From Bacteroidales bacterium (GTDB taxonomy: Bacteria > Bacteroidota > Bacteroidia > Bacteroidales > UBA10428): a stretch of DNA of 64,000 bases. Positions 1-64,000 of the stretch are shown in pieces. How positions within the stretch are numbered: the first letter of the stretch is position 1; every line of letters starts with the position of its first letter. A program made the position numbers and the translations under genes. The DNA lies in assembly GCA_035258345.1 (NCBI GenBank), contig DATEVU010000119.1, positions 46,487 to 110,486 of the forward strand, read 5' to 3'. The notes below the pieces were generated by a model. It had not been told where the DNA came from. It was given only the letters and a program-made list of their open reading frames with translations, and made no database searches.

Positions 1-1784
1 CGAAGGATACCCTGTTGCATGAAAACCAGGAAAGCCGATGGAGTATATTGCAGGAAAAGCCCATTGACAGCCTGATACTTCGCCGGAAAAGCAACCGTTT
101 CAGCAAGGAACTCCACAATCTGATCTTTAAAAAAGAACCGTCCCGTCTTGAAAACCGGATGACACCGGTCATCAATAGCAATCTTTTTGCCTATGACGGG
201 AAAATTATCCGGAATATTGAAATCCGGAGCGTGGATATTTTTGCCGGGACAGTATTTGATACTGCATACAGCGCAATTTCCTGGCTTGAACGAACAGGAA
301 ACCAGCTGCACAGAGATACCCGCCACATGATAATCCGGAAGAACCTGCTTCTTGATCCCGGTGAACCACTGGATGTATTCCGGGCATCAGAAAACGAGAA
401 AATCATGCGCGATCTCCCCTATATCATGGATGCACGTTTCCTGGTAAGAAACATCCCCGGATCGCCGGATTCGGTAGATCTGGTATTGCTTGCCCAGGAC
501 TTGTGGCCCGTAGGTTTCAGTGCGGAACTCAGCGATGCGAATGCCGGAAATGTGGGTCTCTGGAATATGAATATGCTGGGTTTTGGCCACCGGTTCACAA
601 CAACTGCCTTTTGGGACGGCGGTCATAAACCTTTGTTCGGATATCAGGTGTCCTATGGGATCTATAACTTGTGGAGCAAGTTTATTTCTTCGGAATTGGA
701 ATATATTAACCGGTGGGATATTACATCATATAATGCCAATATAACCAGGGACTTCCGGAGCACCAGGTTCAAATATGCCGGAGCAGTGCGACTGGAAAAC
801 ACTTCGGCGATCAGAAATATTACCTTACCGGATACCGTGTTACCGGAAGTACCGGTTGAATACACGAATTATGACTTCTGGGCAGGCCGGATGATCCAGC
901 TAAAAAATCCCGGAACATCCTATACCCGTTCGGGAATATATGTGACCAGCAGGTTTTTCTATAATAATTATTCACAAGGTCCGGTTACTGGTGAAAAATA
1001 CCTGTATCCCTTCCAGGATAAATCAATATTGCTGGTATCCGGAGGATTTTCACGTCAGGGTTCCTGGAGAGATAATCTTATCTATACTTTCGGACGGACA
1101 GAGGATGTGCCCTTTGGATTGCATTACGGATTAACTGCCGGAATAGAATGGGGGCAATACAAAACAAGACCTTATATCGGTATGGAGGCTTCCCTGGGTA
1201 ATTACCTGAAAAACAGAAGTTATATCTACGGGCTTGTCCAATATGGTACATTCATTGATGGCGGATATTTCGAACAAAGCGCCCTGAACATACAACTGAG
1301 GATGTTTTCCAGACTATACCCGTTGAACAATTTCCGGTTCAGGAATTTCATTTCATTAAACTACCTGAACGGTATTAACCGGTATGCCGGTGAATTTACA
1401 ACCCTTGAAAACAGGGGAGGGATAATAGGACTTACAGGTCCCAGCCTCAGGGGTAGTGAAAAACTGGTGCTGAATCTCGAATCGGTATTTTTTAGTCCTT
1501 TCAGGCTTGTCGGATTCCGTTTTGCTTTTTTCGGATCGGTTGATATCGGTCTGATTAAAGCGGAAACCACGAATAATGCTGAATGGGATTTATTCTCCGG
1601 TTTGGGGATCGGTATCAGGATGAGAAATGACAGGCTTGTTTTCGATACCTTTGAATTGAAATTCTCACTGTATCCCGGTCAGCCTGCTGATAACACATCA
1701 CGCTATATTAATGCTTCGAAGGTTCAGCGATTGAGGCTAAATGATTTTCTGCCGGATCAGCCGCAAATCGTTAATTACCAGTAG
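1..1784 (+). CDS. Outer-membrane beta-barrel protein, Omp85/BamA-like surface-antigen family (5' end probably off-window)
   Basis: The track ORF 15..1784 starts at a TTG, and the frame stays open back to position 3, so the gene likely begins upstream of the window. The C-terminal half has an alternating aromatic/Gly strand pattern (GFGHRF, GLGIGIRMRNDRLVFDTFELKFSLYPG) typical of surface-antigen barrels. Confidence 0.55.
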   Translation, partial: KDTLLHENQESRWSILQEKPIDSLILRRKSNRFSKELHNLIFKKEPSRLENRMTPVINSNLFAYDGKIIRNIEIRSVDIFAGTVFDTAYSAISWLERTGNQLHRDTRHMIIRKNLLLDPGEPLDVFRASENEKIMRDLPYIMDARFLVRNIPGSPDSVDLVLLAQDLWPVGFSAELSDANAGNVGLWNMNMLGFGHRFTTTAFWDGGHKPLFGYQVSYGIYNLWSKFISSELEYINRWDITSYNANITRDFRSTRFKYAGAVRLENTSAIRNITLPDTVLPEVPVEYTNYDFWAGRMIQLKNPGTSYTRSGIYVTSRFFYNNYSQGPVTGEKYLYPFQDKSILLVSGGFSRQGSWRDNLIYTFGRTEDVPFGLHYGLTAGIEWGQYKTRPYIGMEASLGNYLKNRSYIYGLVQYGTFIDGGYFEQSALNIQLRMFSRLYPLNNFRFRNFISLNYLNGINRYAGEFTTLENRGGIIGLTGPSLRGSEKLVLNLESVFFSPFRLVGFRFAFFGSVDIGLIKAETTNNAEWDLFSGLGIGIRMRNDRLVFDTFELKFSLYPGQPADNTSRYINASKVQRLRLNDFLPDQPQIVNYQ

Positions 1785-1849
1785 AGAACGTCTTACTTTG
1801 CAACAATTCACCCAATTCCCCAAACTCTTTCCCCCCTTGTCCTTCGTCC

Positions 1850-2533
1850 CTAATTCATCAACCTGTTCAGGATCTGTGTCATCTGTTCCCGGCTCACCGT
1901 TTTTACATTGTCGGGAAGATTTTCATGGGAGGGTATTTCAATTCCGGGTTCGAAGTTTTCAGCGGTGAACCGCATCTTTAAGTGAAGCATGGTGAGTTCA
2001 AATTCCAATAATACCCCGTCAATCTTCCTGTACGGATTTGTTGAATTCGGATTGTGAAGTTTTATGTCGCCCGTATAAAATATGTCAAAGGTATGCCCGT
2101 TCGAAGGCAGGGAAATTCTGGCCTTTTTGCAGTTCAGGCCTGCAATGATCTTTGTTTCACGGGTTTCTTCTATATTCATACCCTCCATGGCATCAAAACA
2201 ACAAATCAATTCTTCGCGCCTGCCCATGAACACATACTGTTTTTCGAATATCTTTAACAGGGTTGAGCATTTCCGGGAATCAAAATTCGTGATCGAGTTC
2301 AACCGGTAAACGCCCAGAAATCCTTCTATGTTGTTAACCGCCTGATTTTCATCAAAGCTCAATCTCATGCGCCTGGGTAACAGTTCAATGGTTTTTTCAT
2401 CCAGGTCCTGGTTCAGGTAGGTTATTTTATAATCTATCCTGCCGGCGGCAAACTTTTGCGGTTTGTTATCAACACTGCATGATACGATACTAATAAGGGG
2501 TAAAAGGAACAGAATTGTCAACGGTTTTTTCAT
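1850..2533 (-). CDS. Hypothetical lipoprotein (possibly a divergent GLPGLI-family protein)
   Basis: Using the ATG at 2533 gives a lipoprotein signal, MKKPLTILFLLPLISIVSC. No catalytic motifs are visible. There is a weak resemblance of IDGVLLEFEL to the GLPGLI motif. Confidence 0.5.
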   Translation of the reverse strand: MKKPLTILFLLPLISIVSCSVDNKPQKFAAGRIDYKITYLNQDLDEKTIELLPRRMRLSFDENQAVNNIEGFLGVYRLNSITNFDSRKCSTLLKIFEKQYVFMGRREELICCFDAMEGMNIEETRETKIIAGLNCKKARISLPSNGHTFDIFYTGDIKLHNPNSTNPYRKIDGVLLEFELTMLHLKMRFTAENFEPGIEIPSHENLPDNVKTVSREQMTQILNRLMN

Positions 2534-2692
2534 GCGAGGTTGTATTGTTATCATTCCTTTACGTGTTATGTTTGCCATAGGTTGGATAATTCCTGCAAGT
2601 TTTGATCAACCGGCCATATTGCAGGATAAACAAAGGAACCACCAGGTCCGGCATCAGGTTCACGGAATCGATACGAAAATTTATAAATTATA

Positions 2693-2725
2693 TGCGTATA
2701 TATATGCAAAAATGACAAATATCAT
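2693..2725. promoter_or_regulatory. Two tandem AT-rich imperfect palindromes (ARG-box-like candidate operator) upstream of argF
   Basis: The two palindromes are TGCGTATATATATGCA (2693-2708) and ATGACAAATATCAT (2712-2725), separated by 3 nt. They lie just upstream of the -7 box at 2749-2756. Confidence 0.3.
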
Positions 2726-2748
2726 GCTCTGCATTAGTATTGTTTAAT

Positions 2749-2756
2749 TATTTTTG
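2749..2756 (+). promoter_or_regulatory. Bacteroidota-type -7 promoter box TATTTTTG (TAnnTTTG) for argF
   Basis: Exact match to TAnnTTTG, 75 nt upstream of the argF ATG at 2832. Confidence 0.4.
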
Positions 2757-2831
2757 TATTTCCTAATAATCAGTAACAATCAGTGATCATAATTGATTTT
2801 CTTTCTTTGGTAATCCTTTAATATTTACAAT

Positions 2832-3833
2832 ATGCCATTTAACCTTCGCAATCGCAGTTTTTTAAAGTTGCTTGACTTTACTCCGGCGGAAATCAAATTT
2901 CTGCTTGATCTTTCATTTGACCTGAAAAAGGCCAAATATAGCGGAACAGAACAATTCCGGCTAAAAGGGAAAAATATAGCACTTATTTTTGAAAAGACAT
3001 CCACACGTACCCGTTGTGCTTTTGAAGTTGCAGCACACGACCAGGGAGCCCATGTTACATACCTCGATCCGGTGAGTTCACAGATCGGGCATAAGGAATC
3101 CGTAAAAGATACAGCCCGTGTTCTGGGCCGCTTGTATGATGCCATTGAATACCGGGGTCATGGCCAGCAGATCGTTGAAGATCTGGCCAACTATTCCGGG
3201 GTTCCGGTATGGAATGGCCTTACCAATGAGTTTCATCCTACCCAGGTGCTGGCCGATCTGATGACCATGATCGAGCACAGTGATAAACCGTTAAGCCAGA
3301 TAAAATTCTGCTACCTGGGCGATGCAAGGAATAACATGGGCAATTCGCTGATGGTTGGTTGCGCCAAAATGGGGATCGATTTCAGGGCAGCTGCACCTGT
3401 TGCCTGTCAGCCGGCTAAGGAACTCATACATACCTGCGAGGAAATTGCAAGGGCCACCGGTGCAAAAATTACCATTAGTGATAACCTGGAAAAGTCAGTT
3501 CGTGACGCAGATTTTCTGTATACCGATGTATGGGTGTCCATGGGAGAACCTGCTTCGGTTTGGGAAGAAAGGGTGAAACTGCTTAAACCCTACCAGATAA
3601 ACCAACACGTTATGGCACTTACCGGAAACAAAAATGTTAAATTTCTGCATTGTCTTCCCGCGTTTCACAACAGGCAAACGAAAATGGGTGAGGACATTTT
3701 TCAGAAATTTGGTCTCGAATCGATGGAAGTTACGGAAGAAGTGTTCGAATCACCCGCGTCAATCGTGTTTGACCAGGCAGAAAACCGGGTGCATACCATT
3801 AAAGCCATAATGGTTGCCACCCTGGGTTCATAA
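2832..3833 (+). CDS. argF: Ornithine carbamoyltransferase (canonical OTCase)
   Basis: 333 aa. Carbamoyl-phosphate motif STRTR ([13 protein letters not shown]), ornithine-binding motif DVWVSMGE, and HCLPAFH. Confidence 0.93.
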
Positions 3834-3884
3834 TTTTTTTTTCAAAGAACAATTGGATTCGGTTCCTGTTTAATTCCAGGTTCT

Positions 3885-3892
3885 TATATTTG
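3885..3892 (+). promoter_or_regulatory. -7 promoter box TATATTTG
   Basis: Exact TAnnTTTG match, 33 nt upstream of the ATG at 3925. Confidence 0.45.
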
Positions 3893-3924
3893 TCGCTTTC
3901 AAAACTTACTAATTACACTTCTTT

Positions 3925-5253
3925 ATGCGTATTCATCCATTTTTCAGGAAACTGCGATTCCCTGTGACGCTGCTTTTGTTGTTGTTCGCAAGCCAGGCCG
4001 TATCGGCTGCTGACGGTTCCATGCCAACCATTGCCGGTATCCGGATAGAGTTTATCATATTTGCCCTCACCCTGATCGCGGTGGCTTTGTTTCACCACAA
4101 AACCATGTACGTGGCACTTACCGGTCTGGCCGTGGTTCTGATCTGCAAGTACATATTCACCGATTTTTCGCTCACGGCGCATATCATCGGCAATGCTGCC
4201 CATGAAGGTGAATGGAGAATATTGCTTAACCTGCTGGGATTGTTGTTCGGATTTGCTATTTTGGCTGAGATCTTTAAGGAATCCAGATTTCCTGATATTT
4301 TGCCGCATTATCTGCCGGATGACTGGAAGGGTGGTTTTGTCCTTCTGGTGTTTATTTTTATACTTTCCTCATTTCTCGATAACATAGCAGCCGCCATGAT
4401 CGGTGGTACCATTGCCCTTGTTGTGTTCAAAGGGAAAGTGCACATAGGTTATCTGGCCGCCGTAATTGCCGCGGCCAATGCCGGAGGTGCCGGAAGCGTA
4501 GTGGGGGACACAACAACCACATTGATGTGGATCGACGGCGTTAGCCCGCTTGATGTAACACACGCATTTGTGGCCTCCTTTGCAGCATTGTTTGTATTCG
4601 GTACCGTCGGTTCCATACAGCAGGACAGGTATAACCGCATAGTCAGGGATGTCCGGGTGAATACCATTAAAGTCGACTGGGGAAGGATTGGCATAGTCTT
4701 CCTGATCCTTGTCTGTGCAATTTTAGCAAATTATTTCCTTGATTTTCCTGCATTGGGAGTTTGGATCGGTATCCTTGTAAGTGCCACGATCAGAAAAATT
4801 CCCTGGCATGAACTTAAAAAGGCCTGGATGGGTACCGTTTTTCTGATGTCACTGGTTACCATTGCTTCACTGATGCCCGTTGATGAATTACCTCCGGCCT
4901 CGCGTTGGACGGCCTTCGCGCTTGGATTTATTTCTGCGGTATTCGATAATATACCCCTTACCAAATTGTGCCTGGAACAGGGCGGTTACGACTGGGGTGT
5001 GCTTGCGTATGCCGTTGGTTTTGGAGGATCAATGATATGGTTTGGATCATCAGCCGGTGTTGCGCTTTCAAACCTGTTTCCCGAAACCAGGAATACGGTC
5101 AACTACATAAAAAGTGGCTGGCATGTGATCGTGGCCTATGTTGTAGGGTTCTTCGTTATGTTGTATATCGTTGGATGGCATCCCCATGAACCGCATAAAG
5201 AAAAGCACATGGAACAGAAGGAAGTCGTGATCGAAAAGGGTGAGGAGCAGTGA
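3925..5253 (+). CDS. Ion transporter of the ArsB/NhaD/CitMHS superfamily (likely NhaD-type Na+/H+ antiporter)
   Basis: 442 aa polytopic membrane protein with a signal-like N-terminus and glycine-rich helices. The family assignment is by resemblance only. Confidence 0.5.
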   Translation: MRIHPFFRKLRFPVTLLLLLFASQAVSAADGSMPTIAGIRIEFIIFALTLIAVALFHHKTMYVALTGLAVVLICKYIFTDFSLTAHIIGNAAHEGEWRILLNLLGLLFGFAILAEIFKESRFPDILPHYLPDDWKGGFVLLVFIFILSSFLDNIAAAMIGGTIALVVFKGKVHIGYLAAVIAAANAGGAGSVVGDTTTTLMWIDGVSPLDVTHAFVASFAALFVFGTVGSIQQDRYNRIVRDVRVNTIKVDWGRIGIVFLILVCAILANYFLDFPALGVWIGILVSATIRKIPWHELKKAWMGTVFLMSLVTIASLMPVDELPPASRWTAFALGFISAVFDNIPLTKLCLEQGGYDWGVLAYAVGFGGSMIWFGSSAGVALSNLFPETRNTVNYIKSGWHVIVAYVVGFFVMLYIVGWHPHEPHKEKHMEQKEVVIEKGEEQ

Positions 5254-5273
5254 GTAAAAAGTAACGGGAAATA

Positions 5274-5792
5274 ATGGATTATCTGCTGGTTGTCCTAGGT
5301 ACCCTCAGCATACTCATCGGTGTGATTGGCAGCATAGTGCCCGGACTTCCCGGTCCGCCACTGAGCTACCTGGGTTTGCTTTTACTGCACTGGACGCGTT
5401 TTGCAGATTTCTCCTTCAATATGCTGGCCATTTGGGCCATGATTGTCCTGGTTGTTTCAGTTCTGGATTATGTTGTTCCCATCTGGGGTACCAGGAAATT
5501 CGGTGGCACCAGGGCAGGAGTCAGGGGCAGTACAATCGGTCTGATCATCGGAGTGATCCTGCTTCCTATGTTGGGCATTGTGCTTGGACCTTTCGGCTTG
5601 TTCGGCATACTTGGGGGTCCATTCATTGGTGCCTGGATCGGAGAGAAGTACGCAGGACAGAATCAGGACAAGGCATTCCGGGCAGCCATAGGCTCCTTCA
5701 TGGGATTCCTGGCCGGCACCTTTATGAAACTGGCCGTTTCATTTGTGATGGCTTTCATATTCTTCAGGGCTGTAATCCAGGCAATATTCTAA
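5274..5792 (+). CDS. DUF456-like small membrane protein
   Basis: 172 aa with about 4 TM helices. The N-terminal IVPGLPGPPLSYLG pattern is typical of DUF456. Confidence 0.55.
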   Translation: MDYLLVVLGTLSILIGVIGSIVPGLPGPPLSYLGLLLLHWTRFADFSFNMLAIWAMIVLVVSVLDYVVPIWGTRKFGGTRAGVRGSTIGLIIGVILLPMLGIVLGPFGLFGILGGPFIGAWIGEKYAGQNQDKAFRAAIGSFMGFLAGTFMKLAVSFVMAFIFFRAVIQAIF

Positions 5793-5822
5793 GGTCACGC
5801 CACATTGCCGGGAGCTGTATTT

Positions 5823-6467
5823 TTACAGATCCACAAGATTATTCCGGTACGCGTAGATCACCAGGGAAAGTGAGTTCCTGCTTCCGGTCTTGGAAAGAAT
5901 ACTGGCGCGGTGATTTTCAACCGTACGCTCGCTCAGGTAAAGTTTGACAGCAATTTCAGCCGTATTGAATCCCTTGCAGATCATCTTAAGGATCTCCCGC
6001 TCGCGTTGCGTCAGATCAATCAGGGCGGAACTCTGACGGTTCCGGATCAGTTTGAGCAGCAGTTCCTGTGAAAAGTAGGTTTTACCATTCAGGATCTCTT
6101 TGATAGCCGTTCTAAGCTCTTCGTTGTCGGCATCCTTGAGCACAAATCCCTTTACCCCGTTTTCAATAACACTGTTATAATATTGTTCATCGCCATACAT
6201 CGATACTACCAGGATCTTCAGATCCGGTTTTTCTTTCAGCAATATCCTGCTGGCTTCAATTCCATTTATCAGGGGCATGTTTATGTCCATGATGATCAGG
6301 TCGGGATCAAGGGCATCGGCAATTTCAATAAGTTCCTTCCCGTTTGCTACATCTGCAACAACCTCAATGTTCTCAATATCTTCCAGTATAAGCTTTAAAC
6401 CCTGCCTGAACAGGGTATGATCATCAGCAATGATGACCTTTTTTTTCCTATTGGCCATGGTCGTCAT
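5823..6467 (-). CDS. Response regulator, NarL/LuxR family (REC + LuxR HTH)
   Basis: Receiver domain (IIADDH...DINMP) plus a C-terminal HTH (LSERTVENHRASILSKTG). Its start overlaps the upstream kinase gene by 20 nt. Confidence 0.9.
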   Translation of the reverse strand: MTTMANRKKKVIIADDHTLFRQGLKLILEDIENIEVVADVANGKELIEIADALDPDLIIMDINMPLINGIEASRILLKEKPDLKILVVSMYGDEQYYNSVIENGVKGFVLKDADNEELRTAIKEILNGKTYFSQELLLKLIRNRQSSALIDLTQREREILKMICKGFNTAEIAVKLYLSERTVENHRASILSKTGSRNSLSLVIYAYRNNLVDL

Positions 6468-7947
6468 GAGGAGAGGTTTGTAATACCATGTTTACTTCGA
6501 ATCCGTTACCGGGACTGGTTAATATCTCATAGTCACCGCCCAGTGAATGTATTCTTGATTTAATGTTGCTGATTCCCATACCTTTTAAATTGGGATTGGT
6601 AAGCTTCTGCAAGTCATAGCCAATACCGTCATCCCGGTAGTGGCAAATAATTACAGGTTCGGAGTAATCGAGTGAAATGTAAATATTTTTTGCTTCCGCA
6701 TGCTTTACAGTATTGTTTATGAGCTCCTTTATGATCCGGTAAAAAACCGATTCTACCGTTTCGGGGAATCGCATGCTGCCGATATTGGTCTGAACGTGAA
6801 TAGCAAGGGTTTTTGAAAAAAGCTCTGATATGTTCTGAACAGCTGCTGAAAGTCCGAAATTAACCAGCACATGCGGACTCATATCATTGGAAATATCCTT
6901 TATCGAATCAATCACATCCCGGATTATGACACCCATTTGACCTGCCAGTTTGTTCTTTTTTTCGATGCTTGTACTTTCCATGAATGAGGTGGTATATATT
7001 TTCAGCGCCGATAACAACGGTCCGATTTCGTCGTGCAGGTCCCTGGCGACTCTGGATCGTTCCTTTTCTTCGGTTTGGATAATGGTCTCAAATAATTTAC
7101 GGGCAATCGACTTCCGCTCGGTAATATCCCGCATCACGGTAAGAATGGCGTTCCTGTGGTTGAACACAATGGGCACATTGTTTATTTCAAACGGGATTAT
7201 CCGGTGGGTTAACGGCGACTTTACCTCTATTTCAAGGTCCCCGCTTGATGCTCCCAGCTTAAGCTGCTGCAACTTATTAAATATTAATTTATGGTATGCT
7301 GCAGGCAGAAAATTGATCAGTTTCTGCTCAGCGAGGTATTCCTTGGTTACCCCAAAATGGTCCAGAAGGGTTTGGTTGGCTTCCAGAAAGTTGAAATCAT
7401 AATCGGTGATGACAAATCCGTCACTTGTATTATCAAAAATATTCCTGAAACTGGCTTCGCTTTCCTGAAGTTGCCTGTACATTTCGATTAATTCATTGGT
7501 TCTCTCCCTGACCAGCATTTCCAGTTTAGTACGGTACCGTTCCAGCTCATCGGTCTGATTTTTGTGTTCTATTGCCTTCGCAACCGTAATGGGAAGTAGC
7601 TTGAGATAATTATGAGCAATGTCCTTGATCAGGTAATCAAATGCACCTGCCTTTAAAGCATTTACGGCAATCTCCTCACTTCCGCCACCTGTAATAATAA
7701 TTAAAGGTATATTTTTCAGGTAGGGGAAAAGTTCCGTTGCCTTTCCGTCGCCAAGGTTATAATCGGAAACCACCGCCTGGTATGCATTTTTTGAAAGATA
7801 TTCCAGGGCTTCAGTGAAAGAAGCTGCGATCTCGAAAGTAAACGGGTAACCTGTCCGGTTTGCCCCATGCTCAAAAGCTATTCGGTCTGCCAGGTCATCT
7901 TCGATGTACAAAACCAGGCTGTGATTGTTGTCACCGGAATAATTCAA
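6448..7947 (-). CDS. Hybrid sensor histidine kinase (N-terminal REC, PAS-like, HisKA_3, HATPase_c)
   Basis: The N-terminus has a receiver signature (YIEDDLADR...VVSDYNLGDG). This is followed by a coiled coil and a PAS-like segment. The H-box is ARDLHDEIGPLLSALK, the N-box is INNTVKHA, and the G-boxes are DDGIGYD and GMGISN. Confidence 0.85.
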   Translation of the reverse strand: MNYSGDNNHSLVLYIEDDLADRIAFEHGANRTGYPFTFEIAASFTEALEYLSKNAYQAVVSDYNLGDGKATELFPYLKNIPLIIITGGGSEEIAVNALKAGAFDYLIKDIAHNYLKLLPITVAKAIEHKNQTDELERYRTKLEMLVRERTNELIEMYRQLQESEASFRNIFDNTSDGFVITDYDFNFLEANQTLLDHFGVTKEYLAEQKLINFLPAAYHKLIFNKLQQLKLGASSGDLEIEVKSPLTHRIIPFEINNVPIVFNHRNAILTVMRDITERKSIARKLFETIIQTEEKERSRVARDLHDEIGPLLSALKIYTTSFMESTSIEKKNKLAGQMGVIIRDVIDSIKDISNDMSPHVLVNFGLSAAVQNISELFSKTLAIHVQTNIGSMRFPETVESVFYRIIKELINNTVKHAEAKNIYISLDYSEPVIICHYRDDGIGYDLQKLTNPNLKGMGISNIKSRIHSLGGDYEILTSPGNGFEVNMVLQTSPHDDHGQ

Positions 7948-8036
7948 AGCAATTCTGGATTTAGGAATATAAACTTTAAATATCGGATATTGTTTTACAC
8001 TAAAATGAATAAAAGTACCAAATAAAGCGTTATATC

Positions 8037-8789
8037 ATGATAAAAGAAATTAACCTCACAATTAAAAATGCAATTATGGCAGGTACGGTTGTTATGAAAA
8101 TATTCAAAGCCAAAAGGATGTTTAGCCTGATGTTGGTAATTTCATGGTGGATTACCGGTTCAACCCAGACAAAACCGGCAGGGGAATATTATACAAGACT
8201 TACCCACGCAGATTTCAGAAATGAACCTGAGTTCAGCAAATCACTCAATTTTGGAAATATAGATTTTGATCGATTGCAGGCTATTTTGTTCTTCCTTACC
8301 AATGAAGTACGTGTTAAGAACAGGCTGAAGCCCCTTGAATATTCGGAAAAACTGGAGCAGACTGCCAAAATGCATGCCAACGATATGGTAGCCAAGGACT
8401 TTTTCAGTCACCTGAATACTTCTGACAATCGTAAAAAAACACCAAACGACCGGGCCCGGCTTAGCGGGATTTCCAATCCCTTCCTGGCAGAGAACATTAT
8501 CGAAGGTTACGGACTCCGGTATACAGCCAACGAAACGGTGTATACCCCCGGACGCGGTAAATTCAGTGAAACGCCGGACGGTGAATTGCTTCAGACACAC
8601 ACATATCTTTCCTTCGGTGAAACCCTGATTAAAAACTGGATGAATTCAAAGGACCACCGCAAGAACATTCTTGCACCGGAGGCCCTGCAACTGGGTTGTG
8701 CAGTAGCTTATTTTGTGGATTCAGGATTCAACGATATGCCCTCCTTTAAAGCGGTTCAGAATTTTCAATGGTATCAGCCGGTTAAATAG
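8037..8789 (+). CDS. CAP (SCP/PR-1-like) domain-containing secreted protein
   Basis: CAP-domain pattern (AKMHANDMVAKDFFSH ... NWMNSKDHRKNIL ... LGCAV). The start is ambiguous among the Met codons at 8037, 8076, 8094 and 8118; 8094 gives the best signal peptide. Confidence 0.65.
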   Translation: MIKEINLTIKNAIMAGTVVMKIFKAKRMFSLMLVISWWITGSTQTKPAGEYYTRLTHADFRNEPEFSKSLNFGNIDFDRLQAILFFLTNEVRVKNRLKPLEYSEKLEQTAKMHANDMVAKDFFSHLNTSDNRKKTPNDRARLSGISNPFLAENIIEGYGLRYTANETVYTPGRGKFSETPDGELLQTHTYLSFGETLIKNWMNSKDHRKNILAPEALQLGCAVAYFVDSGFNDMPSFKAVQNFQWYQPVK

Positions 8790-8886
8790 AATTGTAGCGC
8801 ATTTACTCTTTCTGTCGCAGAATTTTGCTATTTTTCTGCAAAATTTGCAGCGAACGGATTACTATTTCGTCTATTAAAATGAGTAA

Positions 8887-9462
8887 ATGACTGAACAGGG
8901 AGGTTACCAAATTCATTTGGAACTGATCAACAGGTGTCGCAACGGCGACAGGCTTGCACAAACGGAGTTGTATAGCCTTTATTACAAAGCCATGTATAAT
9001 ACCTGTTACAGAATGCTGAACAATCAGGTTGAAGCAGAAGATGTAATGCAGGAATCGTTCCTTTCGGCATTTCTGAAGATCAACAGTTACAGGGGTGAAA
9101 TGAGTTTTGGCTCATGGCTTAAAAAAATAGTGGTGAACAAAGCCATTGATGTGCTCCGCTCGAGAAAAGTTAAATTTGAGGAAATTAATGAGAAGTTTGC
9201 TGCGGAAGATGAATCAGAAGCCTTCAGGAACATGGTTTCAGAAGAATCTTCCGGTCTGGTCAGAAAAATCAGGGAGGCAGTAAAATTGCTGCCGGAGGGT
9301 TTCAGGGTCGTTCTTTCTCTTTCTTTGTTCGAAGGCTATGATCACGAGGAAATTGCCATGATTTTGGGGATCAGTGAATCCACCTCCCGCTCGCAACTGG
9401 CCAGGGCAAAGAAAAAACTGGTTGAATATTTAAAGAATGAAGGAAATGAAACAGTTGGATGA
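8887..9462 (+). CDS. RNA polymerase sigma-70 family ECF sigma factor
   Basis: 191 aa. Region 2 (DVMQESFLSAF) and a region 4 HTH (EEIAMILGISESTSRSQLARAKKKL). Confidence 0.9.
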   Translation: MTEQGGYQIHLELINRCRNGDRLAQTELYSLYYKAMYNTCYRMLNNQVEAEDVMQESFLSAFLKINSYRGEMSFGSWLKKIVVNKAIDVLRSRKVKFEEINEKFAAEDESEAFRNMVSEESSGLVRKIREAVKLLPEGFRVVLSLSLFEGYDHEEIAMILGISESTSRSQLARAKKKLVEYLKNEGNETVG

Positions 9463-9976
9463 TTTCATTAAAAGCAACGCCGGACTATTTGATGCCGGTG
9501 AGCCGCCCGAAGGTCACTTTGAACGTTTCGAAGTCCGTTTGGCAGCCATGCACAGGAAAAGATCCGGTGTACTGACCATGGTAATGCGGATAGCCGCGAT
9601 AGTCTTATTCGGGTTGGTAATTACTTATGCATCTGTCCGGGAGTTTAACATTATCAGCGGCAGGCTTGGAAAAACCGGAACCGGATTGACCAATACGGAA
9701 TTAATTGAAGCAGAGCAGTTCTATACGAGCCAGCTCGGACTGTATTACAGCAAAATCGAAAATCTGAGATTCAACAACGATAAGACCGAAAAAATGCAGG
9801 TATTAAAGGAATTATCGGATATGGATCAACAAATAAAGGCAATGAAACAGGATTTACGACAGAATCCCGATGATGAACGGATCGTGCATGCCATTATCAG
9901 TTTTTACCAGATTAAAATCGAACTGATGGACATGATAATTGCCCGTACTAAACAAACATCAAATTCAATTCTATAA
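9437..9976 (+). CDS. Putative anti-sigma factor (single-pass membrane protein)
   Basis: It overlaps the end of the sigma gene by 26 nt and has one central TM helix (VLTMVMRIAAIVLFGLVITYA). The call is based on architecture and context only. Confidence 0.5.
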   Translation: MKEMKQLDDFIKSNAGLFDAGEPPEGHFERFEVRLAAMHRKRSGVLTMVMRIAAIVLFGLVITYASVREFNIISGRLGKTGTGLTNTELIEAEQFYTSQLGLYYSKIENLRFNNDKTEKMQVLKELSDMDQQIKAMKQDLRQNPDDERIVHAIISFYQIKIELMDMIIARTKQTSNSIL

Positions 9977-9986
9977 AGCAACTGCC

Positions 9987-11075
9987 ATGAAAGCAAGAAT
10001 TAGCAAAAAAAGAACCGCTGCAGGCGTAATAGCTGTGATGATCGCGGTAGGAATGTTCGCCCAAAACGGTTCATTTACCAGGGAGGTTAAAAAGGATTTT
10101 TCTGTTAATCAAAATACAAAGCTTGAAATTTCAAACAAGTACGGCAATGTTGATATTGTAAACCGAACCGATCAGGCCCTGTCCATTCAGGTCCAGATTA
10201 AAGTAAATGTTAAGGACAAGGAGAGGGCAGATGCCATTCTTAACATGATAAAAATCAGCATTGACCAGGAGGGTGATGTGATCCGGGCAGTTACAGAAAT
10301 CGAAGAGGATTTTGGCAGGGTCTTCCGGGGATTCAATATGGGTAATGGCGGGCTTGAGATCAATTATTCGGTTTCCATGCCAAAAACCGTGCCGCTGAAT
10401 CTGTCAAACAAGTACGGAAATGTATTTATCGATGAAATTGTTTCCACTTCGGTTATCGATATAAAATACGGTAAGCTTACCGCCAATAAAATTATGCATG
10501 AATCCGACGAACCGCTGACAAAGGTTTATTTATCCTATTCCAACGGTACCATTCAGGAAACCAAATGGATTGAACTGGATATCAAGTACTCAAAGATCAA
10601 CATCAACGAAAGTAAGGCCATGGCTATTATTAGCAAGTATTCCAAGGTCGGCGTAATCCAGGGGAGTTCCATCGTAAGCGAATCAAAATATGACACCTAT
10701 GAGCTGGGAAAACTGAATAATTTTGTGACTACAGCCGCCTATGGACACTTTTCCATTCGTGAATTATCCGGCAAGCTCCAGGTTGATTCAAAATATACCG
10801 ACGTAATGATCGACCGTATTAACGCGGGTTTCGAGAATATTAAAATTACAAACAGCTACGGAACCTATAAGCTTGGGATTGATCCGGCTGCCTCTTACCG
10901 GCTGAATGCATACGCAAAGTACTGCAATATCAGCTACCCTGAAAATAATGCCCGGGTGAACCGGTTCAATGAAAACAACGAGATGAAAGTAAACGGGACC
11001 ATAGGAAGTACGGAGAACCCTAAAGCAGAGATTTCAGTGACTTCACACTATGGTAATATCAGGTTGGTACCGTAA
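9987..11075 (+). CDS. Secreted DUF4097/LiaG-like putative adhesin (beta-solenoid repeat protein)
   Basis: Signal peptide from the ATG at 9987 (MKARISKKRTAAGVIAVMIAVGMFAQ). About 11 degenerate repeats of a [KS]-Y-[GS]-x-hydrophobic strand motif (NKYGNVDIV, NKYGNVFID, SHYGNIRLV). Confidence 0.5.
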   Translation: MKARISKKRTAAGVIAVMIAVGMFAQNGSFTREVKKDFSVNQNTKLEISNKYGNVDIVNRTDQALSIQVQIKVNVKDKERADAILNMIKISIDQEGDVIRAVTEIEEDFGRVFRGFNMGNGGLEINYSVSMPKTVPLNLSNKYGNVFIDEIVSTSVIDIKYGKLTANKIMHESDEPLTKVYLSYSNGTIQETKWIELDIKYSKININESKAMAIISKYSKVGVIQGSSIVSESKYDTYELGKLNNFVTTAAYGHFSIRELSGKLQVDSKYTDVMIDRINAGFENIKITNSYGTYKLGIDPAASYRLNAYAKYCNISYPENNARVNRFNENNEMKVNGTIGSTENPKAEISVTSHYGNIRLVP

Positions 11076-11122
11076 GAAAAAAGAGCAAAGATTAAAGAAC
11101 AAAGAGCAAAGAATAAGGGAGA
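11074..11122. repeat. Tandem AAGANNA heptad tract (about 7 units) starting at the stop codon of the preceding gene
   Basis: The units read AAGAAAA AAGAGCA AAGATTA AAGAACA AAGAGCA AAGAATA AGGGAGA. Confidence 0.8.
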
Positions 11123-11129
11123 AGTCATA

Positions 11130-11201
11130 AAAAGCTCTCGCAGATATGGCAGATTTCACAGATTTTTTTCTGCGAATTCCGTCTGATCTGCGAGAGCTTT
11201 T
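11130..11201. repeat. 16-bp perfect inverted repeat (AAAAGCTCTCGCAGAT / ATCTGCGAGAGCTTTT) with a 40-nt spacer that contains CAGAT/ATCTG sub-repeats; REP-like element
   Basis: The arms are at 11130-11145 and 11186-11201. The spacer holds GCAGAT, CACAGAT, CTGCG and CTGATCTGCG. Confidence 0.8.
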
Positions 11202-11212
11202 GCATAATTCAA

Positions 11213-11220
11213 TATCTTTG
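11213..11220 (+). promoter_or_regulatory. -7 promoter box TATCTTTG for dnaX
   Basis: Exact TAnnTTTG match, 17 nt upstream of the dnaX ATG. This implies a very short leader. Confidence 0.4.
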
Positions 11221-11236
11221 CAGGGAATGAATTCCC

Positions 11237-12982
11237 ATGAGTAACTTTTTAGTATCTGCCAGAAAATACCGGCCTGTTAATTTTGATACCGTAGTGGGGC
11301 AACCCGCTGTGACCAATACCCTGAAGAGTGCCATCAGATCAGGTCATGTGGCACACGCGTATCTTTTCTGCGGTCCACGGGGCGTAGGCAAAACAACCTG
11401 CGCGAGGATATTTGCCAAAATATTGAATTGCACGGCACTGTCGGATAATATTGAAGCCTGCGAAAAGTGTGAATCCTGCAAATCCTTTAGCGAATCACGC
11501 TCATTCAATATTCATGAGCTGGATGCCGCCTCAAATAACTCGGTGGATGACATCAGGAGCCTGATCGATAAGGTCAGGATACTTCCCCAGATAGGAAAAT
11601 ACAGCATCTATATTATTGATGAGGTACATATGCTTTCTCAGGCGGCTTTTAACGCATTTCTCAAAACCCTTGAGGAACCGCCTGCTCATGCCATTTTTAT
11701 TCTCGCTACTACCGAAAAGCATAAGATATTGCCCACCATCCTGTCGCGGTGTCAGATTTTTGACTTCCACAGGATCAGGGTTGAGGATATTGTTGGGTAT
11801 TTGCAGCATGTAGCCCGCAAGGAAGATATCCGGTATGAGGAAGAGGCCCTGAATGTCATAGCACTTAAAGCCGATGGTGCCATGCGTGATGCACTTTCGA
11901 TCTTTGACCAGGTTGCCAGTTTCTCAAACGCGAATATTACTTACAGGGAGGTTTTGGACAATCTGAATTTTCTTGATTATGAGTACTATTTTAAATTAAC
12001 GGAAGTGTTTTTGAACGGCGAAACCGGCAAAGCACTGCTCATTTTTGATGAAATACTGCAACGGGGATTTGACGGACAAAATTTTACAGGAGGGTTATCC
12101 TCACATTTCCGTGATTTGTTGGTTTGTCACGATCCCTCCACGCTGCAGCTTCTTGAAGTAAGTGATGTATTGAAAACCCGTTACATGAAGCAGGCTGCCT
12201 TATGCACTGCCGAATTCCTGTTTAATGTGCTCGAAATATGCAACCAGTGTGAAATAACCTATAAATCAGCCAGGAATCAGCGATTGCACGTAGAACTTGC
12301 ACTTGTCAGGTTATGCGGTATCACCGGTGAAAAAAAAAACCTGATTCGTGTACACACTAAGCTTGCCGTACCCGAAATTATAAAAAAGGGAGTAGCCATA
12401 AAGGAGGAGCAGCCGCTACCTGTGAATGATTCACACGAGGCGGAGAAACCTGTTCCTGTCAGGGAACCCGAACCTTCGTATGAGCCCCCGCCGCGGATAT
12501 CCATTAAAGATGCCTTGCATGCTGCCGAAAATTTAAAACCGGCATGTGAAAAGATTCCTGTCACGGATAATGTAAGTACGGATAAGCCACTACCAGGCCC
12601 GGTTTCCACAAAGCCGGTCTCACAGGAATTTTTATTGATGTGCTGGAACTCATTTGCAGGTCAGATCCGCGAAGAAAAGCCACGTATGGCGGTTACCCTC
12701 AAAAATGTCAAACCGCTTGTTTCAGAGGAGCATATAATTGTTATTGAACTTAAAAACAGGTCTCAGCTTGAGGATTTTAACATGTCCGTCAAACCTGAAC
12801 TTGAAAAATTTCTCAGGCGTGAAATGCAGCATAATCTGATCACCGTTGAAGCCCGCCTGATCGAATCTGTTGAAGCCCCTCACACCAAATTGTATACCAG
12901 TGAGGAGAAATTCAGGTATCTTAGCCAGAAGAATCCCCTTCTCACGAATTTAAAGCAGGAACTCAACCTTGAGCTTGAATAA
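11237..12982 (+). CDS. dnaX: DNA polymerase III subunit gamma/tau
   Basis: Walker A GPRGVGKTT, Zn module CEKCESC, DEVHML, and SRC motif LSRCQIF. A Pro/Glu-rich linker and a tau-like C-terminal region follow. Confidence 0.95.
   Translation: MSNFLVSARKYRPVNFDTVVGQPAVTNTLKSAIRSGHVAHAYLFCGPRGVGKTTCARIFAKILNCTALSDNIEACEKCESCKSFSESRSFNIHELDAASNNSVDDIRSLIDKVRILPQIGKYSIYIIDEVHMLSQAAFNAFLKTLEEPPAHAIFILATTEKHKILPTILSRCQIFDFHRIRVEDIVGYLQHVARKEDIRYEEEALNVIALKADGAMRDALSIFDQVASFSNANITYREVLDNLNFLDYEYYFKLTEVFLNGETGKALLIFDEILQRGFDGQNFTGGLSSHFRDLLVCHDPSTLQLLEVSDVLKTRYMKQAALCTAEFLFNVLEICNQCEITYKSARNQRLHVELALVRLCGITGEKKNLIRVHTKLAVPEIIKKGVAIKEEQPLPVNDSHEAEKPVPVREPEPSYEPPPRISIKDALHAAENLKPACEKIPVTDNVSTDKPLPGPVSTKPVSQEFLLMCWNSFAGQIREEKPRMAVTLKNVKPLVSEEHIIVIELKNRSQLEDFNMSVKPELEKFLRREMQHNLITVEARLIESVEAPHTKLYTSEEKFRYLSQKNPLLTNLKQELNLELE
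12330..12360 (+). other. dnaX: Candidate recoding (slippage) site in dnaX: an A10 run followed by stops in the +1 and -1 frames
   Basis: The sequence GAA AAA AAA AAC gives 10 consecutive A at 12330-12339. There is a +1-frame TGA at 12342-12344 and a -1-frame TAA at 12358-12360. Confidence 0.45.
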
Positions 12983-12999
12983 TCAGAAATATTTAAAGT

Positions 13000-14226
13000 A
13001 TGAAAGGACAAAGAATAACCCTGAGCAACAATAAGCTGATCGTACCCGATAATCCCGTTATCCCGTTTATCGAAGGCGATGGAACAGGTCCGGATATATG
13101 GGCCGCTTCGGTAAAGGTTTTCAATGCTGCCGTAGAGAAAGCATATCATGGAAACAGACAGATCATATGGCAGGAGGTGTATGCCGGAGAAAAGTCCTAC
13201 AATAAAACAGGGAACTGGTTACCCGACGAAACCCTGCAGTCCATCCGTGATTGTATTGTGAGTATAAAAGGTCCCCTTACCACGCCTGTGGGCGGAGGGA
13301 TCCGTTCACTCAATGTGGCGTTACGGCAGATTCTGGATCTGTACGTTTGCCTCCGGCCGGTTAAATACTTCGAAGGGGTACCCTCACCGGTAAAAGATCC
13401 TTCCACTACCAACATGGTTATATTCAGGGAAAATGCCGAGGATATCTATGCCGGAATTGAATGGATGGCGGAAACTCCACAGGTGAAACAGGTAATAACA
13501 TTTCTGATGGAGGAAATGAAGGTAGAGAAGATAAGGTTTCCCGAATCATCCTCTATCGGCATCAAACCGGTTTCAAAAGCCGGTACCGAAAGACTTGTGA
13601 GAGCAGCTATCCGTTATGCGGTACAACATGATCTGCCTTCCGTAACACTTGTTCATAAAGGCAATATCATGAAATTCACCGAAGGTGCTTTTCGTGACTG
13701 GGGATACCAGCTCGCCAAAAATGAATTCGGTGCCTCAGAGATTGACGGCGGACCCTGGTGTTCGTTCATGAATTCAACTTCCGGCAAAAGGATCATCATC
13801 AAGGATGTAATTGCAGATGCATTTTTACAGCAAATACTTACCCGTCCGGCCGAATACTCGGTGATTGCCACACTCAACCTCAACGGCGACTACATATCTG
13901 ATGCCCTTGCAGCTATTGTAGGCGGAATAGGAATTGCCCCGGGTGCAAATATCAATTATGAAACAGGACATGCGGTTTTTGAGGCCACCCATGGCACGGC
14001 TCCCAAATACGCCGGAAAAGACATGGTGAACCCGGGTTCGGTTATACTCTCCGGAGTGATGATGCTTGAATATATGGGATGGAATGAGGCCGCAGAATTG
14101 ATAACTGGGGGCCTGAAGGCCTCAATAAAAGCAAAAAAGGTAACCTATGATTTTGAAAGACTGATGGAAGGAGCGACAAAACTATCCTGTTCGGCATTTG
14201 GCGACGAGATTATCCGAAACATGTGA
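13000..14226 (+). CDS. icd: NADP-dependent isocitrate dehydrogenase
   Basis: 408 aa. Matches homodimeric prokaryotic IDH blocks ([47 protein letters not shown]). Confidence 0.93.
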
Positions 14227-14263
14227 ATCTGAAATTAGATTTCAATTAAGCACTTTTTTTTCC

Positions 14264-14271
14264 TAAATTTG
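14264..14271 (+). promoter_or_regulatory. -7 promoter box TAAATTTG for the ferritin gene
   Basis: Exact TAnnTTTG match, 35 nt upstream of the ATG at 14306. Confidence 0.45.
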
Positions 14272-14305
14272 TGCATCTAATATAACCCTTGAAATAATTG
14301 CAGCC

Positions 14306-14824
14306 ATGTTAAATAAGAAAATAGAAAGTGCATTAAATGACCAGGTGGAAAAAGAAGCATATTCCTCTTCACTTTACCTGGCCATGGCCTCCTGGGCAGA
14401 ATGTAAAGGAATGGAGGGCATCGCCGGATGGCTTTATAAACAGTCGGATGAAGAGAGACTGCATATGCTGAAATTCATTAAATATATAAATGAACGTGAC
14501 GGAAATGCGGTTGTGCCTGCACTTAAACAGCCCGGCAAGGAATATACAAACGTCACCAAGATGTTTTCCGAAGTTTTGAAGCATGAACAATTTATTTCAG
14601 CATCCATCAACGATATTGTAGCCCTGTGTGTCGCTGAAAAGGATTTTACCACCCAGAACTTTCTGCAATGGTTTGTTAATGAGCAGATAGAAGAAGAAGC
14701 AAATGCAACCAGGATATTGGACAAGCTGAACCTGGTGGGTGATGGGAGTTTATACCAGTTCGACAGGGACATAATGTCACTTCGTAAAACGGATTCAAAA
14801 GATGCAGGTGATGCAGCCACCTGA
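14306..14824 (+). CDS. ftnA: Non-haem ferritin
   Basis: 172 aa ferritin-like four-helix bundle with ferroxidase-centre Glu/His pattern (EKEAYSSSLYLAMASW, SDEERLHMLKF). Confidence 0.88.
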   Translation: MLNKKIESALNDQVEKEAYSSSLYLAMASWAECKGMEGIAGWLYKQSDEERLHMLKFIKYINERDGNAVVPALKQPGKEYTNVTKMFSEVLKHEQFISASINDIVALCVAEKDFTTQNFLQWFVNEQIEEEANATRILDKLNLVGDGSLYQFDRDIMSLRKTDSKDAGDAAT

Positions 14825-14927
14825 TAACCTGGTACGCTATTTGCTTTCTAATTGTTTAAATTTAAATTAATTATGTGCCGTCTTTTTGCGGCTCATACTT
14901 GAATTATTACTACGAACATATCCGCAT

Positions 14928-17900
14928 ATGCCAATCTCGAATATCCTGAAGAAATTCTTTGGAAGCAAATCACAGCGTGATGTAAAAGAAATCATTCCGT
15001 TCCTTAACAAAATCAGGACTGCCTATACCGACATCGAATTGCTATCGAATGATGCGTTGAGGGCAAAAACCATTGAAATTAATGAATTTGTCCGGAATAC
15101 CATACGCGAAAATGAAGATAAGATAAGTAACCTTAAACAACAGGTCGAATCCGGGAATCTTGACGTGGAGAAAGTGGAGGATATATACCTGGAGATCGAC
15201 AGGATTGAAAAGGAAAGCATCGGCAATATTGAAAAAGCACTTCTTGAAGTATTACCTGTGGCTTTTTCTATTGTAAAAGAAACGGCAAAACGGTTTAAAG
15301 AAAACGAATATATAGAGGTAACAGCGACCGATTTTGACAAAGACCTGGCAGCGCAGCGAAACAGCGTGCAGATAGCAGGAGATAAGGCCAGGTTCATGAA
15401 TACCTGGATGGCTGGAGGAAATCAGATTACCTGGGACATGGTTCATTATGATGAACAGCTTATCGGCGGTGTTGTGCTACACGAGGGTAAAATTTCCGAA
15501 ATGGCAACGGGTGAAGGGAAAACACTGGTCGCAACCCTGCCTGTATTTTTAAATGCCCTTGCAGGAAGAGGTGTACATATTGTAACTGTTAATGATTACC
15601 TGTCCCGCCGTGACTCGGAGTGGATGGGACCTATTTTTGAATTCCATGGCCTGTCGGTGGATTGTATCGACAAGCACCAACCCAATTCCGAAGCAAGGCG
15701 AAAGGCTTACCTGGCTGACGTGACCTATGGTACCAACAATGAATTCGGATTTGATTATCTCCGCGATAATATGGCCATTAGCCCATCGGACCTTGTACAG
15801 CGAAAACATCACTATGCAATTGTCGATGAAGTGGATTCCGTGCTTATTGACGATGCCCGGACACCCCTGATCATTTCCGGTCCCGTTCCGCGAGGCGAAG
15901 ACCAGTCATTCGAAGAATTCAAACCCCAGGTAGAGAAACTGGTATCAACCCAGCGTAACCTCGTGACCAATTTGCTTTCGGATGCCAGGAAGCTGATTGG
16001 AGATGATAATACCGAAGAAGGAGCTTTTAAACTGCTGCAATCCTTCAAGGGATTGCCCAAGAATAAGCCCCTTATCAAATTCCTGAGCGAACAGGGAAAC
16101 AAAGCGCTGCTGTTGAAAACCGAAAATCATTACATGCAGGAAAACAGTAAAAATATGCATGTTGTTACGGATGACCTTTATTTTGTCATTGAAGAAAAAC
16201 TGAATTCCGTTGAACTAACCGAAAAAGGGTTAGACCTGATCACCGGATCGGCCGAGGATTCGAACTTTTTCATTATGCCTGATATCGGGTCGGAGATTGC
16301 AGAACTTGAGAAATCAGGACTTTCTGTTGAGGAAAAGCTGTTGAAAAAAGATAAATTACTCCAGGACTATGCCATTAAATCCGATCGTATACACACGGTT
16401 AACCAGTTGCTGAAGGCCTATACAATGTTTGAAAGCGATGTGGATTATGTGGTGATGGACAATAAGGTGAAGATCGTGGATGAACAAACCGGCCGTATAC
16501 TCGAAGGCCGGAGATATTCCGAAGGTCTGCATCAGGCAATAGAGGCCAAGGAAAGGGTAAAGGTCGAAGCAGCCACGCAAACCTTTGCCACCATTACCCT
16601 GCAGAACTACTTCAGGATGTATCACAAACTTGCAGGTATGACCGGTACTGCCGAAACGGAAGCATCCGAATTGTGGAACATTTACAAGCTTGATGTGGTT
16701 GTGATCCCCACCCACCGGCCTGTTGTGAGAAATGACAGGGACGACCTGGTTTACCGCACCAAACGCGAAAAATACAATGCGGTAATTGATGAGATCGTCA
16801 ACCTGCATACAAGCGGAAGACCTTCACTGGTAGGTACCACGTCGGTGGAAATATCCGAACTGCTCAGCAGGATGCTCAAGTTAAAAGGAATTAAGCACAA
16901 TGTGCTGAATGCGAAGCTGCATCAGCGGGAAGCTGAAATCGTCGCTGAGGCCGGGAGAACGGGTACAGTAACCATTGCGACCAACATGGCGGGTAGGGGA
17001 ACCGATATTAAGCTGACTCAGGATGTACGCATAGCGGGAGGTCTGGCCATCATCGGGACCGAAAGGCATGAATCAAGGCGCGTTGACAGGCAGTTGCGTG
17101 GCCGTTCAGGTAGACAGGGTGATCCGGGTACATCCCAGTTCTATGTTTCACTCGAAGACGACCTTATGCGGCTTTTTGCCTCTGACCGTATTGCCGGCTG
17201 GATGGCAAAAATGGGCTGGAACGAGGGAGAACCCATTCAGGCAAAGCTTATTACACAGTCCATTGAAAGGGCACAGCGAAAGGTTGAAGAAAACAACTTC
17301 GGCATACGTAAACGGCTGCTGGAATACGATGATGTGATGAATTCCCAGCGTGAGGTGATCTATACCAAGAGAAGGCATGCTCTTTTCGGAGAACGCATCC
17401 AGGTTGATGTGGCCAACATGATGTTTGATGTTTGTGAAAGTGTTGTTACACAGTTGCACGGCAACTCCGATTACGAAGAGTTCCGGTTTACTATTTTACG
17501 GGTACTCTCAGTTGAACCTGCCGTAACACAGCAGGAATATAACAAATTAACCGCAATGGAGATCACCGAAAGGATATATAAATCACTGCGCGAGACCTAC
17601 CTGAGAAAACAATCGGTAATATCCCAGCAGGCTTACCCAGTGATAAAAGACGTTTTTGAAAAACAGGGCAAACTGTATGAGAATATTGTGGTCCCCATTA
17701 CCGATGGAGCACGCATTTACCATATTCTTACCAACCTCGAGAAGGCCTATAAATCGAACGGCGAGGAATTGGTACGATCCTACGAAAAAACTATCCTGCT
17801 GAATACAATCGATGAAGCCTGGAAGGAACACCTGCGCGAACTCGATGACCTCAGGCAATCGGTGCAAACAGCTACCTATGAACAAAAGGATCCGTTGCTG

Positions 17901-18236
17901 ATCTATAAATTTGAATCCTTTGAGCTGTTCAGAACCATGATCGACAAGATAAACCGTGATGTGGCCGGGATTTTGATGAAAGGACAGATACCTATCCGTG
18001 ACTCAAGCGGCGTGTTGCGTGCCCAGGCTCCCAGGAGAACCGACTTCAGCAAGATGGAAGCCAATAAGAAAGAATTTCAACCCGATGCCGCCACCGGCGG
18101 TACCGGACAAAAGAAAGATGAACATGTTCAACCTGTAAGGGTGGAAAAGAAAGTTGGCCGGAATGAACCCTGCCCATGCGGCAGCGGAAAAAAATACAAG
18201 CACTGCCACGGAGCACAGCAGGAGGTAATGCGGTAA
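14928..18236 (+). CDS. secA: Preprotein translocase ATPase SecA
   Basis: Motor motifs [35 protein letters not shown] and [10 protein letters not shown], plus the C-terminal zinc motif [14 protein letters not shown]. The ATG at 14928 ([12 protein letters not shown]) is preferred over the upstream TTG at 14886. Confidence 0.96.
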
Positions 18237-18243
18237 ATAAACC

Positions 18244-19125
18244 TCAAACCAACTTAACCAACTGCTCCAGCTTCTTATACATCACTTCACTAACCGGTAC
18301 AAGCGGCAACCTGAGATTGTTTGGCGAAACTTTGAGTATTTCGAGGGTAGCCTTGACGCCGGAGGGACTTCCTTCTTCAAATATGGCATTCATCATGTCA
18401 AGAAGTTTGAACTGGAGAGTTGCGGCTTTTACGAAATTACCATGAAGGGCGAAATTGACCATTTGGGTGAATTCCGCCGGAAAGGCATTCGCAATAACTG
18501 AAATGGCCCCGACAGCTCCCATTGACATCATGGGCAGGGTGATCAGATCATCACCGGAAATTACCAGAAAATCAGCAGGCTTGTTTTTCAGGATATGCAT
18601 GATCTGTGCCATATTGCCCGAAGCTTCCTTTATGGCAACAATATTGCCAAAGTCATTTGCCAGTCTCACCGTGGTCTCACCTGTCATATTGGATCCGGTA
18701 CGGCCTGGAACATTGTAAAGAATCACGGGTACAGGACTGATACCCGCAATGGTTTTGAAATGTTCATAAATTCCCTGCTGCGAAGGTTTGTTGTAATAAG
18801 GTGAAACCGATAGAATGGCATCAATGTTATTAAAATCGTTGTAATTCAGGGAATCCAATATTTCCTGTGTGTTGTTACCACCAATACCAACTACAATAGG
18901 AATCCGGCTGCTGACGGCTTCTATAACGAAATTCACAACTGCCTTTTTCTCATCTTTTGACAATGTCACCGATTCACCGGTTGTGCCTAGAACAACAACA
19001 TAATCTATACCACCTTTGATTATGTGCTCCAGCAATTTACCGAGAGATTTGAAATCAACGCTTCCATCATTCCTGAATGGGGTGATAATAGCTACACCCG
19101 TGCCGGTTAATTTCTTCTGCACCAT
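18244..19125 (-). CDS. dapA: 4-hydroxy-tetrahydrodipicolinate synthase
   Basis: 293 aa DHDPS family protein (VLGTTGES, active-site region VAIKEASGN). Confidence 0.92.
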   Translation of the reverse strand: MVQKKLTGTGVAIITPFRNDGSVDFKSLGKLLEHIIKGGIDYVVVLGTTGESVTLSKDEKKAVVNFVIEAVSSRIPIVVGIGGNNTQEILDSLNYNDFNNIDAILSVSPYYNKPSQQGIYEHFKTIAGISPVPVILYNVPGRTGSNMTGETTVRLANDFGNIVAIKEASGNMAQIMHILKNKPADFLVISGDDLITLPMMSMGAVGAISVIANAFPAEFTQMVNFALHGNFVKAATLQFKLLDMMNAIFEEGSPSGVKATLEILKVSPNNLRLPLVPVSEVMYKKLEQLVKLV

Positions 19126-19132
19126 ATGTTGT

Positions 19133-19780
19133 TTACTTTTTTAAAATGGAAAGATAATGGATTAACTGATTGATCAGGAAATTAAGTTGCATTTCGGTTT
19201 CCGTTTTTTTATTAACATCTGCCTCAATATCAGCATCCAAATCAGATTTAAGAGCATCTTTCATAATTTCCTGCTGCACACTGTTCATGTTCCTTTTTTC
19301 CTTTTCTATATCTATCATGAAGTCAAGATACTGATCATCCGGTGAAAACCTTCCGGCCTTAAAAGTTGCCGGGGAAAGTGCGGTGATGTAGTGAATGGGA
19401 TAGTAGTCCTGAAGGCTTAAATTGATTAGCAAATCAAAGGGCTCGCTTACAAATTGTTCGGTAACGGAGGAAACAGGCTTAAAATACCAGTTCAGATCGT
19501 TGGTGGAAAAAAAATCAAATCCTTTTCTGTATAAATAGTGATCAATGAGCTCTTTGCTGTGAACATACCCCAAAACCATAATCCGGGTACCTTCGTGTGA
19601 AAGACGCTTAACCAGCTCCCTGATGATTTCAAAGCTTACATATTCCGTTGCATTGTAGATAATTCCGATGTTTTGTGCTTCATGAATTGTGCAAACTACG
19701 GGGGAACGCTTCCGGCTTTTCATTCTGTTGGCCAGTATCTGCTTTCCAATGTTGGCTTTTATATTGTCAACCCATTCCAT
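19133..19780 (-). CDS. Conserved hypothetical protein, apparently co-transcribed with dapA
   Basis: 215 aa ORF with normal codon usage and no recognisable motif. It ends 7 nt before the dapA start. Confidence 0.55.
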   Translation of the reverse strand: MEWVDNIKANIGKQILANRMKSRKRSPVVCTIHEAQNIGIIYNATEYVSFEIIRELVKRLSHEGTRIMVLGYVHSKELIDHYLYRKGFDFFSTNDLNWYFKPVSSVTEQFVSEPFDLLINLSLQDYYPIHYITALSPATFKAGRFSPDDQYLDFMIDIEKEKRNMNSVQQEIMKDALKSDLDADIEADVNKKTETEMQLNFLINQLIHYLSILKK

Positions 19781-19947
19781 ACTGCAATTTTAAGAAAAAT
19801 ACTTAGATAAATAGCAGAATACGGAGCTGAAGTGAAATTGATATGGTAAATAAGGCAGTTTATCTATGAAATACCCTGATACTTCTATTTGCTTTCATGT
19901 TCACATTTCTATCTCCTACTTTTATCCTTAAATTAAACATTTGTCAA

Positions 19948-21267
19948 ATGAAACGAATAGTTCTTATTTTCAGTCTTGGCATTTTGTGGACTGGTTCTGC
20001 AATCATGGCACAACAAGCCAGGACCTGGACACTGGAAGAATGCATATCATACGCGTTAGAGCAGAATATTTCGGTTAGAAAAAGTAATTTGTCGAACCAA
20101 TCTTTTGCCTATTACGCAGAGCAGGCTAAAGCCCAACGATTGCCATCGTTGAATGGCTCGGTAAGCCAGAATTTCAACTGGAGCAAGGGAGTTGCCTCCG
20201 GTGAATCGGGGTTTTCCGGCAGCAATGCTTCCAGTTATTCGCTGAATTCAGGGGTTGCATTATTCAACGGTTCACGGCTTACCAACCAGATAAAACAGGC
20301 AGAACTGGATATTGAAGGTGGAAAATACAGCCTTGAAACTACCAGGGAATCCATCAGCCTGAGCATACTGAATGCATTTCTCCAGGTTTTGTATTCCGAA
20401 GAACAGGTAAAAAACAGTGAAAAGCAGATCGAGTCCACGACGGAGCAGGTAAATCTGGCCGGAGAGCGACTGGCTTTGCAGGTTATTTCACAAGCAGACT
20501 ACCTGCAGGTGAAATCACAGCTGGCGAGTGAAAAGTTTAACCTGGCCAATGCCAACAGTCAACTGGCCATTGCCAAGGTTAGCCTGATGCAGCTCATGGA
20601 GTTGCCGGTTTCGGATGATTTTACCATAGCCCATCCGGATCTGGATGAGTCTCTGAACCAGAATCGTTTCCCTGAAGTTCTGAAGATCTTTTCAACAGCA
20701 CTTTCCATAAAACCCCAAATTAAAAATGCTGCCGTAAATAAGGAAATTGCTGCATTGGATGAAAAGATCGCCAGGGCAGGATACTTTCCCGGTTTATCAG
20801 CCAGTGCAGGGATAGGCTCACGTTTTGCCAGTGAATCCGATGACACCTATTTTAACCAGTTGGATAACGGATTAACCCCGTCGGTCGGCTTTTCCCTGTC
20901 GATTCCCATTTACCAGAACAAACAGGTTAAAACAGGGATTGCGCTGGCTAAATTAAGTTACCAGAATGCCGAACTGAGTGAAACCGACACAAAAAACCAG
21001 CTGAGAAAAAATATTGAACAGGCCTGCCAGGATGTGACTTCAGCACAGATCGAATATGAAGCAAGTTTGGAAAAATACCATTCCACCCAGGAATCCTCTG
21101 CGTTATCGGATGAAAAATTCACCCAGGGGATCATCAATTCAGTGGATTATCTGGTTACAAAAACTAACCTGATCGTTTCTGAAAGTCAGCTATTGCAATC
21201 AAAATATAATCTGATTTTCAGTTACAAAATAATGGATTTCTATATGGGAATTCCTTTAAGTCTGTAA
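19948..21267 (+). CDS. TolC-family outer-membrane efflux protein
   Basis: Signal peptide from the ATG at 19948 (MKRIVLIFSLGILWTGSAIMAQQ). Two tandem OEP-type coiled-coil/barrel repeats. Confidence 0.88.
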   Translation: MKRIVLIFSLGILWTGSAIMAQQARTWTLEECISYALEQNISVRKSNLSNQSFAYYAEQAKAQRLPSLNGSVSQNFNWSKGVASGESGFSGSNASSYSLNSGVALFNGSRLTNQIKQAELDIEGGKYSLETTRESISLSILNAFLQVLYSEEQVKNSEKQIESTTEQVNLAGERLALQVISQADYLQVKSQLASEKFNLANANSQLAIAKVSLMQLMELPVSDDFTIAHPDLDESLNQNRFPEVLKIFSTALSIKPQIKNAAVNKEIAALDEKIARAGYFPGLSASAGIGSRFASESDDTYFNQLDNGLTPSVGFSLSIPIYQNKQVKTGIALAKLSYQNAELSETDTKNQLRKNIEQACQDVTSAQIEYEASLEKYHSTQESSALSDEKFTQGIINSVDYLVTKTNLIVSESQLLQSKYNLIFSYKIMDFYMGIPLSL

Positions 21268-21301
21268 ACCATACACTAAAAACATAATAAAAAGTAATAC
21301 C

Positions 21302-22624
21302 ATGAAAAAGAAAGTTTTAATAATCGGTGCGGTTGTGGTTGTTCTGGCAGTTATTGCCTTGCTGGTCTTCAAACCGTTCGGAAAAAAAGACGCCGAAGCA
21401 ACCTTTGATACAGTAAAAGTGGAAAAGGGGAAAATAACCAATACGGTTACTGCAACAGGTACCATTGTAGCGGTAACCTCTGTAGAAGTGGGCACCCAGG
21501 TATCGGGTATCATTGATAAGATTTATGTGGACTTCAACGATCAGGTGAAAAAAGGCCAGATGCTTGCCCAGATTGATAAGACCACGCTGCTCGCCCAGTT
21601 GGAGCAGAGCAGGTCAACTGTTGATCAGGCCCAGGCCAACATGGTATTCCAGGAAGCCACGTATAACCGGTTGAAGGTCCTTTTTGAGAAAAAACTCATT
21701 GCACAGTCGGATTACGATCAGGCCTTGTACAACCATGAAAATGCCAGGGCATCCCTGAAAAATGCCAAATCAGCTTACGACAGGAACCTTACCAACTTAA
21801 ACTATTCGACAATTGCTTCCCCGATTGATGGCGTGGTATTGAACCGTGCGGTTGAAGAGGGTCAGACGGTTGCTGCCAGTTTTAATACACCAACCCTGTT
21901 TACTATTGTGAATGATCTTACCCAGATGGAAGTTGAGACCAGTGTTGATGAAGCTGATATTGGAAAAGTCCAACAGGAACAACGGGTTGAGTTTACTGTG
22001 GATGCTTATTCCGATCTCAAATTTGAGGGCAAGGTTTCGGAAGTCAGATTGCAGCCAACCACCACCAACAATGTGGTGACGTATTCTGTGATCCTCAGTG
22101 CTCCAAATCCCGACAAAAAACTTATGCCGGGAATGACAGCCAGCGCCACTATTTATGTGGACGAAAAGGATAACACCCTGATCCTTAGTGGTAAGGCAAT
22201 GCGATTTACACCTGACATGGCCTATATGGAAAAGATGATGGCGAAAATGATGCAGGATACTTCGGCCGGTTCCAGGCCCAAACGCATGCCTTCAGGGATG
22301 CCTTCGCAAGGATCTGCCATGGCTGCCACAGGCGATCAGACTGCAGCAGGTCAGGCTGTGCCATCCGAAGCAATGCCCCAAATGCCTCAGGGAGGTTTTG
22401 GAAGTTTCAGTGCACCGGATGGATCCAAGATGGTTTGGGTAAAGGATGAAAAGGGCGGTATTCGTCCTAATCGGGTGATAGTTGGAATTGATAACGGTAA
22501 CAGTGTGGAGATACTATCCGGATTAAAGGAAGGGGATGAGGTGATCATCTCCATGAGCAGTTCAGATCCGGAATCCAACACTTCGGACCAGAACCAGGGT
22601 CCCCGTGGTCCGTTCCCATTCTGA
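21302..22624 (+). CDS. Efflux periplasmic adaptor subunit (HlyD/MacA family)
   Basis: N-terminal TM anchor, a lipoyl-like and coiled-coil hairpin region, and a beta-barrel domain. It has an unusual Met/Pro/Gly-rich insert (MMAKMMQDTSAGSRPKRMPSGMPSQGSAMAATGDQ...). Confidence 0.88.
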   Translation: MKKKVLIIGAVVVVLAVIALLVFKPFGKKDAEATFDTVKVEKGKITNTVTATGTIVAVTSVEVGTQVSGIIDKIYVDFNDQVKKGQMLAQIDKTTLLAQLEQSRSTVDQAQANMVFQEATYNRLKVLFEKKLIAQSDYDQALYNHENARASLKNAKSAYDRNLTNLNYSTIASPIDGVVLNRAVEEGQTVAASFNTPTLFTIVNDLTQMEVETSVDEADIGKVQQEQRVEFTVDAYSDLKFEGKVSEVRLQPTTTNNVVTYSVILSAPNPDKKLMPGMTASATIYVDEKDNTLILSGKAMRFTPDMAYMEKMMAKMMQDTSAGSRPKRMPSGMPSQGSAMAATGDQTAAGQAVPSEAMPQMPQGGFGSFSAPDGSKMVWVKDEKGGIRPNRVIVGIDNGNSVEILSGLKEGDEVIISMSSSDPESNTSDQNQGPRGPFPF

Positions 22625-22660
22625 TAGTGCCTGACGCACATTACATTAATACTTTTTATC

Positions 22661-23419
22661 ATGGATAAGACAATTATAGAAATAAGCGGACTGAGAAAAG
22701 ACTACCACGTTGGTGAAGTTACTGTGCATGCACTGCGTGGAGTGGATCTGAAAATACAGGCCGGGGAATTTGTGGCGGTAATGGGAGTAAGCGGATCAGG
22801 CAAGTCAACCATGCTGAATATCCTGGGATGCCTGGATATACCAACCAAAGGCAGTTGCCTTCTGGATGGGGTGGATATAAAAACGCTTACAAAAGATGAA
22901 CTTGCCAGGTTGCGTAATCTGAAACTGGGTTTTGTTTTTCAGGCGTATAACCTCCTGCCCAGGACCACTGCCCTCGAAAATGTTGAACTGCCCCTGTTCT
23001 ATAACAGCAAGGTGAAATCGAAGGAACGCAAGGAAAGGGCCGTTCGCGCACTCGAGGCAGTTGGCCTGGCTGACCGGATGCATCATATGCCCAACCAGCT
23101 TTCAGGCGGACAGCAACAAAGGGTTGCCATCGCCCGGTCTCTGGTGAATGACCCTGTAATGATTCTGGCAGACGAGCCTACCGGTAACCTGGACACCCGC
23201 ACTTCATTCGAGATCATGGAACTGTTCCAGGAACTGAACCAAAGAGGCAGAACAATTGTGTATGTCACGCATGAGCCCGATATTGCCCGTTTTGCAACAC
23301 GCAACGTGGTATTCCGTGATGGACTGATACAGCGTGAGAATATGGTAGCTGACAGGCTGTTTGCCAGAGAAATTCTGAAAACATTACCCGTTGAAAATAT
23401 TGAAGAATTTGACCAATAA
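22661..23419 (+). CDS. ABC transporter ATP-binding protein (MacB/LolD type)
   Basis: Walker [10 protein letters not shown], signature LSGGQQQR, Walker [12 protein letters not shown]. Confidence 0.93.
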
Positions 23420-23432
23420 TAAATTATAGGAT

Positions 23433-24653
23433 ATGAGCATTTCAAACTTATTCAGAATTGCTGTCAGGGCCCTTGTAAGAAACAGGCTAAGGGCTGTATT
23501 GACCATGCTTGGAATAATCATCGGTGTGGCTTCGGTAATCGCCATGCTTGCACTCGGTGAGGGTTCCAAAAGAAGCATGCGTGAAGAAATGTCAAGTATG
23601 GGAACCAACATGATCATGGTTATGCCCAATTTCCAGCGCCGCGGCGGTGTCAGCCTTGGAAGTTCCAGCTCCAATGCCCTGAAAATGACTGATGTGAACG
23701 CTATTCAGAACGAAGCAGTCAGTATTTCCGCTATTTCGCCCGAAATAAGGGCAAGCGGACAAATCATTTATGGTAACCAGAACACCCAGACAACCATATA
23801 TGGAGCCAATGAGGAATACATGGGCATCAAGAAACTGACCATCAAAAGTGGCCGGGTATTCAATGCTCAGGAGATCAAGAGTATGGCTAAGGTATGTGTA
23901 CTGGGGCAAACCGTAGTGGAAAACCTGTTTGGCACGGGAACCGATCCGGTAGGCCTGTCCATCAGGATAAAAAATCTTCCTTTCCAGGTTATCGGAGTCC
24001 TTGAGGATAAGGGTGAAAGCGGCATGGGACAAGATCAGGATGACGTGATCATTGCCCCGTATACGACGGTCCAGCGCAGGCTGGCAGCTATTGACTATAT
24101 CAATGGTATTTATGCCTCTGCAAAGACCGAAGAAAAATCCCCTGCCGCAATAGCCGAAATCGAGGAGGTCCTTAGGAGGACCCATAAGCTTAAGGATTCC
24201 GATGAGAATGATTTCAGGATCATGTCACAGTCGGAATTAATGGCCACCATGACGTCTATTTTAGATATTATGACTTATTTGCTGGGTGCTATAGCCGGCA
24301 TATCCCTGCTGGTTGGAGGTATTGGCATCATGAATATCATGTTTGTTTCGGTAACGGAACGTACACGTGAAATCGGACTTCGTATGTCGGTGGGCGGGCG
24401 TAGCCAGGATATTATGAAACAGTTCCTGGTGGAATCAATAATACTGAGTATCTTAGGAGGATTGTTGGGTATTATTCTGGGATATTTTTTGGCCAAAGGA
24501 GCCGGTTCACTGATGGACACCAAAGCCTATGTCCAAACAAGTGCTGTGGTGCTGGCATTTGCCGTGTGCTTTATTATCGGTGTATTTTTCGGCTGGTATC
24601 CGGCCCGCAAAGCCGCCAGTCTGAATCCTATAGATGCGCTCAGGTATGAATAA
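23433..24653 (+). CDS. ABC transporter permease (MacB periplasmic core domain + FtsX)
   Basis: 406 aa. TM1, a large periplasmic domain, then three C-terminal TM helices of FtsX type, ending in the typical [17 protein letters not shown] tail. Confidence 0.92.
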
Positions 24654-24666
24654 AACGGAATCACTA

Positions 24667-25782
24667 ATGAAAACACCCTTGCTTCAAGGCAATAAAATGA
24701 GAATACTGCTGCATATTGCAGCCTGGACAATTTTGCTTGGATTGCCGCTTTACTTTATTAATCGTTGGAATATAGGCAAGGATTTCATCTGGGCGTATTA
24801 TATTAATAACATCATAAATGGTTTAATATTCTATGTCAATTATCTGTTCCTGATCCCGGCATTCTTTTTCGGTGCAAAAAAATTCAAGTATTATATTTCT
24901 GTTATGCTGTTGATCGGGAGCTTTTACCTGGTTTCTGATATTTCCAACGGGCTTATATTTAAATATACCACAGAACAGCGGAAAACAGAAGAACCCAGGA
25001 GAGAGCCCTTAGAACTAAGGAAGGATTCAGGACCTCCGGACAGGGACAAGCGATTCGGCCGGCCACCATTCCGGCAGATGCACCGGTTTAATTTCTTCTT
25101 TACGTCCCTGTTCATAACATTTTTTTCCCTGGGCCTCAGGGTTCTTGAGCGCAATGCGCAAATTGAAAAACGGCAGAAAGACCTGGAAAAGGAAAAACTG
25201 AATTCTGAACTTGCGCTCCTGAAAAACCAGATCAGCCCACATTTCTTTTTCAATACGCTGAACAATATTTATTCGCTTATCAGCATCAATACCGCGGATT
25301 CGCAAAAGGCAGTGCTTCAGCTCTCCAAGCTGATGCGGTACTTGCTGTATGAATCGGAACAGGGGCAAAGCCTGCTCAGCCACGAGATCGAATTCATGAA
25401 TAACTACATCGATCTTATGCGGCTCAGAATGAGTGATAAGGTAGCGCTTTCCGTATCATTTCCCGTGCAATATGAAAACATGGCTATACCTCCGCTCCTG
25501 TTTATCCCTTTTATCGAAAATGCGTTCAAGCATGGCATCAGTTACCGTGAAAAATCTTTTATCGAAATAGCCATGAAGGTTGAAAAAGAATCTTTAACTT
25601 TCAGGAGCAGCAACAGCATAGGGAAAGCAGGGGATGAATCCGGTCAGAATCATTCCGGCATCGGGCTTGATAATGTCAGCAAACGGTTGAATTTGCTTTT
25701 CCCGGGTAAACATGAACTGAAAATCAATAAATCCGATGCTTCGTTTGATGTATATCTTGTGATACTGTTTGATATTACCTGA
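24667..25782 (+). CDS. Sensor histidine kinase, LytS/YehU-like (His_kinase domain), membrane-embedded sensor
   Basis: About 4 TM helices, then the motif QISPHFFFNTLNNIYSL and an HATPase-like C-terminus (FIENAFKHG, GIGLDNV). The start is uncertain (24634, 24667 or 24697). Confidence 0.85.
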   Translation: MKTPLLQGNKMRILLHIAAWTILLGLPLYFINRWNIGKDFIWAYYINNIINGLIFYVNYLFLIPAFFFGAKKFKYYISVMLLIGSFYLVSDISNGLIFKYTTEQRKTEEPRREPLELRKDSGPPDRDKRFGRPPFRQMHRFNFFFTSLFITFFSLGLRVLERNAQIEKRQKDLEKEKLNSELALLKNQISPHFFFNTLNNIYSLISINTADSQKAVLQLSKLMRYLLYESEQGQSLLSHEIEFMNNYIDLMRLRMSDKVALSVSFPVQYENMAIPPLLFIPFIENAFKHGISYREKSFIEIAMKVEKESLTFRSSNSIGKAGDESGQNHSGIGLDNVSKRLNLLFPGKHELKINKSDASFDVYLVILFDIT

Positions 25783-25786
25783 GCAG

Positions 25787-26500
25787 ATGATCAATACAAT
25801 AGCCATAGATGATGAACCGCTTGCTCTTCAACTGGTTACCGGGTATATAGAAAAGGCACCCGGCCTGAAGCTTCTGGGGAAATTCGACAATCCCCTGGAT
25901 GCCATGGATTTTATGGCCGGTCAATCCGTTGACTTGATTTTCGTAGATATTCAGATGCCCGACCTTTCCGGAATAGAGTTCACCAAAGCAATTGCAAAAG
26001 GACCGAAGGTGATCTTCACCACCGCATATGAGAAATATGCACTGGAAGGATTCAAGCTTGATGTGGTGGATTATCTTTTGAAACCATTCAGTTACGAGGA
26101 GTTTTTTACTGCCGTGCAAAAGGTTCAGCGCATCCTCAGGCTTGAACAGGCCGCCCTTCAACAGGTGGATGCAAACAACGAATTCCTGTTCCTGAAGTCG
26201 GAATACAAGATCAAACGCATTAACTTTAACGATATCCAGTACATCGAGGGTTTAAAGGATTATGTAAAGGTATACACCTGCAATGATCCGAAACCCTTAC
26301 TGTCAATTGCATCCCTGAAATTGCTCGAATCGAAGCTGCCTGATACAAAATTCATGCGTGTTCACCGGTCATTTATTGTCAATCTCGAAAGGATCGATAC
26401 CATTGAACGCAGCAGGATTGTATTCGGAAAGGCTTATATACCGGTTAGCGATCAGTATAAGGATAAATTCCAGGAATTCCTGAATAAGAACTTTCTCTGA
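25787..26500 (+). CDS. LytTR-family DNA-binding response regulator
   Basis: REC domain (IAIDDEPLAL...VDIQMPDLSG) plus a LytTR domain (FMRVHRSFIVNL). The ATG at 25787 lies 4 nt after the kinase stop. Confidence 0.92.
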   Translation: MINTIAIDDEPLALQLVTGYIEKAPGLKLLGKFDNPLDAMDFMAGQSVDLIFVDIQMPDLSGIEFTKAIAKGPKVIFTTAYEKYALEGFKLDVVDYLLKPFSYEEFFTAVQKVQRILRLEQAALQQVDANNEFLFLKSEYKIKRINFNDIQYIEGLKDYVKVYTCNDPKPLLSIASLKLLESKLPDTKFMRVHRSFIVNLERIDTIERSRIVFGKAYIPVSDQYKDKFQEFLNKNFL

Positions 26501-26510
26501 CCCGTGCCTG

Positions 26511-27545
26511 TCACAATTTGCTGTAATGAACCAGCGGCAGATCCCTTAAAATGGATGCACTGGTTTCCGCAGTGATGTCGCGTTGCGGATTAGCCAGCAA
26601 TTCATATCCTACCATAAACTTTTTTATTGTTGCTGACCTGAGCAGGGGAGGGTAAAAATGCATGTGCATTTGCCATTCCTCATGTTGCAGCCCGTCGGTG
26701 GGAGCCTGGTGAATACCGGCTGAGTAGGGAAAGGATATCCTGAACAGGTTATCATACTTTACCGCAGTAACCCGCATAATGTCGGCAAACAGGGAAACTT
26801 CCTGCCGGGTAAGCTGCAGTATATGCCGGATATTTCTTTTGGGGAGGATCATGGTTTCATAAGGCCAGAGCGCCCAAAACGGAACAAGTAATGCAAATCC
26901 TTCATTTTCATATATGATACGCTCTTTTTGCCGCAGTTCAAGCTGCAGGTAATCCATCAGCATGGAAGTCTTTTTTTCCGCCAGGTATTTCAGCTGATGC
27001 TCCTGTTCCTTGGCAGGTTCAACCGGAATTGACTGCTGTGCCCATATCTGACCGTGCGGATGCGGATTGCTGCATCCCATGATTTCACCTTTGTTCTCAA
27101 AGATCTGCACGTAGTTGATATAGGGAAGCTCCCCGAGGACTTTGTATTCGGTTTGCCAGGTAGTAATTACATTTTCCAGGCCCGTGGTTTCCATTTCGGC
27201 CAGGGTAAGGTTGTGCTTTGGTGAAAAACATACAACCCGGCACATACCTTTTTCCGTGCCGGCAACCAGGAGTGAAGATTCATCCATCTCAAATACAGGT
27301 ACATCATGGATCAATGCACTAAAATCATTCACAAATGCATAGGTTGAATCATAGGCAGGGTTGATTTCCCCGTTTGCCCTTGTATTACCCGGACACAGAT
27401 AACACGAAGGATCATATCCAACGGAATTCTTTTGTGACTCATCTTCCCGGTAGCCCTGCCACGGACGTTTTGTGCGGTGGGGTGCAACCAGTATCCATTC
27501 CCCGGTGAGAATATTTAACCTGCGATGACTGAATTGTTGAATCAT
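26511..27545 (-). CDS. galT: Galactose-1-phosphate uridylyltransferase
   Basis: 344 aa. Zn-site motif CYLCPGN and active-site motif HPHGQIW. Confidence 0.92.
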   Translation of the reverse strand: MIQQFSHRRLNILTGEWILVAPHRTKRPWQGYREDESQKNSVGYDPSCYLCPGNTRANGEINPAYDSTYAFVNDFSALIHDVPVFEMDESSLLVAGTEKGMCRVVCFSPKHNLTLAEMETTGLENVITTWQTEYKVLGELPYINYVQIFENKGEIMGCSNPHPHGQIWAQQSIPVEPAKEQEHQLKYLAEKKTSMLMDYLQLELRQKERIIYENEGFALLVPFWALWPYETMILPKRNIRHILQLTRQEVSLFADIMRVTAVKYDNLFRISFPYSAGIHQAPTDGLQHEEWQMHMHFYPPLLRSATIKKFMVGYELLANPQRDITAETSASILRDLPLVHYSKL

Positions 27546-27554
27546 ACTGTTGTT

Positions 27555-28805
27555 TTATTTGCCTTCCAGACTGTTAAACCAGTTAATTGTCAGAATTCCC
27601 CAGGGGATCAGTCCTGTTTCATGTGTAAGACCCGTCAATTCGATATAATCTACCTTTTGTCCGGCACCTGCCTGCAGAAACCCATTGTACAGACCGGCCG
27701 ATTGTTCCGCAGGCACATTAAGGTCTGCAGTGCCATGATATAAATTGATCAATACATCCGTATTCCAGGCAGGGACACTGCTTTCAGCAAGTTGTTCCCT
27801 GAGTGACTGGAAGGAAGCACCCGTGGCGAAATTCATCCTGACATCATCGGTGACCAGGTTCGCGATTGTATCGGTAAGCTGTTCATTGATTTCACTGTTG
27901 CTGTAGGATCCGTCAAATAACACAGGGATCCTGGCAGCATATGGCTCTTTGAAAAATTTATCCAGCGGATCCGTCAGGGTACCGTATTGTTGCCGGGCGT
28001 AAATGAAATACGGTAAATACAATGGCCCGGGAAAGGTCTCAAGGTCCAGTACATACGATGACATGGTCATCAGGTCATAGGCGCCCGCACCACATGAGCT
28101 TGCAACAATTTCCAACGATGACAGACCTCCGTTCTCAATGGCATCATGAGCTGAAAGGCTGGCCCATCCACCCTGGGAATAGCCCATCAGATAATACCGG
28201 CCGTTACTTTTCGCCAGTATGTCCTGTTGCTCAACGAGTTCACCGCATGCATGCATCATATCTACCACGACAATATCGGTGGCTGTCCGGTTATAATAGG
28301 GATGAACAAGCTCTTCCGATGCGCCGAAACCGATGTAATCGGGTATCAGCATGATATACCCGTTACTGGCCATAGCCTGCAGCAGCAGGTATTTGTAATC
28401 AAGAGGATCGGCACTGGGAGCGTTTGCATCCAGCGTGTTTGTCCCGTTTTGAAAACTGATCACAGGAAACTGCTCCCCGCTCAGGGGCAGGCAAACCAAA
28501 CCGGACGCGGTAATCCCGGATTCTTTGTAGTGTGTTTTGTAAGTAATGCTGAATACCTGAACACTATGCTGTGCCTGCGCAAGTATGTCAGATGCTCCCG
28601 GGTATTCTGTACCAAGCGATTCAAACAGGGCTGTTATAGCCGGCAACAGCAAAATGCTTTCCTGCTTGTACGAAACAAGGTATTCCGTACTTGGTGTGCT
28701 ATCATCACGACAGGAATTAATAAGGAAAAGCAATGTCAGGGCCAGCAGGAATAGCTTCAGGGAAACTTCCCCCTGTGCGGAATGTTTTGTTGTTGCTTTT
28801 TTCAT
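27555..28805 (-). CDS. Secreted alpha/beta-hydrolase, lipase family (LIP-like) lipoprotein
   Basis: Signal/lipobox region (LLALTLLFLINSC) and nucleophile elbow GYSQGG. Confidence 0.6.
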   Translation of the reverse strand: MKKATTKHSAQGEVSLKLFLLALTLLFLINSCRDDSTPSTEYLVSYKQESILLLPAITALFESLGTEYPGASDILAQAQHSVQVFSITYKTHYKESGITASGLVCLPLSGEQFPVISFQNGTNTLDANAPSADPLDYKYLLLQAMASNGYIMLIPDYIGFGASEELVHPYYNRTATDIVVVDMMHACGELVEQQDILAKSNGRYYLMGYSQGGWASLSAHDAIENGGLSSLEIVASSCGAGAYDLMTMSSYVLDLETFPGPLYLPYFIYARQQYGTLTDPLDKFFKEPYAARIPVLFDGSYSNSEINEQLTDTIANLVTDDVRMNFATGASFQSLREQLAESSVPAWNTDVLINLYHGTADLNVPAEQSAGLYNGFLQAGAGQKVDYIELTGLTHETGLIPWGILTINWFNSLEGK

Positions 28806-28925
28806 GGTTCTGGATTGATGTTTGGGAGCCCTAATTTATTAAAATATTCCGAAATATTTTTTGGCTAATTTTACGGTGTCATCTGCAGATCGGAACTGGC
28901 TGCAGCGCAACCAAAAAAAAGCGGT

Positions 28926-29522
28926 ATGGATATAACAACTGATATAATAAACCAGGTGATACGTAACCGGCATTCCACGTGGCCGCTGAATTTTGACACG
29001 GCCCGGAAAATTGACAGGTCCGTGATCACACAACTCCTTGACACCGCAGTCTGGGCCCCTTCCCACGGTTTGACCCAGCCCTGGGCGTTCACAGTATTTG
29101 AGGGTAGCGGACTCCGCTTATTCTTCAAGAAGCTGAAGAAGATATATCTCGAAATTACACCACCTGATCAGGTGAAGGAAAGCAAACTCGCCAAATATGA
29201 CGGCAAGGCAGGTGAGGTTTCACATGTTATTGCAGTTTGCATGGTTCGGGATAAGAACCGGAAATATCCTGAAATTGAAGAGATTGTGGCTGCCTCCTGT
29301 GTTATTGAAAATATTTATCTGTGCCTGAATGCATATGGCATTGCCGGATACCTGAGCACGGGTGATATTTGCTACACACAACAGATAAAGGATTTCCTGG
29401 GTCTGGGTACCGAAGACCGCTGCCTGGGATTTTTCCAGCTGGGATATGCCAGGCCCGGTATCAACCCTCCCCAACGCAAGCGAATCCCGGCAGCAGAAAA
29501 AACGAAATGGATAGGGGGGTAG
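28926..29522 (+). CDS. Nitroreductase family protein
   Basis: 198 aa with a nitroreductase-fold N-terminus (VIRNRHSTWP...AVWAPSHGLTQPW). Confidence 0.8.
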   Translation: MDITTDIINQVIRNRHSTWPLNFDTARKIDRSVITQLLDTAVWAPSHGLTQPWAFTVFEGSGLRLFFKKLKKIYLEITPPDQVKESKLAKYDGKAGEVSHVIAVCMVRDKNRKYPEIEEIVAASCVIENIYLCLNAYGIAGYLSTGDICYTQQIKDFLGLGTEDRCLGFFQLGYARPGINPPQRKRIPAAEKTKWIGG

Positions 29523-30749
29523 TTACAAATCCAGCAATTTCTTTTCCGGATCGGTACCCAATAGCAAATTCACCGGGGATTCAATGAGTTCTTTTACCTT
29601 TACCAGGAAGCTCACCGAATCACGGCCATCGATCAGTCTGTGATCATAGGATAAGGCAACATACATTACCGGCCTGATCTCAATCTTTCCCCCGATTGCA
29701 ACCGGGCGGTCAACAATGCTGTGCATGCCCAGGATGGCCGATTGTGGCGGATTAAGTATCGGAGTGGATAACATGGAACCAAATACGCCTCCGTTGGTTA
29801 TCGTAAAGGTACCACCCGTCATCTCTTCAACGGACAATCCAGCTGCCCTTGCTTTCTGGGCCAACTCTCCAACAGCCAGTTCGATCTGCGCCAGGCTTTT
29901 CCCATGAACATCCCTGATCACCGGCACCATCAATCCCTTGTCGGTTTGAACCGCAACTGCAATATCAATATATTCGGGAGTTATGATATCATCACCTTCG
30001 ATCATTGAATTAACCCGGGGAAACTGTGTTAGTGCTTCCGCACAAGCCTTCATAAAAAACGACATCAGGCCAAGTTTGGTCCCGTGCTTTTCCTGGAACT
30101 GCTGCTGAAATTTTCTGCGCATGTCAAGCACAGCGCTCATATCCACTTCGTTAAAGGTGGTGAGCATCGCGGTTTCATTTTTAACGGCCACCAGTCGTTT
30201 GCTGAGCTTACGCCTGAGCGGTGACATGGGTGTTTTCGACAGGCTTCTGGTTGTCCCTTCTCCGGGAGACACTTCCACAGATGGCCGTAACCTGCTGTTG
30301 ACAACCATATCCACTTCACGGCGGGTTATTTTCTGCAGACCATTAATTATGGCTTCCACATCAAGGTTATGTTCACCCATTATGCTGCGGGCTACCGGGG
30401 TCACCTTTACCTGTTGCAGACCTGAGGCGGAAGTTTTCTGACTGGTAACTGCCGGTTCCCCGGCGGGTTCGGCATTTACTTTTGGTGCTTTTGCCGGCTT
30501 GGCAGATGGCTTTACCGATGTGTCAATTGTACAGGCAATGTCGCCGACATTTGCCTTTTGCCCGGCGGCAATACTGATTGTAAGCTTTCCCCCTTCGGGC
30601 GATATCAGGGGAAGAGTGGCCTTATCAGTTTCCACCTCGGCAATTTCCTGGTCTTTTTCAACAAAACTGCCGTCCTCTGCTAACCAGCTGCCAATGGCCA
30701 CTTCGGTGACGGATTCACCCGGACTTGGTATTTTAATCTCAACGATCAT
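29523..30749 (-). CDS. sucB: 2-oxoglutarate dehydrogenase E2, dihydrolipoyllysine-residue succinyltransferase
   Basis: Lipoyl domain ([10 protein letters not shown]), an Ala/Pro linker, a subunit-binding domain, and a catalytic domain with SYDHRLIDG. Confidence 0.93.
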
Positions 30750-30767
30750 GTTTATTGTATTAGTGCC

Positions 30768-33581
30768 TTATGTTTTCTCCGGGAAGTAATTGTATTGCTT
30801 TAGCATGTTTTGCCTGGTACTGCCATCGGGACACTGCAAACCACAATATTTCCTCTTAAGTTCACATTCACATTTACGGAATACTTTACTGATCAGCTCT
30901 TCCTGGCTGATCAGGTGGAGTTTAAGCAGTCCTGTGGCAGGACTTCCGCTGGGTTGCCTGTATACCGGAATTATCACATGGTGCTTGAATTCATGTTGGA
31001 TATGCCGCCATGGTCCCATGTTGCCCGGTTCCTCCTGCACCCAAAGCGTGAGCATGCGGTTAGGATATTTTTTGATGATGTGGTCCACCTGGGCGGTGGG
31101 GAAGGGATGCAGCTGCTCAATGCGGACAAGGGCAATATCACGGGCTGAGAATTCTTCTTTACGGGCCAGCAGGTCATAGTATATTTTACCCGAACAAAAT
31201 ACCAGGCGACGAACCTCGCTTATATCCACATCGGTATCATCAATAACTTCCCGGAATTTCCCATCCGAAAGCTCCGAAAGCAACGACATGCACTTCGGAT
31301 GTCTCAGAAGGCTCTTCGGAGTAAATATAACAAGCGGCACCCTGAAATTACGGTATACACTCTGGCGCAGCAAATGGAAAAGGTTTGAGGGCGTAGTGGG
31401 ATTAACGATCTGCATATTGTTCCTGGCTGCCAGTAAAAGAAACCTCTCAATTCGCGCGCTTGAATGCTCAGGTCCCTGGCCTTCGAATCCATGCGGCAGG
31501 TATAGGACAAGGCCGTTCATCAAACCCCATTTCTCTTCGGCAGAACTTATATATTGGTCGACAATTACCTGGGCTACATTGGTGAAATCGCCAAACTGGG
31601 CTTCCCAGATCGTGAGACCGTTCGGGTTGGCTAGTGCATAACCATATTCGAATCCCAGCACTCCGTATTCATTCAGTAACGAATTGTATATGCTGAAACT
31701 TGCCTGGTTTTTCGAAACATGCTTTAAAGGAATAAATGTTAAATCGGTGTCTTCAATAACATGGGCGGCATGCCGGTGAGCAAATGTTCCCCGTATTGAA
31801 TCCTGACCGCTCAGGCGCACCGGATGCCCGTCGTAAACCAGGGAACCGTATGCCAGCAGTTCTGCCAATGCCCAGTCGATTTTGCCATTGGCCATCATCC
31901 TTTTTCTGTCGTCAATAAGCTTTACGGTCTTGTCGATGAACTTGTCCCCGGGTGGCAGGTAATTGATCTTTTCGCCAAGATACTGCATCAGTTCCGGGGT
32001 TATTTCATTGGGGTAATGCTTGTCAAAGTCCGACCGGCCGGCATGCTTAAATCCCTTCCAGTCGTTATGCATAAACCGTTGTATGTTTACTTTCCCCGAA
32101 CCTTTTGACAATTGAAGCTTTTCGTCCAGGAAAATTTCAAAATCCCTTTGCTGGGATGCAACTTCTTCGGCTGTGAAAACTCCCTGGCCGATGAGGACCT
32201 CCGCATAAATGTCTCTGGGATTCGGATGATTTTCAATGGCTTTGTACAGGGTAGGCTGGGTATACCTGGGTTCATCCCCTTCACTGTGCCCGTATTTCCG
32301 GTAGGACAAAATGTCGATAAAAACATCGGAATAAAAGGTCTGCCTGTATTCCATAGCCATTATCACTGTATGGATCAATGCCTCTACATCATCTCCGTTT
32401 ACATGGAAGATGGGTGCCTTGATCACCTTCCCGATATCGGTGCAATAAGTGCTTGAACGGGCGTCCAGGTAGTTTGTTGTAAACCCAACCTGGTTGTTGA
32501 TCACGATATGGATGGTTCCGCCGGTCTTGTACCCGTTCAATTCCGACATCTGAACAACCTCATAAACAACCCCCTGACCTGCAATTGCAGCATCGCCGTG
32601 TATAATAATCGGGGAAACCTTGGTAAAGTCGCCCTTGTATTTGTGGTCGATTTTGGCCCGTGCGATACCTTGAATTACAGGAGATGCTGCTTCGAGATGC
32701 GAAGGATTGGGAGCCAGGTTCAGCCCTACTTTTTTACCATTATCCAGTTCGATCTCATTGCAGTAGCCCAAATGGTACTTTACATCACCCAGGGATATGG
32801 CATCTTCGTATTCCTCAGCAGCAAATTCCTGAAATATATTTTCATAGGGCTTCTCCATGATATTGGCCAGCACATTCAACCGGCCACGGTGAGCCATACT
32901 GATGAAATACTCCTCGATGCCCAGTTCCGATCCTTTCTCAATGAGCCAGTATAAACCAGGGATAAGGGCTTCGGTACCTTCAAGAGAAAACCTCTTTTGC
33001 CCTACAAACCTCCTGTGAATAAAGTTCTCAAACCCAACGGCCTTTTTCAGATGCTTAAAGATCTTCCCTTTATCCGGAGTGCCAAAAAGGGTCTTATTCC
33101 TGGATGATTCAATACGTTTCTGCAACCAGTCGATCTTTTCAGGAGCCCTGATGAACATATATTCAGCGCCAACCGACTGGCAATATGTTTCCTGAAGGTG
33201 ATCCACAATTTCACGAAGGGATGCATTTCCTATTCCTATTTCAGTACCTGCATGAAATACTGTATTCATGTCGTTTTCCGATAACCCGTAATTCTCAGGA
33301 TCAAGGGTGGGGAAATATTGCCTGCGGACGCGTACAGGATTTGTTTCTGTGAATAAGTGACCTCTTTTGCGGAATGTATCTATGTAATTAAGTACCTTGA
33401 ATTCTTTGTCGAGATGCCCGTTGCCTTCCTCTGTACCAGCATAGAACTTCCTGGCAAAATCAAATCCCCTGAAAAAATTTTTCCAGCTTTCCTCCACCGA
33501 ATCCGGATTATCGAGATATTGCCTGTACAACCGATCGATTGATTCGATCTCACTGTTACCCATAAATGAAAATTGATCCAT
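30768..33581 (-). CDS. sucA: 2-oxoglutarate dehydrogenase E1 component
   Basis: Large ThDP-dependent E1o homolog. The ATG at 33581 (MDQFSFMGNS) matches the usual N-terminus. The track start at TTG 33623 would lie 6 nt from the -7 box. Confidence 0.93.
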   Translation of the reverse strand: MDQFSFMGNSEIESIDRLYRQYLDNPDSVEESWKNFFRGFDFARKFYAGTEEGNGHLDKEFKVLNYIDTFRKRGHLFTETNPVRVRRQYFPTLDPENYGLSENDMNTVFHAGTEIGIGNASLREIVDHLQETYCQSVGAEYMFIRAPEKIDWLQKRIESSRNKTLFGTPDKGKIFKHLKKAVGFENFIHRRFVGQKRFSLEGTEALIPGLYWLIEKGSELGIEEYFISMAHRGRLNVLANIMEKPYENIFQEFAAEEYEDAISLGDVKYHLGYCNEIELDNGKKVGLNLAPNPSHLEAASPVIQGIARAKIDHKYKGDFTKVSPIIIHGDAAIAGQGVVYEVVQMSELNGYKTGGTIHIVINNQVGFTTNYLDARSSTYCTDIGKVIKAPIFHVNGDDVEALIHTVIMAMEYRQTFYSDVFIDILSYRKYGHSEGDEPRYTQPTLYKAIENHPNPRDIYAEVLIGQGVFTAEEVASQQRDFEIFLDEKLQLSKGSGKVNIQRFMHNDWKGFKHAGRSDFDKHYPNEITPELMQYLGEKINYLPPGDKFIDKTVKLIDDRKRMMANGKIDWALAELLAYGSLVYDGHPVRLSGQDSIRGTFAHRHAAHVIEDTDLTFIPLKHVSKNQASFSIYNSLLNEYGVLGFEYGYALANPNGLTIWEAQFGDFTNVAQVIVDQYISSAEEKWGLMNGLVLYLPHGFEGQGPEHSSARIERFLLLAARNNMQIVNPTTPSNLFHLLRQSVYRNFRVPLVIFTPKSLLRHPKCMSLLSELSDGKFREVIDDTDVDISEVRRLVFCSGKIYYDLLARKEEFSARDIALVRIEQLHPFPTAQVDHIIKKYPNRMLTLWVQEEPGNMGPWRHIQHEFKHHVIIPVYRQPSGSPATGLLKLHLISQEELISKVFRKCECELKRKYCGLQCPDGSTRQNMLKQYNYFPEKT

Positions 33582-33628
33582 CCGGCTATTGAAATTTTGC
33601 TGAATAAATTGTAAACTTGACAACTATT

Positions 33629-33636
33629 CAAATTTA
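33629..33636 (-). promoter_or_regulatory. -7 promoter box TAAATTTG (minus strand) for sucAB
   Basis: The plus strand reads CAAATTTA, an exact TAnnTTTG on the minus strand, 48 nt upstream of the ATG at 33581. Confidence 0.45.
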
Positions 33637-33740
33637 CAAAACTTTTTAATATCGATATTGTTATCTCCGCTTAAGGTACTGATTATAACAACCAATATTG
33701 CAATTGGTTTTACACAGGGTTTAAATATCAATCGTATCCT

Positions 33741-34874
33741 ATGATGATTATTGGCTTGCTCAAGGAAAAAATGCCGGAAACCAGGGTGGCTCTTACTCCG
33801 GAAACTGTTAAAACGCTTATACAACAAAAGGTGGAAGTTGCCTTTGAACATGGGGCCGGAGACCACTCGTTTTTCAGGGATCAGGATTTTGAGCAGGCGG
33901 GGGCCAAACCTTACGGGCGGGACGAGGTATTTTCCAGGGCGGACTGTATCGTCACCGTTGGTCCTCTGCCTCCGGAAGAAGTTGCTGCCTGGGGGAACGA
34001 AAAGATCCTGATCGGTACCCTGGATCCATATAACGGTGAATCACTGATCAGGCAACTCGTTAAAAACAGAATTACTTCATTCAGCCTGGAACTGTTACCC
34101 CGCACTTCTCTTGCCCAGTCTATGGATGTCCTCTCCAGTATGGCCACCGTCTCAGGTTATCGTGCCGTGCTCGAGGCAGCCATGCATCTTCCCAGGTTTT
34201 TCCCCATGTTCATGACAGCTGCCGGTACCATTAAGCCGGCAAAGGTACTGATCCTGGGAGCAGGGGTTGCCGGGCTGCAGGCTATTGCCACGGCCAGGCG
34301 GCTGGGAGCTGTTGTTGAGGTGTTTGATGTAAGATCTGCGGTAAAGGAGGAAGTGCACAGCCTGGGTGCAAAATTTATTGAAGTGGAAGGTGCTGTTGAG
34401 GATAAGGGAGCCGGTGGATATGCCGTGGAACAGGCCGGTGATTTTAAGGCCAGGCAAGGCGAACTCATTCAAAAACATGCAGAAAAGGCGGATGTGGTTA
34501 TTTGCACTGCACAGATCCCCGGCAAAAAAGCACCCATTCTGCTGCAACGGAAAACCGTGGAGGCCATGCAGCCAGGTTCGGTAGTCATTGATCTTGCTGC
34601 CTCCTCCGGTGGTAATTGTGAACTCACCAGAAATAACGAACATGTGGTACACCATGGAGTCACCATTATCGGGCGGTCGAACTATCCCGTTTCATTACAG
34701 CTCGATGCAAGCCGCATGTACAGTAATAACCTGACCAATTTTACCCGATTGCTCATTGATCCGGATGGGGATCTCAAGCTGAACTGGAATGATGAAATTG
34801 TGAAAAATACCTGTCTGACCCACGATGGTGCCATTGTGCATGAGAAATTCAAATTACCGGATCAGCATTCATAA
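33741..34874 (+). CDS. pntA: NAD(P) transhydrogenase subunit alpha, part 1
   Basis: AlaDH/PNT N- and C-domains with the Rossmann motif LGAGVAGLQAIATARRLGA. Confidence 0.92.
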   Translation: MMIIGLLKEKMPETRVALTPETVKTLIQQKVEVAFEHGAGDHSFFRDQDFEQAGAKPYGRDEVFSRADCIVTVGPLPPEEVAAWGNEKILIGTLDPYNGESLIRQLVKNRITSFSLELLPRTSLAQSMDVLSSMATVSGYRAVLEAAMHLPRFFPMFMTAAGTIKPAKVLILGAGVAGLQAIATARRLGAVVEVFDVRSAVKEEVHSLGAKFIEVEGAVEDKGAGGYAVEQAGDFKARQGELIQKHAEKADVVICTAQIPGKKAPILLQRKTVEAMQPGSVVIDLAASSGGNCELTRNNEHVVHHGVTIIGRSNYPVSLQLDASRMYSNNLTNFTRLLIDPDGDLKLNWNDEIVKNTCLTHDGAIVHEKFKLPDQHS

Positions 34875-34891
34875 ATCTTTTATTTAATATT

Positions 34892-35215
34892 ATGGAAAAC
34901 ATCCTGGAGTTCATTTATTCATTCCGGCAGGAGATATTTATTATCATTCTTGCTGTTTTTTTGGGTATGGAAGTCATTTCCAACGTTCCGTCGGTGCTGC
35001 ATACCCCGTTGATGTCCGGTGCCAATGCCATAAGCGGTGTGATCATCATCGGGGGCATAATCCTGCTGGGACATGCCGACATGTCGAAAATCTCGGCACC
35101 GCTTATCCTGGGAATAATTGCGATTTTTTTTGCAACCCTGAACGTTGCAGGCGGTTTTGTGGTAACCGACAGGATGCTTGAAATGTTTAAAAAAAGAAAG
35201 AAATCCAGTAATTAA
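34892..35215 (+). CDS. NAD(P) transhydrogenase subunit alpha, part 2 (membrane)
   Basis: 107 aa with 3-4 TM helices, located between pntAA and pntB. Confidence 0.88.
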   Translation: MENILEFIYSFRQEIFIIILAVFLGMEVISNVPSVLHTPLMSGANAISGVIIIGGIILLGHADMSKISAPLILGIIAIFFATLNVAGGFVVTDRMLEMFKKRKKSSN

Positions 35216-35227
35216 AAGAATTTTAAC

Positions 35228-36643
35228 ATGCTTAACAATTCCCCCGACATCGGTATAATCATTCTCGATTTCAGTTACCTTGTTGCTGCCATTCTTTTTG
35301 TGATCGGACTAAAACTACTTAGTAAACCCGAATCGGCCAGGACTGGCAATTTATGGGCGGCAGCAGGAATGCTGCTTGCCATGGCAACTACCCTGTTGCT
35401 GCACCGTGATGTCCATGGTAATGGTATTCCGGTTCAGAATATCCTGGTTATATTGCTGGTTATTGCTGCCGGTACCGTAGCCGGATGGATAATGGCCCGC
35501 AAGATACGCATGACCGCCATGCCCCAGATGGTATCTTTTTTTAATGCCACCGGTGGTGCGGCTTCGGGACTTGTAGCCCTCATGGAATACGGGAATCCCG
35601 ATAATTCATCCAAGCTGGTCACCCTGCTGGGCATGACCATCGGGAATATTGCCTTCAGCGGAAGCATTATTGCCTATGGCAAGCTCGATGGAAAGGTAAA
35701 GGACTGGTTCTCTCCGGTGATGAAATACATCAATCTTTTTATGCTCCTGCTTACCCTGGCTCTGATAATTATTCTTATGCTTTCGGAAAACAGGGGCAGT
35801 TCGGCAAATGTGCTGGTTTACCTGCTTTTTGCAGTAGCGCTTGTTTATGGGGTATTGTTTGTGATGCCAATCGGCGGAGCAGACATGCCCGTGGTTATTT
35901 CGCTGCTGAACTCACTCACAGGAATTGCAGCTGCCATGGCAGGATTTATTTATAACAACCAGGCCATGATCCTCGGAGGTATACTGGTTGGCGCTGCCGG
36001 TACAATACTTACGGTGTTGATGTGCCGTGCCATGAACCGTTCACTGCTAAACGTCATAATTGGCGCTTTTGGTGCAGGTGCCGCTGCAGCCGGTGAAAAA
36101 ACCACCGGAACCATACGGGAAATATCCCAGGGCGACGCAGGCATATTATTAAACTACAGTCAGCAGGTGGTAATTATACCGGGTTACGGACTGGCAGCTG
36201 CCCAGGCACAGCATGTTTGCAGTGAGCTGGATAAGTTACTGACTGACAGGGGTGTGGAAGTCAAATATGCCATTCACCCGGTAGCCGGCCGTATGCCGGG
36301 GCATATGAACGTATTGCTCGCAGAAGCCCATGTTCCTTATGAAAAGCTTGTGGAAATGGATCATATCAATCCCGATATGCCCAATGTAGATGTTGCCGTT
36401 GTTATTGGTGCAAATGATGTCGTTAATCCGGCTGCGCTGAATGATCCGTCGGCCCCAATCTATGGAATGCCCATTATTCACGCCCATGAGGCAAAAAATA
36501 TCATTGTTATCAAGAGGGGAATGGGTAAAGGGTATGCTGCCATTGAAAATGAGCTGTTCTTCCATGAAAAGACCAGGATGCTTTTTGGCAATGCAAAGGA
36601 TGTGCTCCAGAAACTGGTTGCCGAGATTAAAAGTATGGAGTAG
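35228..36643 (+). CDS. pntB: NAD(P) transhydrogenase subunit beta
   Basis: N-terminal polytopic domain plus a C-terminal NADP(H)-binding dIII domain (GYGLAAAQAQH, HPVAGRMPGHMNVLLAEA, GANDVVNPAA). Confidence 0.93.
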   Translation: MLNNSPDIGIIILDFSYLVAAILFVIGLKLLSKPESARTGNLWAAAGMLLAMATTLLLHRDVHGNGIPVQNILVILLVIAAGTVAGWIMARKIRMTAMPQMVSFFNATGGAASGLVALMEYGNPDNSSKLVTLLGMTIGNIAFSGSIIAYGKLDGKVKDWFSPVMKYINLFMLLLTLALIIILMLSENRGSSANVLVYLLFAVALVYGVLFVMPIGGADMPVVISLLNSLTGIAAAMAGFIYNNQAMILGGILVGAAGTILTVLMCRAMNRSLLNVIIGAFGAGAAAAGEKTTGTIREISQGDAGILLNYSQQVVIIPGYGLAAAQAQHVCSELDKLLTDRGVEVKYAIHPVAGRMPGHMNVLLAEAHVPYEKLVEMDHINPDMPNVDVAVVIGANDVVNPAALNDPSAPIYGMPIIHAHEAKNIIVIKRGMGKGYAAIENELFFHEKTRMLFGNAKDVLQKLVAEIKSME

Positions 36644-37592
36644 GGGTAAGGAAGTTCTTTACATAATCATTCACCCCGTCTTCGAGGGAATGAAATTCCG
36701 CTTTATAACCGGCATTTCGTAATTTTTCCATTTTGGCTTCCGTGAAATACTGGTATTTATCGCGGATGTCCTCCGGTGTATCTATAAACGCAATAACAGG
36801 TTCCAGTTTCATAGCGCTGAAGGTGGCATTTGTGAGGTCCATGAATGTTCTTGCCCGTCCTGTACCCAGATTATAAATGCCCGGATAGGGCCGGTTCCTG
36901 TACATAAAAAATAATACTTCCGTCACATCCTTTACATAAATGAAATCACGCATCTGCCCTCCGTTGGGGATTTCAGGTTTGTGCGACCGGAATAGCTTCA
37001 TCATTCCCGTTCGCCTTATCTGATTGTATGCATGGAAGACCACTGATGCCATGCGGTCCTTATGATATTCATCGGGACCATACACGTTGAAAAACTTAAA
37101 TCCTGCCCAGAAAGGAGGCGCTTTTTCACGGGAGATAACCCATTTGTCAAATTCGTTCTTTGATTCTCCGTAGGGATTGAGCGGTTTCAGCGAAGGAATT
37201 ATGTCATGATCATCGCGATAACCCAGTTCTCCCAAACCATAGGTGGCAGCTGAAGAGGCATAAATGACAGGGATATTGTAGGTAAGACAGGCTGACCACA
37301 GCCGTATGGAATAATTCAGATTTAAACGGTCAAATACGGCTTTGTCAAATTCAGCGGTATTTGTCCTTGCCCCCAGGTGAAATACAAATTCTACCTGGCG
37401 ATGGTTCAGGTCCAGCCAATTGAAAAAATCATCGCGGTGAACCTTAGCTGAAAATTTCCTGTGAATCAGATTTTTATTCTTGCGATCATTGCTAAAATCA
37501 TCCACCAGCACCAGGTCCTGTATCCCGTTGTTGTTCAGTAATCCGGCCAGGTTACTGCCAATAAATCCGGCTGCACCGGTAACAGCAATCAT
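36627..37592 (-). CDS. hldD: ADP-L-glycero-D-manno-heptose 6-epimerase
   Basis: GAAGFIGSN Rossmann motif, plus blocks shared with E. coli HldD (YASSAATYG, FNVYGP.E.HK..MASV, RDFIYV.DV, NLGTGRA). Confidence 0.8.
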   Translation of the reverse strand: MIAVTGAAGFIGSNLAGLLNNNGIQDLVLVDDFSNDRKNKNLIHRKFSAKVHRDDFFNWLDLNHRQVEFVFHLGARTNTAEFDKAVFDRLNLNYSIRLWSACLTYNIPVIYASSAATYGLGELGYRDDHDIIPSLKPLNPYGESKNEFDKWVISREKAPPFWAGFKFFNVYGPDEYHKDRMASVVFHAYNQIRRTGMMKLFRSHKPEIPNGGQMRDFIYVKDVTEVLFFMYRNRPYPGIYNLGTGRARTFMDLTNATFSAMKLEPVIAFIDTPEDIRDKYQYFTEAKMEKLRNAGYKAEFHSLEDGVNDYVKNFLTPTPYF

Positions 37593-37651
37593 TGAAGGGT
37601 ACTTTAATTATAGTATGGCAAAGAAAACAAATATTTTCCGGTTTCATGAGG

Positions 37652-38341
37652 TCAGTCCGCACGCAATTCTTCGAGAATGTCGATTACCGTGTCAGTAAGA
37701 TTTTTAATGGCAAGGGGAAGATTCCAGTTGTCCACCTTTCGTATTTCCGTGAAATAGGAAACAGCCCGTATCTGCAAAAACGGTACTTTTTCCATCAGGC
37801 AAACAAAGAAAAAGGCCGCCCCTTCCATGGTCACTATTTCACATTTGAACTTGCTCTTAATTTTCTGAATGTTTTCCTGTTTCCCGTGCAACGTGTTTAC
37901 AGTAATACTTTTCACGGGGATCAGTGATTCAATGGTATCGATTTCGAAATTTCCCAGACTGCGCAGAATTTCTCCCGTAAAAGGAAATGAATCCTCATCC
38001 AGCATTTCTTTTTCACCCAGGGTGAAAAAAGAGTCCTTCTCTTCAAAACCCAGATCGGCAAACTGATCATGAACCACATTTACCACGAACCCAAGTTCAA
38101 GGAAATAATCAAAACTTCCCGCAATACCCAGGTTAATAGCCAGGTCGTAACTCAACGAATCCAGGGTCTTGGTAAGATGATGGGCCATAAAAACACTGCC
38201 ATGCCCGGTTACCAGAATATCAATATCCAGTGTTCCCAGCCTGTAATTGAAGAGGTTATAGTTTATTTTTGTAACAAAGGTCAGTTTGTCGCGAACCAGT
38301 TTAACTTCATTATTCGACGCCGTGACAAGCAGGATTTTCAT
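37652..38341 (-). CDS. PNP_UDP_1-family nucleosidase, futalosine hydrolase (MqnB)-like
   Basis: 229 aa with motifs GIAGS, TMEGAAFF and IRAVSYF. Size and motifs fit MqnB/MTA-nucleosidase relatives. Confidence 0.5.
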   Translation of the reverse strand: MKILLVTASNNEVKLVRDKLTFVTKINYNLFNYRLGTLDIDILVTGHGSVFMAHHLTKTLDSLSYDLAINLGIAGSFDYFLELGFVVNVVHDQFADLGFEEKDSFFTLGEKEMLDEDSFPFTGEILRSLGNFEIDTIESLIPVKSITVNTLHGKQENIQKIKSKFKCEIVTMEGAAFFFVCLMEKVPFLQIRAVSYFTEIRKVDNWNLPLAIKNLTDTVIDILEELRAD

Positions 38342-38380
38342 AGCACTCTTATTTTTTCTGATAGAGAAACAAAAAGTTTC

Positions 38381-38388
38381 TAAATTTG
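38381..38388 (+). promoter_or_regulatory. -7 promoter box TAAATTTG upstream of folE
   Basis: Exact TAnnTTTG match, 89 nt upstream of the folE ATG (a long leader). Confidence 0.35.
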
Positions 38389-38476
38389 TCTATGACCATG
38401 TGGTTTTAAAGATATGACTTTTTAATACGAGTTGCATTAAAATATTGCCAGGATCATTTTATATAAGCTAAACACT

Positions 38477-39115
38477 ATGGATGAACATAAGCATGTAATT
38501 GAAGGCATTGCCGAAGCTGGTTTTGAACGGATTGACAAGTTTAACGGGCGAAAGACCAAATCTATTGCATCATTATACCGGAAAGTACTCACAAACCTCG
38601 GAGAGGATCCCTGCCGTGAGGGACTCATTGATACTCCCGAACGGGTGGCAAAGGCCATGCAGTATTTTACGCATGGTTATTTTATTAAACCCGAAGAAAT
38701 TCTTGGGGCGTCACTATTTCATGAAGATTATCAACAAATGGTCCTGGTAAAGGATATTGAACTATATTCCTTATGCGAGCATCATATGGTGCCTTTTTTT
38801 GGAAAGGCGCATGTGGCATATATCCCCGATGGCTATATAACCGGCCTGAGCAAAATTGCACGCGTGGTGGATGCCTATGCCAGGAGACTGCAGGTTCAGG
38901 AAAGGCTTACCGTGCAAATCCGCGATTGCATCCAGGACACGCTAAATCCGTTAGGAGTTGCCGTTGTTATAGAGGCTAAACACCTGTGCATGGTTATGCG
39001 GGGAGTCCAAAAACAAAACTCTGTGACCACTACTTCTGCATTTACAGGGTGTTTTCTGAATGATAACCGTACGCGCGAAGAGTTCATCCACATGATCGGT
39101 GTGAAACTGCATTAA
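38477..39115 (+). CDS. folE: GTP cyclohydrolase I (FolE)
   Basis: 212 aa with [20 protein letters not shown] and the QVQERLT motif. Confidence 0.94.
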
Positions 39116-39333
39116 CCTTCGCCTGCTTACCGCGGCTGAACAAAAATATTCCCTGCTTGTTATCAACGGTATCTTGTTTTTCTGTGGACTTATCCTGTTA
39201 TTTATACTCTTTTTTTGATCAGGATATAACCAAAACCCATATTTTGCCGTACAAGATTGAGTTTCTGAAACTATTAACAACAAAACGGGGATGCCGAAAA
39301 CCTTAGAGTAGGCAACAATAAAAAAATCAAAAC

Positions 39334-39978
39334 ATGAAAAATTTAGGTAAAGTATTAATTATTAGCATATTAACACTTATTGGCATGCAAACATTTGCCC
39401 AAAAAATTGGGGTTCAGGGCGGTATCAACCTGGCAAATATATTGGCCAAAGATGATGATGACACGTATAGTGATGATTTTGAAGTGAATCTGGGATTTAA
39501 CGGCGGTGTTACACTGGAAGTTGGACTTGGCGATTTACTTTCCGTGGAAGCTGCGGTAATGGCTAACTCAAAAGGATTTAAAATGAAAGAGGAGTTTCTT
39601 GGAATCGAATTCACCACCCGGGCTAACCTTTTGTATCTGGATGTTCCGGTTCTGGTAAAGGTTGGACCTTCATTCGGTCCGGTGAAAGTATTCGCTGCCG
39701 CAGGACCCTATATCGGTTATGGAATAAGCGGAAAGCTTAAATATGAAGCCGAGGGCGAAAGTGATACCGAGGATGTAGAGTGGGGCGATTCGGAAGATGA
39801 TTATCTAAAGAGAATGGATTTCGGGGCTAAATTTGGAGCTGGACTTGAGGCTATGGGCTTTACCATTGGTGCATATTATTCACTGGGATTGGCAAACATT
39901 TCTCCGATAACCGATAACGGTGCAAAAATCAACCACAAGGTTATCAGTTTATCCTTGGGTTACAAATTCGGAAAGTAA
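39334..39978 (+). CDS. Outer-membrane beta-barrel (porin-family/OmpA-like barrel) protein
   Basis: Signal peptide ending FAQ, alternating strand pattern, and a C-terminal ISLSLGYKFGK. Confidence 0.7.
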   Translation: MKNLGKVLIISILTLIGMQTFAQKIGVQGGINLANILAKDDDDTYSDDFEVNLGFNGGVTLEVGLGDLLSVEAAVMANSKGFKMKEEFLGIEFTTRANLLYLDVPVLVKVGPSFGPVKVFAAAGPYIGYGISGKLKYEAEGESDTEDVEWGDSEDDYLKRMDFGAKFGAGLEAMGFTIGAYYSLGLANISPITDNGAKINHKVISLSLGYKFGK

Positions 39979-39998
39979 TGTTTTCAGAATGATACAAT

Positions 39999-40029
39999 AA
40001 AAAAATGGCGGAAATTTCCGCCATTTTTT
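39999..40029. terminator. Bidirectional intrinsic terminator (perfect palindrome AAAAAAATGGCGGAAATTTCCGCCATTTTTT)
   Basis: A GC-containing stem flanked by an A7 run and a T6 run, lying between convergent genes that end at 39978 and 40056. Confidence 0.85.
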
Positions 40030-40055
40030 GTTATATATTATTTAAGATTAGCGAT

Positions 40056-41390
40056 TTATCTGTGCTTGCTTCCCACCAGGGCAAAGAATGCTATATATAC
40101 ATAACAGATCACCGGGAGGATAAATGCGTACCGGACACTCCAACCGTCAGCTATAGCACCCATAAGCAGGGGTATCACGGCCCCACCCACAATAAGTGTG
40201 TTGATCACACCGGAGGCCATACTCATTTCACTCCTGTCAAGTCCGTCAACACTCAGGGCAAAAATATTCGGGAACATTACGGAGTTAAAGAAACCGATTG
40301 AAATAACCGCCCACATGGCAACCATTCCTGTAGTGCCCATGGTGACTAATTCGAGGATTGCGGCCAGGGCAGCAAAGACTGCCAGAGTGATGCTGGTTTT
40401 GCTTCTGCCAAGCTGCATGGCAAGAAAGTTAACCACCGAAATGCCCATAAATATCAAACCGCCGTTCACACTGCGTTCCGTGATATACCAGCCTGCGACG
40501 AACGCAAAAATCACAACCAAAATTACATATGTATATTTTTTAGTAGAATCTGTAATATTCGAAAGCATGATGGATCCGAAGAATCGGCCAATCATGGCGC
40601 CTCCCCAATATATCGCCGCATATTTGGCAGCAATGGCAGGTGTTAATCCACCCAACCCGGGAGCAGTTAAATAGGGGACAATCATGGCAGCCGTACCAAC
40701 CTCAGCACCCACATAGAAGAAGATCGCCAGAGCGCCCAATATCACGTGGGGATACTTCCAGATGCTCTTTTTTTGTTCACCTTTGGTGGATATTTCGGGC
40801 AGTTTTAAAAAGAAAATTCCAATGCCGATCAGAATCACCAGTGTACCAATTACAAGAAACGGTACCTGTACGGCCTTGGCACCCATGGCGGTTCCTGCGG
40901 CTGTGAATACAAATACACCCAGGATCAGGGGGGCAATTGTTGTTCCGATAGAATTGAGGGCCTGGGTTAAATTCAAACGTCCTGAGGCAGTCTCAGAGGA
41001 GCCCAAAGCCGCAACATACGGGTTGGCTGCTGTTTGAAGGAAAACAACCCCTGAAGCCATAATAAAAATGGCTACCAGAAAGAAAGGATAGGAAGGTATA
41101 TTTGCTGCCGGAAAAAACAGGTAGCTTCCGATACCCACAGCAAACAAACCCAGAATAACTCCCATTTTATAACCAATTTTCTTAATGATGGTGCCACTCG
41201 CAAAGGACAAAAGAAAATAAGTAAGGAAAAACACCCCGTTCACCATCTGAGCCATAAACTCACTGAGTTGAAATACTTCCTTTACTTTTGCGCTAAGGGT
41301 AATGTTAAATGTGGTTACAAAACCAAAAATGAAAAAAATCATTGACATGAATGTCATCCCAACCGCTAATGAATTTTTCTGCTGTGTCAT
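40056..41390 (-). CDS. Sugar MFS transporter (FucP / glucose-galactose permease family)
   Basis: 444 aa, 12 TM helices, resembling fucose/glucose-galactose:H+ symporters. Confidence 0.75.
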   Translation of the reverse strand: MTQQKNSLAVGMTFMSMIFFIFGFVTTFNITLSAKVKEVFQLSEFMAQMVNGVFFLTYFLLSFASGTIIKKIGYKMGVILGLFAVGIGSYLFFPAANIPSYPFFLVAIFIMASGVVFLQTAANPYVAALGSSETASGRLNLTQALNSIGTTIAPLILGVFVFTAAGTAMGAKAVQVPFLVIGTLVILIGIGIFFLKLPEISTKGEQKKSIWKYPHVILGALAIFFYVGAEVGTAAMIVPYLTAPGLGGLTPAIAAKYAAIYWGGAMIGRFFGSIMLSNITDSTKKYTYVILVVIFAFVAGWYITERSVNGGLIFMGISVVNFLAMQLGRSKTSITLAVFAALAAILELVTMGTTGMVAMWAVISIGFFNSVMFPNIFALSVDGLDRSEMSMASGVINTLIVGGAVIPLLMGAIADGWSVRYAFILPVICYVYIAFFALVGSKHR

Positions 41391-41462
41391 TTTGTGAGTA
41401 TTAGGTTAAACAATAGTATTAAAACTGGTATAAGGTTACAAATTTCTGATGAAATACTAAAA

Positions 41463-42338
41463 TTATTGCCGCATCATTCTTGGCAGCGATTCAAAAACCT
41501 CTACAGCTGCCCTTGATTTATTAAGCGTATAAAAGTGCAGTCCCGGGGCGCCTTTTTCCAGGAGATCAATGCATTGCATTATTGCATGATCAATACCTAT
41601 CTGATAGATCTTTTCGGCATTATGTTTATTGCTTTCAATCTTTTCAAGCAGACTGGCGGGATAAACAGCACCGGTCATTTCAAGAAATCTGTTTATCTGA
41701 CTGTAATTGGTTACGGGGATGATGCCCGGAATTATCCTGCATCCGATGCCGGCTGTCCTGGCTAATGAAATAAAACGGAAATAGGACTCATTGTTGAAAA
41801 AGAACTGTGTGATCAGAAAATTGGCGCCGGCACGGTATTTTATGGCAAGCTTTTCAAGATCATCTTCCAAAGTGACAGATTCCGGATGCTTTTCGGGGTA
41901 GGCAGCCGCTCCGATGGAACAAGAATATCTCGGCTGTACAAAAGAGATCAGATCGCTGGCATGACTAAATCCGTTCACCGTCGGGACAAATTGCGCGCTG
42001 CCTTTTGGGGGATCACCCCGGAGCAACATCAGGTTTTCAATTCCTATCTTGGCAAGGTAATCCATATCCCTGGCAATTTTATCCTGTGAGGCTCCTACAC
42101 AGGTATAATGGGCCATAGTATTTAACCCGATCCTGTTCTGAAGATAATCAACCAGTCCGAAGGTCCGCTCCTGGTTAGACCCGCCTGCACCGTAGGTTAC
42201 CGAAACGAAGGAAGGATTGAATTTAAGCAATTGACCCACATTAATGCCAAAATCAACAGCTGATATCTCATCCCTTGGAGGGAAAAACTCAAAGGAAAAG
42301 GTACGCGATGAAGGGGTAAACAGCCCGGATATTTTCAT
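41463..42338 (-). CDS. metF: Methylenetetrahydrofolate reductase
   Basis: 291 aa. MTHFR TIM-barrel blocks (FSFEFFPP, FVSVTYGAGGS, NLMLLRGDPP). Confidence 0.92.
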   Translation of the reverse strand: MKISGLFTPSSRTFSFEFFPPRDEISAVDFGINVGQLLKFNPSFVSVTYGAGGSNQERTFGLVDYLQNRIGLNTMAHYTCVGASQDKIARDMDYLAKIGIENLMLLRGDPPKGSAQFVPTVNGFSHASDLISFVQPRYSCSIGAAAYPEKHPESVTLEDDLEKLAIKYRAGANFLITQFFFNNESYFRFISLARTAGIGCRIIPGIIPVTNYSQINRFLEMTGAVYPASLLEKIESNKHNAEKIYQIGIDHAIMQCIDLLEKGAPGLHFYTLNKSRAAVEVFESLPRMMRQ

Positions 42339-42355
42339 CTGGGAATAACGAATTA

Positions 42356-45300
42356 CTATTTATAGTTAAGATTGGATGCCAGCAGGGATTCAATAGCACT
42401 GGCCGGCAATCCTTTTCGCATTGCATAGTCATTTACCTGATCCGGTGAAATATTGCCCACAAAAAAATATCTTGACCGGGGACTTGCAAAAACCAATCCG
42501 CTTACCGAAGCTGCCGGGTACATCGAGTAGCTTTCGGTTAGCTTTATGCCGGTAAGTTTTTCGGCCTGGAGCAACCGGAAAAGCGTTTCCTTTTCCGAAT
42601 GATCCGGACATGCAGGATAGCCGTGAGCCGGCCTTATTCCCCGGTATTTTTCAAGCAGCAGTTCATCCAGCGTAAGTTGCTCATCGGATGCGAAACCCCA
42701 CAAGTCCTTTCTTATTTTCAAATGGATGAGCTCCGTGAAGGCTTCCGCCAGCCGGTCGGCCAGGGCTTTAACCATAATACCGTCGTAGTCATCGAGGTTT
42801 CTGGCAAATTCATCCAGTATGGCCTCAATTCCCAGTCCGGCAGTCACGGCAAAAGCACCCAGGTAATCGGTTATACCGGTGGACCTGGGGGCAATAAAAT
42901 CGGCCAGGCACAGGTTGGGTCCATCGGATTTCAGTTCCTGGTTGCGAAGGTTTATAAACCTGGCCAGGACATGTTTCCGGGAGGTATCGCTGTAAACTTC
43001 AATGTCATCACCAACCGAATTGGCGGGGAATATGCCTGCCACACCCTTTGCTGTCAGCAGTTTTTCCCGGATTATCCGGTCGAGCAGCCGGTTGGCATCG
43101 GCGAATAACCTGGTGGCTTCCTCACCCTGCCGGGGATCCTTTAAAATATCGGGAAACTTTCCCCGAAGCTGCCAGACCACAAAAAAGAACACCCAGCTGA
43201 TGAAATCCCTGATCTCCTCAACAGGGTAGCTGTCAAATACCTTCAACCCTAAGAATTTGGGCTCGGTGATATTGGCAGCATCCCAACCATCAGTCAGGGA
43301 ATTTTTCCTTGCCTCTTTCAATGAAACATAAACTGTTTTTTCTTTGGCTTCGAGATAGGTTTTTCGCAATTCATCATATTCCTTCCTGGTTTTTTCCGAA
43401 AATGCCGAATGCTGTGATTTTGATAGCAGGCTGCTGACCACGCCAACACTTTTGGAGGCATCCTTAACATGTATTACAGGAGCGGTGTAATGCGGCTCAA
43501 TTTTAACGGCCGTGTGCACCTTTGAGGTAGTGGCGCCCCCAATGAGCAGGGGCTTCTTTAGTCCGTGTTTTTCAAACAATCTTGCAGCATCGGTCATAAT
43601 TTCCAGCGAGGGTGTTATCAGTCCGCTTAACCCGATGATGTCAACCTGGTATTCAAGGGCAGCCTCAATAATTTTTTCGGTTGGTACCATCACACCCAGG
43701 TCAATAACCCTGTAATTATTACAGCTTAGCACAACGCCGACGATATTTTTCCCGATGTCATGAACATCGCCTTTCACTGTGGCCAGGAGAATCGTACCGG
43801 CCGTAAGACTGGCGGACGTCTCACCGGCATCTTTCTCCTGTTCAATAAAGGGTTGTAGCACAGCAACAGCTTTTTTCATCACCCTGGCACTTTTTACAAC
43901 CTGGGGAAGAAACATCTTGCCTTCACCAAAGAGGTCACCTACTTTCGACATGCCATCCATCAGCGGGCCTTCTATGACATTCAGCGCCCGGGGATATGCC
44001 TCACGGGCTTCGAGGATATCCGGTTCAATGTAATCCATAATTCCCTTTACGAGAGCATGATTTATCCTGTCTTCCACCGGTCCCATGCGCCATTCATCGG
44101 TCTTCTCCTCTTTTTTTTCTTGTTTTTTAACCGATTCCGCGAATGTGATAAGCCGTTCCGTGGCATCGGGACGGCGGTTCAGCACAATATCCTCTACCAG
44201 CACAAGCAGATCTTCCGGCAGATCATCATAAACGGCGAGCATGGAAGGATTTACAATCCCCATATCAAGGCCCGCCTTAATGGCATGGTAAAGAAATACA
44301 GAATGGATGGCCTCGCGGATAAGGTTATTGCCCCTGAAGGCGAATGACAGATTACTGATACCCCCGCTGATCTTGGCATGGGGGAGATTTTCCTTGATCC
44401 AGGCAATGGTTTTGATGAAATCCACTGCATAATTATTATGTTCCTCAATGCCTGTGCCTATGGCGAGTACATTCGGATCGAATATGATGTTCTCCGGGGC
44501 AAAACCTGCATCCTTTGTCAGCAGGTCATATGCACGGCGACAAACCTCGGTGCGCCGCGCAAAGGTATCCGCCTGTCCTTTCTCATCAAAGGCCATGACA
44601 ACCACCGCGGCACCGTATTGCCTCACTTTCTGTGCCTGCCTTTTAAATGCATCCTCGCCTTCCTTGAGGCTGATGGAATTCACTATCGATTTTCCCTGCA
44701 CACATTTCAAACCGGCTTCAATGACCGACCATTTGGATGAGTCGATCATAATGGGAAGCTTTGCGATTTCTGGTTCAGCCATTACCAGGCTCAGGAATCT
44801 GACCATACATTTTTCCGCATCGAGCATGGCATCATCCATACAAATGTCAAGGATCTGCGCACCTCCTTCAACCTGGTTCCTGGCCACCGCGAGTGCCTCT
44901 TCGTATTTTTCCTCCCGGATCAGGCCGGCAAATTTAATGGAACCCGATACATTGGTACGTTCACCAATGTTGACAAAATTGCTTTCACGCGAAACGGAAA
45001 GGGGCTCAAGACCACTCAGGCTGGTAATGTGACGGATTTTCGGCACTAACCTGGGGGTATAATTTTCTGCCAGTCCGGAAAATGCCTTTATGTGCTCCGG
45101 TGTAGTCCCGCAACATCCCCCGATGATGTTCACGGATCCGCTTTCCAGGAATTCCCTGAACTGGCCGGTCATGATCCCGGGCGTATCATCATAACCGCCG
45201 AACTGATTGGGGAGGCCGGCGTTCGGATGCGCACTGACAAAATAGGGTGCTATTTTGGCCAGTTCGGTAACATAGGGCAGCATTTCACGGGCACCGAGAG

Positions 45301-46036
45301 CACAGTTTATGCCAATACTCAGCAGATCGACATGCGATACCGAATGCAGGAAAGCCTCGATCGTTTGTCCGGATAATGTTCGCCCGCTGGCGTCGGTTAT
45401 GGTGGCTGATATCATTACCGGCAGTCTTTTTCCATATTCGGTGAATAGCTGCTCAATGCTGTATAAGGCAGCCTTGGCGTTCAGCGTGTCAAAAACAGTT
45501 TCGATAAGCAGCAAATCCACACCGCCTTCAATGAGACCCCTGATCTGACCGGCATAAGCCTCTGCCATCCCGTCGAATGCAACCGCGCGGTATCCCGGAT
45601 CATTAACATCGGGAGACATGGAGGCGGTTTTGTTGGTAGGACCTATCGAACCCGCAACATACCTGGGCCTGGCGCGATTGCGCGCTGTTATTTCATCGGC
45701 AGCCGAAACCGCTAATCTGGCGGAGGCATAATTCATCTCGTATACCAGGCTCTCCAGATGGTAGTCGGACTGGGATATGACTGTGGAACTGAAGGTGTTG
45801 GTTTCAATGATATCAGCTCCCGCTTCCAGGTAATCCAAATGGATTTCCCTGATAAGTTCAGGCATTGTTAATGACAGCAAATCGATATTGCCCTTGACAT
45901 CATGCTGAAAATCCCTGAAACGGTCCCCCCGGTAATCCTTTTCCTCAAGTTTATGCTTTTGGACCAGACTTCCAATTGCGCCATCCAGAATCAGAATCCT
46001 GCTGTTAAGCAGTTCATATATTGAATTTTTTTCCAT
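42356..46036 (-). CDS. metH: Cobalamin-dependent methionine synthase
   Basis: 1226 aa with Hcy-methyltransferase, pterin-binding, B12-binding ([10 protein letters not shown] = DxHxxG) and AdoMet-activation domains. Confidence 0.96.
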
Positions 46037-46042
46037 TGGTCG

Positions 46043-47953
46043 TCACTTCTTTAAGCCCTCCCTTACCCTGCTTATGTTAAGGTCGTTGAAAATATTCTTT
46101 CCGGAAGGGGTATACATGTAATCAATGCTTTCCTGGAATTGCTCCGTTATTTTTGGTCTTACGATCTTCAGGGTGCTGTTGAGCAGGTGATTTTCCTCGG
46201 TGAATCCTTCGCCAATCAGCGCAAATGCAGCCGGTAACCAGCGATGCGGAAACATGCTTTCAAATTTTCCGCCGGCCAGGAACTGGTTGATCTGGGATTC
46301 AACCAGCTGGATCACCCCGCGCTGGGTAGCTTCATCCCCAACTGACATATTGGAAGCGGCAAGCCAGGTTTTTATGGTGGCATAGTTCGGGAAGATCAGT
46401 GCCGTGGTATAGGCATTCTGATTGTTATACAACATGCACTGATCGATGAATTTCGAATGCTGGACAATGGCTTCCTCGATGCTTTCGGGACTGTATTTTT
46501 CACCGTCATCGGCAATCAGCAAACTCTTGAACCTGCCAAGAACATAAAGAAAGCCGTCATTATCCACGTAGCCAAGATCACCGGTGTAGAGCCATCCGTC
46601 ACGAATGGTATCCTTCGTGGCTTCGGGATTTGCCCAATAGCCCTTCATCACGTTCTCTCCCTTTATTACAATCTCGCCTTTTTCACCGGTGGGAAGTTCA
46701 TTCCCGTCATCATCGCAGATCTTCAGTTCGAGGTCCTTTACCAGTGCTCCCGAGGAGCCCATTTTGTGCATGGTGGGATTATTGGCTGAAATAACAGGTG
46801 CTGCTTCCGTTAAACCATACCCCTGATACATGGGAATGCCTATGGCATAAAAGAAGCGCTGCAAATCAATGTCAAGCAGCGCACCACCTCCGATAAAGTA
46901 CTCGAGCCTTCCTCCGAATCCCTCCCGCACCTTGGTGAAAAGTATCTTATCAAACAGGATGCAAAACGGCTTGAGGAGTATTCTTATTCCTTTCCCCTTG
47001 TTCCATCCTGTTCCGTTATAGATGTAGGTTGTTTTCAGGGCTAACCCGAACAGATTTTCCGCAAAACGGCCTTTATCCCGGATACCTTTTTCAATATTTT
47101 TTTTAAAATTTTTAGCCAGCGCCGGTACGCTCATCAGCAGGTATGGCCTGTTCTCCTTAATATTTACCGGGATATTTTTCAGGGTTTCCATGGGAGTCTC
47201 ACCCACCTGGATGGATGCCATGCTTGCCCCGCACGCCATAAGAGTATAAATACCACAGGTATGGGTAAATGCATGATCCCACGGCAAAATCAGCAGCGTT
47301 GTCCAGTAACGCGGAATAGAAAATAAACTGAGGGATTGTTGAATATTGGCTATATAGTTGCCATGACTAAGGATGATCCCTTTGGGATCCGCTGTTGTTC
47401 CGGAGGTATAACAGATATTGGCATAATCATCAGCGCTAACTGATATCCAGCGACGGCTGAATTCTTCATTGCTGTTTTTGAGAAAATCCTTCCCCCGGTT
47501 GATGATCTCTGCGAAAAGAACTTCGTAGGATTGACACTCTTCCTGGGGATCCATTAAAATAATCTTTTCCAGGGTATCAATGGATTTTTTCAGTACTGAA
47601 ACTTTTTTTGCCTGGTTCTTTGATACGATAATAAACCGCGCACCGGAATGCCCGATTCTGAATTTAAGCTCTGCGGGTTCGGTAAGCTTCACCGACAGTG
47701 GTACATCAACTGCACCGGCATAAAAAATACCCAGTTCTGCAATTACCCAGTCGTTTCTTCCTTCCGACAACAACGCGATACGGTCACCTTTTTGAACACC
47801 CATGGAAACAAGACCTGCACCGAACAACTGTACTTTTTCATGTACTTCCCTGAACGTGGATCCCTTGTAACTATTGTTCTTTTTTTCAAGTAGAAATACA
47901 TTGTCGCTGTATCTTTTTACACAGTCCTCGAACAAATGGATCAACGTTTTCAT
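46043..47953 (-). CDS. AMP-dependent synthetase/ligase (long-chain fatty-acid--CoA ligase-like)
   Basis: AMP-binding motifs YTSGTTADPKG, GYGLTE and GDLGYVDNDGFLYVLGR. The ATG at 47953 (MKTLIHLF) is preferred because the track start at 48019 lies inside the terminator hairpin. Confidence 0.88.
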   Translation of the reverse strand: MKTLIHLFEDCVKRYSDNVFLLEKKNNSYKGSTFREVHEKVQLFGAGLVSMGVQKGDRIALLSEGRNDWVIAELGIFYAGAVDVPLSVKLTEPAELKFRIGHSGARFIIVSKNQAKKVSVLKKSIDTLEKIILMDPQEECQSYEVLFAEIINRGKDFLKNSNEEFSRRWISVSADDYANICYTSGTTADPKGIILSHGNYIANIQQSLSLFSIPRYWTTLLILPWDHAFTHTCGIYTLMACGASMASIQVGETPMETLKNIPVNIKENRPYLLMSVPALAKNFKKNIEKGIRDKGRFAENLFGLALKTTYIYNGTGWNKGKGIRILLKPFCILFDKILFTKVREGFGGRLEYFIGGGALLDIDLQRFFYAIGIPMYQGYGLTEAAPVISANNPTMHKMGSSGALVKDLELKICDDDGNELPTGEKGEIVIKGENVMKGYWANPEATKDTIRDGWLYTGDLGYVDNDGFLYVLGRFKSLLIADDGEKYSPESIEEAIVQHSKFIDQCMLYNNQNAYTTALIFPNYATIKTWLAASNMSVGDEATQRGVIQLVESQINQFLAGGKFESMFPHRWLPAAFALIGEGFTEENHLLNSTLKIVRPKITEQFQESIDYMYTPSGKNIFNDLNISRVREGLKK

Positions 47954-47990
47954 GGTATTGCAGGTAATTTGAATAATTACGCAATATAGT

Positions 47991-48023
47991 AAAAAAAAAA
48001 ACTCAATGTTGCGCAACATTGAG
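47991..48023 (-). terminator. Intrinsic terminator of the receiver-domain gene (22-nt perfect palindrome followed by U11 on the minus strand)
   Basis: CTCAATGTTGCGCAACATTGAG at 48002-48023, with an A11 run at 47991-48001 on the plus strand. Confidence 0.85.
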
Positions 48024-48068
48024 TAGGGGCGATGAATAATATGGGTATGCAGTGCCGGCTGCCGTGAA

Positions 48069-48464
48069 TTATACTGTGGTAACCGGATTCATTAAATTCT
48101 CAATCCGGTATAGCAGTTCCTGCACATTTACCGGCTTATTGATATAATCATCACAACCTGCTTCAAAACATCTTTCCCATTCCTCATTAAAAGCATTGGC
48201 TGTTTGCACAATGATCGGAATTTCGGGCCTGAATGACTTTATTTGCTTAATCGCTTCAATTCCGTCGATAACGGGCAGCTGGAGATCCATCAATATCAGG
48301 TCGATGTGTCCGTATAACATGCAGTAATCGACAGCAAGCTGCCCATTAATTGCCCAGATCACGTTCACTTTCAACTTATGGGTTAAAACCAGGTTGAGAA
48401 ATTTAAAGCTGATCTCGTCGTCCTCAGCTACCAGAATAGTCCTGTTGCTCCAGTCTTGATTCAT
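48069..48464 (-). CDS. Single-domain response regulator (CheY-like receiver)
   Basis: ILVAEDDE...LILMDLQLP...K receiver pattern. The ATG at 48464 is preferred over the TTG at 48476. Confidence 0.85.
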   Translation of the reverse strand: MNQDWSNRTILVAEDDEISFKFLNLVLTHKLKVNVIWAINGQLAVDYCMLYGHIDLILMDLQLPVIDGIEAIKQIKSFRPEIPIIVQTANAFNEEWERCFEAGCDDYINKPVNVQELLYRIENLMNPVTTV

Positions 48465-48699
48465 TGGTGTTGCCAATTTGTTTACGTGGTGTTGATTTTA
48501 ATACGTTAGCCGCCGGAAAAGGTGGGTGGATAATTGATGAATGGAACGGCAATACGGATTAACGTAGGATTTATCGTGACTAATATTACCTGCGATCCCG
48601 AGAATACACTGCGAGGATTCATAACCTCCGTGGTTATGTGATAAAATCATTGTGCAGGGATATTAATATTCGTAATTTGTTATTTTAATTTGAGCCCTC

Positions 48700-49920
48700 A
48701 TGACGACCCCGCATTTTGATCCCGCAACGCGTATCCAGGATATGCTGCAATTTGATGAATTTGGAGGTGTTAATCCTGCCATTACAGATTCTTCTACCTT
48801 TACATTTCTTGATCCCGAGACCATGACCGAAACCTTCCTGGGTCATACCGAGGGTTGTTTTTTATATTCAAGGCACTGGAATCCCAGTAACAAGTTTCTC
48901 GCAGATGCCATTGCATCCATGGAGGATACACAATCGGCCTGGGTCACGGCCTCCGGTATGTCGGCAATAACCAGTTCCATCCTGCAGCTTTGCAGTGCCG
49001 GCGATCACCTTATAACAAGTGTAACAACCTATGGCGGAACTTTTGCATTTCTGAAAAATTACCTTCCAAAATTCAATATCGATGTAACTTTTGTAGATAT
49101 TACCGATCTCGATAGTGTTGTAAGGGCAATCCGGCCCAATACACGTCTCATTTATACCGAATCCGTCACAAATCCTCTTCTGCAGGTTTCCGATATTCCT
49201 TCGTTGTCTGCCATTGCCAGGGATCACGGCCTGTTGCTTATGGTTGACAATACATTCACGCCCATGATTATCACCCCGGCACGTCTCGGAGCGGATATCG
49301 TTGTTTACAGCATGACCAAGTTCATAAACGGGAAAAACGATTGCGTGGCTGGAGCCATTTGCGGTACAGATGAATTCATCAATGCCCTTTCGAATGTGAA
49401 CGATGGTACTGCAATGCTGCTCGGACCTGTCCTTGATCCCCTCAGGTCATCTGCTATCCTGAAAAACCTCCATACACTTCATGTGAGGATGAAACAACAC
49501 AGCAGTAATGCTATGGTAATAGCCCGGGGTCTTAAGGAACTGGGTATGCCTGTTCAATATCCGGGGTTGTCTGACCATCCCCAGCATGCCGTTATGAACA
49601 GTATTATGAACAAGGGATACGGATACGGTGGGATGGTAAATGTTGAGCTTGGTACGACGGCTGATGCCAATGAATTCATGCGTCAGCTTCAAATGGAAGG
49701 AGTAGGTTATCTGGCAGTTAGTTTGGGATATTTTAAAACGCTTTTCAGCAATTCCGGAAAAAGCACCTCCTCTGAGGTACCTCAGGAACTGCAACGGAAG
49801 ATGGGATTATCAGAAGGAATGGTGAGGTTTTCCATTGGGTTGGACAATGACATTGAACGTTCGCTGGCAAAAATGAAAGAATGCCTTGTCGGACTCCGGC
49901 TCTTGCCACGCAACAAATAG
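48700..49920 (+). CDS. Cys/Met-metabolism PLP-dependent enzyme (methionine gamma-lyase / cystathionine gamma-synthase family)
   Basis: 406 aa with PLP-lysine motif YSMTKFINGKND and typical N-terminal block GGVNPAITDSSTFTF. Confidence 0.85.
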   Translation: MTTPHFDPATRIQDMLQFDEFGGVNPAITDSSTFTFLDPETMTETFLGHTEGCFLYSRHWNPSNKFLADAIASMEDTQSAWVTASGMSAITSSILQLCSAGDHLITSVTTYGGTFAFLKNYLPKFNIDVTFVDITDLDSVVRAIRPNTRLIYTESVTNPLLQVSDIPSLSAIARDHGLLLMVDNTFTPMIITPARLGADIVVYSMTKFINGKNDCVAGAICGTDEFINALSNVNDGTAMLLGPVLDPLRSSAILKNLHTLHVRMKQHSSNAMVIARGLKELGMPVQYPGLSDHPQHAVMNSIMNKGYGYGGMVNVELGTTADANEFMRQLQMEGVGYLAVSLGYFKTLFSNSGKSTSSEVPQELQRKMGLSEGMVRFSIGLDNDIERSLAKMKECLVGLRLLPRNK

Positions 49921-49960
49921 TTCAGTTTTTTGTTATTACAATTGACAAAACAAGCATGCT

Positions 49961-50542
49961 ATGGATTTCACATTGAAGATCGGATCACAGGCCCCGTCAT
50001 TTAGTCTTAAAGCAACTGACGGTAAAACCAATAGTCTGCCAGATTTTTCTGACAGCCGGTTTCTTGTCCTGTTCTTCACCTGCAACCATTGTCCGTATGT
50101 CCTGGGATCAGATGAAGTCACACGCAGCACAGCGATGAAATATGAGCCGCTGGGAGTAAGGTTTGTCGCCATCAATTCAAACAGTGCCAACACGTATCGT
50201 GAGGATGATTTTGAACATATGGTCCAGCGAATGAAGCAATACAAGTTTCCATGGTTATACCTGCACGATGAAAGCCAGGAAATCGCAAAAATATATGGTG
50301 CGCTCCGGACACCCCATTTCTTTGTGTTTGATGAAAATCGCAGGCTGGTTTATACGGGCAGGGGGGTTGATAATCCGCGGGAGGCCTCCAGGTCAACGGT
50401 AAATGACCTCGACAGGGCGCTTGAAGAGCTTACCCAAGGCAGGGAGATCAGTATCAAACTTACCAACCCCATAGGCTGCAACGTTAAATGGGAAGGCATG
50501 GACAGGCACTGGATGCCGGCAGAAGCAAGGGACCTGGTATAA
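49961..50542 (+). CDS. Thioredoxin-fold (AhpC/TSA-like) thiol-disulfide oxidoreductase
   Basis: 193 aa with redox motif CNHCPY in a thioredoxin-fold context. Confidence 0.75.
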
Positions 50543-50558
50543 CGGCAGGGGAGAGTTT

Positions 50559-51563
50559 CTAAGGCTTCCGGCCCTGAAATCCCCTGAAATACTTCATAAA
50601 CTGTACCCGTTCGTACGTGGCAGGATTACCGCTTTTCACCTGGCTCATCAGGCCTTTGAACTCGCTAATCGTATTGTATTCTTTGTTGACCATCCAGGTT
50701 TCCAACTCATCGAGCATGATATGAATCTGTTCATATCCGTTTTTGTAAACGGTTGAAGCAATCTCCACGGCATCGGCACCGGCCAGCAATTGTTTAATGA
50801 GCGCAGGCCCGTCATGTACGCCTGTAGATGCGGCCAGACTGCAGCCTGATCTTCCGGCAAGAATACCAATCCACCGGAGAGAGAGATATAAGTCGGAAGG
50901 ATTGCTTAACACCGCACCAGATGTAAATTCCAACGTTTCAATATCAATATCGGGATTGTAAAAACGATTAAAAAGAACCAATCCGTTAATCCCTGAATTT
51001 GAAATTTTCTGTAAAAAGCCGGCCAGGTTGGAGAAATAGTAACTTAATTTAACGATAACCGGTATGGTCACCTGCGCCTTCACTTCCCGGATAATATCAA
51101 AATATACTTTTTCATTTTGTTCAGCAGTGCGGTTGAAATCGCTCGGAAGCACAAATATGTTCAGCTCAATGGCATGAGCACCTGCCTGTTGCAATTGTTT
51201 TGGAAAATAGGTCCATTGTGATGCCGAGATACAATTGATGCTCGCAATTACAGGGATGCTTAAGGCCTTCGAAGCATCCCCGATCTGTGCAAGATATTGC
51301 GAGGTAGCCTCCACGGGTGTTTCGTAAAAATCATAGAAATCAACCGTTTCAGGATACAGAAACCCATCTGAACTCATCCTGTTCAAACTGGCATTCATCT
51401 CTTTCAGGATCTCTTCTTCAAAGAGTGATTTAAGTACAACTGCACCGGCACCATTTTTTTCAAGTTCCCGGAGATTTCCGGGTGAATCGGATAAACCGGA
51501 ACTTCCAATTATTATGGGATTTTTAAGGGTAAGTCCGGCAAAAACGGTTGATAAATCGACCAT
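50559..51563 (-). CDS. Dihydroorotate dehydrogenase-like (class 1 DHOD/DHPD family) flavoprotein
   Basis: 334 aa TIM-barrel with LKNPIIIGSSG and GADAVEIAST blocks. Confidence 0.7.
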   Translation of the reverse strand: MVDLSTVFAGLTLKNPIIIGSSGLSDSPGNLRELEKNGAGAVVLKSLFEEEILKEMNASLNRMSSDGFLYPETVDFYDFYETPVEATSQYLAQIGDASKALSIPVIASINCISASQWTYFPKQLQQAGAHAIELNIFVLPSDFNRTAEQNEKVYFDIIREVKAQVTIPVIVKLSYYFSNLAGFLQKISNSGINGLVLFNRFYNPDIDIETLEFTSGAVLSNPSDLYLSLRWIGILAGRSGCSLAASTGVHDGPALIKQLLAGADAVEIASTVYKNGYEQIHIMLDELETWMVNKEYNTISEFKGLMSQVKSGNPATYERVQFMKYFRGFQGRKP

Positions 51564-51600
51564 GGTAAAAGGTTTATATGATTCTTACCGTAAAAGTAAA

Positions 51601-51618
51601 AAACTTCCCGGGAAGTTT
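51601..51618. promoter_or_regulatory. 18-bp perfect palindrome AAACTTCCCGGGAAGTTT overlapping a -33 TTTG element (candidate operator)
   Basis: It lies in the divergent promoter region between 51563 (-) and 51705 (+). A TTTG sits at 51616-51619, 21 nt before the -7 box. Confidence 0.4.
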
Positions 51619-51640
51619 GTTGTTAATATCCTAATTTACA

Positions 51641-51648
51641 TAAATTTG
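51641..51648 (+). promoter_or_regulatory. -7 promoter box TAAATTTG for the SPOR-domain gene
   Basis: Exact TAnnTTTG match, 57 nt upstream of the ATG at 51705. Confidence 0.45.
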
Positions 51649-51704
51649 TTTAAATCCCAATAAAATGGTATTTTTATCCGTTATTTTACCCAATACCTGA
51701 AACA

Positions 51705-52187
51705 ATGAAAAACCTATTGCCACTACTTATTCTTAGCCTGCTTTTATGCAATGGATGCAAGTATTTCAAAAAATCCTCATCGCGGACGATCGATACCATA
51801 ACGGCTGACACCACTGCAGAAGATGCATCTTTTACGGATTCCGAAGCCTATTATTCTGCTGAAGGCGAGTTGAATCCCGATGTTACTGCTGTATCCCCTT
51901 CGGAACAGCCTGTTGATTCCAGGCTTTCATCCGCGGGAATTTCCACAAGCTCAACGGTTAGCGGGAGATATTATATGATCGTGGGATGCTTCAAGGAGAT
52001 GAATTATGCGGACAAATATGCTGCAAAAATGCGGAGCATGGGTTATGAATCACAGATTATCGCCGGCCCCGACAATTTCAGCATGGTTTCTGCAAAATCC
52101 TACGGCAGCTATCGGGAAAGTATCGGAGATATTGATAATTTCCGCAACAACGTAACCCCGAACGCCTGGGTATACAGGCAAAGGTAG
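51705..52187 (+). CDS. SPOR domain-containing lipoprotein
   Basis: Lipobox LLLCNGC. C-terminal SPOR pattern RYYMIVGCFKEMNYADKYAAKMRSMGYESQII. Confidence 0.8.
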   Translation: MKNLLPLLILSLLLCNGCKYFKKSSSRTIDTITADTTAEDASFTDSEAYYSAEGELNPDVTAVSPSEQPVDSRLSSAGISTSSTVSGRYYMIVGCFKEMNYADKYAAKMRSMGYESQIIAGPDNFSMVSAKSYGSYRESIGDIDNFRNNVTPNAWVYRQR

Positions 52188-52192
52188 ACTGG

Positions 52193-53401
52193 CTAGGAAT
52201 TGCCTGTCATGATAAACAGGGGTTGAAATTCAAAACTTTTATAGTGTGGACGGTAGCGCTCAACATTATAATAGCGCTTAATATCCACTACTTTGTTTGT
52301 GCTGGTAACAACATCGATGGGGGCGTTGTCATATCTGCCGTTTCGCAGTACCACCAGCCGGCCGTGAATGCCCTTCAGAATGAGGTCAAGTGCCAGGTTG
52401 CCATATGCCATGGGGACGATTGAATCAATGGCATCCGGGTCACCACCCCTTACCAGGTATCCGAGTTGCTGATAAATTGTATTTATTCTGTTGCCATTAT
52501 TATACCTGGGTGAAAGCTCCCTGATCTTATCCGATACCAGTTCACCGATACCGCCATGCATGCTGTGTCCGTAAACATCCTGAACTCCGTTCTTAAAGGA
52601 AGTTTCATGCATTCCCGACATTTTTGAACCTTCTGAAACCAGCACTACGGAATAATGGCTGGGATTCTTTTCCCTGTCTTCGATCAACAAGCGGGTAAGC
52701 AGGTCCGGATCGAATTTGTGCTCAGGTATGACACAACGGTTTGCTGCGCCAGCCATTGTGGGAAGCATGGCAGTAAAACCGGCGTACCTGCCGAATACTT
52801 CAATGACCAGAATTCTTTCATGCGATCCTGCAGAGGTGCGGAGTGTATTGCACATCTGGATGGTACGGGTTACACAGGTACTGAACCCAATGCAATAATC
52901 CGTTCCCGGTACATCATTATCCATTGTTTTGGGTATGGCAACAACCTTCACCCCTTCGGAATACAGTCTGACCCCGTAACTCAGGGTATCATCACCCCCA
53001 ATGGGAATAAGGTATTCAACACCCAGAAACTCCAGGTTTTTAATGACCTCCTCGGTAAGATCATTCACCTCATTCTTATATTTATCCTTGTACTGTGCAG
53101 GTACATTGGCTTTGGAAACATGGCTCGGCCTGGTACGGGATGTATGCAGGAAGGTCCCGCCAGTGCGGCCGGCCTTGTTAACGATCTCCTCGGTAAGTAC
53201 CATGTATTTGTCACGGTTATCTGCTTTTTTGTCGCGGACAAGTTCCATGATCCCGGCCCAGCCTCTTCGTAAACCAACAACCTGGTAGCCTTCGCGCAAT
53301 GCCCGGATTGTAATTGCCCTGATCGCAGGATTAAGGCCCGGAACATCACCGCCACCTGTGAGAATGGCAATGGATCCCTTTTTCTTAGTTACATTCACCA
53401 T
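52193..53401 (-). CDS. 6-phosphofructokinase family enzyme with diphosphate-dependent signature
   Basis: 402 aa with LTGGGDVPGLN, GGDDT and PKTMDNDV motifs. Confidence 0.85.
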   Translation of the reverse strand: MVNVTKKKGSIAILTGGGDVPGLNPAIRAITIRALREGYQVVGLRRGWAGIMELVRDKKADNRDKYMVLTEEIVNKAGRTGGTFLHTSRTRPSHVSKANVPAQYKDKYKNEVNDLTEEVIKNLEFLGVEYLIPIGGDDTLSYGVRLYSEGVKVVAIPKTMDNDVPGTDYCIGFSTCVTRTIQMCNTLRTSAGSHERILVIEVFGRYAGFTAMLPTMAGAANRCVIPEHKFDPDLLTRLLIEDREKNPSHYSVVLVSEGSKMSGMHETSFKNGVQDVYGHSMHGGIGELVSDKIRELSPRYNNGNRINTIYQQLGYLVRGGDPDAIDSIVPMAYGNLALDLILKGIHGRLVVLRNGRYDNAPIDVVTSTNKVVDIKRYYNVERYRPHYKSFEFQPLFIMTGNS

Positions 53402-53460
53402 TGTGAACTGGTATTGGGTTTGTATAAAATCCTCCCAATAAAGATAGATATTTTTTAAAC

Positions 53461-53482
53461 AAAAAACCCCGCGGTGGCGGGG
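53461..53482 (-). terminator. Intrinsic terminator after the upstream PFK gene
   Basis: CCCCGC-GGTG-GCGGGG hairpin at 53467-53482, followed on the minus strand by a U6 run (53461-53466). Confidence 0.8.
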
Positions 53483-53490
53483 TTAATGGT

Positions 53491-54714
53491 TTACCAATTT
53501 AAAATCTTCCTGAAATCATATTCTTCCGGATCAGAAAGGTATTTCTTTGCTGCCTTATAATCGTTCCTTGTTATGTAATGCAGGTTATTCTCATATACCA
53601 ATTTGACCCGTTCCGAATCCATTTTTACGAGCCTGGGTTTTATCTTGCCATTTTCATCCTCAACATCCTTCATGAAAAGCGGTACGACATCTCCTGACGG
53701 GGTTACGGTAACCATGCAGCCTGTATTGCCATCCTGGAAAAGCTTCATAACACCGGTTCCCAGGAGGGTGGCATACGCCAGGTCATAAGCTATTGGCCTT
53801 ACACATCGCAGTTCATAACCAATCTCATTGGGCCTGCTTTTTACGGTTATGTTCAGCTTTTTCAGTTTACGCTGAACAAGCATATTGAAAATATGTGCTT
53901 TGCTAACATTGCCAAGTTCGGGGTGTCCATGGTCATCATAGGTGAAATTAACACCCGTGCCTTCGATTTCCTCATCGCTCATGAAATGAAACACACCTTC
54001 ACTCACAATGGCCACACCATACTCGATGCCCAACATACGACGCTTTACCATGGATGAAATAATCAATCTGGTAATTACGTCAAAGGTACATTTGGTTTTG
54101 TTGAACATTTCGGGGATGATGATCATCGGATAATGACAGGCCGTGCCGATACCGAATGCAAGATGACCGGCTTCACGACCCATGGCAGAAACAACAAACC
54201 AGTTGCCGCTTGTACGTGCATCTTCATACAGGGTGGTCCCAATGCGAACACCTTCTTCCTTTGCCGAATGATATCCAAAGGTAGGAGAACCTTCGGGCAG
54301 GGGAAGATCGTTGTCAATCGTCTTGGGAACATGAATATTGGATGTCTTTACCTTGTTTTTTTCCAGAAACCTGCTGATACGGTTCGCGGTTGATGCCGTA
54401 TCATCCCCGCCTATTGTCACCAAAAGTTTGATGTTGTTGTTGACAAAAAAATCAGTCCTGAATTCTTCATCATTGGGCTTATACCGGCTCATTTTCAAAG
54501 CCGAGCCACCACGGCTGTATATACTGTCTGCAAAATTAAAATCAAGCAGGTCAAATGTCGGCTTGTCTGTAAAAATCGATTTATAACCTTCGTGAATTCC
54601 CAAAACATCATACCCGGCATTCAGGAAAACTTTGGTTACCGATCCGATTACTGTGTTAATACCCGGCGCCGGACCTCCGGCACATAAAATTGCAACTGAT
54701 TCTTTCATATTCAA
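53491..54714 (-). CDS. 6-phosphofructokinase family enzyme with diphosphate-dependent signature (second paralog)
   Basis: 407 aa with CAGGPAPGIN, GGDDT and PKTIDNDL motifs. Confidence 0.85.
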   Translation of the reverse strand: MNMKESVAILCAGGPAPGINTVIGSVTKVFLNAGYDVLGIHEGYKSIFTDKPTFDLLDFNFADSIYSRGGSALKMSRYKPNDEEFRTDFFVNNNIKLLVTIGGDDTASTANRISRFLEKNKVKTSNIHVPKTIDNDLPLPEGSPTFGYHSAKEEGVRIGTTLYEDARTSGNWFVVSAMGREAGHLAFGIGTACHYPMIIIPEMFNKTKCTFDVITRLIISSMVKRRMLGIEYGVAIVSEGVFHFMSDEEIEGTGVNFTYDDHGHPELGNVSKAHIFNMLVQRKLKKLNITVKSRPNEIGYELRCVRPIAYDLAYATLLGTGVMKLFQDGNTGCMVTVTPSGDVVPLFMKDVEDENGKIKPRLVKMDSERVKLVYENNLHYITRNDYKAAKKYLSDPEEYDFRKILNW

Positions 54715-54812
54715 TTAATACTTAAGGATTTAATTGTTGTGATTAGAACTAAACTCCGGTTGCAAAGATGTAAATATATTTTTAAATAGTGCGTATTTGA
54801 AGGACCAATTGT

Positions 54813-54820
54813 TATATTTG
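54813..54820 (+). promoter_or_regulatory. -7 promoter box TATATTTG
   Basis: Exact TAnnTTTG match, 14 nt upstream of the ATG at 54834 (near-leaderless). Confidence 0.4.
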
Positions 54821-54833
54821 AGCCCTTAAACAG

Positions 54834-56225
54834 ATGCCAATGCAAGAGGAACATAAATCACTGCGGGAACTGACTTATGTACGTTGGGGTGTTCTTTTAA
54901 TAGTCAGCCTGATCATGGCTGCCAATTATTACTTTTATGATGCGCTTTCACCGCTGAAAGATCTGATGCAATCGCGGCTTGGATTTTCGAACCAGCAGTA
55001 TGGATTTCTCCAGTCCACCTATTCCATATCCAATGTTTTCCTTTTTATGGCTGTTATCGGTGGTATCCTGCTGGATAAATGGGGGATCCGGTTCACCGGC
55101 ATCGGCTTTACCTGCTTTATGGCTGCCGGATCTATCCTGACCTACTACGGATCATCCGAAACCTTCAGGAATGGCGGCCCTGGCTATGATTTTTTCAATT
55201 CATTCATGACTGGATTTTCTCCCGAATTTAAATTGATGACCGTCGGCTACTTTTTTTTCGGACTTGGTGCTGAAACAAGTATTGTTGTGATTACCACAAT
55301 TGTTGTCAAATGGTTTAAGGGCAAGGAATTGGCCCTGGCTTTGGGACTAAATCTGGCCGTTGCCCGATTGGGTCAGGCCATGTCCTTTTACTTTTCCTCC
55401 AACCTGAGCACTGAGGATTTCTGGAACAGGCCTATTTTTCTTTCAGCCTGCCTGTTGAGCACTGCATTTTTGTTCTTCCTGATATACAGTTTAATAGATT
55501 TTCGCCTCGACAGGCAGATAAAGTTCAGGCTTCAACTGGATGATGCCGGGAAATTTAAAATTTCGGATGTTCTGAAGATCATCAGGATCCCTTCATTCAT
55601 ATACATTACCCTGCTTTGCGTGACCTTCTATTCAGCTTTTTTCCCTTTTTTGAAATATGCCACTGATCTTTTGCATAACAAGTTCAGCATTACCACGGCG
55701 CTGGCCGGAAAGTTGACCTCTATACCTATCTTTTGTACGGTGCTTTTTACACCGTTCTTTGGCTGGATCGCTGACATTAAAGGCAAAAGTGCCTCTATGA
55801 TGGTCTTTAGCTCGATATTACTGATCGTGGCACATTTGACCCTTACCTTTACGATGATAAATCCCATTATTCCCATGGCATTGCTTGGGATTGCCTTTTC
55901 ATTGATACCGGCAGCTATGTGGCCCGGTGTAGCCAAGATCATCGATCAGAACAAACTGGGCACGGCCTATGGCATCATGTTCTCGGTGCAGAATTTCGGC
56001 CTCTGGCTATTTCCCATACTCATCGGAATTATACTCGACAGGTCCAATCCCGGTGTCACCGCCGCGATGGTTGAGGAAGGAGCTGCAAAGTATAATTATA
56101 CCTATGCTATCCTGATGCTTGCCATGATAGGGGTGGTAGGGATTGTGTTTGCCCTGTTGCTGAAACGTGAGGACAAAACCTCCGGATTCGGACTGGAGCT
56201 GCCGAATAAAAAGATTAAGGATTAA
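54834..56225 (+). CDS. MFS transporter
   Basis: 463 aa with 12 predicted TM helices in two six-helix halves. Confidence 0.75.
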   Translation: MPMQEEHKSLRELTYVRWGVLLIVSLIMAANYYFYDALSPLKDLMQSRLGFSNQQYGFLQSTYSISNVFLFMAVIGGILLDKWGIRFTGIGFTCFMAAGSILTYYGSSETFRNGGPGYDFFNSFMTGFSPEFKLMTVGYFFFGLGAETSIVVITTIVVKWFKGKELALALGLNLAVARLGQAMSFYFSSNLSTEDFWNRPIFLSACLLSTAFLFFLIYSLIDFRLDRQIKFRLQLDDAGKFKISDVLKIIRIPSFIYITLLCVTFYSAFFPFLKYATDLLHNKFSITTALAGKLTSIPIFCTVLFTPFFGWIADIKGKSASMMVFSSILLIVAHLTLTFTMINPIIPMALLGIAFSLIPAAMWPGVAKIIDQNKLGTAYGIMFSVQNFGLWLFPILIGIILDRSNPGVTAAMVEEGAAKYNYTYAILMLAMIGVVGIVFALLLKREDKTSGFGLELPNKKIKD

Positions 56226-56330
56226 AGATCCAAGATTAAAGATTCAAGATTAAAAATTAAAGATTTAAGATCAAAGAAAACTTACAAAATCTTCCATCTT
56301 CAATCTTCCATCTTCAATCTTCCATCTTCA
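56211..56330. repeat. Heptad-repeat inverted structure: 10 x AAGATTN, an 8-nt spacer, then 6 x ATCTTCM (probable bidirectional terminator hairpin)
   Basis: Read directly from the sequence and anchored on the stop codons at 56223-56225 and 56334-56336. Confidence 0.8.
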
Positions 56331-56333
56331 ATC

Positions 56334-57599
56334 CTACTTTCTGAAAATAATCTGTTTCCTGTCGGGTCCCAGAGATACAATGGTGATGGGTACCCCGGTC
56401 TCCTTCTCAATGAAACTTATATATTCGTTCAGTTCTGCCGGAATGCCGGATTTGTCGGTAACGCCGGATACTTCCTTTTTCCAGCCTTTCATTTCAATGT
56501 AAACGGTCCCGGTAATGTCTTCCAGGTCGTACGGAATATTATCGGCTGTTTTTCCTCCGATGGTATAGCCGGTACACACTTTGATGGTGTCGAAATCCGA
56601 CATTACATCGGCTTTGGTCATAATAAGCTGTGATACACCATTGATCATAATGGAATACTTCAGGGCAACCAGGTCAAGCCATCCACAGCGACGCGGCCGT
56701 CCGGTGGTTGCTCCGTATTCGTGACCTTTCGCCCTCAGGTAATTTCCTGTTTCATCAACCAGTTCGGTAGGAAAAGGTCCGCTGCCCACCCGTGTACAAT
56801 AGGCCTTGAAAACGCCAAATACCTCACCGATCCTGGAAGGTGCAATTCCAAGACCTGTGCATGCGCCTGCACTGATCGTATTGGATGAGGTCACATAGGG
56901 ATAGGACCCGAAATCAATATCCAGCATGGTGCCCTGTGCACCTTCGGCCAGTACTTTTTTTCCTTCCGAAAGTAACCCGTTTAAAATGTATTCGCTGTCA
57001 ACAATGGTATATTTCCTTATTTCGCCGATACCGGCAAACCATTGTTCTTCCTGTTCTTCGATATTGTAGCTGTAATCATACAACCTGAGCAGGTCTTTGT
57101 GCTTCCGTGTAAGATGATCGTATTTCTGCCTGAAGTCATTCTGCAGGATATCTCCCACACGCAAACCGTTACGGCCTGTCTTATCCATGTATGTCGGTCC
57201 GATGCCCTTCAGGGTCGAACCAATCTTGGTTACACCCTTTGCAGCTTCCGATGCGGCATCCAGTATTCTGTGAGAAGGTAAGATCAAATGTGCTTTTCGG
57301 GATATGAGCAGCTTATCCTGTAACTTCACACCCAGTTTCAGAATCGATTCGGCCTCCTTTTTAAAAATCACCGGATCGATAACAACTCCGTTGCCAATGA
57401 TGTTTATCTGGTTTTCATGAAAAATTCCTGAGGGAATGTTATGTAAAACATGTTTGATCTCGTTAAATTCAAGGGAATGCCCTGCGTTAGGACCACCCTG
57501 AAAACGGGCAATTACATCATATTTTGGGGTAAGCACATCCACAATCTTACCTTTGCCTTCATCGCCCCATTGAAGGCCTAATAGTACATCTGCTTTCAT
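56334..57599 (-). CDS. purA: Adenylosuccinate synthase
   Basis: 421 aa with QWGDEGKGKIVD P-loop and GIGPTY and TTGRPRRCGW blocks. Confidence 0.96.
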   Translation of the reverse strand: MKADVLLGLQWGDEGKGKIVDVLTPKYDVIARFQGGPNAGHSLEFNEIKHVLHNIPSGIFHENQINIIGNGVVIDPVIFKKEAESILKLGVKLQDKLLISRKAHLILPSHRILDAASEAAKGVTKIGSTLKGIGPTYMDKTGRNGLRVGDILQNDFRQKYDHLTRKHKDLLRLYDYSYNIEEQEEQWFAGIGEIRKYTIVDSEYILNGLLSEGKKVLAEGAQGTMLDIDFGSYPYVTSSNTISAGACTGLGIAPSRIGEVFGVFKAYCTRVGSGPFPTELVDETGNYLRAKGHEYGATTGRPRRCGWLDLVALKYSIMINGVSQLIMTKADVMSDFDTIKVCTGYTIGGKTADNIPYDLEDITGTVYIEMKGWKKEVSGVTDKSGIPAELNEYISFIEKETGVPITIVSLGPDRKQIIFRK

Positions 57600-57638
57600 A
57601 CTTTCAAAGGAAATTTAAAACGCGTCCGAAGGTACTAA

Positions 57639-58103
57639 TTATAAAAACTTTTTCCGCTTTTCCGGTATTTCTTTTTTCCTGCCATAGATGTACAGCGAAT
57701 GGTGTGACAGATCAAATCCATTCAATTCACAGGCAGTACTGATAATTTCCTGCATGCGCGGGTCACAGAACTCAATTACCCTGCCTGTGTCGATATCAAT
57801 CAGGTGATCATGCTGCATACACTGAAAAGCTTTTTCAAACTGGGCAATGTTTTTGCCAAACTGGTGTTTTACGACCAGGTTACAGTCAAGCAAAAGCTCA
57901 ATAGTGTTATATAGCGTAGCGCGGCTTACCCTGTAGTTCTTATTCTTCATGAAAAGATACAGTGTTTCAATATCAAAATGACCGTCACGGGAATAGATTT
58001 CATCCAGAATGGCATAACGTTCAGGCGTCTTTCTGTGGCCCTTTTTTTCAAGATAATTGATGAAAATTTTCTTTACAGTCTCTTTTGTCTCGGTTGAAAC
58101 CAT
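57639..58103 (-). CDS. fur: Fur-family transcriptional repressor
   Basis: Winged-helix N-terminus ([14 protein letters not shown]). The metal-site His/Cys pattern includes [17 protein letters not shown]. The ATG at 58103 is preferred over the TTG at 58130. Confidence 0.8.
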
Positions 58104-58192
58104 ATTATCTTCAATTAATTTCAAACGCAAAATTAACCATTTTTTGCTTTCCTGGTATTCTATTTAGAATTATTTTAAATTAAAAGAAGGCG

Positions 58193-60436
58193 TTACACAG
58201 CCTCTTCGACACGCTTAACCGCATCCACACCTTTTAGCTTGCTCAGGCTCATGAGCAGGTTGTTTAAGTCCTTTGCATCGTGAACATAAAGATCGATGGT
58301 CCCTTCCCAGATGCCATCGTGACTTGAAAGGTTTATGGTGCGGATATTTACGGTAAGCTCTTTTGAAATGGTAGTGGTAATGTCATTGTAAATTCCGAAC
58401 CGGTCAATTCCATTCATGGCTATTTTGACCAGGAACGAAAGGATCTTGTGTGTGGTCCATTTAACGGGAACCAGAAGTTCACTGTGGCTTGAAAGCAGTT
58501 TTATGGCCTGTGAACATTTTGCCTGGTGTATGGTAATGCTGTCCTCCTTTTCCGGATCCCTGAAGCCGATGACATTATCGCCCGGTATTGGATTGCAGCA
58601 CCTGGCCGTGGCGTAATCGGTGGTGGCGCTGTAAATATTTTCACGGAGCAGGACCGGAGTTTTGTAACTGATTTTATGTGCAGTGTGATTAACAACCGGT
58701 GTTTTCTTTCCCCGAAATGACGTTCTGCCGAGTTGAAGGCTCCAATAGTTAATCCATTTGTTCTTTGTATTTCGCTTGAGAACCTGGTCAAGTTCCTCAA
58801 GCTGTATGATCCCGGTCCCTATTTTGCTGTAGAATTCGTCCTTGTTCGATACTTCATACGCCGGAAGCAATTTCTGAATTATCCGGGCATTGGGTCTTAA
58901 TTTATACTCAAGCAGCTTTTCCTCAAGCAGTTTTTTCCCCTTTTCAATCCTGTTCTTATTTTCGGCTTTGAGTGCATCCTTAATAGCAGTTTTAGCCTTG
59001 AGGGTGATCACATTATCGAGCCATTCGAGCCTGGGACGGTAAGTGTCCGAGGTAATTATCTCAACCTGGTCACCGCTTTTCAGCACATGGTTTAACGGAA
59101 CCAGCTTATGGTTTACCTTGGCGCCAATTGCCTTGTGTCCGATCTCGGTGTGGATCTCAAAAGCAAAATCAAGGACAGTGCTGTTCACAGGCAGGGTTTT
59201 TGTATCTCCCTTGGGCGTAAACAGGAATATTTCGGAAGCAAACAGGTTCAGCTTAAAATCATCCAGGAATTCGAGGGCATCGGAGTTTGGATTGGCAAGC
59301 AATTCACGTATTTTTTTTAGCCATTTATCCAGTTCACTTTCATGTGAACTGTCGGTTTTGTACTTCCAGTGTGCCGCAAATCCTCTTTCTGCGATATCAT
59401 CCATTCTTCGCGACCGGATCTGTACCTCCACCCAGTTACCCCTGGGTCCCATTACCGTTGCATGCAGTGCCTCATATCCGTTGGCCTTGGGAGTACTTAC
59501 CCAGTCGCGAATACGCTCGGGCTTGGGCATATAAATATCCGTGATCATCGAGTATATATTCCAGCATTGCGTTTTTTCGGGAATTGAAGGAAGCGGATCA
59601 AAAACAATACGGATAGCCATCAGATCATATACCTCCTCAAAGGGGATATTTTTGGATTGCATCTTATGCCAGATGGAGTAAATGGATTTGTATCTTCCGC
59701 TGATGTCGTACCCGATACTGTTTCTTTCCAGCTGTTCCTTGATTGGCTTTGAGAATTCCTGAATGAACTCCTGATGACTCTTTTCCTGGTTCAATATCTT
59801 CTCCGAAAGTTCCTGAAAGATCCTTGGATACCGGTATTTCAGGCTAAGGTCCTCGAGTTCGTTTTTCAGGGTATAAAATCCCATGCGGTGCGCCAGTGGT
59901 GCATACAAGTAAAGGGTCTCAGCCGAAATTTTCATCTGCTTGGCCACAGGAAGGGCATCCAGCGTGCGCATATTATGAAGCCTGTCGGCAAGCTTGATCA
60001 ATATTACCCGCACGTCGTCCGAAAGGGTAAGCAACATTTTTCTGAAATTCTCAGCCTGGAGTGACGAATTTTTATCGAATACACCCGATATCTTTGTCAA
60101 TCCGTCAATGATTATGGCAATCTTCGATCCGAAATGGTTTTCTATGTCTTCCAGTGAAAAATCGGTATCTTCCACCACATCATGCAGCAAGGCAGCAACA
60201 AGCGAGTTGACACCAAGACCCATTTCCTGTGTCACAATTTTAGCCACAGCAATGGGATGCAGTATGTATGGTTCACCCGACATTCTCAGGGCACCTTTAT
60301 GAGCATTGTCGGCAATTTTAAATGCCTTGCGTATCAAAGCCCTGTCACTCCGTTTGTTACATCGGGTGCAGCTTTCGAGCAGGTCATTAAACTCGCGCCT
60401 GACTTGAATTTCCTCAGATGTAAGTGTGGAACTCAT
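58193..60436 (-). CDS. relA: Bifunctional (p)ppGpp synthetase/hydrolase (RelA/SpoT homolog)
   Basis: 747 aa with an HD hydrolase domain (HPIAVA...LHDVVEDT), a RelA_SpoT synthetase domain, and TGS and ACT-like C-terminal domains. Confidence 0.94.
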   Translation of the reverse strand: MSSTLTSEEIQVRREFNDLLESCTRCNKRSDRALIRKAFKIADNAHKGALRMSGEPYILHPIAVAKIVTQEMGLGVNSLVAALLHDVVEDTDFSLEDIENHFGSKIAIIIDGLTKISGVFDKNSSLQAENFRKMLLTLSDDVRVILIKLADRLHNMRTLDALPVAKQMKISAETLYLYAPLAHRMGFYTLKNELEDLSLKYRYPRIFQELSEKILNQEKSHQEFIQEFSKPIKEQLERNSIGYDISGRYKSIYSIWHKMQSKNIPFEEVYDLMAIRIVFDPLPSIPEKTQCWNIYSMITDIYMPKPERIRDWVSTPKANGYEALHATVMGPRGNWVEVQIRSRRMDDIAERGFAAHWKYKTDSSHESELDKWLKKIRELLANPNSDALEFLDDFKLNLFASEIFLFTPKGDTKTLPVNSTVLDFAFEIHTEIGHKAIGAKVNHKLVPLNHVLKSGDQVEIITSDTYRPRLEWLDNVITLKAKTAIKDALKAENKNRIEKGKKLLEEKLLEYKLRPNARIIQKLLPAYEVSNKDEFYSKIGTGIIQLEELDQVLKRNTKNKWINYWSLQLGRTSFRGKKTPVVNHTAHKISYKTPVLLRENIYSATTDYATARCCNPIPGDNVIGFRDPEKEDSITIHQAKCSQAIKLLSSHSELLVPVKWTTHKILSFLVKIAMNGIDRFGIYNDITTTISKELTVNIRTINLSSHDGIWEGTIDLYVHDAKDLNNLLMSLSKLKGVDAVKRVEEAV

Positions 60437-60473
60437 GGGTAGACTGCAAAATGTTGAAAGGTCGAAGATAGTG

Positions 60474-60481
60474 CAAAGTTA
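60474..60481 (-). promoter_or_regulatory. -7 promoter box TAACTTTG (minus strand) for relA/spoT
   Basis: The plus strand reads CAAAGTTA, 38 nt upstream of the ATG at 60436. Confidence 0.45.
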
Positions 60482-60537
60482 GCGTTTTTGCAGGAATTCG
60501 GCTGACCATGATCAAAAAATATGATATTCGGGTACGA

Positions 60538-62040
60538 TTACCGGTAAACTACCGTTACACTTCCGCTTTGTTCTATTTTATCGGTGGAATAATTGTAAAT
60601 CCTGAGGTAATACAGGTAAACCCCTTCGGGAACATAATTGCCGTTTACCCTGCCGTCCCAGGGACCTGATCCCTGCCATATTCTCACACCAAGCCTGTTG
60701 TAAATGATCAGATCGTAATGTTCGGGCATAAAGGAAAATACCGGCTCGAAAACCTGGTTTACAGGATCAGTGTCATTGGGAATAAATGCATTTGGAATCC
60801 GGACATCCGGTGTAAGTGAAAAGCAGACACGGTTGGATACACTTCTGCCCTGTATACCATGTATATTTGTATTTTCAGTTGCTTCAACATGGTAGCATAT
60901 CATGCTGCTCGAAGGATCTGACTGATCAATAAGACCTGAGATGTCATCCGTATAATTTGTCTGAACACCTGCATCCAGGATATCGGTTTGGGGGTTTTGG
61001 ATCCCATTGGTCCTGATCAGGCTGTAACCTGCAACACCACCCAGCCAGTCGAGATATCCGTTCCAGCTCAACGTGGCATTCTGGTTATCAAAGGTGCCGT
61101 TGAGAATAATGTTGTTTGCCAGGTTGGATTGCGCCGATGCCGTGCCGCAGTTGTTGATGAGTTCAAGCCGGTAATAATAGATCCCCGATTGAAAGTTCAA
61201 GTCATCGGTGAAAGTAATTGGTGAATCCGAAGTATTGGTGGTGGCAATGGTGTTGAATGGCCCGGTGGGACTGCTGCTGCGTAAAATATTAAACCGGGTT
61301 AGCCCGGTTGAACCACCAACGGTAAAAGACATGTCAATACTATTCCCGGCGCCGATGGTGGCATAATCGGCATTGATAAAATCGGGCTGCTGTGACATCA
61401 GGGTAAAGGTGCTGGCCCTGTTTGAATTCGATCTTCGAACATTGTCCTGATGAACAGCTTCAACAAACAAATCATAATTTGCATTAACCCCAACATTCCC
61501 GAGAACGTATGTGTTGGTACCTTCCGCAACGGTGGCCAGCAACTGGTATATTCCCGGGCCCATCCTCCGGTATATATTATAGGCTGCTATGGATCCTCTC
61601 CAATTGTTATAATCGTTCCAGGCAAGGGAAATGGTGGCTTCGCAGGAATCGAATTCGAGTGTTAGAAATATGGTGCTGTCCGGAGCATCAAAAAGACTGG
61701 CATAACCACTGCCGACATTATTCCATGCAAACACGGTATAACCAACAGGTCCCAGTGAAGACAAGGGATTGGTATTTTCAAACTGTGTTTCAGTGGCCGC
61801 TACGGTCGTTAAGGTTCTGTATGAGGGAGGCTCATTTTCATTAAGGCGTTCTGCAACAGCAATCACGTACCAGCTAAAATTGGGCGGGGTGGGACTTGCC
61901 GTCCAGTAGATCATATCATTCCCGGTTTCGATATCAACGGTTACCAGGTACAGTGATGGTTTGTTAGGTACAAGCTGCGCCTGCACGCAAAAACCTGCCT
62001 GTAACAGAAACCATATTAACAAGTATCTCGTATAGTTCAT
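60538..62040 (-). CDS. Secreted protein with gliding-motility-associated (type B T9SS) C-terminal sorting domain
   Basis: Signal peptide from the ATG at 62040 (MNYTRYLLIWFLLQAGFCVQAQ). The C-terminal block is PNAFIPNDTDPVNQVF...YDLIIYNRLGVRIW...GVYLYYLRI. Confidence 0.8.
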   Translation of the reverse strand: MNYTRYLLIWFLLQAGFCVQAQLVPNKPSLYLVTVDIETGNDMIYWTASPTPPNFSWYVIAVAERLNENEPPSYRTLTTVAATETQFENTNPLSSLGPVGYTVFAWNNVGSGYASLFDAPDSTIFLTLEFDSCEATISLAWNDYNNWRGSIAAYNIYRRMGPGIYQLLATVAEGTNTYVLGNVGVNANYDLFVEAVHQDNVRRSNSNRASTFTLMSQQPDFINADYATIGAGNSIDMSFTVGGSTGLTRFNILRSSSPTGPFNTIATTNTSDSPITFTDDLNFQSGIYYYRLELINNCGTASAQSNLANNIILNGTFDNQNATLSWNGYLDWLGGVAGYSLIRTNGIQNPQTDILDAGVQTNYTDDISGLIDQSDPSSSMICYHVEATENTNIHGIQGRSVSNRVCFSLTPDVRIPNAFIPNDTDPVNQVFEPVFSFMPEHYDLIIYNRLGVRIWQGSGPWDGRVNGNYVPEGVYLYYLRIYNYSTDKIEQSGSVTVVYR

Positions 62041-62090
62041 ACCCATAAGAATCATTTGCAGAACGTATGTTAGCAACATTTATTGCAGGT

Positions 62091-62098
62091 CAAAGATA
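62091..62098 (-). promoter_or_regulatory. -7 promoter box TATCTTTG (minus strand)
   Basis: The plus strand reads CAAAGATA, 51 nt upstream of the ATG at 62040. Confidence 0.45.
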
Positions 62099-62235
62099 GG
62101 GCAACCAACGAAAAATAAAAGAATACTACTCTAAAATCACCAATAAATACCAATAATTCCATGGCGAATGGTGCTAAAGGATAACTGAAGAAGAAGATTT
62201 TTTTTTAAGGGTTGAGGTGCCCTGTATACTGCTTT

Positions 62236-62282
62236 CCGTGGGTTTTACCCACGGTTATTAAGATTAAGCCACTTCGTGGCTT
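62236..62282. repeat. Twin short GC-rich hairpins (REP-like) in an otherwise AT-rich intergenic region
   Basis: CCGTGGGT-TTT-ACCCACGG at 62236-62254 and AAGCCAC-TTC-GTGGCTT at 62266-62282. Confidence 0.7.
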
Positions 62283-62554
62283 TATAATATATTCGATTAT
62301 TTGCATATTCATTGTAACATTTCAACTCTTAATTCGCATTCTTCATTAAATAGTATTACCGGGAAGTTAAAATATTCAAGGGTACTTATCCCAGGGAGAA
62401 ATACGATGAACTGATAAAGTTTTACCGCGACATAGCAAGTGCAGATAAATGCCAGGCCGTATTTACCGGAAATGAGTAATAATCGGGATTAAATACCGTT
62501 GCTGAGCATATTCTTTCGTAATTTTACCGGAGGATTTCTTTCATCTGGTATAGT

Positions 62555-63199
62555 ATGTTCAAACTGACGATCCTCTGGCTCACGCTTTTTAGCATTGCTT
62601 TTGGCTTTGTGGAAAGTGCAGTGGTTGTTTACCTGAGGGAAATATATTACCCCAACGGATTTTCTTTTCCCCTGGCACCCATGAGCAGCCAACTGGCGAT
62701 AACCGAAATTATCCGGGAGGCTGCCACCATAATAGTGCTTCTGTCAGGCGGATATCTGGCGGGCCGGAACATACGGGAAAGGGCGGCTTTTTTTATGTAT
62801 TGCTTTGCTGTCTGGGATATTTTCTACTATGTTTTCCTGAAATTGCTGATCAACTGGCCCGATTCACTCTTCACCTGGGATATCCTGTTTCTGATCCCGG
62901 TTATATGGACCGGACCGGTTATTGCTCCTTTGCTGGTGTCAGTGACTTTGTTACTTCTGGCAGGTATGGTTTTATACCGGGAGAAAACAGGTAATCCTGT
63001 GAGAATTACCCGGCTGACCGGGATCCTGTTCCTGGCTGGCATCTTCCTGGTATTTGCAGCATTTATATGGGATTTTACATTGTACCTGATGAAAGGCGAT
63101 GCATTTCATCAGTATATTCCCCATAATTTCAACTGGTGGCTTTTTGTCGCCGGGGAGGTTATTCTGCTAGCCGGATTGTTTAAGCAGACCTCGCATTAA
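62555..63199 (+). CDS. Hypothetical polytopic membrane protein
   Basis: 214 aa with about 6 TM helices. No family recognised. Confidence 0.55.
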   Translation: MFKLTILWLTLFSIAFGFVESAVVVYLREIYYPNGFSFPLAPMSSQLAITEIIREAATIIVLLSGGYLAGRNIRERAAFFMYCFAVWDIFYYVFLKLLINWPDSLFTWDILFLIPVIWTGPVIAPLLVSVTLLLLAGMVLYREKTGNPVRITRLTGILFLAGIFLVFAAFIWDFTLYLMKGDAFHQYIPHNFNWWLFVAGEVILLAGLFKQTSH

Positions 63200-63261
63200 T
63201 TTTGGCCATTGAGAATAAATTCAGTTATATTTATGGATTATTTATTCTCAATATAAAACGG

Positions 63262-63915
63262 ATGGATGGAATAATCGACTTTTTGAAGGAACTGGTAAAT
63301 CCTGAAAGCATTATACGTTATGGGGGAATCTATCTGTTGTTATTTGTTGTATTTGCTGAAACAGGTTTGTTCGTCGGTTTTTTCCTTCCCGGTGATTCCC
63401 TTCTTTTTACGGCAGGTTTATTTTGTTCAACCGGGTTACTTCATATAAATCCTTTCCTGCTTGTGGGCTTAATTATTGTTGCTGCGGTTACCGGGAACAT
63501 GTTCGGCTATTATTTTGGTAAAAATGTAGGTGTATTGCTGTTCAGGAGAAAGTCGGGTTTTCTCTTCCGGCAGGAACATCTGGTAACAGCCAACGAGTTC
63601 TATTTAAAACACGGGAAAAAAACGATCATACTTAGCCGGTTTCTTCCGATTTTGCGCACTTTTGCTCCTATTATTGCGGGTATTGTCAAGTTAGAGTACC
63701 ATAAATTCTTTTTATACAGTATGATTGGTGCTGTGATTTGGGTTAGCTCACTGGTTTTAACGGGTTACTATATGGGAATATATATTCCAAAGACAAGAGA
63801 TTACCTGGAATACATCGTAATTTTCCTGATTGTAATTACAGCTATTCCTTTTGTATTTAATTCAATTAAGAAAAAGTTTGGAAAACGGTATATAAAATCA
63901 GATCAAAATCCCTGA
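63262..63915 (+). CDS. DedA-family (SNARE-associated) membrane protein
   Basis: FLPGDSLLFTAG motif and RFLPILRTFAPIIAG block. The ATG at 63262 is preferred over the TTG at 63202. Confidence 0.78.
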   Translation: MDGIIDFLKELVNPESIIRYGGIYLLLFVVFAETGLFVGFFLPGDSLLFTAGLFCSTGLLHINPFLLVGLIIVAAVTGNMFGYYFGKNVGVLLFRRKSGFLFRQEHLVTANEFYLKHGKKTIILSRFLPILRTFAPIIAGIVKLEYHKFFLYSMIGAVIWVSSLVLTGYYMGIYIPKTRDYLEYIVIFLIVITAIPFVFNSIKKKFGKRYIKSDQNP

Positions 63916-63917
63916 TA

Positions 63918-64000
63918 ATGAAGGTAAATTCTTTGTTATTCCTGTTTTTGATTTATGGCTTTTCAACCGTAACCGTTGCAACTGCCCAATCCTGCATCAG
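63918..64000 (+). CDS. 5' fragment of a secreted protein (runs off the window)
   Basis: The ATG at 63918 opens MKVNSLLFLFLIYGFSTVTVATAQSCI, a signal-peptide-like sequence, with no stop before the window edge. Confidence 0.4.
   Translation, partial: MKVNSLLFLFLIYGFSTVTVATAQSCI

Follow-up and report, generated by a model that had tools for sequence, protein, structure and literature searches.

A run of ten adenines (A10) in dnaX, directly behind the part of the gene that encodes the clamp-loader core, was analysed in a 64,000-nucleotide stretch of DNA from a Bacteroidales bacterium (the whole of which is referred to here as the window). Comparison with other Bacteroidota indicates that the run is very probably a deliberate slippery site through which both tau and gamma would be produced from one gene, and we put at about 0.72 the probability that it works by programmed transcriptional slippage in the manner of Thermus thermophilus dnaX. 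The significance of the site comes entirely from its conservation; in the window taken alone, the combination of the A10 and its neighbouring stops is not statistically remarkable.

The dnaX gene and its A10 run

The open reading frame carrying the run is dnaX, as both the family cut-offs and structural collinearity show. The 581-aa product scores 767 bits against NCBIfam PRK14971 (cut-off 685), and TIGR02397 (dnaX_nterm) aligns to residues 6-360 along all 355 positions of its profile with 432.6 bits (cut-off 250). Residues 4-359 align with residues 3-356 of the E. coli gamma/tau structures 1JR3 and 3GLH (E = 2e-65). The Pfam domains DNA_pol3_delta2, DNAX_ATPase_lid and DNA_pol3_gamma3 are present, and the deposited protein HJZ40797.1 is identical, under the name ‘DNA polymerase III subunit gamma/tau [Bacteroidales bacterium]’. 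The features of the locus are:

11237..12982, + strand: dnaX coding sequence, whose zero frame encodes tau, 581 aa, with its stop at 12980-12982 (ORF list and translation)
11237..12328, + strand: clamp-loader core, domains I-III, codons 1-364 (TIGR02397 and structure alignment)
12330-12339, + strand: A10 homopolymer, candidate slippage site, flanked by G and C (sequence)
12342..12344, + strand: TGA stop of the +1 frame, 1 codon past the run
12358..12360, + strand: TAA stop of the -1 frame, 6 codons past the run
12341..12574, + strand: Pro/Glu-rich linker, variable and tau-specific (translation)
12575..12979, + strand: conserved tau-specific C-terminal domain, last ~135 aa (precomputed Pfam label PF28557/DUF8439; HMM)

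From codon 365, which begins at 12329, the zero-frame reading is GAA AAA AAA AAC CTG ATT, that is E365 K366 K367 N368 onward, so that the A10 starts 5 codons past the domain I-III core. With one A lost the reading becomes GAA AAA AAA ACC TGA and the predicted product has 368 aa (...GEKKT); with one A gained it becomes GAA AAA AAA AAA CCT GAT TCG TGT ACA CAC TAA and the predicted product has 374 aa (...GEKKKPDSCTH). The +1-frame TGA is equally reached by a gain of two A's, giving 369 aa and the general ending ...GEKK(K)T, and the -1-frame TAA by a loss of two, giving 373 aa and the general ending ...GEKK(K)PDSCTH. The zero frame itself stays open for 214 codons past the run, through the conserved C-terminal domain; this is not the two-ORF architecture described below. 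What is found is the arrangement of the Thermus type, in which a sense-strand run of at least 9 A's follows the core and both off-frame stops are near.

A preliminary description of this DNA had given the positions of the A10 and of both off-frame stops, and these are exact when read directly from the sequence. It had also placed the run right after the last helix of domain III, with which the alignment agrees, HVELALVRL being paired with E. coli GVEMTLLRA (residues 348-356). Its proposal that truncation here would leave a minimal gamma core is borne out by the full-length TIGR02397 match; the core, codons 1-364, is common to tau and to the predicted gamma forms.

In the window there are four runs of at least 9 A's or T's, giving 7 overlapping matches where 4.8 are expected, and at 12.5% of ordinary positions in dnaX both other frames meet a stop within 6 codons. 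It could be argued from this lack of over-representation, and from the ordinariness of such stops within the window, that there is no recoding: the run would simply encode a Lys-rich linker in an AT-leaning genome, the stops would have arisen by chance and any slippage products would be noise. Against this, the other three runs are non-coding (intergenic or in a 5' leader), and the dnaX A10 is the only coding one in the 64-kb window; the stronger objections to this reading come from the comparison with other genomes.

Conservation across the Bacteroidota

An A9-A11 run was found in the variable linker past domain III in 107 of 153 Bacteroidota dnaX loci (70%), and in 88 of these 107 its length is exactly ten, regardless of frame architecture. 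In the first set of 62 run-bearing loci, the run begins on the first, second or third base of a codon in 7, 36 and 19 loci, respectively; the peptides encoded include EKKN, LKKK, QKKK, AKKK and KKKT, and the distance to domain III ranges from -1 to 91 codons. Since phase, position and peptide all change while the run stays, it is nucleotides rather than amino acids that are conserved. The surrounding linker cannot be aligned across the phylum, and many tblastn matches end near residue 360-370. In bacterial coding regions, A or T runs become counter-selected from roughly 9 nt (PMC1088944), a threshold that the conserved length of ten exceeds; within 115 kb of the same dnaX genes there is just one other run of at least 9 A's, and 36% of the Lys codons are AAG.

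The off-frame stops are conserved together with the run. Of the 86 single-ORF loci, 73 (85%) have the two stops no more than 6 codons away, compared to the background of 12.5%. Taken separately, the +1 stop is found within 7 codons in 79 of the 86 (background 36%) and the -1 stop within 4 codons in 83 (background 31%), at a median of 1 codon past the run; binomial P values for these enrichments treat lineages as independent and hence overstate the significance. The -1 stop of the window, 6 codons out, is near the top of the range among the single-ORF loci (maximum 7).

Closer to the window, the 120 most similar proteins (56-99% identity) carry (E/Q)KK(N/K/T) at the site in all but one, which is short of a residue there. 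Four relatives compared as DNA (56-74% identity) have an A9-A11 run at the homologous position with both off-frame stops 1-9 codons away; this close-relative DNA comparison covers those four, and neither P0002 (89% identity) nor the unusual variant P0022 is among them. The preliminary description had named an alignment of orthologs for the run and its off-frame stops as a comparison that could overturn it, and the proposal withstood this both among close relatives and across the phylum.

Some 30% of the sampled Bacteroidota dnaX genes, mostly from gut Bacteroidales, have no run, and these bacteria evidently manage without a slippage run. Although this counts in favour of an absence of recoding, that reading does not account for a nucleotide run that is retained despite its shifting phase, position and encoded peptide, for the rise in paired off-frame stops from 12.5% to 85%, or for the loci, described next, in which tau is out of frame. 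The comparative data have largely refuted it already, and we regard it as very unlikely.

Relatives with tau out of frame

There are 21 loci at which the conserved C-terminal domain of tau lies behind the run but out of frame with the core, in the -1 frame at 17 and in the +1 frame at four (L027, L033, L067 and L144). The domain was located with an HMM made from the C-terminal 135 aa of 121 homologues, which picks it up in the -1 or the +1 frame. The zero frame of all 21 loci terminates 0-6 codons past the run and, because the tau C-terminal domain is out of frame, a slip is obligatory there. Three of the four +1 loci come from single MAG or metagenome contigs of low coverage, and independent support for the +1 type comes only from the L067/L144 pair; for L027, the nearest metagenomic relatives (L086-L096, 72-74% identity) have no run at all and so do not repeat its +1 architecture.

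Two-ORF dnaX genes with an A10 at the same place have been reported from Flavobacterium johnsoniae, F. psychrophilum, Cytophaga hutchinsonii, Capnocytophaga, Chlorobi and Coraliomargarita, several of these species being from the same phylum as the window, and programmed transcriptional realignment was proposed for them (Antonov et al. 2013, PMC3711429). In Figure S3 of that paper (PMC3711429), the Thermus site is aligned with the A10 motifs found in Flavobacterium, Cytophaga and Chlorobi. That architecture recurs here in the 17 loci of the -1 type. The DNA-level cases in the 2013 paper are -1 only, whereas four +1 loci are seen here, and shifts in both directions behind one motif were used in that paper as a criterion for transcriptional realignment (PMC3711429). 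The two-ORF genes also differ from the window in polarity: their zero frame gives gamma and a shift leads to tau, while tau is the zero-frame product of the window and gamma the one to which a shift would lead. The recoding type is thus known from Thermus and predicted for other Bacteroidota, and is not new in kind. Of the preliminary reading of the A10 as a tau/gamma recoding site, the assignment itself is supported by comparative inference, but such sites had already been predicted in other Bacteroidota (Antonov et al. 2013, PMC3711429).

That the tau-carrying frame differs among related genomes implies the fixation, in the course of evolution, of single-A indels or of compensating changes. 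Homopolymers of ten are prone to replication slippage (discussed in PMC1088944), and the run might accordingly be a hypermutable tract in which slipped-strand mispairing of the DNA produces heritable tau and gamma-only alleles, as phase variation or population heterogeneity. Yet the length stands at exactly ten in 88 of 107 loci, the reverse of what a length-variable tract would show. Furthermore, tau would be expected to be essential by analogy with E. coli, in which case cells with a gamma-only allele would die unless RNA-level or ribosomal slippage provided tau. A pattern scan of metagenome contigs for run-length variants with the exact flanks of the window gave 0 matches. In a collection of 15 billion proteins the same 581-aa protein is found on all three contigs recorded for this organism and the six predicted indel products (368, 369, 373, 374, 580 and 582 aa) are absent, a comparison of low power with only three contigs. 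Slippage at the DNA level seems extremely improbable as the explanation of the run.

A wider reading of these data is that the A10 forms a length-locked transcriptional-slippage cassette throughout the phylum, in which the 0, -1 and +1 positions of tau would interconvert over evolutionary time because slippage supplies all frames in useful amounts, with a +1 type unreported in 2013 and with gut Bacteroidales having lost the run secondarily. On this view the window stands for the single-ORF state and would give two gamma isoforms of 368 and 374 aa. We hold this wider reading, taken as a whole, to be evenly balanced between right and wrong.

Transcriptional slippage or ribosomal frameshifting

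In the mechanism that we favour, the T10 template would form a short RNA-DNA hybrid consisting entirely of A:T pairs, which would realign as RNA polymerase passes and so generate an mRNA pool with runs of 9, 10, 11 and other lengths. Tau of 581 aa, comprising core, linker and C-terminal domain, would come from transcripts with 10 (or 7, or 13) A's. Those with one A more or two fewer would enter the genomic -1 frame and end at the TAA at 12358-12360 after 373-374 aa, and those with one A fewer or two more would end at the TGA at 12342-12344 after 368-369 aa. Both short products would be gamma-like, consisting of domains I-III only and lacking whatever the tau-specific C-terminus binds. We infer that slippage takes place at the transcription step, as well as its efficiency and the assembly of the short products into clamp loaders; a literature search returned no transcript or protein evidence for any Bacteroidota dnaX.

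The alternative is programmed -1 ribosomal frameshifting of the E. coli type, for which E. coli dnaX is itself the precedent (PMC5009743). Here the mRNA would be homogeneous, the shifted ribosome would stop at the TAA at 12358-12360 and a single gamma of 374 aa would result. Two in-phase X_XXY_YYZ heptamers are available in the window, A_AAA_AAA at 12331-12337 and A_AAA_AAC at 12334-12340; since an in-phase A_AAA_AAA is unavoidable in any A10, a ribosomal contribution is possible on sequence alone. It is also the -1-frame stop that is the more tightly conserved of the two. Furthermore, a few relatives in which the run is not long have an in-phase A_AAA_AAG (L037) or A_AAA_AAA (L039) with a -1 stop one codon on, and ribosomal shifting may exist in the phylum. 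In E. coli, however, A_AAA_AAG is reported to be far more prone to shifting than either A_AAA_AAA or A_AAA_AAC (PMC5009743).

The +1-frame stop is conserved as well, and -1 shifting has no need of it. Tau at the four +1 loci is out of reach of a -1 ribosomal shift, and the conserved length is ten whereas -1 ribosomal slippage needs only 7 bases.

Neither of the E. coli stimulators (stem-loop and Shine-Dalgarno-like element) nor an Rfam match was found at the window site. No stem-loop is predicted downstream of the run in the window, where the minimum free energy has z = +0.45 over 61 nt and +0.40 over 101 nt, and the mean z downstream of the run over 62 loci is -0.23; folding 5' and 3' of the run gave nothing beyond shuffled controls in the window or in those 62 loci. 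A Shine-Dalgarno-like stimulator was sought ~10 nt 5' of the run, and the upstream sequence GCGGTATCACCGGTG contains no GGAGG-like motif, nor is any upstream motif conserved across the loci. An Rfam cmscan of 12200-12500 with E up to 10 returned only two chance-level matches to unrelated families and no dnaX element. A promoter and terminator scan of 12100-12600 found nothing and, with no terminator there, the minus-strand T10 is not part of one. Taking these points together, ribosomal frameshifting as the basis of the site is unlikely, and of the two mechanisms raised in the preliminary description the evidence clearly points to transcriptional slippage rather than to E. coli-type frameshifting.

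Comparison with known dnaX systems

The closest parallel is T. thermophilus dnaX, which, in the accounts of Larsen et al. (2000, PNAS) given in PMC1088944 and PMC5009743, has an A9 run with stops in both non-zero frames and produces about 50% gamma. As far as these accounts go, the two genes share a single-ORF tau, a sense-strand A run past the core and nearby stops in both non-zero frames, so that in either gene any transcript with an indel that is not a multiple of three would give gamma. The downstream motifs are also similar (A9-GCCTGA in Thermus, A10-CCTGA in the window). The differences are the length of the run, the phylum and the base composition, the window genome being much lower in G+C (about 44%). 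According to the same accounts slippage was demonstrated experimentally in Thermus, whereas the window site is known from sequence comparison.

E. coli dnaX combines A_AAA_AAG with a Shine-Dalgarno-like element and a stem-loop in -1 programmed ribosomal frameshifting (PMC5009743). The gene is the same, tau and a C-terminally truncated gamma are the products (predicted ones in the window), and in both cases an A-rich slippery site is followed by an early off-frame stop. The E. coli shift site, however, lies at codon ~430, well past domain III, compared to codon 365 in the window, where in addition the run exceeds a heptamer, both alternative frames are closed and stimulators are absent. A third route is seen in Caulobacter crescentus, where a gamma-like short form arises by proteolytic processing of full-length tau (PMC5009743); unlike the situation proposed here, this is post-translational and involves no slippery sequence.

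Implications for annotation

If the transcripts do slip, standard annotation misses an essential replisome component, and gamma would be unrecorded in most Bacteroidota because the deposited record holds one ‘gamma/tau’ protein only. In that case the two-ORF relatives would also be mis-called as truncated genes or pseudogenes. What this means in practice for the window is an annotation note, and no new biology is implied. The coexistence of tau in the 0, -1 and +1 frames suggests that, at a recoding efficiency of roughly 50%, a single-base indel would swap which of the products is ‘standard’. Phylum-wide conservation of exactly ten A's could, furthermore, serve as a natural and selectable reporter of the slip frequency of Bacteroidota RNA polymerase.

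Features of dnaX and its A10 run

The product of the ORF bearing the run is unambiguously DnaX: the 581-aa protein scores 767 bits against NCBIfam PRK14971 (cut-off 685), gives a full-length match to the TIGR02397 'dnaX_nterm' profile over residues 6-360, and is matched by the Pfam DNA_pol3_delta2 and DnaX ATPase lid families and, weakly, by gamma domain III.

dnaX and the long A or T runs of the window
11237-12982, + strand: dnaX ORF, encoding 581 aa
12330-12339, + strand: uninterrupted A10, read from the sequence; codon 365 begins at 12329
3834-3842, - strand: A/T run just past a stop codon
47991-48001, + strand: T11 in a leader, before MKTLIHLFED..., the likely true start of a gene that probably encodes an acyl-CoA ligase
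62198-62206, - strand: A/T run upstream of a gene start

From codon 365 the annotated (zero) frame reads GAA AAA AAA AAC CTG ATT. Loss of one A gives ...AAA ACC TGA, with the stop at 12342-12344 and a simulated product of 368 aa ending ...GEKKT; gain of one A gives ...AAA CCT GAT TCG TGT ACA CAC TAA, with the stop at 12358-12360 and a product of 374 aa ending ...GEKKKPDSCTH. Simulated changes of +2 and -2 A give 369 and 373 aa. The run, its coordinates and both off-frame stops, as reported in the preliminary description, are exact when read from the sequence, and its other facts are also correct. It had placed the run right after a helix at the end of domain III, and alignment with E. coli agrees: in the solved gamma complex, GVEMTLLRA (residues 348-356), with which HVELALVRL pairs, forms the final helix of that domain. 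In the deposited record (HJZ40797.1, MAG Bacteroidales) a single product is annotated. Downstream lies a PF00180 isocitrate/isopropylmalate dehydrogenase family gene (13000-14226, + strand, 408 aa), a neighbourhood kept in all close relatives fetched (L081-L085); the gap is 17 nt in the window and 9-35 nt overall.

On the window alone, the A10 with its stops is no more than chance. The 64 kb contain four runs of at least 9 A or T; counted as overlapping matches these are 7, where 4.8 are expected, and 24 of 100 shuffles reach 7. Both alternative frames are closed within 6 codons at 12.5% of ordinary Bacteroidota dnaX codon positions. The other three runs are all noncoding, so that dnaX has the window's sole long homopolymer within coding sequence.

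Conservation of the run and of the off-frame stops

A recoding site at this run, yielding both full-length tau and a short gamma form with domains I-III only, had been proposed together with a comparison of orthologs, and that comparison supports it: the run and the off-frame stops are conserved. The analysis drew on Bacteroidota dnaX loci in two independent sets, 80 from species-representative genomes and 80 from metagenome contigs; each locus was anchored at the codon aligned with residue 362 and a run was sought in the next ~300 nt. An A9-A11 run is present in 107 of the 153 informative loci (70%, window counted), as A10 in 88, A11 in 11 and A9 in 8. The first set has 62 loci with the run. 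In these it lies -1 to 91 codons from domain III, its first A is at codon position 1 in 7 loci, 2 in 36 and 3 in 19, and it encodes EKKN, EKKK, LKKK, QKKK, AKKK, KKKT, TKKK, KKKI and other peptides. The surrounding linker is unalignable across the sampled loci, and AAG makes up 36% of Lys codons. The remaining 115 kb of the same dnaX genes hold one run of at least 9 A, the displaced tract of L018 itself; in the 564 kb of first-set loci, just 17 other stretches of A or T reach 9 nt or more. Since the run is kept while phase, offset and peptide vary, and long A runs are rare elsewhere, selection acts on the nucleotide run and not on a lysine motif. In L018 an A10 with close -1 stops lies ~90 codons into the linker, 274 nt past the anchor, so the cassette can occupy any place between domain III and the C-terminal domain.

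Among the 120 closest proteins (56-99% identity), all but one carry (E/Q)KK(N/K/T) at the site. The exception, P0022 (Logan ERR12035931, known as protein only), has EKK-L instead of EKKKL; the loss of one residue fits an A run shorter by 3 nt, and it may be a genomic variant or stem from transcript data. In the four relatives whose DNA could be retrieved, the homologous place past domain III has A9-A11, and both alternative frames meet a stop 1-9 codons away. A second, shorter A8 lies deeper in the linker of L082 (codon 418) and L083 (codon 442), also near a -1-frame stop.

Stop distances were counted in the 86 run-bearing loci where tau is in the zero frame (single-ORF). In 83 the -1 frame closes within 4 codons of the run (median 1 codon, maximum 7), against a background probability of 0.31; the +1 frame closes within 7 codons in 79 (median 4), against 0.36; and in 73 (85%, against the 12.5% background) both are closed within 6 codons. 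Binomial tails of 1e-27 to 1e-52 overstate the significance because lineages are not independent, but the enrichment itself is not in doubt, and the stops too are under selection.

Relatives with tau out of frame

In 21 loci the zero frame ends 0-6 codons past the run. An HMM of the tau C-terminal domain, trained on the final 135 aa of 121 single-ORF homologues, places that domain in the -1 frame in 17 of them and in the +1 frame in 4.

Loci with the tau C-terminal domain out of frame behind the run (HMM)
-1 frame: L019, L024, L028, L049, L052, L063, L075, L076, L097, L099, L109, L125, L127, L131, L133, L151, L157
+1 frame: L027 (A10 at ~4095-4104), L033 (A10 at ~4093-4102), L067, L144; zero-frame stop 1-3 codons on

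In the +1 loci tau requires one A lost or two gained. L024 (Sunxiuqinia) and L028 (Prolixibacteraceae) have A10-TAGCTGAC in common, the site is near-identical in L049 and L052, and L067 and L144, from independent assemblies, share A10-GTAGC; these shared flanks show that the arrangements are inherited and are not sequencing noise. Further, the out-of-frame loci still have A10, and not the A9 or A11 that miscalling the homopolymer of an in-frame A10 gene would leave. If the tau C-terminus is indispensable, as expected by analogy with E. coli, these two-ORF organisms must change frame at the run with substantial frequency, and single-ORF bearers of the same run, including the window's organism, would then have to make truncated forms. 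In L111 the tau C-terminal domain is also in the +1 frame, with no A run of at least 9 nearby and only an A7 245 nt downstream; the gene may be a pseudogene, use another recoding site or carry a frameshift from assembly.

Mechanism

Programmed transcriptional slippage is the most likely mechanism at the window's A10 (probability about 0.7). RNA polymerase would slip on the run to give transcripts of altered length, and the off-frame stops would yield short products. Every A10 includes an in-phase heptamer, and a ribosomal contribution is therefore possible, but -1 ribosomal frameshifting as the mechanism itself, the main rival, appears unlikely: behind one motif tau lies in the -1 frame at some loci and in the +1 frame at others, the latter beyond rescue by a -1 ribosomal shift; both alternative frames are kept closed; and the conserved length is 10 where a ribosomal heptamer needs 7. 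Tau in both frames behind one motif is the criterion of Antonov et al. for transcriptional realignment (PMC3711429). E. coli is reported to shift far more readily on A_AAA_AAG than on A_AAA_AAA or A_AAA_AAC (PMC5009743), and in many bacteria A/T runs are counter-selected in coding regions from about 9 nt (PMC1088944). No downstream RNA structure was found in the window (folding z = +0.45 and +0.40) or over 62 loci (mean z = -0.23), no conserved flanking motif across loci, and no SD-like sequence upstream of the window's run; the site has no Rfam match and no promoter- or terminator-like signal on either strand.

Relation to known systems

The dnaX of T. thermophilus has an A9 with stops in both non-zero frames and yields about 50% gamma by slippage (PMC1088944, PMC5009743); the window has the same single-ORF architecture. 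Antonov et al. (2013) listed 17 'novel' two-ORF dnaX genes, nine with A10, among them those of Flavobacterium johnsoniae, F. psychrophilum, Cytophaga hutchinsonii, several Chlorobi and Coraliomargarita, with a shorter run in Capnocytophaga ochracea; the motif was aligned to the Thermus site and transcriptional realignment for dnaX was inferred from sequence (PMC3711429), an account restated in a 2016 review (PMC5009743). A literature search found no newer work on Bacteroidota dnaX. With A10 two-ORF genes already described in the same phylum, the window is a single-ORF, Thermus-architecture member of a recognised cassette, useful for annotation and no surprise to a recoding specialist. The modestly new points all concern loci other than the window: how widespread the cassette is (70% of sampled Bacteroidota), the locking of its length at A10, its absence from gut Bacteroidales, and the +1 architecture of L027, L033, L067 and L144, whereas the DNA-level cases of 2013 were -1 only (PMC3711429).

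Loci without the long run

Neither an A run nor an obvious slippery heptamer is present in L010, L022, L025, L036, L038, L043, L045, L068, L071, L074 and L086-L096. These loci are from gut-associated Bacteroidales (Bacteroides, Bacteroidaceae, some Rikenellaceae and human-gut contigs), where gamma is either not made or made another way. Two further loci without a long run have an in-phase heptamer ~39 nt past the residue-362-aligned codon, A_AAA_AAG in L037 and A_AAA_AAA in L039 (Pontibacter), each with a -1 stop one codon on. In this the two resemble E. coli dnaX, a hint that some Bacteroidota lineages may have exchanged slippage for ribosomal frameshifting. In L026 (Bacteroidaceae, no A run) an in-phase G7 (G_GGG_GGG) lies 27 nt past the anchor, again with a -1 stop one codon on; it is perhaps fortuitous, perhaps a further slippery variant.
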